Made by a program: the position numbers and the translations under genes | Origin: Leptospirales bacterium | GTDB taxonomy: Bacteria > Spirochaetota > Leptospiria > Turneriellales > JAOUFE01 | NCBI GenBank assembly: GCA_040326155.1 | Contig: JBEQLE010000032.1 | Coordinates: 1-43,642 of the forward strand | Direction: 5' to 3' | Length of the DNA: 43,642 nucleotides | The notes under the pieces: generated by a model | Database searches by the model: none | The model's input: only the letters and a program-made list of their open reading frames with translations | Told to the model about the DNA's origin: nothing | Shown: positions 1 to 43,642 of the stretch, in pieces | Layout: the number at the start of each line of letters is the position of its first letter | How positions within the stretch are numbered: the first letter of the stretch is position 1

Positions 1-785
1 AAAAGCAGTCTTATCCACGAATGTTTTGTAAAACAAAATCCCGATGCTATTGTAATTGACCAGTCAGTTATTGGCAAATCGTCGCGCGCTAATCCTGCTA
101 CTTACACTGGTGTGTTCGATTTGATCCGAAAGGAATTTAGTAAGGCAACAGGCGCAGATGCTTCTTTGCTCAGTTATAATTCCAAGGGCGCATGCCCAAA
201 ATGTAACGGCTGGGGTTATTAAACTTTGAACTAGATTTTTTGGATGCTGTTAAAACGGTATGCGATGAATGTAATGGGAAGCGATACCATTCAGATATTC
301 TTGCTCTTAAATACCAGAGTAAAAGTATTTCTGATGTTCTGAATATGACAGTCAGCGAATCACTTGATTTTTTTAAATTAGATAAGATAAGAAAACATTT
401 GACAATCTTAAATGAAGTTGGTTTGAGTTACCTGAAAATCGGTCAATCTCTTAGTACTTTATCCGGCGGAGAATCGCAACGTTTGAAAATTGCAACAGAA
501 CTGCATAAAGAGGGTAATATATATGTTATGGATGAGCCAACCACCGGCCTGCATATGTCGGATATCGATAATTTGTACCGGATTGTGAAAGCATTGGTTG
601 ATTGTAAAAACACAGTACTGATTATTGAACACAACCTTGATATCATCAAACATGCTGATTGGATTATTGACTTAGGGCCGGAAGGCGGTAACAATGGTGG
701 AAAAGTTCTATTTGAAGGCATACCGGAAGATATGATAAATGAAAAACGTTCATTAACCGGTAAATATCTGAAGGAAGTCTTATAA
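1..785 (+). pseudogene. C-terminal part of a UvrA-family (UvrA2/DrrC-like) ABC ATPase, split by a frameshift near nt 210
   Basis: Frame 1 from nt 1 reads KSSLIHECF...VIDQSVIGKSSRANPATYTGVFDLIRKEF...NSKGACPKCNG, then TAA at 220. Frame 3 continues LGLLNFELDFLDAVKTVCDECNGKRY...LSGGESQRLK...YVMDEPTTGLH...IIDLGPEGG, giving the second UvrA NBD and zinc finger. May be a sequencing error. Confidence 0.8.
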
Positions 786-838
786 TATATTTAACGGTAA
801 TCGACGGCGATAAAAATTATATGATAGACCGTTTTAAA

Positions 839-905
839 GCGCACAACAAAGTTTATCTGTTCGGGTCAGCTTCGCTGCCCCTCAGGTTTCGCAAATAGCT
901 CAACC
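839..905 (+). repeat. attC-like element, left arm only (degenerate)
   Basis: GCACAAC (841-847, R''-like) is followed by TTTATCTG (852-859), the reverse complement of CAGATAAA at 6488-6495. It shares a GCAAATAGC loop with the 6340-6521 element. Confidence 0.4.
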
Positions 906-1035
906 ACATTTTGGGGTGCCTCGACTAATCCACCAGAGCATCCTTCGGATACGCTACTAATAAACTCAACAAAGGAACCGAATATGAGGGCACTGAAAAA
1001 GTACCATCGGGTCATGCCCTCGTTTTTTATCGGAA

Positions 1036-1533
1036 TTATTTGATAGATTCTATCAGGTCGCTCAAACTAATTATTTTACTGCCTTTACTTTCATAATATT
1101 GTATCATTTCGGGAATTTTCTTTTTATCCCAACTGGTAATGCAATCTGATAAGACAGTAACTTCATAATTTGCCTTACGTAAATTATAACAAGTTGATTT
1201 AACGCAAACAGCAGCATCTGCTCCTACTATGTAGAACTCACATATTTCATTATTATCAATAAAGTTTGCAAATTCTTCACTGCTTAATGCGTTTCCTTTG
1301 TATTTTGTAAAAACATTTTTTGATACTATTTTCAAGTCTGAAGCTAATTCAGACCCATATGTATTGGGTTTAAGAGTCCTCGTGCCGGCTGATAAATTTT
1401 CATGTCTTATATAAATAACATCTCTATCATTACTAACTGCCCAATCAATGGCTTTATTTATATTATCAATTATTTCCTTGTAATTCTTTGTTATATCATT
1501 TTGAATATCTATTATTACTAAGGCTTCTTTCAT
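1036..1533 (-). CDS. Isochorismatase/cysteine hydrolase family protein
   Basis: ALVIIDIQND at the N-terminus, FTKYKGNA, and GADAAVCVKST with the catalytic Cys; RBS GGAG upstream. Confidence 0.9.
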   Translation of the reverse strand: MKEALVIIDIQNDITKNYKEIIDNINKAIDWAVSNDRDVIYIRHENLSAGTRTLKPNTYGSELASDLKIVSKNVFTKYKGNALSSEEFANFIDNNEICEFYIVGADAAVCVKSTCYNLRKANYEVTVLSDCITSWDKKKIPEMIQYYESKGSKIISLSDLIESIK

Positions 1534-1716
1534 GGTAGTTTCACTCCAATAATTTTCATTGTTTTGTTTTTTAGATAAGTTCTCTGAATAAAGACCTGTT
1601 GAAAAAAAAGAATTGTTGCTAAAGACAAAAGTATTTCATAATACCCCCTTTCATTCCCCTCTGAAGGACCTTTTCATACTGAATAGTCCGTGTCTTAAAA
1701 TTTGCTATCATAAAAA

Positions 1717-2187
1717 TTAGCACCGCGTAATAAGCTGTTCTTCTGCTATCATGAGTTTTGAAAGGAGATTATTTATTGCCTTTTCGGCCTCATTTAGCTC
1801 ATCTTGTCCAATTAAATCATTAATTCTCTCTGCCCATGTAACTACTTTGGGGCGTATTGTTTTAATAGAATTTAGTCCTTTTTCTGTACATGATAAAAGC
1901 TTTGCACGTTTATGGGCGGGATTCGGTAGATACTCAGCCAGCCCGTCAATTACAAGTACATCAGCAATACGTTGGACACTTTGACGCGTTAATCCTATAC
2001 TTCTCGCTATTGCTGCTACTGTATGTTGCTCATGCAGGACGATGCCAAGGACTTGCCAACGTGCAGATGTTAATTCACTCCCTTTTGTAAGACAGTCTGC
2101 CGCCTTTATAAAATAGCCATTCAACTTAAATACGTCTAATACAATTCCGTTTACTACTTCAACTGATGACCTATTTCGTTCCTTCAT
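1717..2187 (-). CDS. MarR-family transcriptional regulator
   Basis: LTSARWQVLG...TVAAIARSIGLTRQSVQRIADVL...NPAHKRAKLLSCTEKG winged helix. Confidence 0.9.
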   Translation of the reverse strand: MKERNRSSVEVVNGIVLDVFKLNGYFIKAADCLTKGSELTSARWQVLGIVLHEQHTVAAIARSIGLTRQSVQRIADVLVIDGLAEYLPNPAHKRAKLLSCTEKGLNSIKTIRPKVVTWAERINDLIGQDELNEAEKAINNLLSKLMIAEEQLITRC

Positions 2188-2821
2188 GACTTAAGGCCTC
2201 CATAAATTCTAAATAGTATTCAGGATTTCCTGTTTTGTATAAGTTATACCAGGCATTAAGTGTATTTAACGAAAAGATTCCAAGCCTGCCGAGGATAAGT
2301 TTGGCAAATTCGAGTGAAGCAGTCACAGAGGCAGTAATAATACAACTATCTTCAACTGCAGGTTCTTGAACATAATTTGCCATCCCGCGATATCCGCTGG
2401 AGGCAAGCCAATTTGAATCGTTGCTGGTATGACGACGATCGTCCAGAAGCCCCACTCTCGCGAGACCAAAAGTGGCTCCACAGATTGCAGCAATTGGAAC
2501 TCCAGAATCTGCAAAATTCTGTGCTTTAGCAAGTACGGGGTCTGTAATTGTGTCAGCCCATAGTTCTGAACCAGGCAATATCAACATTGAGCTTTTCCCT
2601 GGCATCAGTTCATCTATAGACATATCAGGTTGAATTGTTATCCCGCCCATAGATCGAATCATTTTTCGATCTATGCCCACAGTTTTCACACTATATTTAG
2701 ATGCTATACCTGGTGCAGGTCTGTTAATATGAGCGATAGCAAATGCAGCCTCCCAATCTGCCATTGAATCCAATACAACCAAGTGGACATCCCTCAAACC
2801 ATTATTATGTTCATTTTTCAT
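2171..2821 (-). CDS. DJ-1/PfpI family (glutamine amidotransferase-like) protein
   Basis: MADWE, LILPG, AAICGA nucleophile-elbow Cys, HTSN. Start moved to ATG 2821, which has an AAGGGAG RBS. Overlaps the MarR gene start. Confidence 0.88.
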   Translation of the reverse strand: MKNEHNNGLRDVHLVVLDSMADWEAAFAIAHINRPAPGIASKYSVKTVGIDRKMIRSMGGITIQPDMSIDELMPGKSSMLILPGSELWADTITDPVLAKAQNFADSGVPIAAICGATFGLARVGLLDDRRHTSNDSNWLASSGYRGMANYVQEPAVEDSCIITASVTASLEFAKLILGRLGIFSLNTLNAWYNLYKTGNPEYYLEFMEALSHEGTK

Positions 2822-2857
2822 GTTGCATTCTCCCTTTATAGATTTAATTAAGTAACA

Positions 2858-2874
2858 TGACAGCATGCTGTCAA
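2858..2874 (-). promoter_or_regulatory. Perfect 16-bp palindrome TGACAGCATGCTGTCA overlapping a TTGACA -35; probable MarR operator
   Basis: Palindrome at 2858-2873, about 37 nt upstream of the DJ-1/MarR operon. Minus-strand TTGACA at 2874-2869. Confidence 0.7.
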
Positions 2875-3221
2875 TTGTTTTTGTATTTTCTTGCCTTAAC
2901 TCTAATTGAAGATTTCGAGCGCACATTGGAGTTTTTGCTGCCACCGTTTAAAGTCTGGGCGCTTCGTCATTTCGTAAAGCGACAAGTATTTAATCACTTT
3001 TTCGGAATATGATTTTTCAGCATTTAATTAGCGCAAAATATGCTGCGCCTGTTTTTTAAATATTTCCACCATTTTTTATGGGTGGGTTTGTAATCTTGGT
3101 AACATTTCAACTCTACTATTCAACAAACGAGATCTTCTCTGAAGCGCGATCAAAGGTTATCGGTAAAAGCAAATTTTAAAATTCTTATGGTAAACCTCTC
3201 AAAGCAAATAATAATGTATTT

Positions 3222-3812
3222 ATGCGGGAAACATTCAAGTCATTCGTCAATAGCATATTGCCCTTGCCAGAAAAAGAATGGGAGCTTACTAAACATTCAT
3301 TGATTGAGAAATCTTACAGTATGAAGAAGCTTTTATTGTTACAAGGTGAAGTATGTCAACAAATGAGATTCGTTATATCAGGGATAGCTAGAACGTATTT
3401 TATTGATCCTGATGGCAAAGAATTTACCTGGTCTATACATTATAGCAATCCACAATTACTTGAAAAAAACTTATTTCTTCTAGATTACCATAGTTTTCTA
3501 ACTCAAACGCCCTCGAAACTTTACATAGAAGCCATAACGGATATAAAAGTTCTGGAAATGGATAATAATTTTATACTATCACTTTATGAAAAATCTAAAT
3601 ACTGGAATCAAGTTGGCCGAATTATTACTGAGAATGTATATTTATACACACATAATAGAACATTCTCTTTATTAACTCTATCAGCTAAAGAAAGATATAA
3701 AACACTTTGCAAGGAAGAACCACTATTAATGTCAATAATCCCTCAACATTATCTAGCAACTTATTTGGGGATTACACCAGAGTCCTTAAGTCGTTTAAAA
3801 AAATCCTCATAA
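3222..3812 (+). CDS. Crp/Fnr family transcriptional regulator
   Basis: cNMP-binding region (LLLQGEVCQQMRFVISGIARTY) and C-terminal SAKERY...IPQHYLATYLGITPESLSRLK HTH. Confidence 0.9.
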   Translation: MRETFKSFVNSILPLPEKEWELTKHSLIEKSYSMKKLLLLQGEVCQQMRFVISGIARTYFIDPDGKEFTWSIHYSNPQLLEKNLFLLDYHSFLTQTPSKLYIEAITDIKVLEMDNNFILSLYEKSKYWNQVGRIITENVYLYTHNRTFSLLTLSAKERYKTLCKEEPLLMSIIPQHYLATYLGITPESLSRLKKSS

Positions 3813-3828
3813 ATTAACATATGGTAAT
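3813..3828 (+). promoter_or_regulatory. Near-palindrome ATTAACAT-ATGGTAAT; candidate binding site for the adjacent Crp-like regulator
   Basis: One-mismatch inverted repeat immediately after the Crp stop and upstream of the SDR gene. Confidence 0.45.
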
Positions 3829-3884
3829 GACAAATGCTCCTTTATACTATATAAATAACTATAAATTCTGAAGGAGCATTAAGA

Positions 3885-4661
3885 ATGAAAAAAACTATTT
3901 TGATCACAGGGGCCTCGAGTGGCATAGGTACTGAATTTGCCAGATTGTTTGCTAAAGGTGGAAACAATCTTATACTGACGGCCAGAAACACAAGCAAACT
4001 GGAATCACTTAAGAATGAGTTAATCACTCATAAAATCCAAATTAAAATCGTTTCACTTGATCTTAGTTTGCCAGCGTCAGCAGATAAATTATTTGAAGTT
4101 TGCGAATCTGACAATATAGATATATTAATTAACAATGCCGGCATAGGCTTATATGGAGAACATACCAGTATACCTCAGAAAGAAATTGAAGCAATGATTA
4201 ATCTCAATATTACTTCATTAATAACCCTCTGCAGAGTATTCGGCGACCAGATGAAATTAAGAAAATCTGGAAGTATTTTAAATGTGGCTTCTACAGCTGC
4301 TTACCAACCTGTCCCAACTCTGGCAGCGTATGCAGCTTCAAAAAGTTTTGTATTAAATTTCTCAGAAGCCATCTCCCAAGAGTTATACCCTTATGGTGTT
4401 GTTGTTTCATGTCTTTCGCCAGGCCATACCGATACAGAATTCTTTACTTCCGCCGGAATCGAATCCAAAGATAGCGGTTTTTTCTCTACAAAAGGAAGAA
4501 TACACCCATCTAAAGTTGCACAACATGGTATTAACATTTTATTTAAGAAAAAAATATCTTCAATACCTGGTGTTAAAAATTACATTCTAGCGTTCTCCAA
4601 CCGGTTTGCCCCCAGAGCTATTGTTGCTAGATTATCAAAATTACTACTTTCCGGAGTATAA
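3885..4661 (+). CDS. SDR family oxidoreductase
   Basis: TGASSGIG, NNAG, YAASK motifs; AAGGAG RBS. Confidence 0.93.
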   Translation: MKKTILITGASSGIGTEFARLFAKGGNNLILTARNTSKLESLKNELITHKIQIKIVSLDLSLPASADKLFEVCESDNIDILINNAGIGLYGEHTSIPQKEIEAMINLNITSLITLCRVFGDQMKLRKSGSILNVASTAAYQPVPTLAAYAASKSFVLNFSEAISQELYPYGVVVSCLSPGHTDTEFFTSAGIESKDSGFFSTKGRIHPSKVAQHGINILFKKKISSIPGVKNYILAFSNRFAPRAIVARLSKLLLSGV

Positions 4662-4733
4662 TAATGTATAAAAACCCCCTGTCTTAAGAGCATTTAATCT
4701 ACTAACGCTCGACTTCACAGGCGTTAAGGGTCT

Positions 4734-4758
4734 GGCAATGGGCTCTTGCCGTTTTTTT
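4734..4758 (+). terminator. Possible intrinsic terminator
   Basis: GGCAA-7nt-TTGCC followed by GTTTTTTT; the stem is short. Confidence 0.35.
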
Positions 4759-4787
4759 AATAACGAATATTTAATAGAGGAAACATT

Positions 4788-5258
4788 ATGGAAAAATATT
4801 TATTAGCAAAATCTTTGCACATTTTTGGTGTAGTATTATTCCTGGGCAATATTGTTGTAACTGCCTTATGGAAATTACTAGCTGAGAGAACCAGAAATCC
4901 AGCAATCGTTGCTTTCTCTCAGCGATTAGTAACGATTACCGATTTTGCCTTTACTGCTATTGGTGCTGCCCTCATTTTTGTAACAGGCAGGTATTTCTTG
5001 GCTAACAAATTTGGTGAAATTAATACGATTTCATGGCTTTCATGGGGGTATTGGCTATTCATTGTTTCCGGACTATTATGGATCGTTGTTCTTGTCCCTG
5101 TTCAAATCAAGCAGGCCAAATTGGCAAAAGAGTTTGAGAACAAAGATGAAATTCCCAACCGATATTGGACACTCTCAAAAATATGGGTAATAGTAGGTTT
5201 TGTTGCAACAATATTACCTCTTGCAAATTTATACTTCATGGTTTTTAAGCCAACATGA
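4788..5258 (+). CDS. DUF2269-family integral membrane protein
   Basis: AKSLHIFGVVLFLGNIVVTALWK N-terminus, four TM segments, C-terminal YFMVFKP. Confidence 0.85.
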   Translation: MEKYLLAKSLHIFGVVLFLGNIVVTALWKLLAERTRNPAIVAFSQRLVTITDFAFTAIGAALIFVTGRYFLANKFGEINTISWLSWGYWLFIVSGLLWIVVLVPVQIKQAKLAKEFENKDEIPNRYWTLSKIWVIVGFVATILPLANLYFMVFKPT

Positions 5259-5306
5259 AATTGCCGGATTCTTCAATTTATATATTTTGTATTTTATAAT
5301 CTCAAA

Positions 5307-5501
5307 ATAAAATTTGAATTTCATCCAAAAGCACTTGAGGAAAATAAAGATACTGCTCAATATTATGAAGAATGTCAATCCAGTTTAGGACACCGTTTTA
5401 TTTCAGCGGTCGAACAAGCGATTCTTCGTATTACAGAAAAACCTGAACAATGGAAAATTATTGAAAAGGATGTTCGTCGTCCATGCCACATCAATGTTTG
5501 A
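5307..5501 (+). pseudogene. Truncated RelE/ParE-family toxin
   Basis: Not in the ORF track. Reads (ATA)KFEFHPKALEENKDTAQYYEECQSSLGHRFISAVEQAILRITEKPEQWKIIEKDVRR. The start codon is ATA and similarity ends at about 5480. Confidence 0.75.
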
Positions 5502-5514
5502 GGTTCGAAGCGTT

Positions 5515-5912
5515 GTCGAGTAGCCCGCAGGAACTTCCCCCGCAGGCTCTCACCAAGTGGTTTCTTTGAAACCACTTGCCGTACTTGAAACTCTCACTTC
5601 ATACGGCTCTTATAATCCAGCCGCTGGGCTTGTAGCCAATCCGCCAATGATGAAAAAGGTCTGGATTAGCCTGCGAAATGCGAACCAACCAATGTTGGGT
5701 CTTCTTATATTTCCCTCGCATTCGTTTATATTTTCGCATGGCCCAGATAATTAATTTGTGATCGAAGTGTTGGTATATAGTCGCCAGCTCCGACGGATAA
5801 AAAGAACCAAAATAATTTATCCAGCCTCGAATGGCCGTGTTATAATATTTAGATAGTTCTTCAATCGTCCCGGCGGTTTGCGTTGGAATATTCCAACTGC
5901 GAATTGTCTGCC
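5515..5912 (-). mobile_element. 3' remnant of a group II intron (maturase X-domain fragment plus domains V and VI)
   Basis: Minus strand encodes RQTIRSWNIP...NTAIRGWINYFGSFYPSEL...WAMRKYKR...PDLFHHWRIGYKPSGWIIRAV* (stop 5601-5599). It runs into DV GAGCCGTATGAAGTGAGAGTTTCAAGTACGG and DVI GCCTGCGGGGGAAGTTCCTGCGGGCTACTCGAC, ending at 5515. Resembles bacterial class D. Confidence 0.9.
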
Positions 5913-6336
5913 TATCGAAGCCATAGGAATTGCAGATATTCTTTTAACCCTTAAAGATCAATTAAGCTTGAATGAAAAGAAAATGACAGAAATCGCCTTA
6001 GCTCATCCATTGGGTGAAATATTTTATTCTCTGCCCGGTGCCGGCAAAATATTAGCTACAAAATTACTCGGCTTGCTCGGAGATAATAAAAAAAGATTTT
6101 CCAAAGCCAATCAGGCACAGAGCCTTTTCGGCACTGCCCCCATTAACTACCAAAGCGGTGGTTACCATAAAGTTATGATGCGTAAGACTTGTAACAAACG
6201 AGGGAAATCTATTTTGTTTACTTTTGATTTTTCATCGCTACAATATGCCAAGTGGGCTAAAGAAACTATGATAAACAACTAAAGCTTGGGAAAAATCATT
6301 CCGTAGCTGTTCGAGCCTTGTCAAATAAGTGGCTGT
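5913..6336 (+). pseudogene. IS110-family transposase, C-terminal fragment with frameshift
   Basis: SLPGAGKILATKLLG...GTAPINYQSG...CNKR (Transposase_20-like). After a shift near 6263 another frame reads YDKQLKLGKNHSVAVRALSNKWL. The N-terminal DEDD domain is absent. Confidence 0.85.
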
Positions 6337-6339
6337 GGC

Positions 6340-6521
6340 TTAACCGCCCTAGTCGCACTAAACTCTTTGGCAAATAGCCAAAGCCTACGGGAGGTTAGTT
6401 TGCGCTCGTTGAGAATGGCCCTTCGGCCGGAATTTGTAAGACAAATTCTGGGGCCATTCCCTGCTGATTCAGGTAGTCCCAAAACGTCAGATAAAATCTA
6501 AACGTTATACGGAATTTTGCC
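6340..6521 (+). repeat. attC-like structured element, right arm retained
   Basis: Nested hairpins (CTTTGGC/GCCAAAG; GAATGGCCC/GGGCCATTC; GAATTTGT/ACAAATTC) end in CAGATAAA...GTTATAC (6504-6510, R'-like). Confidence 0.55.
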
Positions 6522-6671
6522 TCGACCTACCCTCTGGAGATCACTCTTAATATATGTTAATCTCGGTTAATGATTTATCGTCCTTGGATACTATCAACGA
6601 TATATTCCTTTAATCATATTATGCAATTTTAAAGTTTTTCTTGCATTGCTCTCAATTTGCTTAATTTTTAG

Positions 6672-6708
6672 TTGACAAAAACTGTCAATTGTATTAATAT
6701 TTAATACA
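6672..6708 (+). promoter_or_regulatory. sigma70 promoter with two inverted repeats; probable TA autoregulatory operator
   Basis: TTGACA at 6672-6677, 17-nt spacer, TAATAT at 6695-6700. Inverted repeats TTGACA-5-TGTCAA and TGTATTAA-3-TTAATACA (6690-6708). AGGAG RBS follows. Confidence 0.7.
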
Positions 6709-6723
6709 GGCAAGGAGTTAACC

Positions 6724-6942
6724 ATGAGAGAAATAATATCTATTAGTCTAGACCAATCATTAAAGAAAAAACTTGATAGAGCTTCTAAGAAATTCCACGT
6801 TTCGAAAAGTGAGATTGTACAGAAAGCGTTGGAAAAATATATTTCACATGAGGAATTTCGGGAACTTAGATCCATACTAGTACCATACGCAGAGAAAGCA
6901 GGGTATTATACAGATGAAGACACCTTTAACGAAGTTTCATGA
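6724..6942 (+). CDS. Ribbon-helix-helix (CopG-like) antitoxin
   Basis: ISISLDQSLKKKLDRASKKFHVSKSEIVQKALEKY RHH pattern; C-terminal TDEDTF; ATGA overlap with the PIN gene. Confidence 0.88.
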   Translation: MREIISISLDQSLKKKLDRASKKFHVSKSEIVQKALEKYISHEEFRELRSILVPYAEKAGYYTDEDTFNEVS

Positions 6943-7334
6943 AAATTGTTTTCGATACTAATGTTTTATTATCAGCCTTCGCCACCCATGGCCTATCATA
7001 TCGAGTATTAGATATTTGCCTTGATAAGCATAAAATATTTATCTCACAATGGATTATTGACGAAATATCTGAAAAATTGAAAGATAAATTTAACGTAGCA
7101 AAAAATGATATATTAAAAGTTCACCAATTTATCGAAAGTGATTTTAAAATAGTCATACCCATAGGTAACTTACCTGAAGCTTGTCGGGATGCGGATGACA
7201 ATAATATACTACATCTTGCTGATTTTTGTAATGCAGAAATCATTATTACCGGTGATAAGGATTTGCTCGTTCTACACGAACATAATCAAGTTAAAATAAT
7301 TAACCCAAGGACATTCATTGAAGAGTATAATTGA
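6939..7334 (+). CDS. PIN-domain toxin (VapC-like)
   Basis: MKIVFDTNVLLSA, CRDADDNNIL, IITGDKDLL. Confidence 0.92.
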   Translation: MKIVFDTNVLLSAFATHGLSYRVLDICLDKHKIFISQWIIDEISEKLKDKFNVAKNDILKVHQFIESDFKIVIPIGNLPEACRDADDNNILHLADFCNAEIIITGDKDLLVLHEHNQVKIINPRTFIEEYN

Positions 7335-7575
7335 GTCGGCAAAACTTCAGATAACAAATTTTACCCTGCTCTGCACAACTCTATTGTACCCGACCTGGTA
7401 TTTACATGCGAGGGAAAGCCCTACCCTTTTTTCGCCTCCACTTATTCGAATAGATTGCTCGATAAAAATCGATAAAAACCATTATACGAATTTTCAATTT
7501 CAAAAATATGAGAAATGGGAAAAAAATATCTTGATTTACTGGTAGCAAAAACGAAAGTGATATCTGAGTAAACAA

Positions 7576-8436
7576 ATGAATGAAAAAATGAAAACCATAC
7601 ACAACAGAAAACCGTACAACGGTTTAAGATTAGTTTCTAATGTATTAATATCTTCTTTTTTAGCGTTGTCGACAACAACACTATTTTCAGCGGACTTAGA
7701 TCGGGCCATCCAACTTCGAGAATCGGGTAATACCTTGGAGGCCATTCGTCTGCTAAAAAGCGAAAGGAAACCTACGTTAGAGGAAAACGCTCTGCTTGGT
7801 AAACTTTACCTCGATCGAAACGAATACAAAACCTCGCTTTATTATTATAACCTCTCTTGCCCTGCTTTGAATGTGGCGTGGTGTTTCAATGAATGGGGCG
7901 TCGCCTTTATGATGTATGGGGTCTATAAAAATGCCTGGGGAGCTTTTACAAAAGCGGTCGAAATGGAACCTGAAAATGCTCAATACCACTCGAACCTTGG
8001 ACTTTGCTATTTTTACCGGGGTAAACCGGACGACGCCGGAAAACAATACAAGCTGGCTTTACAATACGACCCGCAAAATGAAACGGCGAATATCAACTAC
8101 GCCGTGCTATTAATACGCAAAAAAATGTATGAAGAGGCTACGACAAGATTACAAAATGTTCTCAGTACAGACGACTCAAATCATTTTGCCCTTTTATATC
8201 TGGGCTATGCTTATTATCGTCAAAAACAGTATGCACTGGCAATCGAACAATACGATAAGGCTTTGTCGTTTAACCCAAACTCGGCTGATCTTTATTTATA
8301 CCGCGCTTATGCATATTACGAAATGAACGCCCTTGGACAAGCCGAGGCAGACTTAAACCGAGCTGAAGCGTTGCAGCCTAAACATCCGAAAGTGGGAATT
8401 TTGCGTTCTATGATACAAAGAAGAAGAGGCTACTGA
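7576..8436 (+). CDS. Exported tetratricopeptide-repeat protein
   Basis: Hydrophobic signal-like N-terminus and several TPR units (e.g. AQYHSNLGLCYFYRGKPDDAGKQYKLALQYDP). Confidence 0.88.
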   Translation: MNEKMKTIHNRKPYNGLRLVSNVLISSFLALSTTTLFSADLDRAIQLRESGNTLEAIRLLKSERKPTLEENALLGKLYLDRNEYKTSLYYYNLSCPALNVAWCFNEWGVAFMMYGVYKNAWGAFTKAVEMEPENAQYHSNLGLCYFYRGKPDDAGKQYKLALQYDPQNETANINYAVLLIRKKMYEEATTRLQNVLSTDDSNHFALLYLGYAYYRQKQYALAIEQYDKALSFNPNSADLYLYRAYAYYEMNALGQAEADLNRAEALQPKHPKVGILRSMIQRRRGY

Positions 8437-8718
8437 TAGGGAAGTGGTTTGAAACCGATATCGTAGCGGCGTACATCGTTTCGGGACCAGACCCCGATCG
8501 TCTTGATTACACTGAAATTTACATTGAAAACGTTGGCCTTTATTATTACAAAAAAGGCGACCTCGAATATAAGTTGACAGAAACAAACGTTCTTGATAAC
8601 TCAAAAGCGCAGGATTCTTGTAAATATTAAATCAAAATATTACCGTTTTATTTACACTTTTTTCCAAATTAAGTAACACTTTCACCGGTTCTATTTGTTT
8701 AACTATTAGAATAACGAA

Positions 8719-9219
8719 ATGAGCAAAAACGATATAGATATTACGACTTACTATACAAGCTATGGACCGATGGTTCTGCGAAGATGCAGGCAACTATTAG
8801 GCGAGGAGGATAGAGCTTTGGACGCTATGCAAGATGTATTCTTATTACTTTTAGAAAAGAAAGATAAAATAAAATATATTTATCCCTCTTCTCTTTTGTA
8901 TCGAATAGCAACAAATGTTTGTTTAAACCTGATTCAAAAAGACCAGAAGGTTGTGAATGTAGAAAATATGGAAGAGCTGATGCAAATTGCAAAACATTCT
9001 GATATGGACGAGAAATTATATATACGTGATTTCTTGAATAAAATTTTTAAGAATGAATATCCGTCTACGAGAGAAATTGCGGTAATGCGTTTTATTGACA
9101 AAATGACATATGAACAAATTTCCACAGAAGTAAAACTCTCCGTATCGGGAATACGCAAACGACTTCGTAAGTTGAAAGAAAATGCTCGGCGAACTGAAGG
9201 AGAAGACTATGAACAATAA
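8719..9219 (+). CDS. ECF-type sigma-70 factor
   Basis: Region 2 (YGPMVLRRCRQLLGEEDRALDAMQDVF...LYRIATNVCLN) and region 4 (MTYEQISTEVKLSVSGIRKRL); 166 aa. Confidence 0.92.
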   Translation: MSKNDIDITTYYTSYGPMVLRRCRQLLGEEDRALDAMQDVFLLLLEKKDKIKYIYPSSLLYRIATNVCLNLIQKDQKVVNVENMEELMQIAKHSDMDEKLYIRDFLNKIFKNEYPSTREIAVMRFIDKMTYEQISTEVKLSVSGIRKRLRKLKENARRTEGEDYEQ

Positions 9220-10039
9220 AGCTCTGAGTACTATTGAACTCGAAAGATATATTGCCGGTGAAGTTTCACCGAATGAAAGAATAAAAATAGAAGAACTTCT
9301 GCTGAAGTCCGACGCACTGAAAAACCAGTTAAAGAAACTAAAGCAATCAAATATAGATATTTTACAAAAATACCCACCCGAGAAAATGGCTGCTCTATTA
9401 AAACAAAGATCGCAAAGGGGTCTCTCGCGTAATTATAACGAACCCGTAAAATTCAAAAAACGAAAATTCAATTCCGGGCTTCTGGTTCCCGCTTTTGGAC
9501 TATTCATAGCGGGACTTTTTCTATACCAGTTTCTCCCCCGGGCGTATTATCAGGATGCGACGCTTGAGACGGATGAAACGTTTGAAGTTTATACGCCGAC
9601 TGATGGTAACAGAATTAAAGGTGTAGAAACAAAACTGCTTGCGTATACTCGCAACGGAAGCCATGTCGATCAACTCACACCACAATCAACGCTGCACGAA
9701 GGCGAGAATTTACAACTGGCCTATTTTACATCTTCGCCAGGGTATGGAGTTATTTTTTCCGTGGACGGCAGAGGTGAAATAACCCTGCACTTTCCATCCA
9801 CCAAAAAAGCGGAACAAAAGTTACAATCCGGAAAAAATATTTATCTTGAATTTTCATACGAGTTGGACGACGCGCCTGAATTTGAAAAGTTCTTTTTCCT
9901 GCAATCTGAAAAAGAAATAGATACAGAAGAGTTATTAAAATTAATTAAGAAAGTTGCCACCCGAGGGGAGAACATTAAAAGTAAAAACTTTAAAGTTCCA
10001 GGGCAATACAAACAGACTACATTTATGATACTAAAATAG
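9209..10039 (+). CDS. Putative membrane-anchored anti-sigma factor (ActD-like) with extracytoplasmic domain
   Basis: ATG 9209 has an AAGGAG RBS and overlaps the sigma stop. N-terminal LERYIAGEV helical domain, one TM, then RIKG...GENLQLAY...SVDGRGEITLHFP...SYELDDAPEFE. Confidence 0.75.
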   Translation: MNNKALSTIELERYIAGEVSPNERIKIEELLLKSDALKNQLKKLKQSNIDILQKYPPEKMAALLKQRSQRGLSRNYNEPVKFKKRKFNSGLLVPAFGLFIAGLFLYQFLPRAYYQDATLETDETFEVYTPTDGNRIKGVETKLLAYTRNGSHVDQLTPQSTLHEGENLQLAYFTSSPGYGVIFSVDGRGEITLHFPSTKKAEQKLQSGKNIYLEFSYELDDAPEFEKFFFLQSEKEIDTEELLKLIKKVATRGENIKSKNFKVPGQYKQTTFMILK

Positions 10040-10062
10040 AACAAAATATCAGGAGGAATAAA

Positions 10063-12183
10063 ATGAAAAATTTAAAATCATTCACTTTATATTTTATGGC
10101 AATAGCATGCACGAGCATATTCTTTTCAGATTTGCCCGCTAATGAAAAACCAAATTTTAAAAGATATGCTTTAGTGGTAGGCTCTAACAGTGGAGGATCG
10201 GACCGCGTCAAATTGAAATATTCAATAAGCGATGCAAAAGCGGTTCGCACGACCCTCAACTCCATCGGTGGAGTGGAAGATGACGCCGCTACTTTATTGG
10301 CTGATCCCTCGGTGGCGCAACTGGCAAGGAGTCTACAAATACTTCATAACATCGGTTCGAAGCATCGTAAAAATGGTACAAAAACAGAAATATTTTTTTA
10401 CTATTCGGGCCATTCCGATGAAGAAGGACTTTTGCTGGGCAAAGAAAAGTTTGAATATAGTAGATTAAAAAGCATCATTGAGAAAATGCCCTTTGATGTT
10501 CGCATTGTCGTACTCGACTCTTGTTCTTCCGGGGCTATGACCAGAAGCAAAGGTGGTAGAAAACGAGCTCCTTTTATTAACAATAATTCAAATTCAATGA
10601 AAGGAAACGCTTACCTTACCTCAAGCTCCTCCGATGAAAACAGCCAGGAATCTGATCGCCTGAAAGGGTCCTTCTTTACCCATTATTTTTTATCGGGACT
10701 TCGCGGGGCTGCGGATTCAAATAAAGATCGCCAGATTACGCTGAGTGAAATATACCAATACGCCTATAGCGCGACTTTGGCCAGAACTGAAAAGACGATC
10801 GGTGGTCCGCAACACGCCAACTACTATATACAAATGACGGGAACCGGCGATGTCGTCATTACAAATTTAAGAAGAAACACCGCCATTTTGCATCTGGCTT
10901 CAAACATTTCCGGGAACGTATTTATACGGAACCAAAAAGGACAGTTAGTAACTGAATTTTACAAACCGCCAAAACAGACTTACGATATAGGACTCGAAAG
11001 CGGGTCGCATACTGTTATGGTTATTCAAAATTCAAACATTCTCAATACGGTAGTTACAATGAAAAAAAATGAAACCGTTCGTTTGAATGAAAACGATTTA
11101 ACTCCCGTTGCCGGCGATGAAAGTGTTTCGAAAAAGGGCGATGAAGAAGAAACCGCGCCGGAACTGATCTACACACCATTTAGTTTTCAACTCTTTCCGA
11201 TGGTCGGTTCCTTGAAAAATCATACTACGTTTTCCCTGTTTTTGGTAGGCTCTTACAATTACCGTATAACGGGCGTTTCGGTAGGTGTCGGCGTAGACAT
11301 AGTAAAAGAGAGTATGCAGGGAGTACAAGTGTCTGTTGGCGCCAATATCGTCGGAACACATATGCAAGGCGTACAAGCGACCGTCGGTGGAAACCTCGTC
11401 TTTGGCCCCGCCGAGGGGGTGCAAACAGCCGTTGGTTTTAACAACGTCACCGGGACCTTTTCCGGAGTGCAAGCTGCCGTAGGTTTTAATTGTGTAGCGG
11501 GTCAGTTTTCAGGAGTACAGGTTTCCGCTGGGTTTAATTGTGCAATGGGGCAGTTTTCAGGTGTGCAAGTGTCGAACGTGAATATAAGTTCCGGAACTTC
11601 TGAAGGAGTGCAAGTAGGTTTAGTCAACATAGGTCGACAAGTCAAAGGGGTACAGGTGGGCTTAGTAAACGTATCAGAAGAAAATTCGGGAGTTGCCATC
11701 GGCCTGGTTAATGTTTTTAAAAATGGCTACCATGGTGTAGACACCTGGGCTGATGAAGTTGGGTATTTCCACTTAGGTTATCGACATGGAAATGATAAAT
11801 TTTATAATCTGTATTCAGCCGGAGTACACTATTCCATGAAAACAGCAAAAGCGACTATAGGTTTCGGATTCCAACTTCCCAATGCCGGACCTGTTGGTTT
11901 TTCCATTGATTTTCTCTCTTCCCTGGAAATAGATAAAAGCTTCTCGCTTTGGAACAATTCCAGGTATGACAGGGTAAATGGTTTGGAAAATTTTGAGAGC
12001 AACTACACAAATTCTATACGATTTTTAACCCATATAAAATTTGGAGACCGATTTGGGCTAATTGCTGGTGTTTCCCTGAACCATACAGCAAATAATATGC
12101 CTGCTTCTTACATACCGGGACTTGGAGATACCATAAATGGACACTCCTTCTGGCCCGGGTTTTTCATTGGAATGCGGTATTAA
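10063..12183 (+). CDS. Exported caspase-family (peptidase C14) protein with GVQ beta-helix repeats (LA_2272-like) and a beta-rich C-terminus
   Basis: Signal peptide; RYALVVGSN, FYYSGH (His 10411), VLDSCSSG (Cys 10522), ESDRLKGSFFT; about 15-aa GVQ repeats; ends GFFIGMRY. Confidence 0.88.
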   Translation: MKNLKSFTLYFMAIACTSIFFSDLPANEKPNFKRYALVVGSNSGGSDRVKLKYSISDAKAVRTTLNSIGGVEDDAATLLADPSVAQLARSLQILHNIGSKHRKNGTKTEIFFYYSGHSDEEGLLLGKEKFEYSRLKSIIEKMPFDVRIVVLDSCSSGAMTRSKGGRKRAPFINNNSNSMKGNAYLTSSSSDENSQESDRLKGSFFTHYFLSGLRGAADSNKDRQITLSEIYQYAYSATLARTEKTIGGPQHANYYIQMTGTGDVVITNLRRNTAILHLASNISGNVFIRNQKGQLVTEFYKPPKQTYDIGLESGSHTVMVIQNSNILNTVVTMKKNETVRLNENDLTPVAGDESVSKKGDEEETAPELIYTPFSFQLFPMVGSLKNHTTFSLFLVGSYNYRITGVSVGVGVDIVKESMQGVQVSVGANIVGTHMQGVQATVGGNLVFGPAEGVQTAVGFNNVTGTFSGVQAAVGFNCVAGQFSGVQVSAGFNCAMGQFSGVQVSNVNISSGTSEGVQVGLVNIGRQVKGVQVGLVNVSEENSGVAIGLVNVFKNGYHGVDTWADEVGYFHLGYRHGNDKFYNLYSAGVHYSMKTAKATIGFGFQLPNAGPVGFSIDFLSSLEIDKSFSLWNNSRYDRVNGLENFESNYTNSIRFLTHIKFGDRFGLIAGVSLNHTANNMPASYIPGLGDTINGHSFWPGFFIGMRY
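11270..11715 (+). repeat. Intragenic tandem repeat of about 45 nt / 15 aa (GVQxxxGxN)
   Basis: Successive units such as MQGVQVSVGANIV, MQGVQATVGGNLV, FSGVQAAVGFNCV, FSGVQVSAGFNCA, GVQVGLVN. Confidence 0.8.
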
Positions 12184-12215
12184 AACCGTGTTCCAATAAA
12201 GTTGAACAAGCCAGA

Positions 12216-13106
12216 TTACTTTTCGTCGATCATTTGAATTAAAGTATCGACGAAAATATCTGGCTTTGTGTAATGCGGAGTATGGCCACCGCCCTCAATT
12301 TGATGCAATATATTCATTCCCTTTTTCGGTTTAATCTTCTCTGCCATTTTTTTTGCATACTCCAATGGAAAAAAACTATCGTTGTTTCCCCATATTAAAA
12401 ATGTGTCGACCTTTAAATGCGACAACAGGTCATCAAGATAGTACTTTCCGCTCACAGCGTCATCAAACAGATGAATGTGCGCCTCAGTTTGTAATTTGAT
12501 CATCTTATTCAATATATAATCTGGTATACTCGGGGCTTCGTCCCCAAACATCATTTCAATTTTCTTTGCGTAGTCTTGCGAATTTGTTGGTAACATATAG
12601 CGCTTTGGATATTCCCATTCCAGACCCGCAGAGTTCACCAAGACAAGATTTTCAACTTTTTCTGAATTTTCAAGGGCGTACAAAACACTGACCCAACCTC
12701 CGAGAGAATTTCCAACCAGAGTGAATTGTTGAGTGGGTATCACTTCTATGACAGCTTCCATTCCGGTAAGCAAAGTTTGCATCTGTAAATTATGATCAAG
12801 CGGACCGAGGCTGTCTCCATGACCGGGTAAATCAATTACAACAATATGATAGTTCGGTAAGAGTCGTTCCACCGCATCAAGCCAGTTTGAACTCTCACTT
12901 AAAAAACCATGTATAAAAACAATGGATTTGCCCACTCCCCCTTCAAAATAAGTAACGCGACCAGCTTCTGAGTCTACGCTATGTTTAACGAAACCTTTAT
13001 ATTCAAGATTTTGCCTTTGCAACCAGAGTCCTATGCGAACCGGATACAGGGCTAATATTAATGTTACAATAATAACAAATGCCAATAAGAAATAACGCTT
13101 TTTCAT
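12216..13106 (-). CDS. Alpha/beta hydrolase with N-terminal membrane anchor
   Basis: FIHGF, DLPGHG, GNSLGG nucleophile, WGNND, GGHTPH. Start taken at MKKRYFLL. Confidence 0.9.
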   Translation of the reverse strand: MKKRYFLLAFVIIVTLILALYPVRIGLWLQRQNLEYKGFVKHSVDSEAGRVTYFEGGVGKSIVFIHGFLSESSNWLDAVERLLPNYHIVVIDLPGHGDSLGPLDHNLQMQTLLTGMEAVIEVIPTQQFTLVGNSLGGWVSVLYALENSEKVENLVLVNSAGLEWEYPKRYMLPTNSQDYAKKIEMMFGDEAPSIPDYILNKMIKLQTEAHIHLFDDAVSGKYYLDDLLSHLKVDTFLIWGNNDSFFPLEYAKKMAEKIKPKKGMNILHQIEGGGHTPHYTKPDIFVDTLIQMIDEK

Positions 13107-13387
13107 ATGAAAATATTTCAAAATAACCCGGTTTGTCAAGGGTAATACGCCGATAAGTATATTACAAGAATTTGATTTCAATCGATTATTTGTAATTTTT
13201 AAGCGCATATTTTCTGATGATTATTACTACTTTTTAGTTTGATGTTGACGCCTTAAATGGATAGTGAGTTAATAAAATTTACCGGCGAACATACCTTAAA
13301 CATTTTGCTAATATAAAAAGACAATTTAAATTTTATAGTTTGCAATACATGGCTTATTAGAAAGAGTGCATATACTGACTGAACAAG

Positions 13388-14140
13388 GTGAAATTTATGG
13401 ATGAAGATTGGTACTCCTTTCCCGCACAAATGGATGATCGACCCGCTTATGTTACATTTAACAACGCCTTTGCCAAAGAGGCAAAAGTAGATCGACATAA
13501 GAATCATATTGTCTTAAAAGCAACTTTTAAACAACCCACAGAATACGGAATGCCAGCTGGCGCTGAACATGAGATTCTAGAACATATTGATAACCTTCTT
13601 GAAGAGGCGATAAATTCCAATAATGGAGTTTATGTGGGACATGTGACAATTGAGGGACATAGGTATTACCACTATTACGTCAATTTGGAAGAAAATGATA
13701 TGGCTGTCCTGGTAAATCCAATAAACGAGCAAACCGATTATATGTTAGAGTTTATTGTTCAAGAAGACCCCGAAAAAAATGGTTTTTGGAATGATCTTTA
13801 CCCAACCGATGATGAGTGGCGAATAATTCACGACATGGAAGCTTTAGATGAGTTGCTTGAGGCTGGAGATATTCGGGATCGATTACGTGAAGTTTTTCAT
13901 TGGGCGGGTTTTGATTCCGATGAATCGGCTTCGGATTTTCAAGCATGGCTGGAAGACAATAGCATGAACCCCATTTCTACGGAAAAAGAAGAGACACGAA
14001 ATCGTTATATAGTACACTACTCTCATACAGGTACAATGGATATATCTGATTTGATGATATACACGCTGGGTTCCAATCGAAAAGCAAGTGAACTTGGTGG
14101 AACTTACGAAGGCTGGGAAACCACCGCTGTAAAAGAGTAA
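13388..14140 (+). CDS. DUF695 / RraB-like two-domain acidic protein
   Basis: GMP..E...L..I...L and VGHVT..G.R...YY pattern; C-terminal GD....R...HW...GGTYEGWET. Confidence 0.7.
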   Translation: MKFMDEDWYSFPAQMDDRPAYVTFNNAFAKEAKVDRHKNHIVLKATFKQPTEYGMPAGAEHEILEHIDNLLEEAINSNNGVYVGHVTIEGHRYYHYYVNLEENDMAVLVNPINEQTDYMLEFIVQEDPEKNGFWNDLYPTDDEWRIIHDMEALDELLEAGDIRDRLREVFHWAGFDSDESASDFQAWLEDNSMNPISTEKEETRNRYIVHYSHTGTMDISDLMIYTLGSNRKASELGGTYEGWETTAVKE

Positions 14141-14179
14141 ACTCCTTGACTGGTAGAATCTTTTCTTTAGATTTTGCTT

Positions 14180-15178
14180 ATGAAAATGACAGAAAGAACA
14201 ATTCAGCTACGGAGTTCAAATACAATATTCAAAACTTCAAAATATATATTACTAATTTTTCTCGGTATCGCATTAATTAATTGCCGAAATAATCCTGAAA
14301 ATGTATGGGTCCAACAACCGGGGTTATACCCTGAAGGACTCGAACGACATCCTGGTAAAAATCAATTTTTAGTTACTTCGTTGACCAAAGGTTCTGTTGG
14401 CCTTGTGAATGACCAGGGCGAATACAGTCCATTCATTGAAGATGAAAGGTTGGTCAGCGCAATTGGAATTCGAGTGGATAAAAAACAATCGAGAGTTATT
14501 GTAGCGAATTCAGACCCGGGGGTGAGTATAAGGACCTCTGCTCAAACAAAATTGAAACTGGCAGCGGTGGGTATTTACGATCTAAAAGATGGATCTCCTA
14601 TTGCGTATTACGAACTAGATAAGCTTTATAAGGGGAACCATTTTGCAAATGACATCGCCTTAGACAAAGATGGAAATATTTATATTACGGATAGTTTTTC
14701 ACCGGTAATTTACAAAATAGACGGCGCAGGTAAAGAGTCCATTTTTTTTACGAACGAAAGGTTTACCGGCAAAGGTTTTAATTTAAACGGTATAGTCGCT
14801 GTTAATAATTACCTGATTGTAGCAAAATACAATGAGGGAGTTCTCTTTAAAATACCTCTTGAGAATCCTGAAAATTTCAAACAGATTAAAATCGATCGAA
14901 CCTTTCCAGGGGCTGACGGTCTTGCCATTGCAAAAGACGGCTCTCTTGCCCTTATCGCAAACGGTTCCATATCAACTGTATTTAAACTCGAAAGTGATGA
15001 CGATTTTGTATCTGCAAAAATCGTTGCTACTGATCATTACAAATGGCGTTACAACACTACGGGAATATTTCGATGCAACGATTTCTACGTACTAAATGCG
15101 GAACTAAATGCTCTTTTTGGCGGTAAAGACCCGGTCCAAAAATTTGAAATACGCAAGGTAAAATACACATCCAAATGA
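14180..15178 (+). CDS. SMP-30/gluconolactonase-like beta-propeller, probable lipoprotein
   Basis: IALINC lipobox-like motif; LYPEG, FANDIALDKDGNIYITDS, LNGI, GADGL. Confidence 0.8.
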   Translation: MKMTERTIQLRSSNTIFKTSKYILLIFLGIALINCRNNPENVWVQQPGLYPEGLERHPGKNQFLVTSLTKGSVGLVNDQGEYSPFIEDERLVSAIGIRVDKKQSRVIVANSDPGVSIRTSAQTKLKLAAVGIYDLKDGSPIAYYELDKLYKGNHFANDIALDKDGNIYITDSFSPVIYKIDGAGKESIFFTNERFTGKGFNLNGIVAVNNYLIVAKYNEGVLFKIPLENPENFKQIKIDRTFPGADGLAIAKDGSLALIANGSISTVFKLESDDDFVSAKIVATDHYKWRYNTTGIFRCNDFYVLNAELNALFGGKDPVQKFEIRKVKYTSK

Positions 15179-15486
15179 GCATACTACTTGAATTCAGCAT
15201 GTTTCCTACCGATGTAGGAGAAAGTAAATCGGAATACGTAGCCCGCTCCATCTCGATTATAAAAAAATCCGGTCTACCCTATAAAATGGGTCCAATGGGC
15301 ACCGTAATTGAAGGAGAGTGGGACGAAGTTATGGCCGTCGTAAAACAGTGCCAGGAAGCAATGTCCAGCGACTGCAACCGCGTCTACTCCAACATAAAAA
15401 TCGATTCCCGAAAAGGCAAATCTGGGCGGCTCCAGGCAAAAATTGAATCCGTAAAAACAAAGCTCGGAGAAGATATAAACTCGTAA
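15175..15486 (+). CDS. MTH1187/YkoF-like thiamine-binding (DUF77) protein
   Basis: EFSMFP...S.SEYVA...SGLPYKMGPMGTVIEGEWDEV...RVYSNIKID. Confidence 0.9.
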   Translation: MSILLEFSMFPTDVGESKSEYVARSISIIKKSGLPYKMGPMGTVIEGEWDEVMAVVKQCQEAMSSDCNRVYSNIKIDSRKGKSGRLQAKIESVKTKLGEDINS

Positions 15487-15676
15487 ATTTGTACACTTGT
15501 AAACAAAGAAACAACAATTTTTGCGTTACAAAAATACCACGAAGCAAGCCGATCAAAACCACTCTTTTTTTTCTGATGTTTTGGGGTGACCCGACCTGCC
15601 AGACGAGCGCGACCCGAAGTCGCACCTGAGCAGATCAAAATTTGCTATGTGATGAAATTGGGTGGACAGTCACACT

Positions 15677-16120
15677 TCAATTTGTAGGTCCAATAGAAAT
15701 AGGAACATCACATTCTTCAAAGTGAGCTTTTATTTCCAATGATCCGCCATGACTTTTCACGAAATTTTCTGGCTGAGGCATTACTTTGGTTTCATGTGAT
15801 GCAGTATGAGTCTCTCCGAACATTTCTTGTAGTTCTTTGAGTCGAATATCTGTTTTATGAGCGACTAAAATCGCTTCCAATCGCGCAATAATTAGATTTT
15901 CATCTCTAAACACTTCATCCGGTCCGTTACCATAATCATTTGATTTGCCCTTATGTATTCCAAATCCTAAGTTTGGTCTATATTCAACGGTAATAACTTC
16001 GTTACCGGCAAAGATGTCTAACCATGAACTCCCTGACTCTATTTCGGCCTTATCTATTTCAAATGTAAAATGGAGGAACTTTGCCTGCACTTTTTTTACA
16101 AAATCATCAAACATATTCAT
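15677..16120 (-). CDS. Hypothetical protein; putative antitoxin with a degenerate XRE/HigA-like C-terminus
   Basis: C-terminal LKELQEMFGET...FVKSHGGSLEIKAHF resembles the tail of HigA-type HTH antitoxins. ATGA overlap with the upstream gene. Confidence 0.5.
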   Translation of the reverse strand: MNMFDDFVKKVQAKFLHFTFEIDKAEIESGSSWLDIFAGNEVITVEYRPNLGFGIHKGKSNDYGNGPDEVFRDENLIIARLEAILVAHKTDIRLKELQEMFGETHTASHETKVMPQPENFVKSHGGSLEIKAHFEECDVPISIGPTN

Positions 16121-16473
16121 AAATCCTCTACTTTTTTACCATCTAAGCCCGGTTTGTCAAGCAATACTATACGATCTTTTACGGTAATAATTTTAATCGA
16201 ACCGTTATTTCCAATATATGTATTGTGTGATCTGTTGCGGTATCTGATAATATTTTCATTGCCTGTACTTCGAATGCTATCTGTTTGCGGTGCGTACATC
16301 CTTCCATCAGTCATCCAGAGTGAAGGCGCAAAGGGAATCTTAGTAAATTCATTCTCTACTTCATTTAATATATGAGTTAAAAGTTGAAATACTTTTTCAG
16401 TAGTATCTACTGGTTTTGCATTAAATAACCTGGAAAAGAATATTTGTAACCTTTTCTGCTTGCTCTCATTCAC
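16117..16473 (-). CDS. Hypothetical protein; putative toxin
   Basis: 118 aa, GTG start; motifs LNEVE, DGRMYAPQ.D, RSHNTYIGNNGSI, LDKPG. Translationally coupled to the next gene. Confidence 0.55.
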   Translation of the reverse strand: MNESKQKRLQIFFSRLFNAKPVDTTEKVFQLLTHILNEVENEFTKIPFAPSLWMTDGRMYAPQTDSIRSTGNENIIRYRNRSHNTYIGNNGSIKIITVKDRIVLLDKPGLDGKKVEDL

Positions 16474-16657
16474 TGAATATTAATCCACTTCAATTATTTT
16501 CTGCAAATGAAAATCGTGTTTAAATTCTGGTAAACCATAAATTCTATCAACCTTCATCTGACACTACTGAATTGAATGAAATTGAACACGTCAATCAATA
16601 TAAATATGACATCTTCGACTTTCCAGTATTTACAGAGTCAATAAATGATAATCCAAC

Positions 16658-16687
16658 CGTACACACAACATGGACGTTGTGTGTACG
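16658..16687. repeat. Perfect 12-bp hairpin CGTACACACAAC-ATGGAC-GTTGTGTGTACG
   Basis: Seen directly, about 33 nt downstream of the helicase stop; no U-tract. Confidence 0.7.
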
Positions 16688-16720
16688 ACTGCTAATCGGT
16701 AATTAACAGGGGAATGTAAT

Positions 16721-18940
16721 TTAAACGTTCAATCCATCACTAATTTTGTTCGCATCAGAATCTAGAAAATTGATGAAATCTTTCTTACAAAGAGATGCAA
16801 ACTTTTTGAGATCATCTAAAACGTAAAAAGATTCAGCAGCATGATGCACGGAAAATATAGTTGGTATAAAATCGGAAAAACGTGAATAATGAAATTTATC
16901 GAGATGACGGCCTAAAAACTTTATCCAATCTTCATTAGTCATGGAATGTAGACTACTTATAAATTCATGAATTGATTCTAAGACTTTTGGTATTGGTATT
17001 TTACGTAGTTTAAACTCTAAACGATAGAAATTATGTGATACTTTTAAACCAGGAAATGAATCACAAAGACAAAATGCAATAACAGTATTGATCATGGTGC
17101 CGGCATATGTTTCGATCCAGAGTTCGGTTCCCATTTTAGTTACACCGATTTTACCTTCTTCAACGGGATTGTGACCAAGTCTTTTTGTGTGTAACTGCAA
17201 TGTTTGTAAAGCGTTGGGACTCACTTGATCTGCTACATTATATTTGCTTGCTAATATATCGTGAAAACGTCTGGCGACTTCATATTCAACACGGAAAAGA
17301 CCACCGCCGCTCCAGGCAGGTGGTAATGCGTCGGCGGCAGGTTTAACCAATATACATTTCAGGTCTTCAATAATCTCTTGTACTGCCCACTTTCGACCGG
17401 CAAGTTGAAAAACAGATTCTTCCGAGTTAAGGCCGAATGCGAACCAACTTTCCAGAAAGCCGATTTCTTCATTATTATACAAAACGGTATAATTCTCATT
17501 TACATCGAATACGGCATAAAGTTCCATATAGTTTTTGTGTGAAAACTTTTTCTCAATGATTGGGCCAATTAGTAATACTCGGCCATCGTTGAATAAGAAA
17601 TCATGACTCACCCAGTATTCAATTAACTTATCAAACTCCTCTCGCTTTATTTCACTAAATGAATATGCGGATTTTATTTTGTTGAAAAAAGTATCAGGGT
17701 TGATGCCATAATTACCAAGTATTTCCAATAATAATTGTTGAAACAAAATATCATATCGGCGTCGGGATGGACGAAGAGGTTCAAAATACCCTTCAGCGCC
17801 TTTTGACGACATGGCCATATTTAAAACAAAATCTTCGAAGGTTTTGGTCAATAGAACGATATGAGCATTTCCATCTCGTCTACCTGCACGCCCTATTCGT
17901 TGTAAGTACGAATTCACCGAGGGGAGGTGATCTTTTTGAATGACTCGATTGAGGTCGCCTATGTCAATGCCAAGTTCAAGGGTCGATGTGGCGCTGATCA
18001 CGCTGTGTGCATCGTCGGTTCGCATTTTTTCTTCGGTCTCTTCTCTAAGAAGTTTAGAAACAGAACCATGATGAACCATAGCATGAATACCACTCACTTC
18101 TAAAATGCAAGCTGTCATCTCTACATCTTTCTTGGAGTTACCAAAAATAATTGTCTTACCCGAAACTGTAAGGTCTTTCAGCGTATGCTGAAGAATGGCA
18201 CCATAGTTTTCACCTTCTTCGTTAATTAATATATGTTCTACCGAAACACTCCTTTGATTTCCTGCTGCGTTAATTATTTCACAATCGGGGCCGGAACCTT
18301 GAAGCCAAGTCGCTACCGCTTCGGGGTCACCTACCGTAGCGGAAAGACCGATTCTTTGGATTGGTTGAGATACAAAAGATTGTAGTCTCTCCATGGAGGA
18401 TGATAGCTGTGCGCCACGCGAATCAGCGGCAAAATAGTGAGCTTCATCTACGACTAACGAGACAACATTTTTGAAATATTCTTTATTATTAATCGATTCT
18501 GAAGCAAGCATTACATCCAGACTTTCAGGGGTGGTTAAAAGTATTGATGCAGGATTCTTTTTTTGTTTATTCTTACTAAAAGCGGAAACATCTCCATGCC
18601 ATTTGAATATGGAAATATCGCCCAGGTTTTCCAGCCAACCTTCAATACGCAAATCGAGGTCGTTTAAAAGAGCTTTAAGTGGCGCTATAAAGATGGCATG
18701 AATACTCTCAGTTTTTGAAGCTGATTCAAAGATATTGGACAATACTGGAAAAAGAGCGGCTTCCGTTTTACCGCCTGCTGTAGGTGAAATGACTAAGCAA
18801 CAGGAACCATTCACGACAACTGGTATAACTTCTCTTTGTACCGGGCGAAAAAAATTTTTACTATCTGCCCACTTCTTTTGTATCTCTCGTTGCACAGTGG
18901 GATGCAACATTTCAAGAATTTCAATATCCGATTTACCCAT
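16721..18940 (-). CDS. Lhr-like DEAH-box helicase (BrxHI/SngC-like)
   Basis: SPTAGGKTEA, TTPESL, VDEAH, GLSATVG, HHGSVS, TSTLELGIDIG, QRIGRAGR, then an Lhr-type winged helix and FQLAGRKW. ATG 18940 overlaps the ATPase stop by 8 nt. Confidence 0.9.
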   Translation of the reverse strand: MGKSDIEILEMLHPTVQREIQKKWADSKNFFRPVQREVIPVVVNGSCCLVISPTAGGKTEAALFPVLSNIFESASKTESIHAIFIAPLKALLNDLDLRIEGWLENLGDISIFKWHGDVSAFSKNKQKKNPASILLTTPESLDVMLASESINNKEYFKNVVSLVVDEAHYFAADSRGAQLSSSMERLQSFVSQPIQRIGLSATVGDPEAVATWLQGSGPDCEIINAAGNQRSVSVEHILINEEGENYGAILQHTLKDLTVSGKTIIFGNSKKDVEMTACILEVSGIHAMVHHGSVSKLLREETEEKMRTDDAHSVISATSTLELGIDIGDLNRVIQKDHLPSVNSYLQRIGRAGRRDGNAHIVLLTKTFEDFVLNMAMSSKGAEGYFEPLRPSRRRYDILFQQLLLEILGNYGINPDTFFNKIKSAYSFSEIKREEFDKLIEYWVSHDFLFNDGRVLLIGPIIEKKFSHKNYMELYAVFDVNENYTVLYNNEEIGFLESWFAFGLNSEESVFQLAGRKWAVQEIIEDLKCILVKPAADALPPAWSGGGLFRVEYEVARRFHDILASKYNVADQVSPNALQTLQLHTKRLGHNPVEEGKIGVTKMGTELWIETYAGTMINTVIAFCLCDSFPGLKVSHNFYRLEFKLRKIPIPKVLESIHEFISSLHSMTNEDWIKFLGRHLDKFHYSRFSDFIPTIFSVHHAAESFYVLDDLKKFASLCKKDFINFLDSDANKISDGLNV

Positions 18941-20177
18941 CCGCTTGGCCAATTTTTGGGAGCAACTCTTTGATTGTTTTTTCTGGAAATTCTTTTAAAA
19001 GGTCGAAAGCTTCGACGAGTTCGCGTATAAATTTTCGTGGACCAGATTCCTTAATACCGAAAGCACCCGTGGATAAGTGGCTAACTAGGGCGGCGAGGCC
19101 TTCATCTGAGATCTTATTCATTATTTGCCAATCTTCAGCTACTCCATGAATAACACGTATCTTTGTTGCAAGTAACGAAAGATCAGATTCGTTCAGTGGT
19201 GATAATTCCAGAATAGGTTGTTTTTTACTGCCTGAACTATCCAGGTTTTTAATCTTACGAATTCGTTCTATTAGGGCTGGGTATTGTCTGATGCCCTTTG
19301 TTTCTGAAAAAAATTGCGGAGTTGCGGTAACTAGAAATAGAGAATTTTGAAACTGACCCGCAGCCGTATCGTCAAGAATGTGCCGTAAAATTTCATAGGC
19401 TTTTAATCTTTGCGTTGGTTGTTGTAATCGCATTACTGTTTCTACTTCATCAAGAACAATTAGAGTACCGGCATAACCAGCCTCCTTTGCCAACAATAAT
19501 ATACCTTTTAGAAAATTATAAGCATTATCACCAGCAATTTTCCCTTTCAAACCTAATTGTTTGGAAAAATCTTTCGCTGGTATTTTATCACTTGCTCTAA
19601 TCCAGTCTAAGGCATATTTTGATAATTCGCTGTTCTTTTGTACTTTGCCACCAGCAAATGCAGCCATAGCTCTAGACAATGACGGATCCATGTTTCGAAC
19701 AGAAACCAATTCATTCTCAATGTGTGACATGAAATCTTTGGCTTGTTCAAGATTAATTGTTGCGGAATCGGAGAGACCTTCAATACTCTGGTGCATACGA
19801 AGTTGTTGCAAAGACCACTCTTCTAATATATTGATAATACCGGATCCATCACGGCTATTTGGAGTTTTAAAGTTTCTACAAAATGCGCTATAGACCTGAG
19901 TAAAGTTACCTAATTGAACTGTTGGATCTATAACTATTTGCGAAATGCAAAAATTCATAGATAATGCTTGTTCCACTAAATATGTTGAAAGCATCGTTTT
20001 TCCCGAACCGTAGTCGCCTTGAATAAAGCGAACTGATGAAATATTATCTTTTTTAACTTTCGTTAATTCACTCATTAGTTCGGAGATTTGCGCTTCATGG
20101 CCAACAATGATTTCACTGAGTCCTTCTTTAGGGACTGTACCGGTGCGCAACGCTTTTAACAACTCTATTCCATTCAT
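18933..20177 (-). CDS. BrxD-like (DUF2791) P-loop ATPase
   Basis: ALRTGTVPKEGL N-terminus, Walker A GDYGSGKT, Walker B LIVLDEVE, TATPQFF...GIRQYPALIERI, PRKFIRELV. Confidence 0.85.
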   Translation of the reverse strand: MNGIELLKALRTGTVPKEGLSEIIVGHEAQISELMSELTKVKKDNISSVRFIQGDYGSGKTMLSTYLVEQALSMNFCISQIVIDPTVQLGNFTQVYSAFCRNFKTPNSRDGSGIINILEEWSLQQLRMHQSIEGLSDSATINLEQAKDFMSHIENELVSVRNMDPSLSRAMAAFAGGKVQKNSELSKYALDWIRASDKIPAKDFSKQLGLKGKIAGDNAYNFLKGILLLAKEAGYAGTLIVLDEVETVMRLQQPTQRLKAYEILRHILDDTAAGQFQNSLFLVTATPQFFSETKGIRQYPALIERIRKIKNLDSSGSKKQPILELSPLNESDLSLLATKIRVIHGVAEDWQIMNKISDEGLAALVSHLSTGAFGIKESGPRKFIRELVEAFDLLKEFPEKTIKELLPKIGQADG

Positions 20178-20187
20178 TTATATTGCC

Positions 20188-21741
20188 TTATTTTAATTGG
20201 TAAAGTGGATGATCACTGTACTTCTGGACCACAATTATATCTTGCCCATTTTCTTGCATTTTTTTAATCATATCATTCATTTGAGTTTCTGGAAAATACC
20301 ATGGCAGATCAAACCTGGCGACGAGACGTTCAATGACTGGTCCTGAGGCAGTTTTATTTTCTATGATGAATGATAGAATAATCAATTCATCAGATGAAAG
20401 GTATGGATACTTAACTTTAAGTCCGTCAATACTTTCAGATCGTTTTTCTTTTGCCTTTTCTCGGTCGACCTGTGTAGATAAACTAATGATTGAAGCCGTA
20501 TCATTTTCTATTTCATCACTTTCTTCAGGGGGAGAGTAAGAAGAAAAATTATCAACTATTCTTGAAATTTTGTCTTGTTTTGAACCTGAAACTTTAACAT
20601 TTAGTTTCGAACATAAGTCATATAATTCAGAACTCGATAATTGGTTTAAAAGCGTATTCTCAGAATAAATACTATCCCATATACTCTGTATTCGATTCAT
20701 TTTGGAGCCGCTTTTATTTATTTTCCTGAGGCCTGATGCGATGGAGTAAAGTTGTTCATTGGAGAGTGGTGTAAATATTTGATGAAATGCTTCTTTGCCA
20801 AGAACCTTTTCTTCAGGTTTGGGTGGCGCAAGTTTTTTTTCTAATTCTTCCTTTCGTCGCAAGTCCTCATCGCTGTCGATGAAATCAATTATATTTTCAA
20901 TGATATCTGATTTGCTGCCACTTATTTGTGAGCCAATCTTTCTCGCAGCGTCTCTTAGAATATCATTACTAAGATTGTTCAGTGCATTTCTGGGTGAAAC
21001 ATAATTTTCTATGATACGTATAGATTTTTCAGCTGCGCTACCAGAAATGCTTAATTCATTTTTCTTTAAAATTTCTGTTAAATCATGACTTGGTATTTGT
21101 TCTAAAAGTCTCTGGTATTGTTCATTTGTTAATGAAAAACCCCAAGTCTTTCTGATTATTGGAATCATTTCCGATGCAATTGTAAAATAACCTTCCAAGG
21201 GGTGTAATATACCGCTAGCTATGAGATGATTACGTTCTCTTTCATAGTAGTTTTCACTAAACCAGTAAGTTGTTAGGGATTCGTGATGTTCTAGTATAAT
21301 ATGTTCCTTAAAGGATATATCCAATTCGTCCCTTAGTGCCATAAGTAAGCGATATTCAGATAGATCAATCGAAGAGTCCGATTCCCAAGCCACCTGTAGC
21401 ATTTTCAAGTAAAGAGAGTAATCTTTTTTTGAACGTAAACCTTCACCTTTAGTTGCACTTTTGATAAAGATTTCAGTGTTTTTCTTTATGGCATCTTTGA
21501 AGCCTTTAACTGATATTTTATGGTCTGGCTCATCAATAATTTTACTTAAAATTAGATAAGATGGTGGATTTCGTAAAGATAGAGACTTTTGGATGTAATA
21601 GAATTTTAAAAGATGATTACTCAATTCATCCACCAAGACTTCTCTGGGGAGTTTGATATGATCAATATCTTGAATTTTTCCGGTCGCAAGTTGTTCCAAG
21701 CTTTCAATTTGATAAGAATTTAAAATGTCATTTAGTTTCAA
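20188..21741 (-). CDS. Uncharacterised protein with a TerB-like helical segment, four SAP-like repeats and a possible C-terminal winged helix
   Basis: Likely TTG start at 21741 after GGAG (the ORF extends to 21756). VAWESDSSIDLSEYRLLMALRDELDIS, and four L..(I/L)....(I/V/K)SGS....(I)..I units. Ends 10 nt before the ATPase. Confidence 0.7.
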   Translation of the reverse strand: MKLNDILNSYQIESLEQLATGKIQDIDHIKLPREVLVDELSNHLLKFYYIQKSLSLRNPPSYLILSKIIDEPDHKISVKGFKDAIKKNTEIFIKSATKGEGLRSKKDYSLYLKMLQVAWESDSSIDLSEYRLLMALRDELDISFKEHIILEHHESLTTYWFSENYYERERNHLIASGILHPLEGYFTIASEMIPIIRKTWGFSLTNEQYQRLLEQIPSHDLTEILKKNELSISGSAAEKSIRIIENYVSPRNALNNLSNDILRDAARKIGSQISGSKSDIIENIIDFIDSDEDLRRKEELEKKLAPPKPEEKVLGKEAFHQIFTPLSNEQLYSIASGLRKINKSGSKMNRIQSIWDSIYSENTLLNQLSSSELYDLCSKLNVKVSGSKQDKISRIVDNFSSYSPPEESDEIENDTASIISLSTQVDREKAKEKRSESIDGLKVKYPYLSSDELIILSFIIENKTASGPVIERLVARFDLPWYFPETQMNDMIKKMQENGQDIIVVQKYSDHPLYQLK

Positions 21742-22119
21742 TATGTACTCCAACAAAAAAGAGATTAAAGGTGTGATATTTAATTATTCTTCTAAGACTT
21801 TAATATTCACCACCATTAATTAATATTTACGTAGGAGTTTAAGTCTTTTTTTATTATAGATGAAATTAAATGGCCCAAGCCGTTTGCATTATTATTTTTC
21901 GTATAGCCTTACAACCTGCCATTTGCTTCTGATCACCGTCGCAACCAGGATCTAATCCGTGATCAGTATTTGCAACTAAAACATGGAGTCTATTATCGGC
22001 TATTAATGATTTGCACTTTCAATTCATTAAAGGAACATCTCGGGGCATTTGAAGATAACGTACTTTAAACGAATATCCAACGAAGCAACCTCCCCGGATT
22101 TTCACGCGAAATCCTGGTA

Positions 22120-22941
22120 TTACAATTGCGCGGGAGTAATATGATAACATCTTTGTTTTTTTTCCCAGATGGCATATAGAATTTTTTCATCTTGCAGTTG
22201 AACCAAAGTTTCGAATAGAATCGCATGTAGCTGACGACGAAGGGCGTCCCCCAGCCAATAACCTATACGACTTTGCATTTTACCGGAAAGTGATTCTGGT
22301 ATTTGTGTATCGGCTGCAATGGGAATCGAGAGGTAATAATCTTCGTAAAAAATATCGAAACTGATACCGAAGGCGTGAGAGGAGACAAGTACGGCATTGG
22401 CGTTTTTTGAGCGAAGGGCTTTCTGATAATCGTTTGGTCGAAGCGCCGAAGAGACGGCAAATTTAATTTTTACTTTTGAATCGATTAAAACTTTATTACG
22501 AATATTTTCCTGAAAACGTAAACCAATTAACTGTAAAATTTTAGCAGCATCAGGATGAAGGTATCTAAGATCTTTTTTTACATTGTAAAAATAAAAGAGA
22601 TTTTCGGGGTTATTTTCGACAAAAACCAACTGTTTTTTTTCAACGCTTGCAGGAATCTGTTCTTCTTTGGCAATAGGCTTTAATTTCATTTTAGCCGCAA
22701 TTGCCAGGTGATCTTTTAAAAGATATTTTCGTAGCTTTAAGGGAGATAACGTTTTCGTTAAATCGTTATACGTTGCTAATTTAGTAACAATAGATGTTTC
22801 TATGGACGCGGCATATTTCAAATACTCTTCCATTTGACCTATGGTTTTTTTCTGGTGAACTGAAGTGAACCAATATACGGAGAAGCCTCCCACACAGAGA
22901 CTGAGAATAACCAATGCCGTTTTAAAGATAATATTTTTCAT
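22120..22941 (-). CDS. DUF5715-family protein (M15 peptidase-like fold), N-terminal anchor
   Basis: VSSALRP, NANA..VSSHAFGISFDI, EKKQRCYHIT. Confidence 0.75.
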   Translation of the reverse strand: MKNIIFKTALVILSLCVGGFSVYWFTSVHQKKTIGQMEEYLKYAASIETSIVTKLATYNDLTKTLSPLKLRKYLLKDHLAIAAKMKLKPIAKEEQIPASVEKKQLVFVENNPENLFYFYNVKKDLRYLHPDAAKILQLIGLRFQENIRNKVLIDSKVKIKFAVSSALRPNDYQKALRSKNANAVLVSSHAFGISFDIFYEDYYLSIPIAADTQIPESLSGKMQSRIGYWLGDALRRQLHAILFETLVQLQDEKILYAIWEKKQRCYHITPAQL

Positions 22942-22965
22942 TTTGACTATAATCTGCGCGTAAAT

Positions 22966-25515
22966 TTAGACAACAATGTTCACCAGTCTGTTTTTTACTA
23001 CAATAATTTTTCGAATTTCTTTGCCATCAATATGACGTTTTACGGATTCTTGCTCCAAAGCCAGTTGTTTCAAAGTATCTTCAGAGGTTCCGGCTTCGCC
23101 TATTATTTTAGCGCGAACTTTGCCATTAACCTGAATAACAAACTCCATAGTAGACTCTTGTGTTTTTTCTTTATTAAAAACAGGCCATGGTTGCGACAAC
23201 ACAGTTTCTTTGTTGCCCAGCTTTTCCCAGAGTTCTTCGCAAATATGCGGAGCAAAAGGAGAAAGCAGTTTAACAAAAGTCTCCGCTGCAAGTTTTCCGA
23301 TATTTTTATGTTGCGTGGCATTGTTCATAAAAACCATCATCTGTGAAATAGCCGTATTAAAAGAGAGTTTTTCAATATCTTCGGTTACCTTCTGAATGGT
23401 CTGGTGTAGAATTTTTTCATTTTCGTTTTTCTGTTTTTCATCGGAAGTCTCTACCAGAAGTCCAGGCTCGAGTTCTCCGGAGTCGGTAATATAAAGACGC
23501 CATACCCTTGTAAGAAATCGATAGACTCCTTCAATACCACGTTCGGACCATGGCTTCATTTGTTCCAGAGGCCCCATGAACATTTCGAATAATCTAAAAG
23601 CGTCGGCTCCATGTGAGGCAACAACGTCGTCCGGGCTCACGACATTCCCCCTGGACTTGGACATTTTAGAACCATCCGTACCTAAAATTAACCCCTGGTG
23701 TACGAGTTTTTTAAAAGGCTCGCAAGAAGTAACTAAACCGTAATCGTATAATACCTTATGCCAAAACCGGGCGTATAACAAATGTAAAACCGCATGTTCA
23801 GCGCCACCTACATAAAGATCCACCCCGGTATCACCCAACCAGTACTTCTCATTCTTAGCATCAATAAGATTATCAAAATTTTTCGGGTCGGCGAATCGCA
23901 GGTAGTACCAGGAGCTACCGGCCCACTGGGGCATGGTATTGGTTTCTCGCTTATATGTATTGCCTTGATCATCTTTGTATTCGACCCAGTCTAAAATATT
24001 TGCCAGTGGCGATTCGCCGGTTCCTGCAGGTTTAAAATCATCGGACGGGGGCAGCTTCAAAGGGAGTTCTTTATCGTAATGATACCTGGATTTTGAATCG
24101 GTACTAATGGGAATCGGTTCTCCCCAATACCTCTGCCGGGAAAAAAGCCAGTCTCGAAGTCTGTATTGTATTTTCCCGAACCCGATTTTCTCTTTTTCGA
24201 GATGTTCGATCATGGTTTGAATAGCTTCTTTTGATTTGAGTCCTGTAATAAAACCAGAGTCAATACTAATTCCATTTTCTGTAAAAGCTTCGCTATCGCT
24301 GGTATAGGGTTTCCCATCCGATGAAATAACAAATTTTACGGGAATATCAAATGCTTTGGCAAAGTCGTAATCTCGCTGGTCATGCCCGGGAACGGCCATA
24401 ATTGCGCCCGTGCCATAGGTAATTAAAACGTAGTCGGCTATCCAAACTGGCACCTTTTCGCCCGAAAGAGGATTTATAACATACCCTCCGGTAAAAATAC
24501 CAGTTTTGGCTCCTTTTTCTGCTTCGAGTTGGCGATCAAAGTCCGATTTCAATGTGGCCGCTTCCGTGTATTTTTCTACGTCAGCTTTATGTTCGTCAGT
24601 TGTAAAAAAATCAACCAAAGAATGTTCCGGGGCAAGAACCATATAGGTGACACCAAAAAGTGTATCTGGACGGGTGGTAAAGACACTGAGTTTTTTCGAA
24701 TTGTCTTCAGAATGAAAGTCTAGCTCGGCGCCCTCGGAACGACCAATCCAGTTTTTCTGAAGTTCGAGAGTTCCGTGCGGCCAATCAACAAATTTTAGAT
24801 CGTCGAGCAGACGTTCGGCGTACTCTGTAATTCGCAACATCCACTGGCTCATGGGTTTTCGCTCCACGCGATACCCCTTCTCTACCCACTCATCGACCTC
24901 TTCGTTGGCTAAAACAGTACCAAGTTCGGCGCACCAGTTTACCGGCATTCGGTCTATATAGGCAAGTCGTTTGGAGTCAATGTAGTCGTTGCGCTCTTGC
25001 TCTTTTTCTGGCGAATTCAATTCGGCAGGAATCGGCAGCTCAGATATATCGCGAGCTTTGTTTTCGTCTTTATCGTAGTAAGAGTTAAATATTTTCAAGA
25101 AAATCCACTGGGTCCATTTGTAATAATGTTCATCTGTGGTATTAATTTCACGACTCCAGTCGTAAGAAAACCCAAGAGATTGAAGCTGACGTTTAAAATT
25201 TTGGATATTCTTTTTTGTTGTAATCGACGGATGTATTCCCGTCTTCATGGCGTAACGTTCAGCGGGCAGTCCAAATGCGTCCCAACCCATAGGGTGTAGA
25301 ACATTGAAACCGTTCATTCGTTTAAACCGGGCTACAATATCGGTAGCAGTATAACCTTCAGGGTGCCCAACATGAAGACCTTCCCCGGAAGGATAAGGAA
25401 ACATATCGAGAACATAATATTTTGGTTTTTCAAAATCGTCCTCAATAACAAATGTATCGTTTGCTTTCCAGTAAGCTTGCCATTTTAATTCGAGGGCTGT
25501 AAAGTCATACTTCAT
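22966..25515 (-). CDS. leuS: Leucine--tRNA ligase
   Basis: [50 protein letters not shown]. Confidence 0.98.
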
Positions 25516-25614
25516 GATATTTCAAAAAAGGAAGAATCAGATGTGCTGACCAGCCTTTTTATATGCGCCTTTACGCTTCGAAATGGTCTGAAATTCCCCA
25601 CCAGAAAAAATTTG

Positions 25615-25902
25615 CCACGAAGACACTAAGGAAAAAAACTATAAGGAAGGCAGGAAATGCAGGAATGGGAAAATTAAGAAAAGATTATTTGACAGGATTA
25701 ACAGGATTTACAGGTTAAGAAATTAATATTGTATTGTTTATCGAATTATTATTATATCAGCTAAGGTCTTATGAGTTTGTACATAGATATTTTCTTAAAT
25801 CATGTTTATCATGTCAATCCTGTCTATTGCTTCTTCTCCTTTTCCTGCCTTCTTGCCTTCCTTATGAAAACCTCTTTTCCCCCTTCGTGTTCTTTGTGCC
25901 TT
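25615..25902. repeat. Nested foldback (A-B-C...C'-B'-A') of short REP/MITE-like motifs
   Basis: ATAAGGAAGGCAGGAA (25641) pairs with TTCTTGCCTTCCTTAT (25850-25865). GACAGGATTAACAGGAT (25691) pairs with ATCATGTCAATCCTGTC (25808-25824). CACGAAG (25616) pairs with CTTCGTG (25883). Confidence 0.65.
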
Positions 25903-26012
25903 TACGCTACGAAAAAACAAATTCTGTAGCCTGCGTTATTCTTATTTTCTTTACCAGGCAAACCAAATACGAAGATTCTTGACAACACCAAAGCAATTGA
26001 AAATCTAAACAA

Positions 26013-26546
26013 ATGGTCCCTGGTATATTTAAGAACCGAACTTCGTTATTTCATTTTACGATATCGCTCCTGTTTATTATTGGCGTAACCGCCTTAATTA
26101 CCAACCCGGTATGGAGGGAGCTGGTTGCACAGAATATATTTTATATAATTGCGCTTACGGGTGTAATTTTATTTCCGCTGGTTTATTTTAAGAGTATAAA
26201 CTGGATATTCGGAAGTTTTTCGTTGTGGACCTGGACTTTTTTTTTAATTGTGCTGGGAACCTACTATGCCTGGTTCGGGGAGCCAAACATTATTGGTTTA
26301 ATTGTAAACGTGTTTAAATCTTACCCTGTTCAAGATCGTCTTCTCGGGGCGTCCTTTGGTTTGCTTTCTTATGGAGGGTTGGTGTTTTCATTTTACTTTC
26401 TTATACATATTATTACACCAGCGGATGCAAAAGATACACTGCTGAAAATTCCCCTTCTCCAGTTTTTATTAAAAATGGGGTTTTACCTGTTCTATTTGAA
26501 TGGTATTATTCTGTTTATGAATGCTATTTTTTTGAAAAACATGTGA
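26013..26546 (+). CDS. Hypothetical integral membrane protein
   Basis: 177 aa with about five hydrophobic segments; convergent with trmD. Confidence 0.65.
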   Translation: MVPGIFKNRTSLFHFTISLLFIIGVTALITNPVWRELVAQNIFYIIALTGVILFPLVYFKSINWIFGSFSLWTWTFFLIVLGTYYAWFGEPNIIGLIVNVFKSYPVQDRLLGASFGLLSYGGLVFSFYFLIHIITPADAKDTLLKIPLLQFLLKMGFYLFYLNGIILFMNAIFLKNM

Positions 26547-26557
26547 CTTGACTTTAC

Positions 26558-27244
26558 TTAGATCGATTCATCTTTTTTAAAATTCAAATACGCTTTTTTC
26601 CCCTGTTCTTCCCGCCATTTTGCAATATTCGCGTGATGACCTGACACTAAAATATTGGGAACTTCCTGGCCATCAAAAAGCAGTGGACGGGTATATTGGG
26701 GATACTCAATATAACCATCTTTATTAAAGGATTCATCGTGCAAAGATTCACTATTGCCCATAAAATCGGGAACCTGTCGCGCCAGACAATCAATTACAGA
26801 CAGGGCTGCGGGTTCCCCTCCAGATAAAATATAATCGCCAATAGAAACGCTTTCATCGATATACTCGACAACCCGTTCGTCAATACCTTCGTAATGAGCG
26901 CAAATTAGAGTCAAGCTTTCGAAATCGGTGGTCACCTTTTTATATATAGCTTCCGCATGATTTTGCTTCCAGGAGTAACCGCGTGGTGTAAGCAGGATTT
27001 TGTAGGTTTTTTCTTGAATACTTTCGAGAGCCTTTTTTACTGGCTCCACCATTAACACCATTCCCGAGCCCCCTCCATAGGGAGTATCATCAACCTGGTT
27101 ATGTTTATTAATGGAAAAATCGCGTAGTTGAATTCGATTGACTTCTACGATTTTTTTTTCAATGGCTTTACCAAGCAAGCTGGCCTCTAAAGCGGAGTTA
27201 AAAAAATCGGGAAAAAGGGTAATTATATTAATGCGTAATTTCAT
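26558..27244 (-). CDS. trmD: tRNA (guanine-N1)-methyltransferase
   Basis: ITLFPDFF, VDDTPYGGGSGMV, YEGIDERV, SIGDYILSGGE, EYPQYTRP, SGHHANI. Confidence 0.97.
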   Translation of the reverse strand: MKLRINIITLFPDFFNSALEASLLGKAIEKKIVEVNRIQLRDFSINKHNQVDDTPYGGGSGMVLMVEPVKKALESIQEKTYKILLTPRGYSWKQNHAEAIYKKVTTDFESLTLICAHYEGIDERVVEYIDESVSIGDYILSGGEPAALSVIDCLARQVPDFMGNSESLHDESFNKDGYIEYPQYTRPLLFDGQEVPNILVSGHHANIAKWREEQGKKAYLNFKKDESI

Positions 27245-27284
27245 TTCAATGTTATGTCAATGTTATTACAAGATCATTTCAAAA

Positions 27285-27863
27285 CTATTGCAAACTAAGC
27301 TCATCCAGGTTTCTCAAGACAATTTGCCTCTCTTTTAAATTCACTTTGGCGACAAAATGAGACTGACGCGGAACCATTATTTCGGTATTTTCGGAGTTTA
27401 TAAAAATAAACCACTCCATATTACCATACTCTTCGACCCGGTCCAAAACACCGACTGGTTCACCGGCCTCGGTAACGCCTTGGGAGTCGATATATTCAAA
27501 TAGGAAAGGCTCTTTTTCTCCCCCGAATTTTTCAATGGCTAAATTTAACTCAAGACCTATAAAAAAACTTTTAAAGACAGTCGCTTCGTCGACGTTTTTT
27601 ACATCTTCGAGCCTTAAAGAGTTATGTTCGGATGTAATACTTTGCAGGCTTTTATACGTGCCTTCGCGTACTTTTTCCGGGTTTTTTAAAAAACCATCGT
27701 GAACTCCGGTTGCTTTATAGAAATAGAGAACATCGCCGGTCAAATACCGGTTCAGTAGAGTCCCTTTTTGAACAATGCGAAGATCGCCCTGTACGCCTCT
27801 GGGCCTTTGAACATACGCAAGGCATAATATTTTCTGGGTAGTTGTACCGGAACCTTTATCCAT
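27285..27863 (-). CDS. rimM: Ribosome maturation factor RimM (divergent)
   Basis: Position between the KH gene and trmD; RPRGVQGDLRI N-terminus and PRC-barrel-like C-terminus (EIMVP...VAKVNL). Confidence 0.8.
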   Translation of the reverse strand: MDKGSGTTTQKILCLAYVQRPRGVQGDLRIVQKGTLLNRYLTGDVLYFYKATGVHDGFLKNPEKVREGTYKSLQSITSEHNSLRLEDVKNVDEATVFKSFFIGLELNLAIEKFGGEKEPFLFEYIDSQGVTEAGEPVGVLDRVEEYGNMEWFIFINSENTEIMVPRQSHFVAKVNLKERQIVLRNLDELSLQ

Positions 27864-27910
27864 ATCGGTCCTCCGGGAAGAATTTTTGAATACTGAAAGC
27901 TGAAAACGAA

Positions 27911-28201
27911 TTACTGATCAATTATTTCTAAAACAATTTTCCCGATACTGGAATCAGGATGATCAGGCAGAACGATTTTTTTTAAGGATATGGAACCAAG
28001 AAGGGTACGCATAGCGCGGGCAATTCGACCGCCTTTTCCGATAATCGCTCCGAGGTCGGTATTGTTTACATGTAGTTCAATAATAAGAGACGATGGGCTG
28101 GGTACAGAAATAACCTGCACATCCTCAACGTTTTTTACCAGACATTTAGCAACGTATTCAACCAACCCTACCGGGTCAGCGCTTTCAACCGTAGCTTCCA
28201 T
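27911..28201 (-). CDS. khpA: KH-domain RNA-binding protein
   Basis: LVEYVAKCLV...DLGAIIGKGGRIARAMRTLL; rpsP operon context. Confidence 0.9.
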   Translation of the reverse strand: MEATVESADPVGLVEYVAKCLVKNVEDVQVISVPSPSSLIIELHVNNTDLGAIIGKGGRIARAMRTLLGSISLKKIVLPDHPDSSIGKIVLEIIDQ

Positions 28202-28203
28202 GG

Positions 28204-28575
28204 TTAACCTTCCTGCTTAGGTTCAGCTTCCGGGGCAGCTTGGTCTTTACTTTTCTTGTTCGCGCCAGCTTTTTGGTTTCTTCTTTTAACTTTTGCGACT
28301 CTTCTGTCTTCTTTCGCTTGACTGAACTCTTGCCAGATTTTGTGTTTAGAAAAAATGTTTTTTACAGTAGCAGTCGGTTCGGCTCCCCGATCTAACCACA
28401 TTTTAATTTTCTCTTCGTTTAAACGAACCTGCTGACCTTCAGCTGAAATAGGATGATATAAACCTACGATATCTAAGAATTTTCCGTCTCTTTTTTGAGA
28501 CATAGCCGCAGTTACAATGCGGTAAAAAGGTCTTTTTTTGCTTCCAAACCTTTGTAATCTAATTTTTACTTGCAC
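28204..28575 (-). CDS. rpsP: 30S ribosomal protein S16 with a charged C-terminal extension
   Basis: VKIRLQRFGSKKRPFYRIV...RDGKFLDIVGLYHP...WLDRGAEPTATV. Confidence 0.97.
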   Translation of the reverse strand: MQVKIRLQRFGSKKRPFYRIVTAAMSQKRDGKFLDIVGLYHPISAEGQQVRLNEEKIKMWLDRGAEPTATVKNIFSKHKIWQEFSQAKEDRRVAKVKRRNQKAGANKKSKDQAAPEAEPKQEG

Positions 28576-28863
28576 AGATGCTCCTGAAAATTATATTCAC
28601 TACCCCTGTAACAATTACAAAAGGGTGTTAATGCATATTTCAAATATCTATCAACGCGTCAAGCTTTTGTTTGCCTTGTTGCAACGAAAATGCGATTTTC
28701 GACCGCACTACAGACAGGTAGAAAAATCAGCCACCATGGTGGAAATTGCAGGAAAAAAAATTGAAATCAATTTTAATTTAGTTGTATATTAAGATCATCC
28801 TATATATGAAAATAAGTAGTCAACCTGTCGCTTGAATGCTGACTAACAATTAGAAAAATTAAT

Positions 28864-31431
28864 ATGTCCACTATAGAAATACACCCCTCCGGTGAAAACT
28901 CACAACAAAAAGTGTCTCAATCGATATTTAAAGCTCTGGCGCAATCGGAACTTCCCGTCTCCGAAGCGGTTAGCAAGCTGATCGTTTATTGCTCACCAGA
29001 GACTTCATTATGTGACGCTGCAAAAATAATGACTCGATCGGGTTGTAGTTCGATTTTAATTAAAGAGAATGATAAATATATTGGAATCTGGACCGAATTT
29101 GACGCTTTGAAAATTGATTTTGCTCATCCCTACTCTTATAAACTGCCGATTAGCAAGGTAATGAGCTCGCCTGTTATGACGATCTCGAATTCACTTACTA
29201 TGCGGGAAGTGGCTGTTGAAATGAGAATGAACAAAGTTCGTCATTTTCTGGTTCTCGATCAAGAAAAAAAACCATATGCAATTGTTACCCAGACAGATAT
29301 TGTACTGACTCCGGCAGTGGAACACTATTTGAAAATGCAAAGAGTGAGCTCTGTTTTATATCACGCACCGATTATTGTAGATGAAAAAATGAAGCTAAGC
29401 AAAGCTTCTAACCAAATGCAGCAAGTTAAAGCTGATGCTATTATTGTTACCTACTCGAATGGCGCCTACGGTATCATTACAGAAAGAGATTTGACCAGGT
29501 TTATAGCAAAAGAAATAGAAGACCAGGAAGTTGGCGAGCTGGCCAGTAAGCCGTTAAAAACTGCCCAGGATTCTGCAAACTTATATGATGCAAGAATAAT
29601 ACTTGAAGAAAATAAAATTCGTCACCTGGGAATTGTAAACAAAAACGGGCAACTTATGGGGGTTATTGGTTTTGCGGATATCCTTTCCAGTATGGAATTT
29701 GTATACATTCAGGAACTCAGTAAAATACTTAGAGAGCGTAATAAAGCGCTTGATTATGTTGAACAACAATTGACGCTTTTCGAAAGAGTCATTGAAACAA
29801 CCAACGATGGTGTGTGCTTCATTGATCTTAAAGGCTATATTCTGAATATTAATCCATCGTTTTCAGAAGTAACCGGATACACACTCGATGACATCATAGA
29901 TAAAAGAATTACCATGTTCCGTTCTAATTCTGAAAAACCACAAATTAAGAAAAGTACGTTAAGAACGATACTCAGTAAAGGAAGCTGGCAAGGCGAAATT
30001 GACCTGCGAAAGAAAAACGGAGAAAACCTGCCCGCCAGAATGATGGTAAATGAGGTAGTCAATAAGTCAGGAAAACGTGTCTATTTTATTGCTATGGTTT
30101 CTGACCTTACCCATATAAAAGAAAAAGATGAGCAGGTGCGAATGCTCTCTTATTACAACCCATTGACAAATCTACCCAACCGTGATTTCTTGCTAAAAGA
30201 GCTCGAACAAATGATTTACGATTCCAAATCAAATAAGAGTTCGTTTTCTCTCATGCTAATTGACTTAAACCGTTTTCGAAGAATTATCGAAACCATGGGG
30301 AAATCGGCAAGTGACCACCTTTTAAAAATTATTTCGGGAAGGCTACACGACACTCTTAGAGAGACAGATCTGCTCGGGCATATTGGTCCCGACGAGTTTG
30401 TTTTAATATTCGATAACATCAGCAATCTTGAAAACATACAACAACTGGTTGAACGTATTATTAAAGAAGTGGAAAAACCTATACATTATAATGATGAACC
30501 AATGATTATTACATGCCGCGTTGGAGTAACCACTTTTCCACAAGATGGAAATTCAGCACAAGATCTAATCAGTAATGTATACACAGCTGCAATGAAGGCC
30601 AAACAATCTGTAAATAACATGTATCAGTTTTTTTCCCAATATATGAACATGGAAATGCAAAAACAGGTAAAACTTGAAAATGATCTGAGGCATGCTGTAA
30701 CGGAAAATGAATTTTTGTTTTACTATCAACCCATCGTGGATGCCCAGACGTCGGAAATTGTTGCGTTAGAAGCTTTAGTCCGCTGGAATAAAAATGGTGA
30801 AATTATACCACCGGGAAAGTTTTTAGCAATTGCAGAAGAGCTCGGGTTAATTAAAGAAATTGGATTATGTACTTTAGATCAACTAGGTAGGGATTACAAA
30901 ACACTACGAAAACTAAACAAAGCAGATATAAAAATTGCCTATAACATTTCAGTTCGACAGTTTCAAGATAATGACTTTATGAATAAATTAAAAAACAAAG
31001 TCGATGAGTACAATATTCCAGCGAAAGACATTATTCTAGAAATGACGGAGTCCATATTTCTGGACGCCGGAGTTGAAAACATAGATAAATTAACAAAATT
31101 AAGAGAACATGGATTTCAAGTCGTGTTAGATGATTTTGGTACCGGCTTTTCTTCTTTAAGTTATTTAAGGCAAATACCCGCAGATTATATTAAACTGGAC
31201 CAGAGCTTTATACATGAGCTCGAAGAGTCTCCCGAAAGTATTGAATTTATAGAAGCAATCGTGCATCTGGCCCATACTATAAAACTTCCCGTTGTTGCAG
31301 AGGGAGTCGAAAGCAAATCTACGGCAAAAAAACTGGTGGAAGCAAAATGTGACATGTTGCAAGGTTACTATTTTGACCGACCCGCCCCTATAGAAGATAT
31401 TCTTGCAAATTTTGTTCCTAAAAAATTATAA
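28864..31431 (+). CDS. CBS(x4)-PAS-GGDEF(degenerate)-EAL c-di-GMP signalling protein, probable phosphodiesterase
   Basis: Two CBS pairs (GIWTEFD; GIITERD), PAS (INPSFSEVTGY...WQGEI), LTNLPNR and GPDEF, EALVRW, DDFGTGFSSLSYL, VAEGVE, QGYYF. Confidence 0.92.
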   Translation: MSTIEIHPSGENSQQKVSQSIFKALAQSELPVSEAVSKLIVYCSPETSLCDAAKIMTRSGCSSILIKENDKYIGIWTEFDALKIDFAHPYSYKLPISKVMSSPVMTISNSLTMREVAVEMRMNKVRHFLVLDQEKKPYAIVTQTDIVLTPAVEHYLKMQRVSSVLYHAPIIVDEKMKLSKASNQMQQVKADAIIVTYSNGAYGIITERDLTRFIAKEIEDQEVGELASKPLKTAQDSANLYDARIILEENKIRHLGIVNKNGQLMGVIGFADILSSMEFVYIQELSKILRERNKALDYVEQQLTLFERVIETTNDGVCFIDLKGYILNINPSFSEVTGYTLDDIIDKRITMFRSNSEKPQIKKSTLRTILSKGSWQGEIDLRKKNGENLPARMMVNEVVNKSGKRVYFIAMVSDLTHIKEKDEQVRMLSYYNPLTNLPNRDFLLKELEQMIYDSKSNKSSFSLMLIDLNRFRRIIETMGKSASDHLLKIISGRLHDTLRETDLLGHIGPDEFVLIFDNISNLENIQQLVERIIKEVEKPIHYNDEPMIITCRVGVTTFPQDGNSAQDLISNVYTAAMKAKQSVNNMYQFFSQYMNMEMQKQVKLENDLRHAVTENEFLFYYQPIVDAQTSEIVALEALVRWNKNGEIIPPGKFLAIAEELGLIKEIGLCTLDQLGRDYKTLRKLNKADIKIAYNISVRQFQDNDFMNKLKNKVDEYNIPAKDIILEMTESIFLDAGVENIDKLTKLREHGFQVVLDDFGTGFSSLSYLRQIPADYIKLDQSFIHELEESPESIEFIEAIVHLAHTIKLPVVAEGVESKSTAKKLVEAKCDMLQGYYFDRPAPIEDILANFVPKKL

Positions 31432-31466
31432 AAGATAATTCTTGACCATGCGGTGAAGCGGTTTTT

Positions 31467-32645
31467 ATGTGCTTCATGGATGTTGACATAATCGGTTTTG
31501 GTTTAGAAGATAAAAAAAATATTAAAAAATTTGCCATGTTTCCCTGGAAGCATTACAAAAAAGACTCTCTTTACGTTCCACAACTGACAGGCGAACTACT
31601 CGGTAATAAATTACTTAGTATGAAAGGAATTTTTACAGCCGACCACCCCTACCACGAAAATGTTAAAGTTCATCACTGGCTTGCCTATAAGAACGGAAAA
31701 ATTGCAGGGCGTGTATCTGGCGCACTCAACCATGAATATAACAAAGCTCACAAAACAAAATTGGCTAATTTCGGTTTTTTTGAAAGTATTCATGACGAAG
31801 AAGTTTCCAAAGCTCTACTCGACAGCGTATGCAATTGGGCTAGAGAACAAAACATGGATACGGTCCGAGGGCCGGGTGCCTACTCCAACATAACCCATGA
31901 ACCATACCAGGGATGCCTTATCGATAATTTCCACGACGCCCCCTGCCTTGAAATGCCCTACCATTACCCTTATTACGCTGCGTTGTATGAAAAATACGGT
32001 TTCAAAAAAGCGAAAGACTATTACGCTGTTGAAATGTCACGACACGCCCCTTTTATTGAAAGAGAAAACAGGCTTATGCAGTTGATAAAAAAACGACACA
32101 AAATGGAGACACGCACACTAAATATGAATAATGTGCAAGAGGAAGTTCAAACGATTGTTCGACTTTACAATGATGCGTGGGTAGATAACTGGGGGTTCTT
32201 ACCCATTAAAGATTCCGAAGCAGACGCTCTAGCAGACATCCTCAGGCTTATCGCCGTACCGGAACTTATTCGTTTTGCCATAATCGACGGTAAAGAGATC
32301 GCTGTCGTTGGTTTTTTGCCCGACCTGCATGAAAAATTAGCTCGTAAAAAAAGCATATTCGGCAATTCAGACCTGGTTCGAGTTGCCAGAATGTACCTGG
32401 GTAAAAAAAACATTGAAAGGTATCGTTTTATGTTTCTGGGGGTCGACCTGAAATATCGCCATACCGGAGCAGACTCCCTGCTCGCTTTTGAACTTCGTTC
32501 GAACATCGGTAGCATTCGTCCAAAAGCAAAAAGAGTAGAAGCCTCACTTTTGCTCGAAGACAACTACGCAATTCTCAATCTTGCCGCAAAACGTGGAATG
32601 GGACATATCTATAAAACATATCGTATTTATGATTTTCAACTATAA
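31467..32645 (+). CDS. GNAT-fold N-acetyltransferase-like protein (YghO-like)
   Basis: FPWKHYK, AGRVS, NFGFFESI, MPYHYPYY, YNDAWVDNWGFLP, KTYRIY. Confidence 0.78.
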   Translation: MCFMDVDIIGFGLEDKKNIKKFAMFPWKHYKKDSLYVPQLTGELLGNKLLSMKGIFTADHPYHENVKVHHWLAYKNGKIAGRVSGALNHEYNKAHKTKLANFGFFESIHDEEVSKALLDSVCNWAREQNMDTVRGPGAYSNITHEPYQGCLIDNFHDAPCLEMPYHYPYYAALYEKYGFKKAKDYYAVEMSRHAPFIERENRLMQLIKKRHKMETRTLNMNNVQEEVQTIVRLYNDAWVDNWGFLPIKDSEADALADILRLIAVPELIRFAIIDGKEIAVVGFLPDLHEKLARKKSIFGNSDLVRVARMYLGKKNIERYRFMFLGVDLKYRHTGADSLLAFELRSNIGSIRPKAKRVEASLLLEDNYAILNLAAKRGMGHIYKTYRIYDFQL

Positions 32646-32662
32646 AGAATTCATACCGAACA

Positions 32663-33421
32663 TTAATTCCATTTGTCTTCCATTTTATAACCAGGGTACC
32701 TGTGCGGCTCTAACTCAATTAAGACTCCAATAAAATCGACCACTAAAGAGTAAAACCCCACCGCTTCATTTTTATGACTTTGTAATTTCAACCCTTTAAA
32801 CCGAAACTTGTATTCACCAGATCGTTTCTTTATTTTTTTCAGCACGTAATCGGGAACCTGTTTTTCAATGCGCAACCAACCTTTGAAGTTCAAGTCAGAG
32901 ATCTCAATCTCGAAAGTTTGCCCGCGATCGTTTTCAAGAATAGCATATAAAGTATGACGTTTATCATTGCCAAAAATCCAGATGGAAAAAGCCACGGGTC
33001 GTCCTCTGACATACGTGTGAATTTCTTCGGGAACCTCAATAACAGTGAACTGTTTGCCGGGTTTAGAAAAATACGTTAAAAGCTCCAAGGCAAATCTGGA
33101 CTTAGCAAGCGGCAGCCGCGCATGGAGATTGGCCATTTTCGAAGCATATTCGAAATCTGAGGCAAAAAGAATTCGATTGGCCCCCTCTTCCCGATACCCT
33201 TTTTCGATGGGACTGCGCTCCACAAACCGTGTATGGTCTTCAATCGCTTTTTTATATGGAATTTTCCAGGCAACCCTCTCTTCAAAGTCGTCAATTACGA
33301 TCACATCTAGCTGTTTGTCAATCGCCATGCCTCTCCAGATTGCTCCCCCTTGCGCCAGTGCTATAGAAAAAACACAAGGAACAAAGCACAAAAAGGTTAA
33401 TAAGCGGTTGGGTAAGTTCAT
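32663..33421 (-). CDS. FlaA-like flagellar filament outer-layer protein
   Basis: Signal peptide; VIDDFE...W, FSIWIFG...LYAILENDRG...LNFKGW. Confidence 0.6.
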   Translation of the reverse strand: MNLPNRLLTFLCFVPCVFSIALAQGGAIWRGMAIDKQLDVIVIDDFEERVAWKIPYKKAIEDHTRFVERSPIEKGYREEGANRILFASDFEYASKMANLHARLPLAKSRFALELLTYFSKPGKQFTVIEVPEEIHTYVRGRPVAFSIWIFGNDKRHTLYAILENDRGQTFEIEISDLNFKGWLRIEKQVPDYVLKKIKKRSGEYKFRFKGLKLQSHKNEAVGFYSLVVDFIGVLIELEPHRYPGYKMEDKWN

Positions 33422-33448
33422 TCTCGTACCGAACCGCTTTTTGCGGCC

Positions 33449-34057
33449 CTATAAGTTACTTTCGGCAAAATCCCAGTTTACTAAATACTCCAGGTAAATT
33501 TTTATATAATCTGGTCGGCGATTTTGAAAATCAAGGTAATAAGCATGCTCCCAGACATCCATAGTAAGTAACGGCTTTTGGCCATCCGCAATAGGATTTT
33601 GTGCATTGGCAGTTTTCACTATTTCTAGTTTTCCACCATCTTCAACCAGCCAGACCCAGCCCGAACCAAATTGAGTAGCCCCGGCTACGGCAAAATCTTC
33701 TTTGAACTTATCGAAACTACCGAAGTCTCTTTCTATCATCTTTCGAATATTTCCCTGTGGCTCGCCTCCGCCTTTGGGCTTCATACTCTTCCAGTAAAAA
33801 TCGTGATTCCAGACCTGGGCAACGTTGTTAAAAAGCCCGGATGCGCTTCTATCTAGCGTCGCTTTTGTTAAAATCTCCTTTACAGGTAAAGACTCATAAG
33901 CTGACCCCGGTAACATGGCCAAAGCTTTTTCCATGTACGCTTTATGGTGTTTACCATAATGAAAACTAACTGTTTTCTCCGATATATATGGTTCTAAATC
34001 GAAAGTTTTATAGGGTAGTTCCGGCATTTCACCAGGAAACATATTATTTAAATCCAT
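33449..34057 (-). CDS. sodB: Superoxide dismutase [Fe]
   Basis: HYGKHH, FNNVAQVWNHDFYW (Fe-type AQ), QFGSGWVWL, DVWEHAYY. Confidence 0.95.
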   Translation of the reverse strand: MDLNNMFPGEMPELPYKTFDLEPYISEKTVSFHYGKHHKAYMEKALAMLPGSAYESLPVKEILTKATLDRSASGLFNNVAQVWNHDFYWKSMKPKGGGEPQGNIRKMIERDFGSFDKFKEDFAVAGATQFGSGWVWLVEDGGKLEIVKTANAQNPIADGQKPLLTMDVWEHAYYLDFQNRRPDYIKIYLEYLVNWDFAESNL

Positions 34058-34191
34058 TTTCTTCTCCTTGTTTTATACCAAATGAGCTGACAACTTTGCA
34101 TCATCAGATTACAAGATTACAAGATTTTAATTGTCTTACCCATTACGGATAAGACGAAAGAAAATAGTTTTTAATTTGAATTCAATCGGTT

Positions 34192-35436
34192 TTAATCGGA
34201 TTTATTTAAATAATGTCCAAGTTTATCGAGTTTTGTTTCCAGATATTTTTCATTGTAAGGGTTTGACTCAATTACCAATGGTATGCGTTCTCGAATTTTC
34301 AAACCATACCCTTCGAGTCCCACTATCTTCCTGGGATTATTCGTCATTAAATTAATCTCTTTTACGCCAAGCGCGCTTAAAATCTGCGCTCCTATTCCAT
34401 AATCACGTAAGTCGGCGTCATAACCGAGTTTTTTATTGGCTTCAACCGTATCAAGCCCCTGATCTTGGTATTTATAGGCTTTTAACTTATTTATTATACC
34501 GATTCCTCGCCCTTCCTGGCGCATATAGAGTAAAACCCCGCTCTTATTTTCAGAAATTAATTTCATGGCTTTGTCGAGTTGATCGCCACAATCACACCGG
34601 AGAGAGTGAAAGACATCACCGGTCAGGCACTCCGAATGTACCCGAACAAGAGTCGGCTCGTCTTTTTTTATTTCACCCATTACCATGGCAAAATGTTCTT
34701 TGTTATCTACATCGTTTCCAAAGGCTATTAATTTAAAAGTTCCATATTCGGTTGGTATATTCGCGTGTGCAAGTTCCTGCACCATAATTTCTCGAGTTCT
34801 GCGATACTGAATTAAATCGGCAATTGTAATAAGTCGTATTTTATGTTTACGGGCAAATTTAATGAGGTCGGGCATTCGAGACATGGTGCCGTCTTCATTC
34901 ATAATTTCACAAATTACCCCGGCAGGTTGTTTGCCCGCGAGACTGGCTAGATCAACCGCAGCCTCGGTATGCCCTGCTCGCACCAGCACTCCGCCCTCCC
35001 TTGCAACAAGTGGAAATACATGACCCGGTTTTACAAAGTCCTCTTCTAAAGAAACAGGATCTGCCAACCTTTTTAGGGTTTTATACCTATCCTCGGCGCT
35101 GATGCCTGTGCTTATATCTTCTCTTGCATCAATCGAAACTGTAAAAGCTGTTGATTGTGACTCTTCGTTCCTGGAAACCATGGGCGCTAGATTTAATCTT
35201 TCAGCTTGCGACGCCGTAACTGGTGCACAAATTAAACCACGCGCCTGGCTGGCCATAAAATTCACTTTTTCTGGAGTAACATCTTCGGCGGCCATTATAA
35301 TATCACCTTCATTCTCACGATCTTCAGAGTCGGTGACTATGACCATTCTGCCTTTTTTAATTTCTTCAATGCCTTCTTCGATGGTAGCCCTTGGTTCAAA
35401 GCTTGTTTTTTTTGTAAATTTAGATAATACCTTCAT
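34192..35436 (-). CDS. ribBA: Bifunctional DHBP synthase / GTP cyclohydrolase II
   Basis: EDRENEGD, TGISAEDR, RAGHTEA, RVHSECLTGD, CDCG, QEGRGIG, TNNPRK. Confidence 0.97.
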   Translation of the reverse strand: MKVLSKFTKKTSFEPRATIEEGIEEIKKGRMVIVTDSEDRENEGDIIMAAEDVTPEKVNFMASQARGLICAPVTASQAERLNLAPMVSRNEESQSTAFTVSIDAREDISTGISAEDRYKTLKRLADPVSLEEDFVKPGHVFPLVAREGGVLVRAGHTEAAVDLASLAGKQPAGVICEIMNEDGTMSRMPDLIKFARKHKIRLITIADLIQYRRTREIMVQELAHANIPTEYGTFKLIAFGNDVDNKEHFAMVMGEIKKDEPTLVRVHSECLTGDVFHSLRCDCGDQLDKAMKLISENKSGVLLYMRQEGRGIGIINKLKAYKYQDQGLDTVEANKKLGYDADLRDYGIGAQILSALGVKEINLMTNNPRKIVGLEGYGLKIRERIPLVIESNPYNEKYLETKLDKLGHYLNKSD

Positions 35437-35515
35437 AAGTAATTAGACCTTTTTTTTTGCATAGATACCGTCAACCATGTTTCAACCATTATAAAAAACT
35501 TGATTTTTTTCAAAA

Positions 35516-36319
35516 ATGGCCGATATTGAATATATGTCGAATATACGCAAATTTCTTGTTTTAATCACTATTTTTTCAAGCGCTCAACTGCTGGCTGGTC
35601 CCGAAAAATATGACCATATGGACCAATATAAAACTGCCGGTCCCATATTACAGGCTGGCCCTAAAGAGCAAATTGTGGGCGAAGCATCTGGAGAAGTTGC
35701 CGGTACAGCTACTTATACCTACAACAATAAAGGCCAGTTAATACAAAGCAAGTATTTTATAAACGAAAAATCGGACGGAAAAACGGTTTACCATTATGAC
35801 AAAAAAGGGCTAGTCGAAGAGGTACTTTTTGATGCCCAAGGAAAAACCAGAGAAAAAATAGTTTATAAACGAAATTCGCGTAATGAGATCACCAGCTATA
35901 TCGTATACGATGGAAACGAAAAAAAAGTTCTGTATTGGCAATTTTCGTACAAAAACGGAAAAGTCGCAGGCGGGCGAAGAATTATCGATAAAGAAGTCAC
36001 GGAAACTTTTAAAGTAGAAAACAGGTCAAAAGATATTTCCGTTCAATACATCTATACCACCGGTGGAGAAAAAGTCGGTTCGGTAACTATCTATAAAAAA
36101 GATGACAAAGTTCAACGTCGTGTTAAAGAAGACAATACAGGCAAGTACATGGTCGAATATAAATACGACGAACAGGGACGCCTATATGAGATGCAATACT
36201 CCCAGCATGTACGTAAAAAAACCCAGATGAAAAGAATTCACCATATGGTATATTCAAGCGCAAAAAACCTCTCCGAAGGCAAACACGCACCTGAAAAGAT
36301 CAGCAAATTTGAGAAATAA
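35516..36319 (+). CDS. Exported hypothetical protein with YD-like beta-strand repeats
   Basis: Signal peptide; YTYNNKGQL, YHYDKKG, YKYDEQGRL. Confidence 0.65.
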   Translation: MADIEYMSNIRKFLVLITIFSSAQLLAGPEKYDHMDQYKTAGPILQAGPKEQIVGEASGEVAGTATYTYNNKGQLIQSKYFINEKSDGKTVYHYDKKGLVEEVLFDAQGKTREKIVYKRNSRNEITSYIVYDGNEKKVLYWQFSYKNGKVAGGRRIIDKEVTETFKVENRSKDISVQYIYTTGGEKVGSVTIYKKDDKVQRRVKEDNTGKYMVEYKYDEQGRLYEMQYSQHVRKKTQMKRIHHMVYSSAKNLSEGKHAPEKISKFEK

Positions 36320-37358
36320 TATCACGAAGCTTTTTTTCTTTGGACTGTATTTTAAACTCAATTTTCAAAAAGTAAAATTTCTTTAATTGTGCCAGACTAT
36401 CAGAAAAGTACTGCATTCGAATCCAGTCTTTTTCTGTCGTAAGTAAAAGCTCATTTTCACCGGCTCTTTTTAAAATACTTAAAATATCCTTCTCGCTATA
36501 ACGGTGATGATCTCGATACGATATATTCCGAACTTCCGAAGCTCCCAGGTTGGCGATTGTCTTCTCAAAAGCCCGGTGGTTTCCTATTCCCGATAAAGCC
36601 CAACAGCTTGAATTTTTTATCATCGAAAGAGATTCAAGTTTTATTTTTTTATTTGGTTCGTTCATATACGAGACAGGAAGTTTTACCAAACCTGTAGGCG
36701 AATGAGTCGCTTCGAATATATTGTCATGACCCGAAATTTTTGCTAACTTTTTCAGTAATTGCTCTTTTTTCTCGGGCTCTATTAAATCTGATTTGGTTAA
36801 AATAAGAACATGGGATCGTTGCAGCGCGCTTAACGGTTCTCTTAACGTGCCGTGAGGTAAAATATGGCCATTGCCAAAAGGGTTTACAGCATCAATTAGT
36901 ACAATATCAAGATCTCGGTGCAAGGCATAGTGCTGAAAACCATCGTCTAAAACATACACATCGGGGTTAAATTTTTGATCTACCCCTAAACCGTTCTGGT
37001 GCCTCCTTCTTCCAACCGCAATGGGCACACCTGGCAGGTTCATGGCCAGTAAATAAGGTTCATCACCGCTTTCGACTTCCGAAAGTAGCAGGCTTTTGCC
37101 GTCTGATAGTATTCCGCCTTCTTTATAGATGGTTCCGCCATACCCCCTGGTTAAAATCGCGGGTTTTACCCCGAGAGATTCGAGAAGTTTACATATATAA
37201 ATTGCTGCGGGAGTTTTTCCCGTTCCACCTGTAGTTAAATTACCAATAGAAATTATTTTTTTATTTCCTATTTTTCCAGGACTTTTCATCCATTTATTGA
37301 CTTTATCGCCAAGCTGGTATAAGCTTTCCAGGGGAGAACGAAAGGTTCCAATAGACAT
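36300..37358 (-). CDS. lpxK: Tetraacyldisaccharide 4'-kinase
   Basis: ISIGNLTTGGTGKTP, LTRGYGG, GDEP, LDDGFQH, LREP, YRDHHRYS, TTEKD. Start taken at ATG 37358 to avoid overlap with the divergent gene. Confidence 0.93.
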   Translation of the reverse strand: MSIGTFRSPLESLYQLGDKVNKWMKSPGKIGNKKIISIGNLTTGGTGKTPAAIYICKLLESLGVKPAILTRGYGGTIYKEGGILSDGKSLLLSEVESGDEPYLLAMNLPGVPIAVGRRRHQNGLGVDQKFNPDVYVLDDGFQHYALHRDLDIVLIDAVNPFGNGHILPHGTLREPLSALQRSHVLILTKSDLIEPEKKEQLLKKLAKISGHDNIFEATHSPTGLVKLPVSYMNEPNKKIKLESLSMIKNSSCWALSGIGNHRAFEKTIANLGASEVRNISYRDHHRYSEKDILSILKRAGENELLLTTEKDWIRMQYFSDSLAQLKKFYFLKIEFKIQSKEKKLRDIISQIC

Positions 37359-37442
37359 ATTCGATAAAACATGATATAAAGGCGAGCTGTCAATAAAATA
37401 ACTCTTGCCCATTTGTCTCTGGTTCACCATTGGAAGTTGCAC

Positions 37443-38114
37443 ATGGAAACTGAAATTATAGAAAATCGTCGAGCCACGCCTTTTTTGCATACTATTAAGA
37501 TTGCAAAACCGGTTGGGTTTAAACATATAGTGGGCCAATATATTAAAATAACATTAGAAAAAGATAGCGAAGGGATTTTCACCATCGCTTCTCACCCAGA
37601 TCGGCCATATCTTGAATTGTTGGTGTCTAAAAGCGGCGACACAGCAGCAAAATTATGTAAATTAGCCCCAGGTGATGTAATTCAAATATCGGAACCGGTT
37701 GGTCCTGGTTTTGCCGTTGAAAGTTTTGCCGATAAAACTATATATTTAATAGCTCATGGAAGCGGTATATCGGCCATAAAACCCCTGGTCGAAGAGCTGC
37801 GAAAAAAACGGAATCTATATGGCCCCATTCGGCTCTTGTACGGAGTTCGTACGGTCCAAGATTTTCCCTATCCTGCATTGTTTCGAGATTGGATGGGTTC
37901 TATTGAATATTACGATATAATTTCCAAAAAACCAGAAAACATGTCCGAATACAACGGCGAAATCGGCCACGTTCAAGACATTCTAAAGAATATTAAACCC
38001 GAACCTGAAAATGCAGTAGCTATTATTAGCGGTTCACCCGATTTTGAAAAAGAGATTCGTGAAATTCTGGTTTCGCACTCTTTTGGTGAAGAACAGATTG
38101 TGAGAAATTATTGA
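37443..38114 (+). CDS. Ferredoxin-reductase-like FAD/NAD(P)-binding oxidoreductase
   Basis: GQYI, FTIAS, PVGPGF, IAHGSGISAI, LLYGVRT, ISGSP. Start at METEII. Confidence 0.85.
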   Translation: METEIIENRRATPFLHTIKIAKPVGFKHIVGQYIKITLEKDSEGIFTIASHPDRPYLELLVSKSGDTAAKLCKLAPGDVIQISEPVGPGFAVESFADKTIYLIAHGSGISAIKPLVEELRKKRNLYGPIRLLYGVRTVQDFPYPALFRDWMGSIEYYDIISKKPENMSEYNGEIGHVQDILKNIKPEPENAVAIISGSPDFEKEIREILVSHSFGEEQIVRNY

Positions 38115-38130
38115 TAAGGAAGGCAGGAAA
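38114..38130 (+). repeat. Second copy of the ATAAGGAAGGCAGGAAA motif
   Basis: 17-nt exact match to 25641-25657. Confidence 0.65.
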
Positions 38131-38346
38131 AGAGGAATGTAGGAATACATGAAAAGAGGTGGGGATTTTCGATTATTTCCTATTTGGGTTTATTTCATGA
38201 TTGCTATGTTTAGCGTATAAAGTTTGTTAATGTAGTTGAGCTATTGAGAGGCACGAGGCCGAGTTGATAAAGATAAATTCAATAACAAAAGTTTATTAAA
38301 CCCAATATTTGAAATATGAAAGTGTATTATGTTATATAAGTAATTA

Positions 38347-39777
38347 CTATATAGTCGTAATCTCCGATTTAAGACCTACAGTAGGCAATTTTGGAAAAAT
38401 AATTTTGCCGGAATTTTCAATTATTACTTTTCTGCATGTTGAAGCAAACTTTGTATCATTTTTTCCAGATAAGTATTGGGCGATATTAAATAAGTCAACT
38501 GAAGAAATTAAGGCTGTGTTACTACGTTTAGCTGCTGTAATACATTTATCAGTGAAAAAACTATCACGCTCAGATGGCTCCTTTAGTCTGTAAGCATTAC
38601 CGATTAGGGCACCTTTTGCCATCTCGTCAACATTTTCATTTTCCAAGTCTTCATGTATATTCATCGCCAATTGTCGAAGTTTGTCAATATTTATTGGTTT
38701 ATTATCTTTTCCTTCAACTTCGCCAATAAGTCTGCCTTCTGGACTTTCGAATATAACATCAAATTCGGATTCTGCATTCTCAAAGTGAGAAACATTAAAG
38801 CCAATCGTCTTTAGTGCCAAGCGTACTGCTGATTCTAGTGGTTTGCCATTTTCATAGATCAAATGCCTTAAAAGAGATTCATTTAATATAGTTTGCTCAA
38901 GTTGTTCCTTCTGTTTTTGCAGTGTTTCAATTTCGGAATTTACATTAACTAATTGGATTCTAATTTTTTCTTCTTTTGGAAGGATGAATTTATCTTGTGA
39001 GACCCACTCCGGAATGGCCGAAAGTTCGCCAATCGATTTTACAGATTTATCTAACGAACATAAGGCACTGATTATTTTCTTTCCAACGACCGAAGCTTCT
39101 TTTGTCCAAATGGATTCCAAAGTATCTGGATCTTCATAAGTGTACGGAGCTTTGTATAAATAAATATACGGTAAGAGAAATAAATTTCCCGTCGCATTTT
39201 TATATCTCACTTTAGCCCCGACCGATTTTTTCCCTGAAATGGTCTGCACGACAGACTTAATACCATTTCCAGATAGAAGTACTCTATATTCTGAAAGTTG
39301 TCCGATCTCTGACCAATACACGGCCAAATCATTATTCTTTTCGCTTAATGACATGGACGAACCAGACGAATTAATAATGTCAATTTCACCAGAAATAATT
39401 GTATAATTTGATATGCTCTCTACATGCCTAGTTGTTTGTCTATTTTTACCCGTGCCAGAGTAACTATTTGTACCGGTAGCTACATACACTTCTTGGTTTT
39501 CATTAAGATATAGAAAAATATTTTTTCCGGCTTTTATCGCCTCAAATATTTCTCTTCGCCAATGTTCCAATTGTGCTTTCAACCTGAATGAATTGGTGTC
39601 ATCTAAACAGGGTTTGCCTTGGTAAACTTCGTGCCTATAGCCATAAAATTCATAGATCGATGGATTAATTATAATGATATCATAATCGAGTAACGAAATT
39701 TTAGACTTTAAACTTGTTATTTCAGCACCTGAGCCAGGTAAAGCAAAACCAACCGTTAATATTTTATATTTTGCCAT
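38347..39777 (-). CDS. Hypothetical protein with coiled coil and C-terminal PD-(D/E)XK-like nuclease domain
   Basis: Start MAKYKILTVG. Coiled coil, then GKPLESAVRLALKTIGF...EFDVIFESPEGRLIGEVEGKD...KLRQL. Confidence 0.65.
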   Translation of the reverse strand: MAKYKILTVGFALPGSGAEITSLKSKISLLDYDIIIINPSIYEFYGYRHEVYQGKPCLDDTNSFRLKAQLEHWRREIFEAIKAGKNIFLYLNENQEVYVATGTNSYSGTGKNRQTTRHVESISNYTIISGEIDIINSSGSSMSLSEKNNDLAVYWSEIGQLSEYRVLLSGNGIKSVVQTISGKKSVGAKVRYKNATGNLFLLPYIYLYKAPYTYEDPDTLESIWTKEASVVGKKIISALCSLDKSVKSIGELSAIPEWVSQDKFILPKEEKIRIQLVNVNSEIETLQKQKEQLEQTILNESLLRHLIYENGKPLESAVRLALKTIGFNVSHFENAESEFDVIFESPEGRLIGEVEGKDNKPINIDKLRQLAMNIHEDLENENVDEMAKGALIGNAYRLKEPSERDSFFTDKCITAAKRSNTALISSVDLFNIAQYLSGKNDTKFASTCRKVIIENSGKIIFPKLPTVGLKSEITTI

Positions 39778-40486
39778 TAAATTGTCCGTTCTTAACGGTA
39801 AACCACGATTCCTAATCACTTTACCGGTATTTAGATATGTATAGCATTGAGTAAAGACATATGTTGCAAAGAAAAATATATGAAGTAATCAAACTTAAAA
39901 AGAGTATTTAGAATAACCACGCCACATGGACGTGGCGTGTCGAATAATTTACCGCGTTCATTTCCCACAACGCAATATACAAAACAAGTTTGATACCCAA
40001 AATTGTCAGCCATGTCAGATTTGACAGGTGCTCTACTTTGCGCAAAAAGGTTGAATACCTCTACTCTATTTTTGGTAACATGAAACTTCAAACAAAAGTA
40101 CCCTCCCCCTGCTTCGGTCGCATTCCGAACTATATACCAATCGAATGAAATACCTTTACAATTCGAAAGTACCGATTCTCGATAACGGCCTGATTCTTAC
40201 TCTTTTTTTAAATTTCTAATTTCATCGCTTCGAGAATTTTTTCAGCTTTGTTTATTATATCGAAAAGTTTTTTGTACTGGTTCCACGAAGAAAATCGTGA
40301 CAAAACTCCAGATTTGCTTCATATGCATCCGCATGTAAGATAAATTAATTGACATTTTGACGTGATTGATATGTATCAACCAAGCTACTATAAATTAGTA
40401 AATAAAATTAAAGTAATAAAACAAGTTGAAAATATGAATTTACCAGTAAATATGATTGTACACACTCTATCGAGAAGGAGAAAATA

Positions 40487-41314
40487 ATGTCTAAAAATCT
40501 ACTCAGGGAATCGGTAACACCGGCAGAAGATGAAATAAGTGTGAAAGCATACCATTGTACTTATTTCAAATCATTTTTACTTGGTTTTAAGGCATCAGGT
40601 AAGTTAGAAGTAACAAATAAACGTGTTATTTTCCAGGCCCATGGAAAATCAGCCCTGGGCAATAGCATCATACACAGTGAAGTGCCTATCGCTGACGTGT
40701 CGGGAATCAGTAGTTTTAAAGGTATATACTTTAATATCGGGAATCTGTTACTTGCGTTATTAGCCGGCATTTTATCATACCAGTTGTTACCTATATTTAC
40801 CGACTTGGTTCATCAAATTGCCCCAAAACTACATCTTGTAAAATACGCAGCCTGGGCTATTGCTCTGGCAGGTTTTGTGGGATCATTTTTCATCTCCAAA
40901 CAAAAAGTATGGAGAACTGTACTGGCTACAATCTCTGCCTCAGCATTGAATATCATTGGAAACGGAAAACTTTTCAGTCTACTTGCCTATGTTCGATTGA
41001 AAGGCTTCGGTGATAAAATGGTATTTATTGCTTATTTAGTAATCATAGCTTATGTTTTAGTGTGTATCGTGTGGTATGCTCGTCGACCGACTTTTTCAAT
41101 TTCAGTATATGCACAACAGGGTTCAGTATCCCCTATAAATATTTCCGGGGCATCCGGCATGGGTATAGCCGGTCAAGTTGCCAGCAAAGCTATTATCAGC
41201 GCTGAGCCGGCAGAAGATGCAGAATTGTTACTTACGGAATTGGGAGCAGTCGTTCTTGACATTCAAACCCTGGGTGACCTGGGCATCAAGAAATGGCAAG
41301 AGACAAGTAAATAA
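40487..41314 (+). CDS. Membrane protein, paralogue A (PH/GRAM-like N-terminus, about 4 TM)
   Basis: AAGGAG RBS; GKLEVTNKRVIF...SEVPIADVSGIS; C-terminal PAEDAE...ELGA...DIQTLGDLGIKKW. Confidence 0.75.
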   Translation: MSKNLLRESVTPAEDEISVKAYHCTYFKSFLLGFKASGKLEVTNKRVIFQAHGKSALGNSIIHSEVPIADVSGISSFKGIYFNIGNLLLALLAGILSYQLLPIFTDLVHQIAPKLHLVKYAAWAIALAGFVGSFFISKQKVWRTVLATISASALNIIGNGKLFSLLAYVRLKGFGDKMVFIAYLVIIAYVLVCIVWYARRPTFSISVYAQQGSVSPINISGASGMGIAGQVASKAIISAEPAEDAELLLTELGAVVLDIQTLGDLGIKKWQETSK

Positions 41315-41327
41315 CCGGGACTTGAAT

Positions 41328-42182
41328 ATGAGTGAAAAAAAAACGATATATACACTTTCAAGTGACGAGCATGTTGTACGTACATACGAGTGTACCATAA
41401 TGAAAAAACTGATTTTTTGGAAAACCTTTGGGTATCTATCTGTCACTAACAAACGGGTAACATATCACAGTCAAGGAGAATCACTTATGGGAAAAAGTAC
41501 CCTGATTTCTGAAATGCCGCTTGAAGATGTTGCAGGGATAAGCGCCACGGTAGCTGCTTCAATTAACTGGGTAGCCGCAATCGCATTTAGCGGTTTTATG
41601 TATTATGCTACAAATTTTCTGTATAATTTTCTGCCTCGCATTATGACCCATTGGATTACTGCTCTGGTATTGATACTTCCTTTTGTCGTATTCTGGCTTT
41701 TTGAAAAGAATATTTTGAACAAAGACCTCAAAGAACAATTGCAAAATAATATGAATAAATCAACGGCGGGAAGATATCTTCAAAGTAAAAGTGGCGATAT
41801 TTACAGAAGTATTTTTATGGCTGTTTTCTTTTTTGGCGTTGTACTTCTTGTTTGGAATATTTTGTCACCGGGCAAATTGACATATAAAATCCCAAAGCTA
41901 AATTTTCTATTCGGAACAGGGGTTTACCTTTGGATTTATATCATCTATTTTGGGAGAGAACCGACATTTAGCCTTGTGATTGCTTCCAAAACAGCAAAAG
42001 ATTCCGGTATTTATATTCCCGGAAACATTATCAGCGCTATTACAGGAAACAGCAACACCGCTTTACAATCAGTGAATGGCAGCCCCGCACAAGATGCTGA
42101 AACAGTTGTAAAAGAGTTAGGCGCTTTATTAACAGACATTCGCCAGCTCGGCGACCTTGGAATTCAGAAGTGGAAAAAATAA
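41328..42182 (+). CDS. Membrane protein, paralogue B
   Basis: Start MSEKK; GYLSVTNKRVTY...SEMPLEDVAGIS; PAQDAE...ELGA...DIRQLGDLGIQKW. Confidence 0.75.
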   Translation: MSEKKTIYTLSSDEHVVRTYECTIMKKLIFWKTFGYLSVTNKRVTYHSQGESLMGKSTLISEMPLEDVAGISATVAASINWVAAIAFSGFMYYATNFLYNFLPRIMTHWITALVLILPFVVFWLFEKNILNKDLKEQLQNNMNKSTAGRYLQSKSGDIYRSIFMAVFFFGVVLLVWNILSPGKLTYKIPKLNFLFGTGVYLWIYIIYFGREPTFSLVIASKTAKDSGIYIPGNIISAITGNSNTALQSVNGSPAQDAETVVKELGALLTDIRQLGDLGIQKWKK

Positions 42183-42204
42183 TCACGCGATAAAAGGAAG
42201 TTAT

Positions 42205-42525
42205 ATGTATGAACTGGATAAAGAAACAGTAAAGAAAATCCTTGTTGAGGAAATGAATCTACCCGCTTTTGATGTAGATTTATTCCTTAGAGATTTTCCG
42301 CCGTTGCATAATAGCTTTTCTCTACCTATTGAACAGTGGTTAAAAAATCGAACCATCGCTGATCTTGTAATTGAGGGATTAACAATTCAAGAGGTTATGG
42401 AAAAACAGCAAAGCCATTTCCTGGCAGCTGTGCGTGATTTAAATATTTTACTTGATGAAAAGATTCCTATCGAAAAACGCAAATCATTTAATGAAATCCT
42501 GAGAACGCCCGTACGTCGTCGATAA
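42205..42525 (+). CDS. Small helical hypothetical protein
   Basis: ATG 42205 with AAGGAAG RBS; tightly spaced within the operon. Confidence 0.65.
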   Translation: MYELDKETVKKILVEEMNLPAFDVDLFLRDFPPLHNSFSLPIEQWLKNRTIADLVIEGLTIQEVMEKQQSHFLAAVRDLNILLDEKIPIEKRKSFNEILRTPVRRR

Positions 42526-42537
42526 CTTTGGAAAAAT

Positions 42538-43642
42538 ATGCCAATTCCAATAATTAAAAACCTCAAGGCTGAAAATTGGGCAGAACTTAATTCTGATCAA
42601 CGGATGAAAGCTTTGCAAGATTTAGAAAATGAATTGGCCACACAAGAAGGACGTGAGCCTTGTTTAATAGAATTGATTCCTGAGGGCGAGCGGGTATTAG
42701 ATAAAAAAGGGAAACCGTTTTTGCAAGGTTCTTACGATCCGAGGAAAAACCCTCCTCTGATTGTAATTGACCCTTCCATTATTTTAAGTGATCAACCTTA
42801 CCTGGCTGTTGAGATATTTTTCCATGAAGCTAGACATGCTTATCAGGACTATGCTGTACAACACCCTGAAATCCATAATGATAGTGCAGAATTTGAAGTT
42901 TGGCGTAAAAATAATGGAGCTGGGTATATCGATTCAGATTCTAAACTGAACTTTTCGTATTATCGCTGGCAACCTATTGAAAACGATGCAAATGAAGTAG
43001 GTCGCGAGCGAACAGAGGAGCTATTCGTAGAGATTTTTCAAGATGAGAAGAGTTATCCGGTTCACCGTGCGGCAAAGCTAAAGGAGCTTGATAGTGATAA
43101 ATTACGAGCTCAATTTAATATTGGACCAAACTTTGAAGAAAAAGCAAAAGAAGCTGTACTTGAGAAACACCAAAAGAATTTAGAAGAAAATCATTTTAAA
43201 AGTATTTTTGATAAAAATAAAGAACGGACTTCTGAGATCTCGTCATTTCCAGTCAAGCCCATTATTGATGACAGCGGTGGTTCTGGCTCCGGTTTGCCTA
43301 AAGGCGGACCTGATAATGGCGGTGGCTCAGATTCCAGCCCTTCGACTAAACCTGGCTCGGGCTCTTCTGGAGGCTCAGAAGTTTCTTTAGATAATTTGCA
43401 ACAGTCTACAGAACCAACAATAAATGAGCAGGTGATCGGTAGCGAAGCCACAAATTTGGCTGTAGAGGCACCTGAAAATGAAAGTGTTTCTAAAAGCGAA
43501 ACTGCGGAATCGCATGGCAATACTAAAGAAGAAAATCTCTCAGAAGGCGAAGATGTTTTCATAGATACCGTCCTTGAGCAAAAGACCGCAACCGCACTGG
43601 AAGTCGAAACCGAAAAGGGTGTCGAAGCCGAAAAGGGAGCTG
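42538..43642 (+). CDS. HExxH zinc-metallopeptidase-domain protein with a Gly/Ser linker and acidic tail (runs off the window end)
   Basis: Absent from the ORF track; translated by hand and open from ATG 42538 to the end. MPIPIIKNLKAENWAELNSDQRMKALQDLENELATQEGREP...FFHEARHAYQ (42823-42837)...YRWQPIENDA. Confidence 0.85.
   Translation, partial: MPIPIIKNLKAENWAELNSDQRMKALQDLENELATQEGREPCLIELIPEGERVLDKKGKPFLQGSYDPRKNPPLIVIDPSIILSDQPYLAVEIFFHEARHAYQDYAVQHPEIHNDSAEFEVWRKNNGAGYIDSDSKLNFSYYRWQPIENDANEVGRERTEELFVEIFQDEKSYPVHRAAKLKELDSDKLRAQFNIGPNFEEKAKEAVLEKHQKNLEENHFKSIFDKNKERTSEISSFPVKPIIDDSGGSGSGLPKGGPDNGGGSDSSPSTKPGSGSSGGSEVSLDNLQQSTEPTINEQVIGSEATNLAVEAPENESVSKSETAESHGNTKEENLSEGEDVFIDTVLEQKTATALEVETEKGVEAEKGA

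Follow-up and report, generated by a model that had tools for sequence, protein, structure and literature searches.

An inserted three-gene cassette with an ATPase-helicase pair

The DNA under study, called the window here, is the whole stretch of 43,642 nucleotides that was analysed from a Leptospirales genome, and reading its ORFs on the minus strand gives three co-oriented genes, which we call A, B and C. Gene A (20188..21741) encodes a SAP-repeat protein, gene B (18933..20177) a DUF2791/BrxD-like AAA+ ATPase of the ORC/Cdc6 type with 414 aa, and gene C (16721..18940) an Lhr/BrxHI-like SF2 helicase of the DEAH type with 739 aa counted from its ATG. The ORF of gene A opens at 21756, and 20188-21756 holds 522 aa from this first TTG; as read from the sequence, the most likely start is the TTG at 21741, which gives 517 aa, because a GGAG lies 7 nt upstream of it, the homologues open with MKL at this place and the database copy has 517 aa. 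For gene C, the ORF counted from a TTG (16721-18952) has 743 aa. Genes A and B are separated by a 10-nt gap and, provided that C begins at the ATG at 18940, B and C overlap by 8 nt, which reproduces the tight coupling described in the initial annotation. The AT-rich intergenic segment upstream of A (21742..22119, minus strand), which contains the GGAG, is the presumed promoter region; a promoter scan returned 25 promoter-like matches, a number not above that of shuffled sequences (mean 18.9, sd 4.8). On the same strand, a terminator-like hairpin of 17 pairs (7 of them G-C) with a T-poor tail begins 30 nt past the stop codon of C (16654..16691).

The cassette belongs to an inserted island of about 6.6 kb (15487..22119) located between the genes of a thiamine-binding protein and of a DUF5715 protein, as seen by comparison with two genomes of the same family (L035 and L036). 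In both of these genomes the genes for LeuRS, DUF5715, the thiamine-binding protein and orf334 stand in an uninterrupted series, the DUF5715 gene being about 50 nt away from that of the thiamine-binding protein, and since the flanking genes are adjacent there, we conclude that the cassette arrived by insertion. The GC content of the island is that of its surroundings and no flanking direct repeats longer than 10 nt were found. Two small overlapping ORFs of 118 and 147 aa (15677..16473, minus strand) were inserted alongside the cassette as passengers; they had no Pfam match, reached Atlas scores of 0.76-0.85 only with no usable lead, and had no homologue among the other cassette loci fetched. 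In the window, the cassette is flanked by LeuRS, DUF5715, the thiamine-binding protein and others, and the earlier description of a cassette between unrelated genes holds.

The catalytic motifs said to be intact were all found in B and C. In B, the Walker A motif GDYGSGKT covers residues 54-61 (19995-20018) and the Walker B motif LIVLDEVE residues 239-246 (19440-19463), while C carries motif I PTAGGKTEA (18758-18784), the DEAH box (18437-18451), motif III SAT and motif VI QRIGRAGRR (17876-17902). Protein B matches PF10923 (DUF2791/BrxC_BrxD) with 290.2 bits for a cut-off of 22.2, over profile positions 8-410 of 414. On the PADLOC models it scores higher as BrxD (234 bits) than as SngB (176 bits), and on the NCBIfam BrxD equivalog NF033438 it obtains 235.5 bits, below the cut-off of 350. 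Protein C matches PF00270 (DEAD, 103.8 bits), PF00271 (Helicase_C, 68.8 bits) and PF19306 (WH_Lhr, 45.4 bits), and scores 513 bits on the PADLOC model of BrxHI and 419 on that of SngC. It also scores 260 bits on the ligase-associated DEXH helicase model TIGR04121 (cut-off 850) and, far under the cut-offs, on the Lhr-type helicase models NF010338 and NF007284.

A DUF2791 phylogeny was built with a BrxD reference set made of context-verified proteins (from the PglZ-BrxD-BrxHI loci L022 and L023) and of proteins named BrxD by NCBI. Protein B groups with BrxD at a support of 97/93, and the SngB clade (100/100) leaves it out, in line with the proposal that the ATPase is BrxD-like and not SngB-like. 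In this tree BrxD branches from within the SAP-linked ATPases, a topology which suggests that the BrxD of BREX type 2 arose within such stand-alone cassettes. A clade of B proteins (P0028-P0032) was also distinguished, and one locus (L025) carries tandem paralogous DUF2791 ATPases.

Architecture of the first protein and its predicted contact with the ATPase

Protein A is soluble (Kyte-Doolittle(19) maximum of 1.06) and is made of five successive parts, all encoded on the minus strand. Residues 6-46 (21619..21741) constitute an N-terminal helix-extension-helix (HeH) similar to Rho-N and SAP, and Rho-N-like by structure comparison. It is followed by a winged-helix-like domain with a helical insert (residues 47-210, 21127..21618), which presents the conserved motif WESDxxIDxSExxLLxxLRxELxIS, possibly a TerB-like hairpin. 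Residues 211-405 (20542..21126) form four SAP repeats (at about 211-250, 256-295, 326-364 and 367-405), which align in register and all present an invariant G-x-K, with the invariant columns G239, G280/K282, G350/K352 and G391/K393. The match to the Pfam SAP family (PF02037) reaches 32.4 bits for a cut-off of 23.9, and the A profile matches solved SAP domains, 2rno at an E-value of 8e-4 and then Ku70, Tho1 and DEK. An acidic linker (residues 406-445, 20422..20541; 11 D+E versus 5 K+R) is predicted to be disordered, with a pLDDT below 50 at 410-440. It leads to a C-terminal winged helix (residues 446-522 of the 522-aa ORF, 20191..20421), the predicted ATPase-docking domain, in which the motif ARFDLPWYFP is conserved and R481 and W486 are invariant. 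Local Foldseek comparisons matched this last domain to MarR-type winged helices (probability 0.97-0.98, E-value of about 0.5), and a Foldseek search of the PDB with the model of whole A or with that of its N-terminal part found no match at E <= 0.001. The type of these domains alone suggests that A binds nucleic acid.

The initial annotation had presented the first gene as encoding a partner of the ATPase, and two observations are in favor of this proposal. A model of the A-B complex obtained a score of 0.61 (0.61, 0.56 and 0.62 in separate runs) versus 0.00 for the best control, this mark being reached by 116 of 157 solved complexes and by 2 of 215 mismatched pairs. The runs shared at least 93% of their contacts, with a pLDDT of at least 78 for the partner, and placed residues 454-515 of A at the interface, the C-terminal domain lying on a helical insert of B; A is thus predicted to dock on B through its C-terminal winged helix. 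The second observation is the existence of natural A+B fusion proteins of about 960 aa, which belong to one clade and comprise five full-length sequences, mutually 36-44% identical, and two N-truncated ones; one of the fusions originates from an NCBI MAG. Variants of A also exist at about 400 aa, devoid of the C-terminal winged helix, and at about 600-700 aa, in a family that counts 405 representatives. Among 22 distant relatives of the N-terminal module that were scanned, a FokI cleavage domain was detected at E <= 0.01 in seven and above the Pfam cut-off in one.

The first gene had been labelled SAP-repeat/TerB-like, and while the SAP-repeat part of this label stands, the TerB-like part could not be established, the signals being sub-threshold only. 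This point matters for the reading of the whole cassette as a divergent Shango, according to which A would be an SngA that diverged strongly, with a TerB core and a TerB_C adaptor past the reach of HMMs, and the system would work as Shango does. The gene order is identical, B and C also match SngB (176 bits) and SngC (419 bits), hhalign places the broad A profile, in its best alignment to SngA, with residues 109-148 exactly on the TerB motif (AADGxI..E...I..I...FGLS), the best alignment of the A1 profile to SngA lands on TerB_C, and the Pfam TerB family (PF05099) matches 3 of 17 scanned distant relatives of A at the equivalent place (16.7-18.0 bits, E <= 0.01). However, these hhalign alignments are not significant (probability 0.14 and E-value 0.42 for the broad profile, 0.29 and 0.21 for A1), the Pfam TerB matches stay under the cut-off of 24.4 bits, and no TerB structure appears among the structural matches listed. 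Protein A has no match to the PADLOC SngA model at E <= 0.01 nor to Pfam TerB_N or TerB_C even at E <= 10, and BLASTP did not significantly align it with the SngA of its own genome, whereas this SngA, used as positive control, obtains 137 bits on the PADLOC model and matches all three Pfam TerB domains. The homologues of A in three other loci (L001, L002 and L004) are likewise devoid of PADLOC SngA, Pfam TerB_N and Pfam TerB_C matches, and in the tree B is placed with BrxD (97/93), apart from the SngB clade (100/100). The full-length match to SngA that could have been expected of a Shango subunit is thus absent, and we consider the divergent Shango reading unlikely.

Distribution, alternative readings and a possible mechanism

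The conservation of the trio, for which the neighbourhoods of homologues were inspected, turned out to extend beyond the window. A homologue of A is present in all eight related loci, B follows A in the seven loci for which downstream DNA is available, and C follows B in the five that extend far enough. The hosts of these loci are Leptospirales, Rhodothermales, Binatia and Acidobacteriota MAGs, that is, at least four phyla. Near the source genome the cassette is rare: among 41 relatives and among 401 genomes from the phylum, the search for A found one carrier each, which is the source genome both times. The search of viral contigs gave 15 pattern matches and no relative of A, and in plasmids tblastn found no match to P0001 or to the 426-aa variant P0102. 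As to the neighbours, the L001 cassette adjoins type I-G cas genes, a PIN protein and a WYL/WCX regulator, the L002 cassette adjoins baeRF and DUF488 genes, and the L004 cassette has housekeeping neighbours like the one of the window.

These contexts bear on another reading, in which the cassette is an accessory module for DNA repair or replication restart, the SAP/winged-helix protein recruiting an Lhr-type repair helicase, together with its loader, to DNA that is damaged or stalled. Some repair proteins, Ku70 among them (1jjr, matched by the A profile), carry SAP domains, C scores on TIGR04121 (260 bits), NF010338 and NF007284, and the neighbours in the window and in L004 are housekeeping genes. 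But these NCBIfam scores are far under the cut-offs (260 versus 850) and the defence models score higher (513 bits for BrxHI), the nearest relatives of the ATPase are in BREX loci, L001 and L002 adjoin defence or conflict genes, and a rare and patchy insertion missing in 40 of 40 relatives is unlike a repair pathway. A role in repair therefore appears improbable to us, to about the same degree as a derived Shango.

The absence of the BREX core around the cassette, announced earlier from the flanking genes, extends in part to the whole genome. PglZ (PF08665) had no match among the flanking ORFs nor in the whole genome, which is 94.7% complete, while control genomes were positive; no BrxC-sized PF10923 protein exists genome-wide, the only two genes of this family being BrxD-sized (frames of 414 and 428 aa); and no BREX-type methyltransferase or kinase (PglX, PglW) was found among the 18 ORFs of the flanks that were scanned. 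A remnant of a decayed BREX type 2 locus, consisting of BrxD-BrxHI that lost pglW, pglX, pglY and pglZ and stands next to an unrelated upstream gene, would agree with the best scores of B and C on the BrxD and BrxHI models and with the place of B nearest to BrxD in the tree, but was rejected as very improbable, given that PglZ and a BrxC-sized PF10923 protein are missing genome-wide, B stays at 235.5 bits versus the BrxD equivalog cut-off of 350, all three genes have intact motifs, A-B fusions exist, and intact A-B-C loci with the same first gene recur in other phyla with BREX genes absent from the flanks examined. No pseudogene remnants of PglZ, PglX or PglW were seen beside the cassette, be it here or in the related loci.

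We favor, with moderate confidence, a stand-alone and horizontally acquired three-gene system of the Shango/BREX type 2 helper-module kind, most likely devoted to defence against phages or other mobile elements. The parts of the initial proposal that lend themselves to computation are each supported, and the genome also carries a canonical Shango on another contig (C95). The defensive role is suggested by the top scores of B and C on models of defence systems. Also in favor of this reading are the conserved gene order, the insertion and its patchy distribution, the neighbours in L001 and L002, the grouping of B with BrxD, the A-B fusions, the model of the A-B complex, the FokI domains in distant relatives and the phage protection given by Shango. 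Under this preferred reading, A would be a multivalent nucleic-acid-binding sensor or adaptor, with its one N-terminal HeH, its winged-helix-like domain and its four SAP repeats, and the flexible acidic linker would tether the C-terminal winged helix docked on the helical insert of the ORC/Cdc6-like ATPase. Once A is on target DNA, B would spend ATP on loading the Lhr-type helicase C or on activating it, a loader role that we infer for B, and C might then unwind the invader DNA or strip its proteins, the cassette encoding no nuclease. One may tentatively go further, with a scenario we judge possible yet doubtful, and see in the cassette the free-living form of a module later recruited by BREX type 2 as BrxD-BrxHI. 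In this scenario, a weak HeH/SAP reader array would sense a physical property of the incoming DNA and, via a detachable winged-helix adaptor (fused in some lineages), would gate an ORC-like loader placing the Lhr-type helicase, which would amount to nuclease-free immunity, and other lineages would have the same N-terminal reader connected to FokI-type nuclease domains.

Relation to Shango, BREX type 2 and other known systems

How the pair of a DUF2791 ATPase and an Lhr-like helicase works is unknown in both Shango and BREX type 2, according to the accessible portions of the published accounts (PMC10250203; bioRxiv 10.1101/2022.05.11.491447; PMC12839542). With its three genes, the present cassette is a compact version of this pair in which the partner has a readable domain logic, and the predicted docking domain of 77 residues in A, together with the natural fusions, provides concrete mutants and constructs to probe what the pair senses and does. 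No account of a BrxD/BrxHI or Shango-like cassette linked to SAP was found in the literature searched, including the main texts of 10.1101/2025.09.30.679545, PMC12839542 and PMC13069673 in their accessible parts. Within these limits, A is a previously undescribed SAP-repeat protein, the ATPase-helicase pair being already known from Shango and BREX type 2. Because a SAP-repeat protein is coupled here to the pair of these two systems, the cassette is probably an unnamed relative of both. The PADLOC models leave the first gene unannotated, and such cassettes were therefore probably overlooked in defence censuses. TerB proteins were reportedly first tied to the ATPase-helicase pair by Anantharaman, Iyer and Aravind in 2012 (Mol Biosyst), which may affect the novelty.

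Shango consists of the TerB-domain protein SngA, the DUF2791 ATPase SngB and the DEAD/DEAH helicase SngC (Millman et al. 2022; Johnson et al. 2023), and with this same ATPase-helicase pair it protects against phages, as stated in the available parts of PMC10250203 and bioRxiv 10.1101/2022.05.11.491447. The cassette shares its layout, with a non-enzymatic first gene, a DUF2791 AAA+ ATPase and an Lhr-like SF2 helicase, and no nuclease in either system; B is 27% identical to the SngB of its own genome and C 30% identical to the SngC. It differs by a first protein with SAP repeats and winged helices instead of TerB_N/TerB/TerB_C, unrelated to SngA by every significant test, by an ATPase outside the SngB clade, and by its co-occurrence with a canonical sngABC in one genome.

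In BREX type 2, the BrxD and BrxHI genes form a tightly linked dyad, and BrxD is presented as specific to this type, in the accessible text of PMC12839542. Genes B and C are likewise tightly linked, and BrxD and BrxHI are the models on which their products obtain the best scores; in contrast to BREX type 2, the cassette comes with neither PglZ, nor a BrxC-sized protein, nor a flanking methyltransferase, its ATPase is under the NCBIfam cut-off for BrxD, and it possesses a dedicated SAP-repeat partner, which in places is fused to the ATPase. With the Lhr and Lhr-core repair helicases, C shares its SF2 core, the Lhr winged helix behind this core and a C-terminal region of the Lhr-like type, but it scores far under the Lhr equivalog cut-offs, and its gene forms an operon with that of a DUF2791 ATPase, a context other than that of Lhr. 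Finally, A resembles the known SAP and HeH motifs of Ku70, PIAS/SIZ1, Tho1, DEK and the N-terminal domain of Rho through its four SAP motifs and its Rho-N-like HeH, whereas it differs from these proteins in its array of five such motifs within a single bacterial chain, flanked by two winged-helix-like domains, and in its coupling to an ATPase-helicase pair.

Layout of the cassette and its three proteins

The cassette comprises three genes on the minus strand: A, for the SAP-repeat protein (20188-21756, an ORF of 522 amino acids from the first TTG), B, for the DUF2791/BrxD-like ATPase (18933-20177, 414 amino acids), and C, for the Lhr/BrxHI-like helicase (16721-18952, 743 amino acids from a TTG). 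The gap between A and B measures 10 nt, and the 8-nt overlap of B and C reported in the initial annotation is borne out when the ATG at 18940 is taken as the first codon of C. For A, the sequence makes the TTG at 21741 the most likely start, because GGAG lies 7 nt upstream of it, the homologues begin there with MKL and the database copy has 517 amino acids; residues of A are numbered here from the TTG at 21756. An AT-rich spacer of 378 nt lies upstream of A, and a hairpin of 17 pairs (16654-16691) is found 3' of the stop of C.

The first protein had been described as soluble with repeated SAP-like motifs, and both points stand: A has no hydrophobic segment, SAP is its sole Pfam match (32.4 bits), and an alignment of 11 homologues displays four SAP repeats in register with an invariant G-x-K in each. 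No NCBIfam model matches A, and the solved structures matched by the A-family profiles are SAP domains only (Tho1, DEK, Ku70 and 2rno; best E 8e-4). An AlphaFold model of full-length A (pLDDT 77.6) presents a disordered acidic linker at residues 410-440, followed by a C-terminal helix-and-hairpin domain with local structural matches to the MarR type. The net charge of A is near neutral, so strong DNA binding should not be taken for granted. A conserved motif at residues about 124-148 (WESDxxIDxSExxLLxxLRxELxIS) resembles the TerB motif, and hhalign comparison of a 42-sequence A-family profile with the SngA alignment gave its best, non-significant alignment on the SngA TerB motif (prob 0.14, E 0.42). 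At the equivalent place, Pfam TerB reaches 16.7-18.0 bits (E <= 0.01), under the 24.4-bit cut-off, in three of 17 distant relatives, all three with a FokI match. The two signals are independent and weak, neither reaching significance, and would at most hint at a TerB likeness of A.

A word-indexed search recovered 15 relatives of A, the window copy counted, and an exhaustive profile search 405 representatives at E <= 0.001, of which 199 pass 1e-10 and 95 pass 1e-30; the weak matches possibly depend on nothing but the SAP repeats. Many of the representatives, about 400-440 amino acids long, cover profile positions 1-405 only and so lack the C-terminal domain predicted to dock on B; some of 590-700 amino acids have different C-termini, with a zinc ribbon in two of the 10 longer proteins that were scanned. 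A group of distant relatives, about 500 amino acids in length, covers positions 63-290 (the N-terminal module and the SAP repeats) and carries a C-terminal FokI cleavage domain, detected at E <= 0.01 in seven of 22 proteins scanned (P0169, P0173, P0187, P0205, P0208, P0209 and P0216) and over the Pfam cut-off in P0169 only. This variety, as read from domain matches, would fit a reader module joined to differing effectors. The A family is not annotated by current models.

For the two enzymes, the intact Walker A/B and SF2 helicase motifs seen initially were confirmed. Pfam BrxC_BrxD spans all of B (290 bits), with Walker A (GDYGSGKT) and Walker B (LIVLDEVE) both intact, and C contains the Pfam DEAD, Helicase_C and Lhr winged-helix domains, with helicase motifs I, II (DEAH), III and VI all intact. 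With PADLOC models, B scores 234 bits as BrxD versus 176 bits as SngB, and C 513 bits as BrxHI versus 419 bits as SngC; on the NCBI BrxD equivalog model B reaches 235.5 bits, under its cut-off of 350.

Conservation, acquisition and ATPase phylogeny

Contig scans covered four loci from genomes and four from metagenomes, of which L002 and L009 give the same B figures and are therefore not independent. A homologue of A is present in all eight, B follows it in the seven with downstream DNA (L008 stops within A), and C follows B in the five extending past B (L003 and L011 stop within B, L009 within C), so that the trio, whose conservation the initial annotation had proposed to check, keeps its order in every locus reaching far enough. 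The genome loci belong to Leptospirales, Rhodothermales, Binatia and Acidobacteriota MAGs; B in each of them scores higher as BrxD than as SngB, C higher as BrxHI than as SngC, and A has no PADLOC match.

In two genomes of the same family, the genes for LeuRS, DUF5715, a thiamine-binding protein and orf334 are contiguous, with about 50 nt at the position of the 6.6-kb segment that contains the cassette and two small ORFs in the window. The distribution is patchy: A was detected in none of the 40 relatives and in none of the 400 other sampled genomes of the phylum, and PF10923 is present in 11 of 401 phylum genomes. The flanks vary between loci: baeRF and DUF488 in L002, housekeeping genes in L004 and the window. 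The analysis confirms that the cassette is real and conserved and that it was acquired horizontally. The two small ORFs (15677-16473, minus strand; 118 and 147 amino acids, 4-nt overlap), located in the island 3' of the helicase, match no family, lack homologues in the related loci and may be a separate two-gene passenger. Elsewhere in the window (7576-12183, plus strand), co-oriented genes for a TPR protein, an ECF-type sigma factor (Sigma70_r2/r4), a DUF4384 protein and a 706-aa caspase-domain (Peptidase_C14) protein may form a signalling or conflict cluster. In a Leptospirales MAG (L001:1-7771), the cassette adjoins type I-G cas genes (Cas3-like helicase, GSU0054, GSU0053), a PIN protein and a WYL/WCX regulator.

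The initial annotation had called B BrxD-like, which agrees with the PADLOC scores, and had suggested a DUF2791 tree. We inferred a maximum-likelihood tree from 47 rows (46 of them different; 45 in a quick version) after excluding three rows with long branches, P0066 and, from L025, dbl1 and dbl2. Two BREX references came from the phylum scan, L022 and L023, where PglZ lies directly upstream of the ATPase-helicase pair, which identifies it as BrxD/BrxHI. The SngB clade and the BrxD clade (context-verified and NCBI-named) are each supported at 100/100, and a split at 97/93 places the SAP-linked ATPases, window B included, and the fusion ATPases with BrxD, apart from SngB and from a small clade of L024 and P0034. 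The sister of BrxD is the SAP-linked pair L010/L011 (96/89), within a group holding L002, the fusions and L004 (86/83, 96/88), and in none of 200 bootstrap trees do the six SAP-trio rows make up one side of a branch. If the root is placed on SngB, BrxD would descend from within the SAP-linked ATPases.

Several neighbourhoods of related ATPases were also recorded. In L022:7007-11459 and L023:7488-13042, an AbiEii toxin gene lies immediately upstream of PglZ-BrxD-BrxHI (BREX type 2-like); L022 also has a DUF6088 gene beside it and a PD-(D/E)XK protein downstream. In L024:465-9000, a DUF2791 ATPase and an Lhr-like helicase lie at the beginning of the contig, which cuts off the first gene; an HsdR_N/PD-(D/E)XK protein, an N6_N4 methylase and a ResIII protein come next. 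L025:4202-9125, from the same phylum, holds tandem diverged DUF2791 ATPases (422 and 401 amino acids) beside a divergently oriented ResIII/Helicase_C protein. P0028-P0032 form a DUF2791 ATPase clade sister to that of the window (35-38% identity), and their contigs match none of those with A homologues in the word-indexed search.

Predicted partnership of A and B and a proposed mechanism

Seven of 27 proteins scanned are fusions joining A-type and B-type parts. Five of them (P0086, P0087, P0088, P0091 and P0093; 958-1211 amino acids, 36-44% mutual identity) match the A profile over its full extent, with PF10923 behind it (312-333 bits), and align to both queries, P0001 (A) and P0002 (B); P0107 and P0175 are N-truncated. 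One fusion, from an NCBI MAG, bears the name 'BREX system ATP-binding domain-containing protein'. Complex modelling, another suggestion of the initial annotation, predicts that the C-terminal winged helix of A docks on B, with a score of 0.61 (runs 0.61, 0.56 and 0.62) versus 0.00 for the best control. Among solved complexes 116 of 157 attained that mark, and among mismatched pairs 2 of 215; this calibration holds only roughly because our own alignments were used. At least 93% of contacts are common to the runs, and the partner pLDDT is at least 78. The B segment of the modelled interface corresponds, in our assignment, to the helix-extension-helix insert reported for BrxD (PMC12839542). In the models, A residues 454-515, the conserved DLPWYFP included, contact B residues 107-143 and 178-190.

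SAP/HeH domains and winged helices are binders of nucleic acids, ATPases of the ORC/Cdc6 type are ATP-dependent loaders or switches, and Lhr-type helicases move 3'-5' along single-stranded DNA. From this knowledge of the families we propose that A, whose domain type suggests nucleic-acid binding, would sense DNA and hold B, which would load or activate C on that DNA. A loader or switch role has been proposed for BrxD (PMC12839542). The cassette encodes no nuclease; the killing step may consist of displacement of the replication or transcription machinery, or of exposure of the DNA to host nucleases. Defence is the likeliest role of the cassette, and we consider it reasonably probable.

Comparison with BREX and Shango

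The initial annotation had noted no BREX core on either side, and PglZ has no match in the 94.7%-complete genome. PF10923 matches at two places in this genome, the second being contig C95, with a canonical sngABC (L007:7894-13490, plus strand) whose SngA has TerB_N/TerB/TerB_C domains. Its genes are well scored (SngA 137 bits with the SngA model, SngB 473 bits, SngC 665 bits), so the models work in this genome and the operon serves as an internal control. The operon lies between a BRCT-domain protein (L007:6900-7805) on its upstream side and two flagellin-N genes downstream. The initial annotation had envisaged that the first protein might prove to be SngA; A has no PADLOC SngA match and no significant similarity to the SngA of C95. 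Compared with this Shango copy, B is 27% identical to its SngB and C 30% to its SngC.

Shango is described as a system of TerB protein, ATPase and helicase with modest to strong protection (PMC10250203; 10.1101/2022.05.11.491447), the mode of TerB protection being reported as unclear (10.1101/2025.09.30.679545), and the BrxD-BrxHI dyad is presented as specific to type 2 BREX in PMC12839542, a paper that uses none of the words SAP, Shango and TerB. A literature search covering the main texts of papers, PMC13069673 included, found no description of a SAP-linked cassette. The cassette is a new form within the kind represented by Shango and the BREX type 2 dyad, with a distinct first subunit.

Follow-up and report, generated by a model that had tools for sequence, protein, structure and literature searches.

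A Shango-like three-gene cassette headed by a tandem SAP-array protein in a Leptospirales bacterium, a candidate anti-phage system

Shango consists of a TerB protein (SngA), an ATPase (SngB) and a DEAD/DEAH helicase (SngC) and is reported to have modest anti-phage activity (10.1101/2022.11.11.516204; 10.1101/2022.05.11.491447). A comparable pair of enzymes, BrxD and BrxHI, is found in type 2 BREX (Pgl). BrxD is described there as an ATPase of the ORC/Cdc6 type that lacks its own DNA-binding domains, is tightly linked to BrxHI, and is proposed to act as a loader or activator of BrxHI (PMC12839542). The same sources describe the roles of TerB and BrxD as unclear (10.1101/2022.05.11.491447; PMC12839542). 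The main text of the type 2 BREX paper does not mention a SAP-array partner, and the word "SAP" occurs in it 0 times (PMC12839542). Among the matches listed by a literature search that mostly excluded subscription journals, no paper paired "SAP domain" in its title or abstract with Shango, SngA/SngB, BrxD, BrxHI or DUF2791.

The window analysed here is a stretch of 43,642 nucleotides from a Leptospirales bacterium, and it carries three genes on the minus strand that resemble Shango in number, in order and in forming a compact stand-alone cassette. The first gene (20188..21756, minus strand) is a 522-aa ORF, matched by Pfam SAP and SAP_new25, whose product we refer to as the SAP-array protein; its database form is 517 aa long, with its start at 21741. 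The second gene (18933..20177, minus strand) starts 10 nt past the SAP gene stop and encodes a 414-aa AAA+ ATPase of the BrxD/SngB type with GSGKT and LDEVE motifs. The third gene (16721..18952, minus strand) overlaps the ATPase gene by 20 nt and encodes a 743-aa Lhr-like SF2 helicase of the BrxHI/SngC type with matches to Pfam DEAD, Helicase_C and WH_Lhr. Both enzymes are full-length homologues of their Shango counterparts. A canonical Shango locus is present elsewhere in the same genome; the ATPase shares 27% identity with the SngB encoded there, and the helicase shares 30% with the SngC. The ATPase scores 290 bits against Pfam BrxC_BrxD and, in PADLOC, 234 bits against BrxD and 176 bits against SngB (E = 2.3e-52); its score against NCBIfam BREX_BrxD is 235.5 bits, under the equivalog cut-off of 350. 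The helicase scores 512.7 bits against PADLOC BrxHI and 419.3 bits against SngC (E = 9.3e-126). Unlike in Shango, therefore, both enzymes score higher against the BREX models than against the Shango models in PADLOC, and they share with the BrxD-BrxHI dyad of type 2 BREX both these best models and the tight linkage of the two genes. In contrast to type 2 BREX, PglZ was not found in the host genome, which is 94.7% complete, and the flanking genes in the window (leuS, DUF5715, Thiamine_BP and others) are housekeeping genes; PglZ is present in one of the four other host genomes of the cassette.

The difference from Shango lies in the first protein, which has no detectable relation to SngA and is a SAP-array/winged-helix protein instead. 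It begins with a winged-helix-like domain, continues with two di-SAP modules in tandem and ends in a winged helix. No SngA match was obtained for it, or for three relatives, with PADLOC models, the lone hit of any model to these four proteins being a weak one to Csm2 that covers a single SAP unit (E = 9.9e-5). A profile of its family aligned to the SngA of the host genome with an hhalign probability of just 0.3%.

The cassette sits in an insertion of about 6.6 kb (15487..22119) between the DUF5715 gene and a thiamine-binding-protein gene (ORF 15175-15486, Pfam Thiamine_BP). Two other genomes of this family (G003 and G001) lack it: there, about 50-64 bp separate the homologues of leuS and DUF5715 from that of ORF 15175-15486, with nothing in between. 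Two small ORFs of 118 aa and 147 aa with a 4-nt overlap (15677..16473, minus strand) are located inside the island and outside the conserved cassette; neither has a Pfam family at E <= 0.1 or a tblastn match in any of the related cassette loci compared. A 20-nt imperfect direct repeat at both island ends was considered as a target-site duplication and rejected, as 80% identity is too weak, and no tRNA gene was found near the island. A terminator-like hairpin with a 17-bp stem (16654..16691, minus strand) lies just past the helicase stop codon, a consensus match only in a scan that found seven such sites against 4.3 expected. A scan for sigma-70-type promoters did no better than on shuffled sequence (26 sites against 23.9 expected).

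We identified 171 representative relatives of the SAP-array protein at E <= 0.001. A genome scan placed relatives in MAGs of Leptospirales, Rhodothermales, Binatia and Acidobacteriota. The distribution is very patchy: the protein was not found in 40 related genomes searched, and it was found in two of 401 genomes of the phylum of one relative, one of these two being that relative itself. Gene order was compared across nine related loci, taken from genome and metagenome scans, the metagenome scan being run with an alignment of the close subfamily; most of the family consists of forms of roughly 400 aa, which lie beyond this sample. An ATPase homologue directly follows the SAP gene in all eight loci with downstream DNA, and the helicase comes next in all six that reach that far. 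Two pairs of loci look like near-duplicates, so these represent about six independent cases. Furthermore, seven of the 28 longer relatives examined have a strong and near-complete match to the PF10923 ATPase C-terminal to the SAP protein in the same chain; in an eighth (P0022, 573 aa), the match covers the first 36 profile positions only. Long flanks are available for four loci. Two of these, the window and L005, have housekeeping rather than defence neighbours. At another locus (L002) the cassette has as neighbours cas genes (Cas3-like, GSU0054 and GSU0053) and genes for Uma2, a PIN protein and a protein with a WCX domain, and at L003 it adjoins a baeRF gene.

The best explanation of these observations is a horizontally acquired, self-contained cassette of three genes (SAP-array protein, then ATPase, then helicase) with a Shango-like build, in which an unrelated, putative DNA-binding SAP protein takes the place of the TerB protein SngA. 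We consider it probable (roughly 0.6) that this is an undescribed Shango-like anti-phage cassette in which the SAP-array protein attaches to foreign DNA and brings in the ATPase and the helicase. The suggested role in defence draws on context and on two of the three genes being homologous to defence components; DNA binding and complex formation by the SAP-array protein are putative. Counting against it, Pfam turned up neither a nuclease nor any other killing domain in the cassette. Through many weak contacts, the SAP units and winged helices would latch on to the DNA of an invader or to a structure characteristic of such DNA, candidate targets being ends, forks, AT-rich or distorted duplex and possibly RNA:DNA hybrids. 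The DNA-bound protein would then recruit or activate the ATPase, which would load the helicase onto the bound DNA, and replication of that DNA would be blocked. The original prediction was of a multivalent DNA/RNA sensor; the gene context, which it did not cover, points to the SAP-array protein being one subunit of an ATPase-helicase cassette and not a sensor acting on its own.

Structure prediction lends weak support to a complex between the ATPase and the SAP-array protein. The median ipSAE was 0.59 (runs of 0.59, 0.19 and 0.62) against 0.00 for the best control, the runs shared at least 47% of their contacts, and partner pLDDT was at least 76. Of 157 solved complexes, 116 reach the mark used for such predictions, as do two of 215 mismatched pairs, and scores of 0.60 or under include just 18 of the 157 solved complexes as well as both of the mismatched pairs that pass. 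With a multi-site putative DNA binder as first subunit, and with the ATPase fused to it in some relatives, the cassette offers a concrete, testable model in which a DNA-bound adaptor recruits an ORC/Cdc6-like loader that in turn loads an Lhr-like helicase. This model bears on the working of Shango and of the BrxD-BrxHI dyad of type 2 BREX.

A broader version of this reading, which we regard as possible but put at somewhat under even odds, is that the protein belongs to an undescribed defence family built on a portable DNA-sensing module. The module would comprise the winged-helix-like N-terminal domain with its TerB-like hairpin plus di-SAP units, and it would be plugged either into a loader-helicase pair, separate or with the ATPase fused, or into FokI/Mrr-type nucleases; the SAP array would tell foreign DNA from self, the cue being shape or ends instead of sequence or methylation. 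A FokI cleavage domain is present in six of 85 family members, and Mrr_cat in one distant relative (22.8 bits against a cut-off of 21). These fusions share with the SAP-array protein the N-terminal domain (with its A..D...E..LL..LR.EL motif) and one SAP pair, but they are single chains with a nuclease domain and have neither the second SAP pair nor the winged helix. A structure search also placed the fold of the N-terminal domain in Atlas clusters annotated as FokI_cleav+SAP and "putative restriction endonuclease", which we treat as a lead only. The occurrence of the sensing module on restriction-type nucleases provides a handle for finding further systems, and the portable-module reading, if true, could illuminate the role of the unexplained first subunit in Shango-like systems.

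SAP arrays are otherwise best known from eukaryotic chromatin proteins. The original prediction of four SAP-like motifs in two pairs is borne out by Pfam, by profile matches to PDB sequences, by internal alignment and by an AF2 model. The five peptide strings on which it was based match exactly the translation of the minus-strand ORF 20188-21756, and all four units, together with the stretch described as TerB-like, fall inside 20550-21410 on that strand. The whole protein passes the Pfam SAP model (PF02037) with 32.4 bits against a cut-off of 23.9 (E = 6.9e-8), and 74 of 85 family members have a SAP match at E <= 0.01. Scanned singly, unit 2 (aa 265-290; 20887..20964, minus strand) and unit 4 (aa 376-401; 20554..20631, minus strand) score under this cut-off (21.6 bits, E = 1.7e-4, and 17.9 bits, E = 2.4e-3, respectively), while unit 1 (aa 224-249; 21010..21087, minus strand) and unit 3 (aa 334-359; 20680..20757, minus strand) have no Pfam SAP match. 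Among PDB sequences the family profile matches solved SAP domains and nothing else at E <= 0.01: MKL1 (2kvu), E1B-AP5 (1zrj), 1kcf and SF3B2 (2do5) at unit 1; the Ku70 C-terminal SAP region (1jjr), which is the best solved match of all (E = 2.8e-8), 2rno and SIZ1 (2rnn) at unit 2; and Tho1 (4uzw/1h1j), DEK (2jx3) and Hcc-1 (2do1) at unit 4. The position of unit 3, the most divergent of the four, with a loop longer by one residue, has no direct PDB-sequence match.

The relationship of unit 3 to the others is instead apparent from hhalign comparisons of profiles cut from a 70-sequence family alignment. All six pairs of units are mutually related (probability 97.6-99.2%, E = 3.7e-12 to 3.5e-19), including unit 3 with units 1, 2 and 4 (97.6-98.6%), whereas none of 12 control comparisons with helical segments from elsewhere in the protein exceeded 2.3%. 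Pair 1 and pair 2 are collinear over 89 columns (99.8%, E = 6.3e-29), which indicates that the two pairs are a true tandem duplication of a di-SAP module. The AF2 model has a predicted helix-loop-helix at each of the four units (residues 218-227/236-245, 259-269/277-289, 328-336/347-355 and 370-379/388-400; pLDDT mostly 80-91), in keeping with the helix-extended-helix fold expected of them. The linker between the pairs (aa 291-333; 20758..20886, minus strand), earlier called charged and Pro-rich, is charged but contains only three prolines; its model helices are at 292-304 and 316-323, with a conserved short helix before unit 3 and conserved residues D293, E310, L314 and F319. The protein thus resembles eukaryotic SAP/HeH domains (Ku70, PIAS/SIZ1, Tho1, DEK and MKL1) in its profile matches and modelled helix-loop-helix, and differs from them in having four units in one bacterial protein, a duplicated pair and a divergent unit 3. 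A Foldseek search of the PDB with the whole model returned no match at E <= 0.001; local matches to DEK-nucleosome entries, which have a paired arrangement, had probabilities of 0.94-0.97 over about 107-116 columns, with E of 0.4-0.5. The good support for four SAP units in two pairs makes a multivalent nucleic-acid-binding role of the array a fair, though still putative, suggestion from sequence and model, and the locus provides a bacterial example of four SAP units arrayed in tandem. A six-frame search of the host genome for the SAP family gave no match, and neither did control genomes, making that search uninformative.

A rival to the defence reading is that of a DNA repair or genome-maintenance module, whose SAP array would hold on to DNA ends or damaged DNA in the manner of the Ku70 SAP domain, with an Lhr-like repair helicase being loaded there by the ATPase. 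Lhr-type helicases also work in DNA repair, which counts against the defence reading, and the helicase has an Lhr winged helix. Its top NCBIfam match, at 260 bits where the cut-off is 850, is to the ligase-associated DNA damage response DEXH helicase; the other best NCBIfam matches are "ATP-dependent helicase" models, and all are far under their cut-offs. The best solved match of the family profile being Ku70, and the housekeeping neighbours at some loci, point the same way. However, a repair pathway would not usually be so patchily distributed or lie on a recent insertion, both enzymes have defence components as their closest characterised homologues, relatives sharing the N-terminal domain and SAP units are fused to restriction-type nucleases, and one locus adjoins cas genes. 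We therefore regard a repair module as unlikely.

Downstream of the SAP units, an acidic linker (aa about 408-441; 20434..20535, minus strand) that is modelled with low confidence (pLDDT < 50 at model residues 403-436) leads to a C-terminal domain (aa about 438-522; 20191..20445, minus strand) that is absent from the family forms of roughly 400 aa. In the VIA search, model residues 433-517 matched Fur (2w57; Z = 8.1, rmsd 2.6, 74 residues aligned), MecI (1okr; Z = 7.7) and an ORC subunit (7jgr_B; Z = 7.5). Entries for BlaI, MarR and LmrR also match, and the matches listed for this domain are mostly winged-helix proteins. As modelled, the domain is a winged helix-turn-helix with a three-helix bundle and a beta-hairpin wing, Z being near the VIA caution line of 8. 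On this basis the SAP-array protein could serve chiefly to regulate transcription of the ATPase-helicase pair by way of this domain and not as a working subunit, and both the likeness of the fold to the repressors MecI, BlaI, MarR and Fur (Z of 6-8.2) and the position of the SAP gene as first of the operon would fit such a role. We consider this improbable, as most family members are without the C-terminal winged helix yet keep the N-terminal domain and all four SAP units, the ATPase fusion in seven of the 28 longer forms fits a subunit and not a repressor, and a protein of 522 aa with five or six modules is far above typical repressor size.

The N-terminal domain (aa 6-218; 21103..21741, minus strand) is modelled with high scores (AF2 pLDDT 92.8, pTM 0.87). 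Model residues of about 46-202 appear winged-helix-like with a helical insert. A VIA-wide structure search with the model gave weak matches throughout (best Z 7.0), among them ORC/Cdc6/TubR winged helices (Z = 6-6.8) and the Rho N-terminal domain (1a62; Z = 6.0, rmsd 2.5, 47 residues aligned), and Foldseek against the PDB returned no match at E <= 0.001. Because these structure matches are only middling, we give the domain no fold name past "winged-helix-like with an insert".

The original prediction also placed TerB-type helices upstream of the SAP pairs. The helix pair in question (AWESD..ID.SE..LL..LR.EL.IS, aa 123-148; 21313..21390, minus strand) is conserved in the family and is followed by a conserved EH...EHH motif, but its resemblance to TerB is at the level of the motif and a TerB domain finds no support from Pfam, hhalign or six-frame searching. 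A Pfam scan of the N-terminal 218 aa gave no match at E up to 10, TerB (PF05099) included, and no entry titled TerB or tellurite resistance is among the structure matches listed for the domain. Weak Pfam TerB matches occur in two of 85 family members (the better one, in relative P0123, has E = 1.8e-4 and is under the cut-off), and they map to the region of the motif. When the N-terminal domain profile was aligned to 12 natural TerB domains, the best stretch fell exactly on the motif, in register with the second A-D-G...E helix pair of TerB, at a probability of 1.1% (E = 0.047). That the protein is a very divergent true SngA, with a degenerate TerB domain sensing the signal of Shango (metal, membrane or stress) and SAP units added on, is very doubtful: this register, the two weak matches and the location of the SAP gene at the position of SngA would fit it, but the hhalign probabilities against TerB and against the SngA of the genome are minimal, PADLOC and the PDB profile search (at E <= 1) give no SngA and no TerB, respectively, and a six-frame TerB search of the host genome (E <= 0.001) finds three places that include SngA and not the SAP-array ORF. 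At the start of the N-terminal domain, model residues 1-54 possibly form an extra helix-extended-helix unit, and the N-terminal segment aligns to SAP unit 2 with an hhalign probability of 72% (E = 3.3e-5).

We class the three-gene cassette in the window, which encodes a SAP-array protein, an ATPase and a helicase, as Shango-like, a triad that differs from Shango in its first subunit. The SAP-array gene (positions 20188 to 21756, minus strand) encodes 522 amino acids from a TTG codon; the database form has 517 amino acids and starts five codons later. The original prediction had claimed four SAP-like motifs in two pairs, after a TerB-like helix pair, and its five peptide strings all lie in this one ORF, within the interval it had assigned to them. 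In the translation (minus strand), the SAP-like units were located at residues 224-249 (unit 1), 265-290 (unit 2), 334-359 (unit 3) and 376-401 (unit 4), units 1 and 2 making up pair 1 and units 3 and 4 pair 2.

The paired SAP-like motifs were borne out by Pfam, a profile search of PDB sequences, hhalign and the AF2 model. The whole protein passes the Pfam models SAP (32.4 bits, cut-off 23.9) and SAP_new25 (27.5 bits, cut-off 26.3). When scanned singly against Pfam, units 2 (21.6 bits) and 4 (17.9 bits) match SAP below the cut-off and units 1 and 3 gave no SAP match. Pfam SAP matches occur in 74 of 85 family members, and the best-matching stretch varies by member, with each of the four unit positions represented. 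A profile of the 85 members, searched against all PDB sequences at E ≤ 1, returned 17 sequences, 16 of which we take to be SAP-domain proteins or regions; the exception is a chain named b-iTHR-110 (E = 0.033). The matches include Ku70 (1jjr, E = 2.8e-8), 2rno, Tho1, DEK, MKL1 and SIZ1, and fall on units 1, 2 and 4 of the profile, with none at unit 3. When the units were excised from an alignment of 70 sequences and compared pairwise with hhalign, all six pairs proved homologous (97.6% to 99.2%); all 12 controls against other helical segments gave 2.3% or less. Pair 1 aligns collinearly with pair 2 over 89 columns (99.8%, E = 6.3e-29), so the array is a di-SAP module duplicated in tandem. As expected of the helix-extended-helix fold, on which the original prediction had staked its claim, the AF2 model (mean pLDDT 79) has a helix-loop-helix at each of the four units. 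The only confident local Foldseek matches to the SAP region were DEK-nucleosome entries (probability 0.94 to 0.97, but E of 0.4 to 0.5).

The 213-residue N-terminal domain, folded with 85 sequences, gave a confident model (pLDDT 92.8, pTM 0.87) with no clear solved relative (nothing in Foldseek at E ≤ 0.001; best VIA Z of 7.0). Residues 1-54 bear a weak likeness to the Rho N-terminal domain (VIA Z of 6.0), and residues ~46-202, which include an insert, to ORC/Cdc6 and TubR winged helices (Z of 6 to 6.8). Its first ~50 residues align with SAP unit 2 at 72% (hhalign) and may thus form a degenerate fifth unit of the helix-extended-helix type. The 'TerB-like' stretch (residues 123-148, minus strand) is kept throughout the family. 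The N-terminal part has no Pfam match at E ≤ 10, TerB is absent from the PDB matches of the family profile (E ≤ 1), and a six-frame TerB search of the source genome found three places, its SngA included, with the SAP-array ORF not among them. In an hhalign comparison with 12 aligned natural TerB domains, the best alignment fell exactly on the flagged motif, at a probability of 1.1%, and weak TerB matches occur in two of the 85 members, one mapping onto the flagged region. From these comparisons we read the stretch as a motif-level resemblance and not a TerB domain. The motif E-H-x-x-x-E-H-H that follows it (residues 146-154, window about 21295 to 21321) ranks with the family's best-conserved parts, H147 being invariant in 53 sequences, and may bind metal or form an interface.

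An acidic linker of low model confidence precedes the last 85 residues, which are predicted to be a winged helix (VIA Z up to 8.2, winged-helix proteins being most of the matches listed). The ATPase gene (414 aa) starts 10 nt past the SAP-array gene, and its product matches Pfam BrxC_BrxD (290 bits), PADLOC BrxD (234 bits) and SngB (176 bits), and NCBIfam BrxD at 235.5 bits, under the cut-off of 350. The helicase gene (743 aa) comes third, shares 20 nt with the ATPase gene and has a strong terminator-like hairpin after it; its product has DEAD, Helicase_C and WH_Lhr domains (PADLOC BrxHI 512.7 bits, SngC 419.3 bits). Walker A and B motifs are legible in the ATPase translation, as are motifs I, II (DEAH), III and VI in that of the helicase. 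Structure prediction gives weak support to a putative ATPase-SAP-array complex, with a median ipSAE of 0.59 (runs 0.59, 0.19 and 0.62; best control 0.00), at least 47% of contacts shared between runs and a partner pLDDT of at least 76. Among solved complexes, 116 of 157 reach the mark used, and among mismatches 2 of 215; with an ipSAE of 0.60 or lower, only 18 of the 157 reach it, as do both passing mismatches.

A word-indexed search found 15 close relatives; among cluster representatives, searched exhaustively, 171 relatives pass E ≤ 0.001, many of them ~400 aa long and lacking the C-terminal winged helix. A PF10923 ATPase is fused C-terminally, as a strong and near-complete match, in 7 of 28 longer or distant forms scanned, and FokI cleavage domains occur in six of the 85 aligned members. 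In a distant relative of 620 aa (locus L043, 1093-2955), present in one further genome of 401 searched, the same N-terminal domain and units resembling SAP are fused with a restriction endonuclease domain of the Mrr type (Mrr_cat 22.8 bits against a cut-off of 21); an Atlas structure search leads to like nuclease clusters, as a lead only. The nine loci of the close subfamily, about six of them independent, were drawn from metagenomes and from MAGs belonging to four phyla. The ATPase gene is next in all eight loci with downstream DNA, and the helicase gene follows in all six that reach far enough. A rival reading takes the cassette for a repair module. The genes beside it vary: those in a Leptospirales MAG (L002, 1-7771 and 16101-17210), which include cas genes (Cas3-like, GSU0054, GSU0053) and PIN-domain, WCX-domain and Uma2 nuclease-like genes, look like a defence island, another relative's locus (L003) has a baeRF gene, and a third (L005) has housekeeping genes.

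According to a BREX survey (PMC12839542), BrxD is an ORC/Cdc6-type ATPase without DNA-binding domains of its own, linked to BrxHI and proposed as its loader. The cassette in the window would add what BrxD is without, a partner with several predicted nucleic-acid-binding modules, and this partner is fused to the ATPase in some lineages. On these grounds we infer, as for every function of the cassette, that the SAP-array protein would bind target DNA and then recruit or activate the ATPase, which in turn would load the helicase. Candidate targets of the array are the kinds of substrate that SAP domains prefer: ends of DNA, AT-rich or distorted duplex, and RNA:DNA hybrids, on which Lhr helicases act as well. 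A rival to this recruit-and-load proposal is that the SAP-array protein is a mere regulator.

Shango, according to its reports (10.1101/2022.11.11.516204, 10.1101/2022.05.11.491447), consists of a TerB protein, an ATPase and a helicase and has modest anti-phage activity without known mechanism. The triad in the window is alike, whereas its first subunit is the SAP-array protein in place of the TerB protein SngA. A canonical Shango locus lies elsewhere in the source genome, on another contig (C95; L008, 6894-12490), so two systems of such build coexist there. This locus encodes SngA (729 aa), SngB (423 aa) and SngC (706 aa), with PADLOC scores of 137, 473 and 665 bits; its SngB is 27% identical to the window ATPase and its SngC 30% identical to the window helicase. 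The rival reading of the SAP-array protein as a degenerate SngA meets an SngA unrelated to the SAP-array family profile (0.3%). PglZ was not found in the source genome and is present in one of four host genomes of related loci. PADLOC 2.0 has no model for the SAP-array protein, 'SAP' does not occur in the BREX survey (PMC12839542, 2026; main text), and a literature search that covered few subscription journals listed no paper pairing 'SAP domain' in title or abstract with Shango, SngA/SngB, BrxD, BrxHI or DUF2791.

Two genomes of the same family have the thiamine-binding-protein gene directly beside leuS and DUF5715, so window positions 15487 to 22119 are an insertion. It contains the three cassette genes and two small ORFs (118 and 147 aa; 15677-16473, minus strand) that overlap by 4 nt and lie downstream of the terminator-like hairpin. 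Neither of these two matches a Pfam family or has a counterpart next to the other cassettes fetched; they may be a toxin-antitoxin-like pair or cargo. An imperfect direct repeat of 20 nt (80% identical; 15528-15547 and 22069-22088) lies near each end of the insertion, which spans about 6.6 kb, and may be left over from that event or be due to chance. A search of 40 related genomes did not find the SAP-array protein. Elsewhere in the window, a plus-strand run of genes (7576-12183) for a TPR protein, an ECF-type sigma factor, a DUF4384 protein and a 706-aa caspase (Peptidase_C14) protein may be a signalling or conflict module.
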